Shown here one piece after another: positions 1-22,409 of a stretch of DNA of 22,409 bases. The stretch spans positions 1 to 22,409 of the forward strand of contig NW_021836889.1 in assembly GCF_006345805.1 (NCBI RefSeq), in the 5' to 3' direction. The translations under genes were made by a program, and so were the position numbers. Every line of letters begins with the position of its first letter. Position 1 is the first letter of the stretch. Below the pieces are notes generated by a model. It was not told where the DNA came from and did no database searches. It worked only from the letters and a program-made list of their open reading frames with translations. This DNA is from Octopus sinensis (Eukaryota).

Positions 1-164
1 GGGTGGGGGTTAATTGAATCCTCGCAGCTAAATTTATAATTAATCATTATAATTAATGATTGCACAACAACCAATTTTTGAGATGCACTCTTCCCTTGCA
101 CTTTTGGTAGCCGCCGCCCCTTACTCCCCGACACCGCTTTACCTCCTCCGTTCACACACCATTC

Positions 165-625
165 TTATTGGTACACCAACACCTCCAGCATCATCACCAT
201 CACCACCACCACCAACAACACCACCACCACAAACCTGCAGAACTAGCACCATTCACCACCATATCCAATACCAATCGATAGTACTAAAACCTCCACATCC
301 GCCACCACCACTATCATCACCAACACTACTACCACCACCATCATCATCACCACTATTGCCATTATTAACAACAGTACTACCACCACGACACCAACACCAC
401 CACTACCACCAGCATCACAGTTACGAACAGCACAAGCACCAACACCACCGCCACAATTATCACCGCTACTACGACTACTACTACTACTACTACCACCACC
501 ACCACCACCACCACCACTACAACTACTGCTACTGCTGCTGTTGGCAGTATCTACATCTATAAACTACCACCACAACACACAGCAAACACTGCCACCATAA
601 CCACCAACACCAGAACAACCACCTC
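165..625. repeat. Degenerate (CAC/CAT/TAC)n trinucleotide low-complexity tract
   Basis: Runs of accaccacc, catcatca and ctactacta; explains the Pro/His/Tyr-rich ORF 56-562. Confidence 0.9.
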
Positions 626-655
626 TACTTTTACACATGACTAATTTTTAAGACT

Positions 656-990
656 GGTACTTATTCAACCGGACGCTTTTTGCCGATCTGCTAAGTTACA
701 GGAACGTAAAAAGATACAGTTGTACAGAGACGGTGGTAGTGGGGGACTAACAGAGACACAAATACTCACACACACACACACACACACAGAAGTACATACA
801 TACATACATACATGTGTGTGTATGTGTGTGTGTGAGTGAGTGGCTTCCGCACAGTTTCCACCAAACAATGTCACTCACGACGTTGGTCGGCCCGGGTCTA
901 TGGTGGAAGGTGCTTGCCCAAGGTGACGCTCAGTGGAACCGAACCTGAAATCACGTAGCTACATTCCTTGATTTTTAACCACAGAGCCAT
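656..990 (-). mobile_element. Diverged tRNA-derived SINE, family 1 (CORE-like), with internal CA/TG microsatellite
   Basis: Colinear with the copy at 20332-20910: ggtacttatt...tttgccga, cagtttcc, cactcac...ttggtcggcccg, cttgcccaaggtg, gaacctg, accacagagcca. Confidence 0.8.
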
Positions 991-1261
991 AATTATAGAA
1001 TCAGTAATAGAAACAGCCACAACCTCCACTAACATCACCCGTTTCCCTCTCTGTCATCACTCACATACGTCATCACTTATACCTGCAAACATAAACGCCA
1101 CTAATTACCTTGTCTCACTAACGTGCCATCATTCCATTGTCGTTAAATTTCACCTATGGCATCTACATGAGAAGCCAGAACATATATTATGTGTGTATAT
1201 ATATATATATAATATATATATATATATATTATATATATAAAAATAGGGACGGCAGGTCTAT

Positions 1262-1322
1262 GGGATTGCCGTAGGTTTCCCGTCCATAAAGGGTTTAGCA
1301 TGATGGCGTATCGTCAGATCCC
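1262..1322 (-). ncRNA. Degenerate inverted copy of the 1352-1412 hammerhead
   Basis: Minus strand reads GGGAU CUGACGA U ACGCCAUCAUG...GGACGG GAAA CC UAC GG CA AUCCC. U16.1 is changed to C and stem II has mismatches. Confidence 0.7.
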
Positions 1323-1351
1323 GAAAACCTGTTATGGGTCAACAAATTTTC

Positions 1352-1412
1352 GGGATCTGACGATACGCCATAAAGCTAAACACTTTATGGACGTGAAACC
1401 TGTGGTAATCCC
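1352..1412 (+). ncRNA. Type I hammerhead ribozyme, complete fold
   Basis: Stem I GGGAU/AUCCC; CUGACGA 1357-1363; extra U; stem II ACG-CCAUAAAG/CUUUAUGG-A-CGU; GAAA 1395-1398; stem III ACC/GGU with UGU loop; GUA cleavage triplet 1405-1407. Confidence 0.85.
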
Positions 1413-1664
1413 ATAAACCGGCCTTCCCCATTTTTAATATATACTGCTCTACATCTTAGAATGTCCTTCTTTCGGGTTTAGGCTTTCAACAAATGATATA
1501 TATATATATATATATACTATATATATATTTGTGTCGATAAATTACCTATTTCTCTGCTGATATACACACAAACCTACCTACCTACCTGCCTGCCTGCCTG
1601 CCTACCTACCTATAATTCTGAGTATTCCGAGCGTTACCTAATGTAATCCTGATTGTCCTTTGTA

Positions 1665-1767
1665 CACCCTGATGAGTTTCCATACAAGATATTTAAAGTG
1701 CAAAATTATATATTCATATATGTTTTGTAATTTTAATTTTGTCTGTGAAATGAAACAATAGTAGGTG
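1665..1767 (+). ncRNA. Type I hammerhead ribozyme with a very long stem II
   Basis: Stem I CACC/GGUG; CUGAUGA 1669-1675; stem II opens GUUUC/GAAAU and continues as an imperfect hairpin over 1676-1751; GAAA 1752-1755; stem III AC/GU with AAUA loop; GUA 1761-1763; AATAAA at 1784-1789. Confidence 0.75.
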
Positions 1768-1964
1768 AATATGTTGACTAATTAATAAATTAATTTGTAT
1801 CCATTAGATCTCTCCTTTTTCCAAGTCGATAATAATGTTCCATATATATATACATGTATACAAACATGAACACAAAAAAGCACGCACGCACATGGGACAT
1901 AGCTTTGCATAAGCAATATCTGTTTGTGTGTATACACGAAGGGGTCCTTCAGTTTTTCTAAGCC

Positions 1965-2460
1965 TTTAGCAGTATTCTTTGGATTATCATAGCCACTGTA
2001 TCAGTACTGCACTCTCTACAGCCATGTGTCTGCTGCACAAATTCAAATATTTCTTAAACCTTTCGACCCAGACTTTACTAGCCAAAATAGCTTCCATTTT
2101 TTTGTTTCATTTCAAGTTTCATTTTGCTTTTTATGCAAATCATCACATGAACATTTAGTTTTATTTTCAAAATTTACATCATGCTCATTGCCACATTGAG
2201 ATGTATTGGATCATCGATCCCTACACTAAGGAGCCGTTCCGTTTTAAGCATCACATAAGAGCTATGAAAAAATAAGATCCGAGCAGTTAACACAGAAGTC
2301 TTTTCGATCATTCGTTTTACATGACGTTGCAAAGTTTAATGCTTTAGCAACGTAGCTAATGTCATCCTCTGCATCAAATCTTTTTGAAATATCAAGTTTA
2401 ATACCCAGTATAATTCTTTTACTGTTCCTATTCACACTACTGCCTTCAGTTGCCCTTCAT
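1965..2460 (-). pseudogene. Tigger/pogo-family transposase relic (N-terminal CENP-B-type HTH domains)
   Basis: Manual minus-strand translation across stops and frameshifts: SKRIILGIKLDISKRFDAEDDISYVAKALNFATS, VMLKTERLLSVGIDD, LASKVWVERFKKYLNL...VESA. These match Tigger motifs (KLDIIKRFE, MERLLSVWIED, ASKGWFERFKKR...GESA). Confidence 0.8.
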
Positions 2461-3338
2461 GGCTACTTCCAGAGATTTTGAAATGTAGGTAAATCCAACG
2501 ACTGTGGTAATGAACAATTATCCACAATAAATATGTAGTAAAAGAAGAAGCACGGGGGAAAGAAGCGTTTGTGAACGCAAAGCATTATTGCTATAGCAGT
2601 AAGAACAGAAATGAGATGAAAGACTGAAGGAGTGAGATGGAAGGAAGTACTTATGATTACAGGTTGTTGAAAGGTTACCAAATTCATGGTACTTCTCGTC
2701 TTGCACTTTTAACTTGAGCCATAAAAATTACACACTCTACTCACACACACTCACTCACCGTTAGGCTTACTTCCAACATATGTAGCTACAGACATTGTAG
2801 CATGCTGATATTTTCATTGCTATTGCCTGTTGGTTATACAAAAGTTGGTAAGCTGGTGTCAGTGGTGCCTGGTGGTCTTATTGTTATTTTTTGGTTGTGA
2901 GAATGATGGTGATGATGATGGTGATGGTGATGGTGATGGTGATGGTGATGGCGGGTGTATTGATGGCAGTGGTAGGATCATATTCTTCTTATTTGTATTG
3001 CTGTAGCTGTTCAACCACAAGTCATTACTCGTTGACCTAAGACCAAGAATATTTCATTCAACTCCCGAAATACGATAGAATACTACATAGCTGCCTATCA
3101 CTATCTTTATTCTATTGACACCCTATTCTACGGTGTATTGAGTTGTAATACTGTTCTATACTCGTCTCTTATTATATTGTACACTATTCTACTTTAGCCA
3201 CAACCCCCACCATATTAGGATCTTTCCCACATGGCAATCAAGAAGATTCGAACGATATTAAAACATGTAGCAGTTCTGAGGTCTAAACACGTGGCTTACG
3301 GTATAAAACGAGGGGAGGGTGGATTCCTGTTGAAAGAA

Positions 3339-3467
3339 GGATGGATGGACGGATGGACGGATGGACGGATGGACGGATGGATGGATGGATGGATGAATGG
3401 ATGGATGGATGGATGGATGGATGGATAGATGGGTGGATGGATAGATAGATGGATAGATGGATGGATG
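3339..3467. repeat. (GGAT/GGAC)n tetranucleotide microsatellite
   Basis: Direct reading. Confidence 0.95.
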
Positions 3468-4075
3468 CTGAAGTCGGCAGAAAGCAATAAAATATCGTAC
3501 TTGTGTTTGTCTGAGTGTACTTATGCATATATATTTGTGTGAATGTGTGAGTGCGAATGAGGAGGAGAAGGGTGATGGCGACGGTGGTTATTTCAATCTC
3601 AGCTGTCCAATATCCATTATATAAATTGAATTGAATAGCAGCAGCGATGTCATGTGACAGTCATGTGACTATCTATTCGCTGGAACATTCTTTCCATCAG
3701 TGAAAGTCAGTGAAAAGTCAGAGAAAAATACTTGAAGAAAAGACAGAGATAGAAAAGGGGAAGAGCGAGAGGATAAGAAGAGAGAGAGTATGTGTATGTA
3801 TGTGTGTGTGTGTGTGTGGTGTGTGTGTGTGTGTGTGTGGTGTGTGTGTGTGAAAGGATGTGTGAGAAGGAGAGGAAGAAGAAAAAGAACTAGATAATCA
3901 GCAGAGTAGATAAGAAAAGAGAGGTACATCTTAGGAAGGATGGCGGGATTAGATATTGGGGGAGAGATTTGTTTAGAATAAATAGGGGAGATGGTGTCGA
4001 CGGTGGGGGCGGGGAGCGGAATAGATCGATTGTGATTATAATGAGTGAAGATGAGAGGATTAGGTTTAGGTGAGA

Positions 4076-4640
<565 letters not shown>

Positions 4641-4887
4641 AACGTGAAGGAGGAGAGCAATTAGGCCTGTCCAATGTATTAACTAATCTAAAAAAGAAAG
4701 AACTCAATACCTATCTAGAGCAAAAACTTGTTATGGAAGGTTGAATCTCCAAAGTCTCATAGTGACCAATAGTCAGTGGTTTCATCATATCTCTGGATTT
4801 ATCTGCCTGGATTTATCGAAGAGTGAAACAGTCCGACTATATTATCAATTATAGACATGCACAAATACATGAATCTCAATGTTTTGA

Positions 4888-5008
4888 TCTCTTTATCTTT
4901 CGCTTGTTTGGTCAATAGATAACGGCCATTCTGGGGCACCGCCATTAAAAATCTTGGTCGAATAAATTGGTCCGCATACTAGTTTTGCTTATATTTTAAA
5001 GGCTGGTA
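4888..5008 (-). mobile_element. SINE family 1 3' tail fragment
   Basis: cttgtttggtcaatagataacggccattctggggcaccgcc resembles cttgtttcagtcgtttgactgcggccatgctggagcaccgcc at 20362-20403. Confidence 0.65.
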
Positions 5009-5081
5009 ACCCATTAACACACACGCACACATATTTCTTTAAAAAAAACCTAAGTGGTGACCTTCAAATGTTCACCTCAGC

Positions 5082-5138
5082 CCTTCAAGACGATGCCCCA
5101 GCATTGCCGCAGTCAAATGACCGAAACTAGCAAAAATA
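5082..5138 (+). mobile_element. SINE family 1 3' tail fragment
   Basis: ccagcattgccgcagtcaaatgaccgaaactagcaaaa matches ccagcatggccgtagtcaaatgactgaaacaagtaaaa at 20221-20258. Confidence 0.7.
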
Positions 5139-5317
5139 CATACATATAAAAGATATATATGTGTGTGTATATGTATAAATACACACACACACACATATGT
5201 ATATATATAAACATATATATACATACAAGTGTATATATATATATATATATATATATCCATGACTTAAATATATATACATATATGCATATATATAAATATA
5301 TATACATACATATATAT

Positions 5318-5668
5318 TGATAGAAATGGCAAGACAACAAAAGAATGAAAGAGATCTCGATATTATGTAAATAGAGGAATTTATCTGTAAATATATGTGA
5401 CAATTATTCGGTAGCCATGATAAAACTCCGAGTTTCGGATGTCGGGACGGAAACCCACGCCGGCATCTCTTCAGTTATCGGGCCATCGACAAAAATGCTA
5501 TGAAAATGACCGTTAAAACAAAGCGAAATTGCTGTAATTTCCCTTTCTTTTAACGGTCATTTCCATAGAATTTTGAAGAGATGGGGACGTGGGCTTCCGC
5601 TCTGACATTCGAAACTCGGAGTTTTATCATGGCTACCGAATAACTGTCACATATTATATTCACAGATA
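5318..5668. mobile_element. Second palindromic hammerhead-bearing element between (TA)n tracts
   Basis: ~285-bp palindrome 5383-5668 centred near 5533; 34-nt perfect inverted match 5404-5437/5610-5643; ~65-bp unique tail 5318-5382; TA-rich microsatellites both sides. Confidence 0.7.
5419..5479 (-). ncRNA. Type I hammerhead ribozyme, complete fold
   Basis: Minus strand: GAUAA CUGAAGA GAUG...CAUC C GAAA CU CGG AG UU UUAUC. Stem I GAUAA/UUAUC extendable by UGGCC/GGCUA; stem III ACU/AGU; GUU triplet, predicted cut between 5424 and 5423. Confidence 0.8.
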
Positions 5669-6354
5669 TATATATATATATATATTTATGTATGTATGTT
5701 TATATATATATATGTATATGTATATGTATGTATGTATTATGTATGTAGTATGTATGTATGTATATCTCCATGACTTAATAAATATATAACGAAATTATCA
5801 TTATCAAACATTTCACCATACTGTTTCCATTCATATAATCTTCTTATTTGCGCTATCTTCACGTACAAACTATATCAGGTTACATTCGCTATATATCACG
5901 GCGATAGAACAGTACGGACCAAGTAGTGTGTGGGGTTTTGCGGTGGTAATAGTGGTATTTAAATGCGGTGCGATAGATATTTAATAGAATACATATATCT
6001 TTAGCCTTCATCTCTGTTATTCATCACATCTGCTTTACGTCTGCTACACGTTTACAACGTCTGCGCCTGCGCCCTGCGTCTCATATTCGTTACGATCGTC
6101 CCTACTTCACCAGCCTTCGCTTCTGTTCATGTTCTGTATCTTAATTATTTCTGTTAACCTCCTTGCGCGTTGTGCCACGATTAGATGGACTCTTGTTCCA
6201 ACATATGTTATGTTTGTATGTTTATATGCAAGCACACACACACACACACACACACACATATGTTTATGTAATTATATATGTGGTTATATGTATACATGCA
6301 CACGTACATGGTTGTAAAAATAACATACATACGAATATAAATATGTATATAATC

Positions 6355-6463
6355 TACATATGTGTATATGTATGCATATATATGCATATATATATATACA
6401 TATATATTATATATATATTATATATATATATATATATTCATATATATATATATATATATATAT

Positions 6464-6520
<57 letters not shown>

Positions 6521-6612
6521 TCATATATATATATATACATATATGTGTGTGTAAATATATATAACCATGCACACTCACACAAACACATATATGTGGATGT
6601 ATGTATATATAT

Positions 6613-6679
<67 letters not shown>

Positions 6680-6795
6680 GCGAACACACACATATACATA
6701 GCAATAGATACACCAAACACATACACACATACACAAACACACATACACACACGCGCATACACACACATACGCACACACACGCACACACACACACA
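6355..6795. repeat. Long (TA)n then (CA)n microsatellite
   Basis: Direct reading. Confidence 0.95.
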
Positions 6796-7343
6796 CTTGA
6801 ACATTTTACCACTCAAGACTATATTGCTTGCTTGTATAAAGCAGAGATTCAGTTATCGATAAGAAAACCTAACGGCCAAATAAAGCATATATACCACAAG
6901 TTTGAACAATTTCTATGTATACGATAACAATAATAAAGGTTATCTTTTGCCCATAAAATTTATATGTATATAATAACAGTAATAAATATTCTATCTATAG
7001 TATTAATAATACATGTTAGTTTTTTTTTTCTCTCCTTTATTTTATTGTTTTTGTGTATGTCGTTTTATGTATATTTGTATATATTGATGTTAGCGATATT
7101 TTATTGTTATTGTTGTTGTTGTTGCAGTTTAACCCTTTACCAAATAGGATTTGATCCATGCGTGGCCAACATGCCTAATTATTTTCCGTAAATACACTCC
7201 GTACTACGTCAAGCGATTGTGTTTCATTTGAAAGTACAAAAACAAAAATGTCTGCGTTGAGCGATTTGCGGGAGATTTGGCTGTTATTTCTCGGAGGACA
7301 AGGAACCAGGTAAAATCTCAGCTCCTCAGTAATACAGGTACAA

Positions 7344-7707
7344 CATCGATTTTTCGGGAATCTTCGCTTCCAAGCCTTTTTCGGATTACTGATTTTTCCA
7401 AACCAGGAATGGTCACCTTAGTCAACAAACTCCCAATTAGAGACATATTTTATTTACATCCATAACTAAATAAAATTTGGCTATCATATCGCCTTTGGGG
7501 GTCAATATGGCCTTGGGGGGGGGGGGATTCATCGATTTTTGAGAATCTTCGCTTCCAAGACTTTTTCAGATTACTGATTTTTCCAAACCAGGGATGGTCA
7601 CCTTAGTCAACAAACTCTCATTTAAAGACGTATTATATTTACATACATAACTAAATAAAATTTGGCTATCATATGGCCCTTGGGGGTCAATATGGCCTTT
7701 GGGGGTC
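7344..7707. repeat. Direct tandem duplication, 186-bp period
   Basis: catcgattttt...gaatcttcgcttccaag...ggtcaccttagtcaacaaactc...aaaatttggctatcatat begins at 7344 and again at 7530. Confidence 0.95.
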
Positions 7708-7969
7708 TATATGACCCTTAGGAGTCTAAATGGCATTTGGGGAATCTATATGTCCCTTGGGAAATCCATATGGCCCTTGTAGATGTATATGGCCCTTGGA
7801 GGTCTATATAGCTATTGGGGGGTTGATACGGCCCATGGGGATCTATAAGGTCCGTGGAGGTCAATATGACCCTTGGGTTATCCATATAGCCATTGGAGGA
7901 TTCATATGGTCCTTGGAGATCAATATGGCTCTTGAGGGGGTCCATTTGGCCGCTGAGGGTTCATATGAG
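7670..7969. repeat. 19-21 bp minisatellite (~15 units, consensus approx. catatggcccttgggggtc)
   Basis: Units read consecutively by eye; two more units close the first duplicate at ~7485-7529. Confidence 0.9.
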
Positions 7970-8047
7970 ATTTTGTAGTAAGGATTAATCCGCAATAAAT
8001 TGGTTATGCTTCTATAATACACAAAATATTTTAATAATCTTTTTATA

Positions 8048-8383
8048 TATTAGGTTGTCTGGAAAGTTCGTGCCGATTTATAGTAGCTTACCTTTCGACG
8101 TATTTTAGGACATGGTTGAGTCCATAAAATAGGATTTGTCTACACCTCCATTTAGGGCACAGTTTAAGCTATCTTTTCGTGGAAGAAGATTTATGTTCTT
8201 ATAACCTGTGTTAATTCTGTAACCCTTTAAAATGGGAGATAAGGAAGTCCATTTTCGGCACTTGAATCTTTGGGATCAAGACAAAAATTGCTGCAACTCG
8301 GCTGAAATGTGTTACCCCACCCACCATATTCACCAGATATTGCTCCTTCGGATTTCCACTCATTCAGGTCTCTGCAGAATAGT
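8048..8383 (+). mobile_element. Internally deleted mariner (DD34D-type) transposon relic
   Basis: TA plus TIR-like ttaggttgtctggaaagttcgtgccga; ATG 8232 gives MGDKEVHFRHL; joined to SLGSRQKLLQLG*NVLPHPPYSPDIAPSDFHSFRSLQNS (mariner YSPDLAPSD motif). Confidence 0.9.
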
Positions 8384-8390
8384 CCAATAT

Positions 8391-8760
8391 ACGTTTGCAC
8401 GCTAGGCGAAATGTTGTCTGCCGCAAATTTCTGAGTTCAAATTCCGCCGAAGTCAACTTTGCCTTTCATCCTTTCGGGGTCGATAAATTAAGTACCAGTT
8501 ACGCACTGGGGTTGATGTAATCGACTTAATCTATGTGTCTGTCCTTGTTTGTCCCCTCTGTGTTTAGCCCCTTGTGGGTAGTAAAGAAATAGGTATTTCG
8601 TCTGTCTTTACGTTCTGAGTTCAAATTCAGCCGCGGTCGACTTTGCCTTCCATCCTTTTGGGGTCGACAAATTAAGTACCAGTTGTGCACTGGGGGTCAA
8701 TTTAATCGACTAGCCCACTCCCCAAAATTTCGGGCGTTGTGCCTAGAGCAGAAAAGAATA
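8391..8760 (+). mobile_element. tRNA-derived SINE family 2, two tandem body units (about 8391-8590 and 8592-8760)
   Basis: B-box-like gagttcaaattc followed by gccttycatccttt-ggggtcgayaaattaagtaccagtt (Meta-domain-like as recalled) occurs twice; other copies in the window. Confidence 0.85.
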
Positions 8761-8767
8761 TTTAACT

Positions 8768-8915
8768 GCTACTTTATTTCAACAACCCGGATGGGATGGG
8801 ATGACAGACAGGCAGGGTTGACCTCGGCAAGATTTGAACTCAGAACGTATAGAGGCGAAAGGAATGCCATTAAGCATATTATCCAATGTGCCAGCGACCC
8901 TACCAGCTCGCCGCT
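8768..8915 (-). mobile_element. SINE family 2, diverged 5' part
   Basis: Reverse complement gives gcggcgagctggtag...acgttctgagttcaaatcttgccgaggtcaac. Confidence 0.8.
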
Positions 8916-9579
8916 TCCTAGCATGTTGTAAAGAAGTTTTAATGTTGTTGAGCAATAGTATAGAGATGCCAGTGGCGGAGGTGGCGACTGCGACAGCAAT
9001 GGTGGTAGTAATGGTAGTGGTGGTAGTAATGGTAGTAGTGGTAGTAATGGTAGTGGTGGTGGTGGTGGTGGTGGTGCCGATGCCCTGTTTATGTAACAGT
9101 TTAATCAGATTCTTATGGAAATATGAACTAAATTCTCCATCATTTCTTATCTTCACCACCTAACCTTTTTATGTTTGTATTTCATCTAACTTTAAGTACA
9201 CACACACACAAACATATTCCACACACAGAGATAGACTCATACACACAGACGCAAACACCTACATACGCTGACAGGCATCCACAAACACGCACACGTACAC
9301 ATATATAAATACACATGTATATACGCATATACATATACATACACATATATATATATATATATGTGTGTGTGTGTACGTATATGTGATGTGTGTATATAGA
9401 GCATTTATGGGCCAGTATGTGTGTGTAAGTGTGTGTGAGTGTGTGAGTGGGTATGTGTGTGTGTGTGTGTGCGTAAGTGTGCGTGTGTGTGTGCATCTGT
9501 TGGATACATTTAACCAATATTCTGTTACACTCCAATTTTGCTTCCTACACAACGGCTACTACCACTGGGACTAGTTAGT

Positions 9580-9639
<60 letters not shown>

Positions 9640-9650
9640 CAGCAGCAGCA
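9580..9650. repeat. (TAG)n-(CAG)n microsatellite
   Basis: Direct reading. Confidence 0.95.
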
Positions 9651-9685
9651 GGAGGAGAAGGAGGTGCAACAACTGCAACAATAGC

Positions 9686-9867
9686 AGCTTATCGGTATTT
9701 CGTCTGCCGCTACGTTCTGATTTCAAATTCCGCTGAGGTCGACTTTGCCTTTCATCCTTTCGAGGTCAATAAATTAAGTACTAGTTGCGTACTGGGTCGA
9801 TCTAATCGACTGCCCCCACTCCCTCCCCGAAAATTTCGGGCCTTGTGCCTAAAGTAGAAAAGAATAA
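9686..9867 (+). mobile_element. SINE family 2 copy
   Basis: ggtatttcgtctgccgctacgttctga...gcctttcatcctttcgaggtcaataaattaagta...aaatttcgggccttgtgccta matches 8592-8760. Confidence 0.85.
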
Positions 9868-10814
9868 TGACGATAATGATGATAGCGATGACGACGTCGA
9901 CGATGACGAAGACCTTGATGATGATGATGATGGAGGTGATGGTGATGGAAATTTCATTTCTTTGCTGCAGGGGAAAGGTCGGTTTACAATTTGGCAGTAT
10001 GGTAGGTGAAAGTAAAGAAGATGAAATGAGATAAAAGTATACAGAACATGTGATTACATCTATTACGCAGTCCTCTTGATACAGTAGAACCTTCAGATAG
10101 GGTCAAGGAAGGAACCCCGCACATCCAGAATCACCCTTGCCACTAAAGGCACGAACCCGCGCCCAAATATTGTTCCCCAATCTACAGAGGCATGCTTAGT
10201 GTAATTCCATTCACACTAAACACTTTTCCACAATTAGCAATCCTTTTACATATTCACTGGGAGAGAGAGAGAAAATATTTCCTTCTCCAGCTTCACTCAT
10301 TTCCAAGTGAAACATTACTAAAATGTGAACGAGGACTTGACCGAAGAGAAGGGTGTCTTTCGTCAATCCAGTCGGTCTTGTTCACTGCTCGTGCCCCTTT
10401 CACCATAGCCAGCAGACCAGTGGTTCTCGATAACTGTTTATAGTGAATAAATGCCTATATTTTCGTATAATTTCACATGTACCGTAACTAGCAAAGATGT
10501 CGTTTTTTTTTTTGCTCTGCAGTCGTGAGGTAAGCGTGTGCATAAACAAAGGAGTGCGCATGGGTCTCTGTGTGTATGAACAAAGGAGTACGCATGGGTA
10601 TCTGCATGTATAAACAGAAGTGCGCATGTGTGTGTGTGTATGTGTGTGTGTGTGTGTGTGTGTATACACTGTGTGTGTGCTCATAAACATATGAGTCACA
10701 GAAGGAGCGCTCTACATCATAGACTTACATACAGCTTCAGATTTGAATCTGGAGGATAAACAGCAACAGCAAAGTATGTAGAGAAGCGAATTGTAAATGA
10801 TAATGGCATGGACA

Positions 10815-10905
10815 ATAATGATGATGCTGATGATGATGATGAGGAGGAGGAGGAGGAGGAGGATAATGATGATGATGACGATGATGACGACGGCTACGAT
10901 CATGG

Positions 10906-10947
<42 letters not shown>

Positions 10948-11004
10948 CGACGGCTACGATCATGGTGATTATGATGAGGATTTTGTTGTTGTCGTTGTTG
11001 TTAT

Positions 11005-11036
<32 letters not shown>

Positions 11037-11065
11037 ATGATTATGGTGATGATGATGATGATGAT
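10815..11065. repeat. (GAT)n/(GAG)n microsatellite with a 60-bp higher-order duplication
   Basis: atgatgacgacggctacgatcatggtgat at 10881-10909 and 10941-10969. Confidence 0.9.
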
Positions 11066-11144
11066 AGTGTTCGTTATTATGTACACTGCATTTATAGGCA
11101 TGCTTTGCCGGTGCTAACCGAACTTCCTCTCAACATTGTTAATG

Positions 11145-11421
11145 CTATTGTTGCTGTTGTTGTTGTTGTTGTTGTTGTTCCTGTTGTTGGAAATCATTAA
11201 TTATATTGTCTGTCATTTTTATTATTATTATTGCTTCATTATTACATTATTATTATATTATCCGTCACATCATTATTCTTATTGTTTATCACTATTATTT
11301 ATTATTATCATTATTACTATTATCATTATTACTGTTATTATTATTATTATTATTATTGTTGTTGTTGTTGTTGTTGTGTTGTTGTTGTTGTTGTGTGGTG
11401 GTGGTGGTGGTGGTGGTGGTT
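11145..11421. repeat. (GTT)n/(ATT)n/(GGT)n compound trinucleotide tract
   Basis: Direct reading. Confidence 0.9.
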
Positions 11422-11729
11422 GTCTTTTGTGTTTATTCCCATTATTAGTTTATAAGCAAAATCTTCCTATTACATAATACACACTCAGAATTTTCTTCAC
11501 CCTCGCACTCACAGGAAAAAAACACATACACATACACACACACGCACGCACACACACCACACACACACGCTTACACACACACACACACACACACACATAC
11601 GCACACATGCTCTACATACGATTGCACCATAAACATGCCCTCACACAAGGGAGTAAGATTGACAGCCATACACTCTTACATATACCTTCCCCTATGCTGT
11701 GATGTAATAAAGAACACCTACCATCCCCA

Positions 11730-11893
11730 CCACCACTACTACTGCTACTAATACTGCTGCTACTGCTGCTACTGCTACTGCATAATAATGTTAATGATGG
11801 TCATGATAATGTTAATAAGAATGATAAATTTAGTATTATTATTATTATTCATAATAATAATAATGATATTATTATTATTATCATTATTATTAC

Positions 11894-11938
<45 letters not shown>

Positions 11939-11945
11939 GAATGAC

Positions 11946-11989
<44 letters not shown>

Positions 11990-12143
11990 TAATAATAATA
12001 ATAATGATGATAATTCACCTTTTCCAAAATGGCTGCCAGTATTCATTGCATCAACGCTAAACGAAACATTTTCAAGAAATGGAAAGGTAAAGGAATAAAA
12101 CAACAACAACAACAACGACTATAATAATAATAATAATAATAAT

Positions 12144-12174
<31 letters not shown>

Positions 12175-12266
12175 TAATAACAATGATAATAATAGTAATA
12201 ATAATACTAATAAGTAAAATAATAATAATATAATAATAATATAAAATAATAATAATAATAATAGCC

Positions 12267-12332
<66 letters not shown>

Positions 12333-12365
12333 TAGCAATAATAATAATAATAATAATAACAATAA
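11730..12365. repeat. (CTA/CTG)n, (ATT)n and (AAT)n trinucleotide tracts
   Basis: Direct reading; the (ATT)n strand switches to (AAT)n near 11940. Confidence 0.9.
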
Positions 12366-12694
12366 TAAAGAGGACAACAAAAATAGTAACAATAACCGCA
12401 GCAACATCAGAAACAACAACAAGTTGATATATAACTCTAAACTTCGACATGGCTTCCAATGATTTCACTCCAAATCCCCCATCTTACCCATCGACAACTG
12501 CCGAAAATATTGCAAGGTTTCCTATATAATCCTCGAGTGTTACTTCCCATAATCCGCAGCAACTGTTTGGATAATTATTGAAATGGTTTCTTTCTGCTTT
12601 AATCCGATCCGATCATCAATATACAGACTCACCTTACCCACCCCATCCACCCATCCACCAACTCTCTTACTCTTTCACACTTATGCTATACTCT

Positions 12695-12703
12695 TGCTCT
12701 TTT

Positions 12704-12747
<44 letters not shown>

Positions 12748-12822
12748 GTATCTCTCTGTTAGGTGGTCTGTCAATCTTTTGCTCTTTTTCATCTTTTCTC
12801 TCTGTTACTCTTTGTCTGTTCT

Positions 12823-12870
<48 letters not shown>

Positions 12871-12905
12871 TCTCTCTCTGTCATTGTCTCTCTCTCTCTC
12901 TCTCT
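12695..12905. repeat. (CT)n microsatellites
   Basis: Direct reading. Confidence 0.9.
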
Positions 12906-13014
12906 TGTTTAATGAAATCCTAAAGGATTAACGTTAAACATTAATGCCATTATGCTTATAATACTGTTGACATAGTACAGAAAAATATACACGACAGGTA
13001 TATGAAAATACAAG

Positions 13015-13323
13015 CATGTGTATCATATATATATATATATATATATATGTACGTACATATGTGTATGTATACATATGTGAATATACATATATGCATGCAT
13101 ATGTAAATGTACATTTGTACACACATATATATATATCCATACACACGCAAACACAAACACACACATATATATATATATACATATATCTACAATATAGATA
13201 ATTATATATATGCATATATATATATATATATAAATTTAAATATTTATATATGTATATATGCATATGTATATAAGTATATATGTATATGAGTATATAACTA
13301 ATATGTTTATATCTATATGCATA

Positions 13324-13376
<53 letters not shown>

Positions 13377-13440
13377 ATAATATATATATATATATATATA
13401 ATATATATATTATATATATATATATATGCATCTATATATA
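13015..13440. repeat. (TA)n-rich microsatellite
   Basis: Direct reading. Confidence 0.95.
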
Positions 13441-13774
13441 TGTGGCGGTTGGGTTGAACATTTGTGTTTACAAACGAAGTAAATAGAACTCAATACTTAA
13501 ATTAAAGTTTCTATGTTTTATTACAGATTGAATTTCCTTGAACTGTTCTTCTGGCTTTCGTGGTGATAATTTTATAAATAATCACAGAGAGGAAGTAGCG
13601 TAACATTATATAACGAAACGTACTACATGTTTGCATGTACATGTGTACATTCAAACATGTATGTAATCTTAAGAGAATCTTTAGCGATTTTGAGTAAGTC
13701 GTTTACTTATTTTTCTGTCGGCGTTATTTGCTAATGTAAATATAGGTGCAAGTATGGATGTGTAGTAAAGATTT

Positions 13775-13900
13775 TGCCAGCGCGCTGAAGTATTTCTTCC
13801 ATCTTTTTACGTTCCATATTCAAGACTGGCCACAGTCAACTTCGTCTTCATTCAATCGCGATTGATAAAAAAAATCCACTATCAGAGTCCTGGGGTAATT
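13775..13900 (+). mobile_element. Highly diverged SINE family 2 copy
   Basis: gtatttcttccatctttttacgttcc...gtcaacttcgtcttcattc...gataaa...ctggggt is colinear with family 2. Confidence 0.5.
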
Positions 13901-14274
13901 TTCAGCCTAAGTGCCCGTGTTGTATACAGGTATTCAGAAATCACTGGACTGGTAATGTTATAGCGTTAGCTTGGGGCTCTGACGATTCGAGATAAACTCT
14001 ACAGATACAGACGTCCTATCAGACGGGAATGTTGAAATTCATGCACAGAGACGAAACTGCACTGAATGCATTCTTGCAGTGTGCAAACGCTGCTGACTTG
14101 TGGAGTTGTGTTTAGAACGAATCCGTCTATTATTGTAAGAATCGGCTCCCCACTTACCTCCACTAACGGCAAGAAAGGCGATGTTTTCTTGTCTAAAACT
14201 GTTGTTCTTAACGGAGTTCCCTGTGACCCTCGGCAGCGGTGGGATCCATAAAAGATTTTGTCATTAAACAGCAA

Positions 14275-14359
14275 GAAAAGACTCGCCCAAGGTGCCACAC
14301 ATTGGGACTGAATCCGGAACCATGTGGTTGGGGAAGCAAGCTTCTTACCACACAGCCAC
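14275..14359 (-). mobile_element. SINE family 1 5' head
   Basis: gcccaaggtgccac...gaaccatgtggttgg...cttaccacacagccac is the reverse complement of the head at 19857-19940. Confidence 0.85.
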
Positions 14360-14655
14360 ATGATCGAAGGAGTACAACGACCAATGCAAGCGGCCGAAAT
14401 GAGATTCCCTCACTAGAGTAACGCTAATCGACAGATTGCATAGCTTGGAGATCAGAGAGTATCTCCAAGCGAAGCCGCTAATTCTCTACATTGAGTGGTC
14501 ACAGCTCTAGTACTATAAACACAGGATTAGAATGGCGCAGGAGACCTAGGAGTAGACCAAGAATATGGCTGGATAATATCTTTAGTCTCAGTTAGTCACA
14601 CGTGGTAATCCAGAAGGAAAGCATAACAACGGTTGCATTCGACTGGAACTTAGGT
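14360..14655 (+). pseudogene. RTE-clade LINE ORF C-terminal relic
   Basis: Manual translation with shifts: MIEGVQRPMQAAEMRFP / RVTLIDRLHSLEIREYLQAKPLILYIEWSQL*YYKHRIRM / RPRSRPRIWLDNI. Matches RTE motifs QAAEMRFLR, IERSQLRWFGHxxRM and RPRGRPRxRW. Confidence 0.85.
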
Positions 14656-14777
14656 ATTCTGTTTACTTTGGCTTGAACAGTCTGTCTTGTGAGCCTGTGG
14701 CATTCTAACCACATTTGCATAGGAGAAGCAGGAAAGGCCCTTTATTGAGGAGATGCCTAAGGGCTCTACTCAAAACA

Positions 14778-15103
14778 AATAATAATAATGATAATAAGTA
14801 ATGCCTTGATACAATACTTCTGATCTTAACTGGTTGGAAGTGTTATCATGTACATGTTTTGTATTGATATAAAACATGGGCTACAGCAAATGTTCTGCTC
14901 AATACCATAGATTTGCTTATCAGCTGTTTGACCTTAACCAGCTGAGCATGTCCCTTAGTGGCTGACAATATGTGCATCTCTGAACATGAGCAGAAGTAGT
15001 TGGGGAGTATCCTAGCCATTTGTTGAGAGGAATTATTTAGGGTTTCAATAATTCACCTCTGGAAATATGGGTGTTTCGCTCAACATCTTTAAACAATCCT
15101 TTT
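14778..15103 (-). mobile_element. Probable retroelement 3' end with (ATT)n tail, family unassigned
   Basis: Complex-sequence block ending on the minus strand in an (ATT)n tail; I recall similar sequence as an octopus interspersed repeat; no protein motif recognised. Confidence 0.35.
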
Positions 15104-15106
15104 TGA

Positions 15107-15167
15107 TGGACGAAATGCCACTCAGCTTTCTGCCCGGCGTGCTAACGACTCTGCCAGCTCGCCGCCT
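15107..15167 (-). mobile_element. SINE family 2 5' head (A-box region)
   Basis: Reverse complement aggcggcgagctggcagagtcgttagcacgccgggcagaaagctgagtggcatttcgtcc matches the head ending at 8915. Confidence 0.8.
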
Positions 15168-15919
15168 TTCGAATCAGAAACCAAATTGAAGACGGAAGAT
15201 CAAAGCAATGAACCTAAAGTTCCACTCTTTGAATAAGATTAGAAAAAATCAAAGATGCTCATACAGATGTCACTTAATTATTTTCTAGCTATAATATAAA
15301 CCAAAATAACTGAGTGTCGCATGTGTATATGTGTGTGTGTCTGTGTGTATCTGTCTGTGTGTCTATGTGTGTGTGTTTATGTGTTTATGTTTTCCTTTGT
15401 CTCTGTGCGGGTACACACACACATTCATAGACAAACACACACACACACCACACACACACACATATATGTATATATTTGAAAACAAATAATTTCAAATATA
15501 TATGTACATATGCGCCTCTGCGTGTGTGTATGTGTGTTTTTGCGTGTGTAATATTTTCTCATAGACACCCATGCACACTCACACACATATTGTACATGTA
15601 GCTCACATTTCTAATATAATCCATTTTAATAAATCTATATATATATATATATATAAATTCAAGAAGAACTTGTAGGGTTATCAAAATATGTTTTGTAATT
15701 CTCTTTAACATATTTCATATTACTATTAATTCAGGCTTCAAATATTTAATCTAGTGATACATTTAAAATTTTCTTAGCTCTAATTCTTTCTATGTAATTT
15801 AATTATTTGAACGAACTGAAGCACTTATGGCGCAACAATTACCCTTACAAAACAACATCTGGTTTGAGCTTCAATAACAATACATAATTGTAAGTATATA
15901 CGTTTTAGAGCTAACTGAA

Positions 15920-15957
<38 letters not shown>

Positions 15958-16254
15958 CATTATGATATATATATATAAGTATTATATATTCACGCATGCG
16001 TCAGTCGTTTTAATCTGTAAAATATCGTAAAGGCAAACTACATATAGCGCTCTTTAACGCATTGACACACACACACAATTCGAAATTAGTTGAAAGTTAT
16101 GACCATGATATATGCGAAATAAATAATGGAAGGGAATGAATCTTGAACGAACGGTTAGAAAGAAAATGTTTTTATATATTTACATACTGAAAATATACGT
16201 TAGCATGCATAAACAAATATTCACATACATAAACACGCAGGTGCATATTAGAAC

Positions 16255-16285
<31 letters not shown>

Positions 16286-16377
16286 TAATCCAAACGGGAA
16301 AACAGAAAAAACAACAACACGTGGAACAATTACAGTATTATATTATTAGGCGCTCAGGAAAATGGAGAAGGAGGAGG

Positions 16378-16412
16378 GTATGACGTTTCGAGCGGAGCTC
16401 TTCGTCGGAAAC
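16378..16412 (-). ncRNA. Minimal/degenerate type I hammerhead motif in a ~220-bp element (16282-16500) between TA-rich microsatellites
   Basis: Minus strand GUUU CCGACGA A GAGC UCC GCUC GAAA CG UC AUAC: U4 changed to C, perfect 4-bp stem II, palindromic ACGU in place of stem III, stem I 3/4 paired. Confidence 0.55.
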
Positions 16413-16811
16413 ATAAGAGAAGGAAGAAAGAAGAAAGAAAGATCACGATGTGGGCGAACAGGGGGAAAAAACGCGACTGGTGTTTACGAAGTACACATGC
16501 TGATATATATATATATATTTGTATGTATGTATGTATGTATGTATGTATGTATGTATGTATGTATGTATATAGGCAGAAATATATACATCAATAAAGTGGT
16601 AAATGGCACCAGTCAACACCAGTATTACTAGAAATATGAGAGAAAACAACTCAATAGCTACGGAAAGCATCATCTTAAGGACTGACCAAGGAGGCAAGTT
16701 CCCTACAGAACCAGATAGAGCAAGATCATCGATAATTTGTTTGTTTTTGATTTTGTCAACTACACACAATAGTAAGGTCAGCTGGACACCGTCTGTGAGA
16801 AAAACAGCAAC

Positions 16812-17262
16812 ATGACACAATTCACACCGCCACACATTTGGAAATGACATGCTCTCCTGTTTGACATTTCGCGCCGGAAGCTTTAATACGAACGTTTCAG
16901 AGTGTACTGAGAGGGATAAGAATCAAGCATCCAGTCAACATCATGGTGTTTGGAGTGACCACTAGTGATTGCGACGTTATGCCTCCATTCATTTTCCCAC
17001 ACGGCCTCAGACTCAACACGGAGTCCTACATCAAGTGCCTGGAGGAGGTAGTGCTTCCTTGGGTCAAGAGGCTGGCTACTGGGTGACTGCCCTATGTCTG
17101 GCAAAACGACTCTGCGCCATGCCACACAAGCAGGAGAACTGACTCATGGCTGTCAGACAATTTCTGCGACCACCATCACCCCTAACAACTAGCCACTTAA
17201 CTCCCCCAGACTGCAACCCTCTTGGTTATTATGTGCAGGACGCAGCTGATCGAGAGACCAAG
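16812..17262 (+). pseudogene. Internally deleted Tc1/mariner-superfamily (maT/DD37D-like) transposase relic
   Basis: 16916 onward: IKHPVNIMVFGVTTSDCDVMPPFIFPHGLRLNTESYIKCLEEVVLPWVKRLATG*LPYVWQNDSAPCHTSRRTDSWLSDNFCDH, then frameshifted PLNSP/DCNPLGYYV. Putative N-terminus MTQFTPPHIWK*HALL from ATG 16812. Confidence 0.85.
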
Positions 17263-18021
17263 CTCTTAGGTTTTTGACCAAAACAACAAAGAGAACGAAA
17301 GATGATCTCACAATTTGCCTTCATTGAACAGCACAGGGTTATTTTATCTTGTCAACTACTGTCGAGGCGGTTGTAATTAACAGGGTCTAGAAGTGACACA
17401 GAGTAGCCATCGCCGAAGCTTGACCGTATTTAGTTTGGCGTTGGGCGGTAGGGTGGGAGACTTAAGCAAAATAAAGAATCACAACATATTTATGACATGT
17501 CATAAATAATATCAATAAGAGAAAAAAATAACGTTAGTTCGGTAGTCTTGTCTGTTAGTCATATGATATATCATTTGCTGTTTCCATACGATCAGAAATA
17601 CACTTCTGTCTCTGCTTGTATGTCTTCTTGTCTGTCTGTCTCCCATATATATATATATATATATATCACATTATCGACAAGGCTATCAGAAGTTGTTTAC
17701 ATCGCTGGTCGCAATGCATTGGACATTATTTTAACTTTCGAATGACACCACCCTGGCTGGCTAGGCGAGTAAGCCAGTATTCCCCAAGAAGCATGAAGGA
17801 GTCGAGCTCTTGTTAGGAGCCTGCGAAACTTGATGTCTGAAGATCTTCTCTTCAGGGTCTTCCACTAGCTGGAGGAACTTCTAAGATTAAACAAAAAAAT
17901 ATTGAATATTTGACTGGAATCCTTACAGCAACCGTAACCCAGGGGTACCCTACCAAATTCTTGATCCGGATGTGACTGTGTGATTTGTTGAATGTGGGTT
18001 CGATATTGCGCTATTCCGTCT

Positions 18022-18167
18022 CAGTGTAACCTATTTACATCTGAGTGGACTGTAACAACGAAAGATTTGTTATATTGCTCAAGAAAGCAACGCGCTGCCC
18101 GGTGCGAGAAGAGAACCCACGATAGTCATGTGATCGCGAGTTCAATACCCTAACCACTAGGCCACGA
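18022..18167 (-). mobile_element. Diverged tRNA-derived SINE, family 3
   Basis: Reverse complement begins cgtggcctagtggttagggt (A-box), decayed B-box ggttctcttc, body cagtccactcagatgtaaat. Confidence 0.6.
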
Positions 18168-18351
18168 GTCTCCATACACACACACATACATTCACACACA
18201 CTCATTCAGAAACTCACATATATATGAATATTTACGTATAGCAACACTGAAGCTGGAAGCAAGATAATAATCTAATTCTACACTTTATCACATTGAAGAA
18301 TATAAACAGGTTTTTAAGCACAACGCACGCGGAGACAAAAAGAAACACTAC

Positions 18352-18494
18352 CTTTCACCGGAACACCGATGCCGGCACTGTCGTTCGCGCAGTGTTCTCT
18401 CTCCCTAGCGTGAAGCTTCCTATCTCGGTCATGTGAGCATGCACACAACAGCCAAACACTGTGAAGCGCACAGTTCAATACAAAACTTTTTATA
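18352..18494 (-). promoter_or_regulatory. Candidate TATA box, initiator and non-coding first exon
   Basis: Minus-strand TATAAAAAG 18494-18486; TCACAGT ~32 nt downstream; CpG-rich unique sequence; AAG|GTAGTG donor after 18352. Confidence 0.25.
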
Positions 18495-18779
18495 TATTTT
18501 TCTTTCATAAACTAGAGGATGGCTACTGACATTAAGCCTAAAGATTATATAAAGTACACGTATAGAGAGAGAATTAAAGAAAATAGGACTCAATATATTG
18601 AATGTTATCGATAATATCGAGTGGAAATAGGGAGCGCTGCAGTTCCGCAGTACCTATAGACGAGCCACCACTCTGTGTGTGCGCGCGTGTGCGAGCGAGT
18701 GTGTGTCTACGTAGCACAGATACAAACGATGATAATTACACATACAGCTACAATTGTCGTTACATACACACCACACGTT

Positions 18780-18801
18780 CACACTCTCACACACACATGT
18801 G

Positions 18802-18887
<86 letters not shown>

Positions 18888-19347
18888 AATGCAAACCATG
18901 CTACGCTGAGATATATCCCAGGCATACCCTCATAGGATTCACATACATGAATGTACACCAAGAATCGAATAGAGACACAGGTACACACATATATATGAAC
19001 ATGCATGCACACACACACGCGCACACGCACACACGCACGCATATACATACATTTTCTCTCTCTCACACTATGTCTTGCTTTTTCTCTCTCACTCTCTCTC
19101 TCTCTCAATCACTTTCTCTCTCTCTCTCAGTCACTATCTCTCTCTCTCTTTCACACACACACACACGAACACACATACTCCCTTTCGCACACACTCTCTT
19201 TCACACATATATATACTATCACTCTCTGTTCCTCTCTTTCACATTCTCTCTTTCTCTCTCTTTCTCTATCTCTCTATCTCACCCTCTCTTTTATATACAC
19301 ACTCTCTAACTATATCTCTCTCACACATAGAGACACACATTTACACA

Positions 19348-19420
<73 letters not shown>
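18780..19420. repeat. Compound (CA)n/(TA)n/(CT)n microsatellite region
   Basis: Direct reading. Confidence 0.9.
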
Positions 19421-19423
<3 letters not shown>

Positions 19424-19847
19424 CACGCATATCCACACATAATCATGCAAGAACAGGAACAGAACGTGAGAAAGCTATAAAACAGAAAACGATGGTAAAA
19501 CTGTCAAAAAATAAAAATAAAAATAAAAATAAAAAATAAAACAACAATACAAACATAAAAACATAGTTTAAATAAAAAACATAAAAATAATAAAAAATAA
19601 ATCTTCCCAAACTCTCCAGTTAAGTGTCATGTTGAGAGATTGTCAGAACGGTAAATTCCACTAAACATAACTAATAACTGACAGAAATTGTCACAGCATT
19701 TAAATATCTTTTTTAATACATATTTTTTTTTTCCTCTCTCTTATATTGAGTTATGAAGAAATATAGAAGAATTGTGGCTAATAGAGAGCAGCGGCTTAAT
19801 TTAAATACTCTTCTCCTCTCGGTTTAATTTCCGTTTCGTTCTCTATA

Positions 19848-20024
19848 GGCGCAGGAGTGGCTGTGTGGTAAGTAGCTTGTTTACCAACCACATGGTTCGG
19901 GGGTTCATTCCCACTGCGTGGCACCTTGGGCGAGTGTCTTCTACTATAGCTTCGGGCCAATCAAAGCTTTGTGAGTGGATTTGGTAGACGGAAACTGAAA
20001 GAAGCCCGTCGTATATATGTAAGT

Positions 20025-20059
<35 letters not shown>

Positions 20060-20273
20060 TGTTGTGTCTGTGGTTTGTCCCCCTAGCATTGCTTGACAAC
20101 CGATGCTGGTGTGTTATGTCCCCGTACCTAGCGGTTCGGCAAAAGAGACCGATAGAATAAGTACTGGGCTTACAAAAAGAATAAGTTCCGGGGTCGAGTT
20201 GCTCGATTAAAGGCGGTGCACCAGCATGGCCGTAGTCAAATGACTGAAACAAGTAAAAGAGTAAAAGAGAGAG
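19848..20273 (+). mobile_element. Full-length tRNA-derived SINE family 1 (CORE-like)
   Basis: A-box tggctgtgtgg, B-box-like ggttcattccc, CORE-like gcaccttgggcgagtg, internal (TA)n, repeated agtaaaag tail. Confidence 0.9.
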
Positions 20274-20331
20274 TATTGCTTGAACATCGATCTTGTCCCT
20301 GGATGATTTCGGCAGCAGATCAATTTGGAGT

Positions 20332-20541
20332 CTACTCTTTCTACGCTTTTTTACTCTTTTACTTGTTTCAGTCGTTTGACTGCGGCCATGCTGGAGCACC
20401 GCCTTTTTTTAGTCGAGCAAATCGCCCCATACACCCCCCCCCCATGACTTATTCTTTGTAAGCCTAGTACTTATTCTATCGGTCAGTCTTTCGCCGAACC
20501 GATAAGCACACCAGCATCGGTTGTCAAGCGATGTTGGGGGA

Positions 20542-20583
<42 letters not shown>

Positions 20584-20910
20584 CATATAAATTAGAAAAA
20601 ACAACCTTTTATCAATTCAACAATGAAATAATTAAATTATACCATATAGAGAAAAATTACATCCTATAGAAAAAATTAAATATAAAATATAAAACATATA
20701 CCCATGATTAAGTAATGTGCAAAATAATAAATAAAGCGTATTTATATACGACGGGCTTCTTTCAGTTTCCGTCTACCAAATCCACTCACAAGGCCTTGGT
20801 CGGCCCGAGACTATAGTAGAAACACTTGCCTAAGGTGCCACGCATTGAGACTGAACCTGGAACCATGTGGTTGGTAAGCAAGCTACTTGCCACACAACCA
20901 CTCCTACGCC
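20332..20910 (-). mobile_element. Full-length SINE family 1, inverted relative to 19848-20273, with an insertion in its internal microsatellite
   Basis: Reverse complement aligns over head, body and tail to the + copy; extra AT-rich block at ~20589-20745. Confidence 0.9.
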
Positions 20911-20951
20911 TATACTTTGTTTTATTTTATTTTTTATTTTTTTATTTACTT

Positions 20952-21128
20952 CAGTGTTTCCCAACCTGAGGTCCGCGGACCCCTGGTGGTGGTCCGCAAG
21001 AGTAGTACTAAGGGTCCGCGAACCAAATTCAAAAATTATTTATATATATATATATGTACATAAGGATAAGCATATTAAAAGGGGTCTGTGAGAAAACTCA
21101 TTTAAATAAAAAGTGTTTGGAATCATTG
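20952..21128. mobile_element. hAT/Charlie-like MITE
   Basis: Imperfect TIRs cagtgtttcccaac ... gtttggaatcattg; subterminal ggtccgcg/ggggtc motifs; 8-bp TSD not preserved. Confidence 0.6.
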
Positions 21129-21171
21129 TAAAAAGATGGGGAGCCACAGAGTTAGTTGAGGTGGTGAAGTA

Positions 21172-21665
21172 TCATAACTACAACTGTCACCATTACGACT
21201 GTCACAACTATTACCATAACTGCTGTCACGATCAATGTCATAAGCACTATAATAACCACCGCATCTACCGCTATTACGACAGTCGCAGCTATTATCATAG
21301 CTACTGTCGCAAACAATGTCATAACCACTATAACTACATCAACTACTGCCATTACGACTGTCACAACTGCTATTACAACGATTGTCACAATCAATGTTAT
21401 AACTACTATCATAATCACCACAACTATTGTCATTGCAATTGCCACAGCTCTTATCATAAATTCTGTTGCAATCAATGTTATAGCCACTATGATAATACCA
21501 CAACTACCATCATTACGACTGTCACAGTTATTATCGTAACTGTTGTCACAAACAATGTCATAAGCACTATCGTAATCAAGAAAACTACTACCATTCGATT
21601 GTCACAGTTATTATTATTATCACTGATGTCACAATCAATGTCACAGTAACCATCATTGCAACTAC
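21172..21665. repeat. ~80-bp degenerate minisatellite, ~6 units
   Basis: cattacgactgtcaca-like anchors at ~21191, 21272, 21350, 21431, 21511, 21592; caatgtcataagcactat-like anchors in the same phase. Confidence 0.85.
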
Positions 21666-21798
21666 TACCGCAACAACCACACACACACACACACATACAC
21701 CACTACCGACGCCAACACCATTACCACCACCAACACCACCATCTCCACCATCACCACTCCCACCAGTACCACCACCACCACCACCAGCAACAGCAGTG

Positions 21799-22200
21799 GA
21801 AGCGCAATGGCTCAATGGTTAGGGCAGCGGACTCGCAGTTGGAGGATCGCGGTTTCGATTCCCAGAACGGGCGTTGTGTGTGTTTATTGCGCCGAAATAC
21901 CTAAAGCTCCACGAGGCTCCGGCAGGGGGTGGTAGCGACCCCTTTTGTAATCTTTCGCTCCAACTTTCTCTCACTCTTTCTTCCTGTTTCTTGTACCCGA
22001 CTTCCTACGGAACCGCTGAGCCTGGATGCGCATTCATCCATCCGTCGATGCTGTCGGTGTCGGGGGTTGACCTGCTTTCTCTTCAGCGAGTCTTACGAAT
22101 AGCAATGGACCTCATTGCGGACTTCTCCCACTACAGGAGGCGCGATCTTGCGAGCTCTGGGATTAAGACCGCTTCGCTCAACAATCAAACAAACAAACAA
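21799..22200 (+). mobile_element. tRNA-derived SINE, family 4, with (CAAA)n tail
   Basis: A-box tggctcaatgg, B-box-like ggtttcgattcc, unique body, ends in caaacaaacaaacaa. Confidence 0.7.
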
Positions 22201-22313
22201 GCAGCAACAACAACAAATACAACAGCAACAACAACAATGACGGGAATGTAATTATCAACCCGACATCATTAACCCGGTAATACCAATTCCACCACCATCA
22301 CCAATACCGCTAC

Positions 22314-22409
22314 CAGTATCTCTTTCTTTACTACCCACAAGGGGCTAAACACAGAGAGGACAAATAATGACAGACAAACAGATCAAGTCGATTATGTCGA
22401 CCCAGTACG
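22314..22409 (-). mobile_element. SINE family 2 3' part, truncated by window edge
   Basis: tttctttactacccacaaggggctaaacacagag is the reverse complement of about 8557-8589. Confidence 0.85.

Follow-up and report, generated by a model that had tools for sequence, protein, structure and literature searches.

Organization of the locus

The analyzed window, the whole stretch of 22,409 nucleotides of the Octopus sinensis contig NW_021836889.1, consists of microsatellite-rich, animal-type DNA without a convincing gene, and no RT or GIY-YIG gene was found in it. A type I hammerhead motif is located on the minus strand and belongs to the left arm (5382-5535) of an inverted, head-to-head duplication of about 350 bases, which lies between two (TA)n tracts. 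The features of the locus are listed in Table 1. The right arm contains an inverted sister copy of the motif (5574-5640), in which the 5′ strand of helix I and C3 are gone due to a 19-nt deletion between positions 5573 and 5574. The arms abut with a 2-nt overlap at 5534-5535, their 5′ ends differ by 3 nt, and a loose end behind 5517 in the mapped contigs represents the continuation of the family. The 3′ ends of both arms face outward into (TA)n. The sister copy and the repeat context are absent from an earlier account made from the letters of this DNA (hereafter the sequence-only reading), which had described a complete hammerhead with an extendable stem I.

Table 1. Features of the hammerhead-bearing locus (positions in the window).
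Feature	Position	Strand	Basis
(TA)n-rich left flank	5195..5317	.	repeat analysis
One-sided 3′ extension ("tail") of 64 nt, left arm only	5318..5381	-	mapped contigs; belongs to the family
Left arm: 3′ end of the repeat family, 5′-truncated	5382..5535	-	alignment and mapped contigs
Type I hammerhead	5419..5479	-	core scan, pairing; core free of variants ≥ 8% in four runs
Extended helix I, 5490-5480 with 5417-5407	5407..5490	-	pairing and variants; support from one-sided changes only
Helix II: 4 bp, 1x1 loop, 3 bp, 1x1 loop, 4 bp, tetraloop; extra C at the 3′ base	5437..5467	-	folding
Helix III: 9-nt near-palindrome, unpaired centre 5429	5425..5433	-	folding and by-eye comparison with File S2 of PMC8557442
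Head-to-head junction	5526..5540	.	junction alignment
Right arm: inverted copy, 18 of 137 aligned bases mismatched	5534..5668	+	arm alignment
Intact substrate half: GAAA, helix III, cut site, helix I 3′ strand	5611..5640	+	identity with 5436-5407 (minus), 30/30
(TA)n-rich right flank	5666..5765	.	repeat analysis

A target-site duplication abutting the element was not found. A 12-nt word occurs once in each flank (5256-5267 and 5767-5778), its 11-nt core being present nowhere else in the window, and this word may remain from a long target duplication that microsatellite slippage has blurred.

Some further signals were noted on the minus strand. Just 5′ of extended helix I, a branch-point-like pentamer precedes a pyrimidine-rich AG whose end is at 5498 (5516-5498), and another pyrimidine-rich AG is found at 5385 (5391-5385). 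In Penelope of Drosophila virilis, an intron ends where helix I starts (PMC4209133, in the part available). An AUG located at the helix II base starts a frame of 20 codons (5466-5404), which stops before the tail; the ORF start of Anolis Poseidon is placed likewise relative to its hammerhead, as described in the accessible part of PMC11167929. By eye, 14 nt around the first core half (5479-5466) also occur where the Naiad_Obim and Naiad_Ovul frames begin (supplement of PMC8557442); no further likeness was seen, and the match may be due to chance.

The hammerhead core and its cut site

Positions 5479-5419 of the minus strand contain a GUU triplet with a predicted cut between 5424 and 5423. Helix I is formed by GAUAA (5479-5475) and UUAUC (5423-5419), all five pairs being Watson-Crick pairs, and the conserved strand CUGAAGA (5474-5468) begins with C3 at 5474. 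The base of helix II had been drawn in the sequence-only reading as GAUG (5467-5464) paired with CAUC (5441-5438), followed by C5437; then come GAAA (5436-5433) and CU-CGG-AG, with U16.1 at 5425 and U17 at 5424. All 13 core letters (C3 U4 G5 A6 N7 G8 A9, G12 A13 A14 A15, and U16 H17) are present in 5419..5479. For core letters and adjacent pairs, the criteria were taken from the available part of PMC3088659. Among the pairs flanking the core, A5475-U5423 and A5433-U5425 form, and G5467-C5437 can form only if C5438 bulges; pairs adjacent to the core (1.1-2.1, 10.1-11.1, and 15.1-16.1) are thereby available in all three helices. The register with G5467-C5437 and the bulged C5438 agrees with the adjacent-pair rule of PMC3088659 and costs 3.4 kcal/mol in the folding model.

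A strict core scan of the 22.4-kb window gave this motif as its single match, and any comparable core was obtained in one of 200 block-wise dinucleotide shuffles. With Rfam, no hammerhead was matched at the gathering threshold in the whole window or at E values up to 10 in 1100-5800; the microRNA matches that appeared scored far under gathering and were discarded as hairpin artefacts. The folding energy of the motif was the same as that of the shuffles (z 0.03), indicating that the signal lies in the core motif and not in stability. At the level of sequence, the hammerhead motif at 5419..5479 is real. Its letters, pairing, and cut site were as given in the sequence-only reading, and the view that its helices are unrelated to those of the motifs at 1.4 and 1.7 kb was borne out by BLAST, which found no similarity. 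The word "complete" used there holds for the core letters, whereas the likely activity appears overstated, as a monomeric fold is disfavored in the models described below. GUU is a slower cleavage triplet than GUC.

Secondary structure and predicted dimer formation

Helix I can be extended past a 1x2 loop by pairing of UGGCC (5485-5481) with GGCUA (5416-5412) on the minus strand, which involves four Watson-Crick pairs and one G-U pair. With the majority letters of the family, the extended helix reaches up to about 15 bp, with A5418 bulged and one A-C mismatch. At position 5480, G or A (RNA strand) makes up 76-83% of the depth of related copies in four runs, and both letters pair with U5417. 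The 1x2 loop of the window copy therefore reduces to the single bulged A5418 in the family, where the sixth helix I step keeps its bulged A. A variant at 5489 breaks its pair in 40-46% of the depth in three runs. Thus, the stem I extension noticed in the sequence-only reading is a family feature, whereas the internal loop is largely a change of the window copy itself.

The docking of stem I onto loop II invoked in the same reading was not supported, because helix II is an interrupted 11-bp arm with a tetraloop and not a canonical 4-bp helix with a short docking loop. Its pair probabilities were 0.07-0.39 in a fold of 5405-5492, and variants at 5447, 5448, and 5462 in related copies preserve or improve its pairs. 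According to the accessible parts of the literature, canonical docking is defined by a helix I of 6 bp and a helix II of 4 bp with conserved loop-loop contacts (PMC4209133), and the hammerheads of Penelope-like elements (PLEs) are usually without contacts between stem I and loop II (PMC6155905). Instead of this canonical monomeric type I form (Schistosoma type), the motif has a helix I of 5 bp followed by a bulge, together with the interrupted helix II. For helix III, the hairpin is unstable (+2.1 kcal/mol) and the intermolecular duplex is stable (-9.7 kcal/mol); the centre of loop III, 5429, is variable in 10-15% and also lies within a CpG.

In folds of the monomer (5405-5492), helix I and its extension had probabilities of 0.39-0.98, helix III had a probability of 0.01, and that of a core-compatible fold was about 2e-4. 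Adding upstream sequence lowered the helix I probability to 0.01. The active-type dimer reached -52.3 kcal/mol compared to -38.4 kcal/mol for two monomers, and -45.5 compared to -31.6 kcal/mol in the other helix II register, i.e., the advantage of the dimer over two active-type monomers was 14 kcal/mol in either register. The cofold minimum (-62.3 kcal/mol) is a non-hammerhead dimer, and the active dimer is thus not the global minimum. A natural heterodimer of left and right arm was also considered and dismissed, its cofold minimum not being a hammerhead. A transcript across both arms forms one long hairpin (-189.5 kcal/mol), in which opening of the hammerhead costs 67 kcal/mol. All these figures are nearest-neighbour estimates of secondary structure, which include neither tertiary contacts nor proteins.

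From these models, the ribozyme of the family is predicted to cut as a dimer through its palindromic helix III. The estimates agree with the weak monomer and partial dimer cleavage of metazoan PLE hammerheads, which are reported in the parts available of PMC4209133 and PMC6765202 to cleave poorly alone and somewhat as dimers; one PLE hammerhead requires the protein of its element and is dispensable for insertion in vitro (PMC11167929, in part). Even for a genuine dimer-type ribozyme family, little or no cleavage is predicted in a monomer assay, so that a lack of monomer cleavage would not refute a ribozyme.

Copies of the repeat and their variants

Part of the stretch was present in 20 of the 24 listed runs, and half or more of its words were present in none; none of the 20 is registered as an RNA run. 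At 80% likeness, 8,590, 7,928, 3,612, and 1,149 contigs from four runs and three organisms were mapped, none of which spans the whole locus. The motif-bearing sequence is a high-copy repeat family. It extends upstream of 5535 past the visible sequence, and its 3′ ends are staggered, with loose ends near 5333, 5382, and 5393 that run into AT-rich DNA and not back into the element.

The joints listed between parts of the element included 21 distinct ones (75 + 26 further rows exist). Of these 21, 13 lead from left to right arm without a change of strand, i.e., they are head-to-head junctions at other breakpoints, which indicates that the inversion was made afresh in different copies. Four joints change strand and four are skips within the left arm. 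One listed joint, from 5473 to 5535, is ambiguous and may represent a partial tandem. Of the 13 left-arm ends in the listed joints, four are at 5485-5489, where extended helix I has its upstream edge and where alignments may be broken by the window copy's own letters at 5489-5490. The use of cut RNA as template was considered and set aside, as none of 26 arm ends lay within 2 nt of 5423 in this small and biased sample of listed joints. In run X1, positions 5412-5423 were covered to a depth of about 2.0 million, 5448-5483 to 0.37 million, and 5508-5519 to 0.08 million, a gradient expected from 5′ truncation; depth cannot rank the parts and carries no evidential weight here.

Among 30 variants of at least 8%, the 19 at 5403-5490 were used, and six in the tail and five in the right arm were left out. 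Such variants affected none of the 13 core positions compared to 17 of the 75 other positions in 5405-5492 (one-sided Fisher p 0.048). At paired sites, the pair was kept or gained in 8 of 12 variants (p 0.0007 against random changes, p 0.23 against transitions), two of the pairs in this test having been picked after the variants were seen. Two-sided (compensatory) changes were not readable in the variant table. The variants lend modest support to the proposed pairing. At positions 5447, 5463, 5480, and 5490, the window copy departs from the family majority.

Further motifs in the window

A second head-to-head hammerhead pair with TA-rich flanks is present at 1246-1435 and shares the two-arm layout of the 5318-5668 locus. 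Its C3 residues lie at 1317 (minus) and 1357 (plus), and the two copies differ at 17 of 101 aligned bases. In the plus copy, a U-U sits at the helix II base and helix III is 9 nt long, resembling Hydra-clade motifs; the minus copy has a C at 16.1 and looks decayed. At 1669-1763 (plus), a hammerhead core with an AT-rich helix II region of about 70 nt and a 1-bp helix III was seen, which has no relation to either of the other families. The fourth core, minimal and hammerhead-like, at about 16280-16410 (minus), escapes scans demanding 3 bp of helix I; it has a weak helix I, a helix II of 4 bp, and a C in position 4, and it ends at a (TA)n tract about 90 nt downstream. The short interspersed repeats at 19850-20250, 20350-20910, 8420-8760, 9700-9870, and 14270-14360 are presumably octopus SINE families, and 16880-17260 resembles by eye a decayed fragment of a Tc1/mariner transposase.

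Origin of the repeat

We consider it likely that the motif is a type I hammerhead in a head-to-head insertion, the repeat being the 5′-truncated 3′ end of an endonuclease-bearing (EN+) PLE, probably of the Hydra clade, with a ribozyme that is predicted to cut as a dimer. According to the available parts of PMC8557442 and PMC3846280, EN+ PLE insertions show an inverted 5′-truncated copy, a one-sided tail, and (TA)n or microsatellite targets; the tail is defined by internal RT starts (PMC11167929, in part). At the locus, a 5′-truncated inverted copy is joined head to head, and there are a tail on one arm (49-64 nt compared to the usual 30-40 bp) and staggered 3′ ends. Partial-tandem direct repeats (pLTRs), another trait of PLEs, were not found at the locus, and the joint from 5473 to 5535 is ambiguous in this respect. 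The short palindromic helix III near the 3′ end corresponds to that of PLE hammerheads as characterized in PMC4209133 and PMC6765202 (parts available). The clade and the parent element are what we infer from such likenesses. Insertion into (TA)n and a 9-nt palindromic helix III are typical, not defining, traits of the Hydra clade, whose definition rests on RT phylogeny and modified endonuclease motifs, and on sequence grounds, from a comparison of helix III with Hydra-clade rows, the chances for this clade appear about even. EN+ PLEs carry an ORF for a telomerase-like RT with a GIY-YIG endonuclease, and the searches linked no such frame to the repeat. The protein search with the 43-residue open frame 5535-5407 yielded one candidate, and none at E values up to 1. 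Pattern scans found no relatives in metagenome contigs (two patterns) or in viral contigs; 17 matches in prokaryote genomes were rejected as chance, with alignments of 17-29 nt and the upstream core half in none of the 17.

For the insertion, the following course is proposed. The RT-endonuclease of the parent element would nick a (TA)n tract, and reverse transcription would be primed internally, 30-105 nt 3′ of the ribozyme, giving the staggered 3′ ends and the one-sided tail. Synthesis would halt once about 150-220 nt had been copied, and the mirror arm would arise at 5533-5535 by fold-back or template switch. In transcripts of the parent, two hammerheads would pair via the palindromic helix III and cut after GUU. 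The genomic copy at 5318-5668 itself is probably inert in view of the family drift at four ribozyme or flank positions, the sister arm without C3, and the read-through hairpin that hides the motif.

Alternatively, the repeat might be a dispersed short non-autonomous hammerhead element, i.e., a non-LTR retrozyme or Sm-alpha-like SINE that borrows PLE enzymes, has no coding parent, and maybe forms a small circular RNA. Such an origin would account for the very high copy number, the missing coding link in the protein search, and the 1,149 contigs in a run guessed to be RNA. Moreover, in the accessible parts of the literature, it is argued that animal retrozymes, which often occur as monomers, arose from the terminal repeats of PLEs (10.64898/2026.07.22.740005), and a mussel family is without the usual tertiary contacts (PMC7229834). 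However, non-LTR retrozymes are described as tandem units of 150-450 bp, each with a hammerhead (PMC7229834; 10.64898/2026.07.22.740005), and at the 5318-5668 locus no tandem unit was found. Among the 21 joints listed, none was labelled as going back, the one from 5473 to 5535 being a possible partial tandem. In addition, the 3′ loose ends enter AT-rich DNA, the family reaches farther upstream than 5535, neither an A nor a B box was found in 5316-5535, and no tRNA was detected. We therefore judge this origin to be rather unlikely. Near-perfect inverted arms within TA-rich DNA would also fit a 290-bp palindrome of a MITE or fold-back DNA transposon with an incidental hammerhead, but a variable junction between copies (13 different points among the joints listed), the one-sided tail, the staggered 3′ ends, and the core as the least variable part leave this explanation hardly any credibility.

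It is also very improbable that the motif is an autonomous monomer with a helix I bulge docked on helix II that cuts the host transcript at the locus, as implied by the sequence-only reading. In models of the isolated monomer, helix III and a core-compatible fold are almost never formed, helix I is nearly lost when upstream sequence is added, and in read-through RNA the mirror arm would have to be opened at the cost given above; the four positions off the family majority look like drift. These arguments are set against the 13 of 13 core letters, the probability of 0.39-0.98 for helix I with its extension in 5405-5492, and the bulged A retained in the family, and nearest-neighbour folding is blind to the tertiary contacts on which such a monomer would rely.

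Besides the preferred origin as a PLE end, a trans-cutting network can be envisaged, in which the few copies with the catalytic half would bind and cut host transcripts carrying only the 3′ substrate half via a helix I of up to 15 bp and the 8-bp palindromic helix III. The substrate half is all that many truncated copies retain, e.g., the right arm with its 30 of 30 identical positions. We regard this as a very long shot; if true, the repeat load would be tied to RNA turnover, and the repeats would encode an RNA cutting network. With its thousands of copies, variable inversion points, and staggered ends, the family is good material for studying the template (cut versus uncut RNA) and the origin of mirror arms.

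Comparison with known systems

The following comparisons refer to the parts of the cited papers and supplements that were available. With Hydra-clade PLEs (PMC8557442), the repeat shares a type I motif near the 3′ end, the GUU triplet, an irregular helix II base, an element end about 30-45 nt past the cut, and (TA)n targets, which are preferred by nearly all families of File S1. The nine letters of helix III are identical by eye to those of Hydra-2_aMil and Penelope-16_HM, and a long bulged helix I is also found in Hydra-1_cRog. File S2 contains 26 Hydra-clade rows, with one element entered twice; by eye, 20 of these have a 9-nt helix III, five the same eight paired letters, two all nine letters, and 10 the GUU triplet. 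In contrast, the helix II of the repeat is longer and twice interrupted, and the repeat is by eye none of the listed families. No RT or endonuclease was linked to it, so that the clade is assigned by resemblance only. The octopus Hydra family on record, Hydra-1_Obim, shares 13 nt at the first core half with the window family, but the 3′ ends otherwise differ by eye, which suggests that the window repeat is another family.

The metazoan PLE hammerheads described by Cervera and de la Pena (2014; PMC4209133), which are minimal or have a small helix III, can occur as pairs on opposite strands, 100-700 bp apart, with a long helix II, a helix I of 4-5 bp, and a palindromic helix III. The locus resembles them in its 5-bp helix I core, long helix II, and palindromic helix III as well as in the opposite-strand pairing, the mostly truncated copies, and the predicted action as a dimer. 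It differs in that the extra base is on the 3′ side of helix II and not between 9 and 10.1, and in that helix I can be extended to about 15 bp. PLE insertions (Arkhipova et al., 2013, PMC3846280; Frangieh et al., 2024, PMC11167929) have the same head-to-head arms with a junction palindrome, the one-arm tail, the staggered 3′ ends, and the AT-rich target. Unlike these, the window copy has a tail of 49-64 nt instead of about 31 nt, no abutting target-site duplication, and about 200 nt of element. With non-LTR retrozymes and Schistosoma Sm-alpha (PMC7229834, PMC6155905), the family has in common that it is a high-copy animal repeat with a type I hammerhead, whereas the window copy is not tandem, its helix II is not of the 4-bp docking type, and its visible part contains no Pol III boxes.

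PLEs are abundant in Octopus vulgaris (PMC13282606, PMC8967140), where they make up 6.83% of the genome in 190 families (PMC13282606). The window family was not found in the literature on octopus hammerheads and octopus Penelope or in the available supplements of PMC8557442, PMC4209133 (except file 1), and PMC13282606, and it may be catalogued in Repbase or Dfam. A very high-copy hammerhead family combining an unusually long bulged helix I with a long helix II is apparently unlisted. The function of PLE hammerheads is still considered open (PMC8557442, PMC11167929). Both this kind of PLE hammerhead and the palindromic insertion layout are known already, and the locus is most likely one more fossil PLE end.
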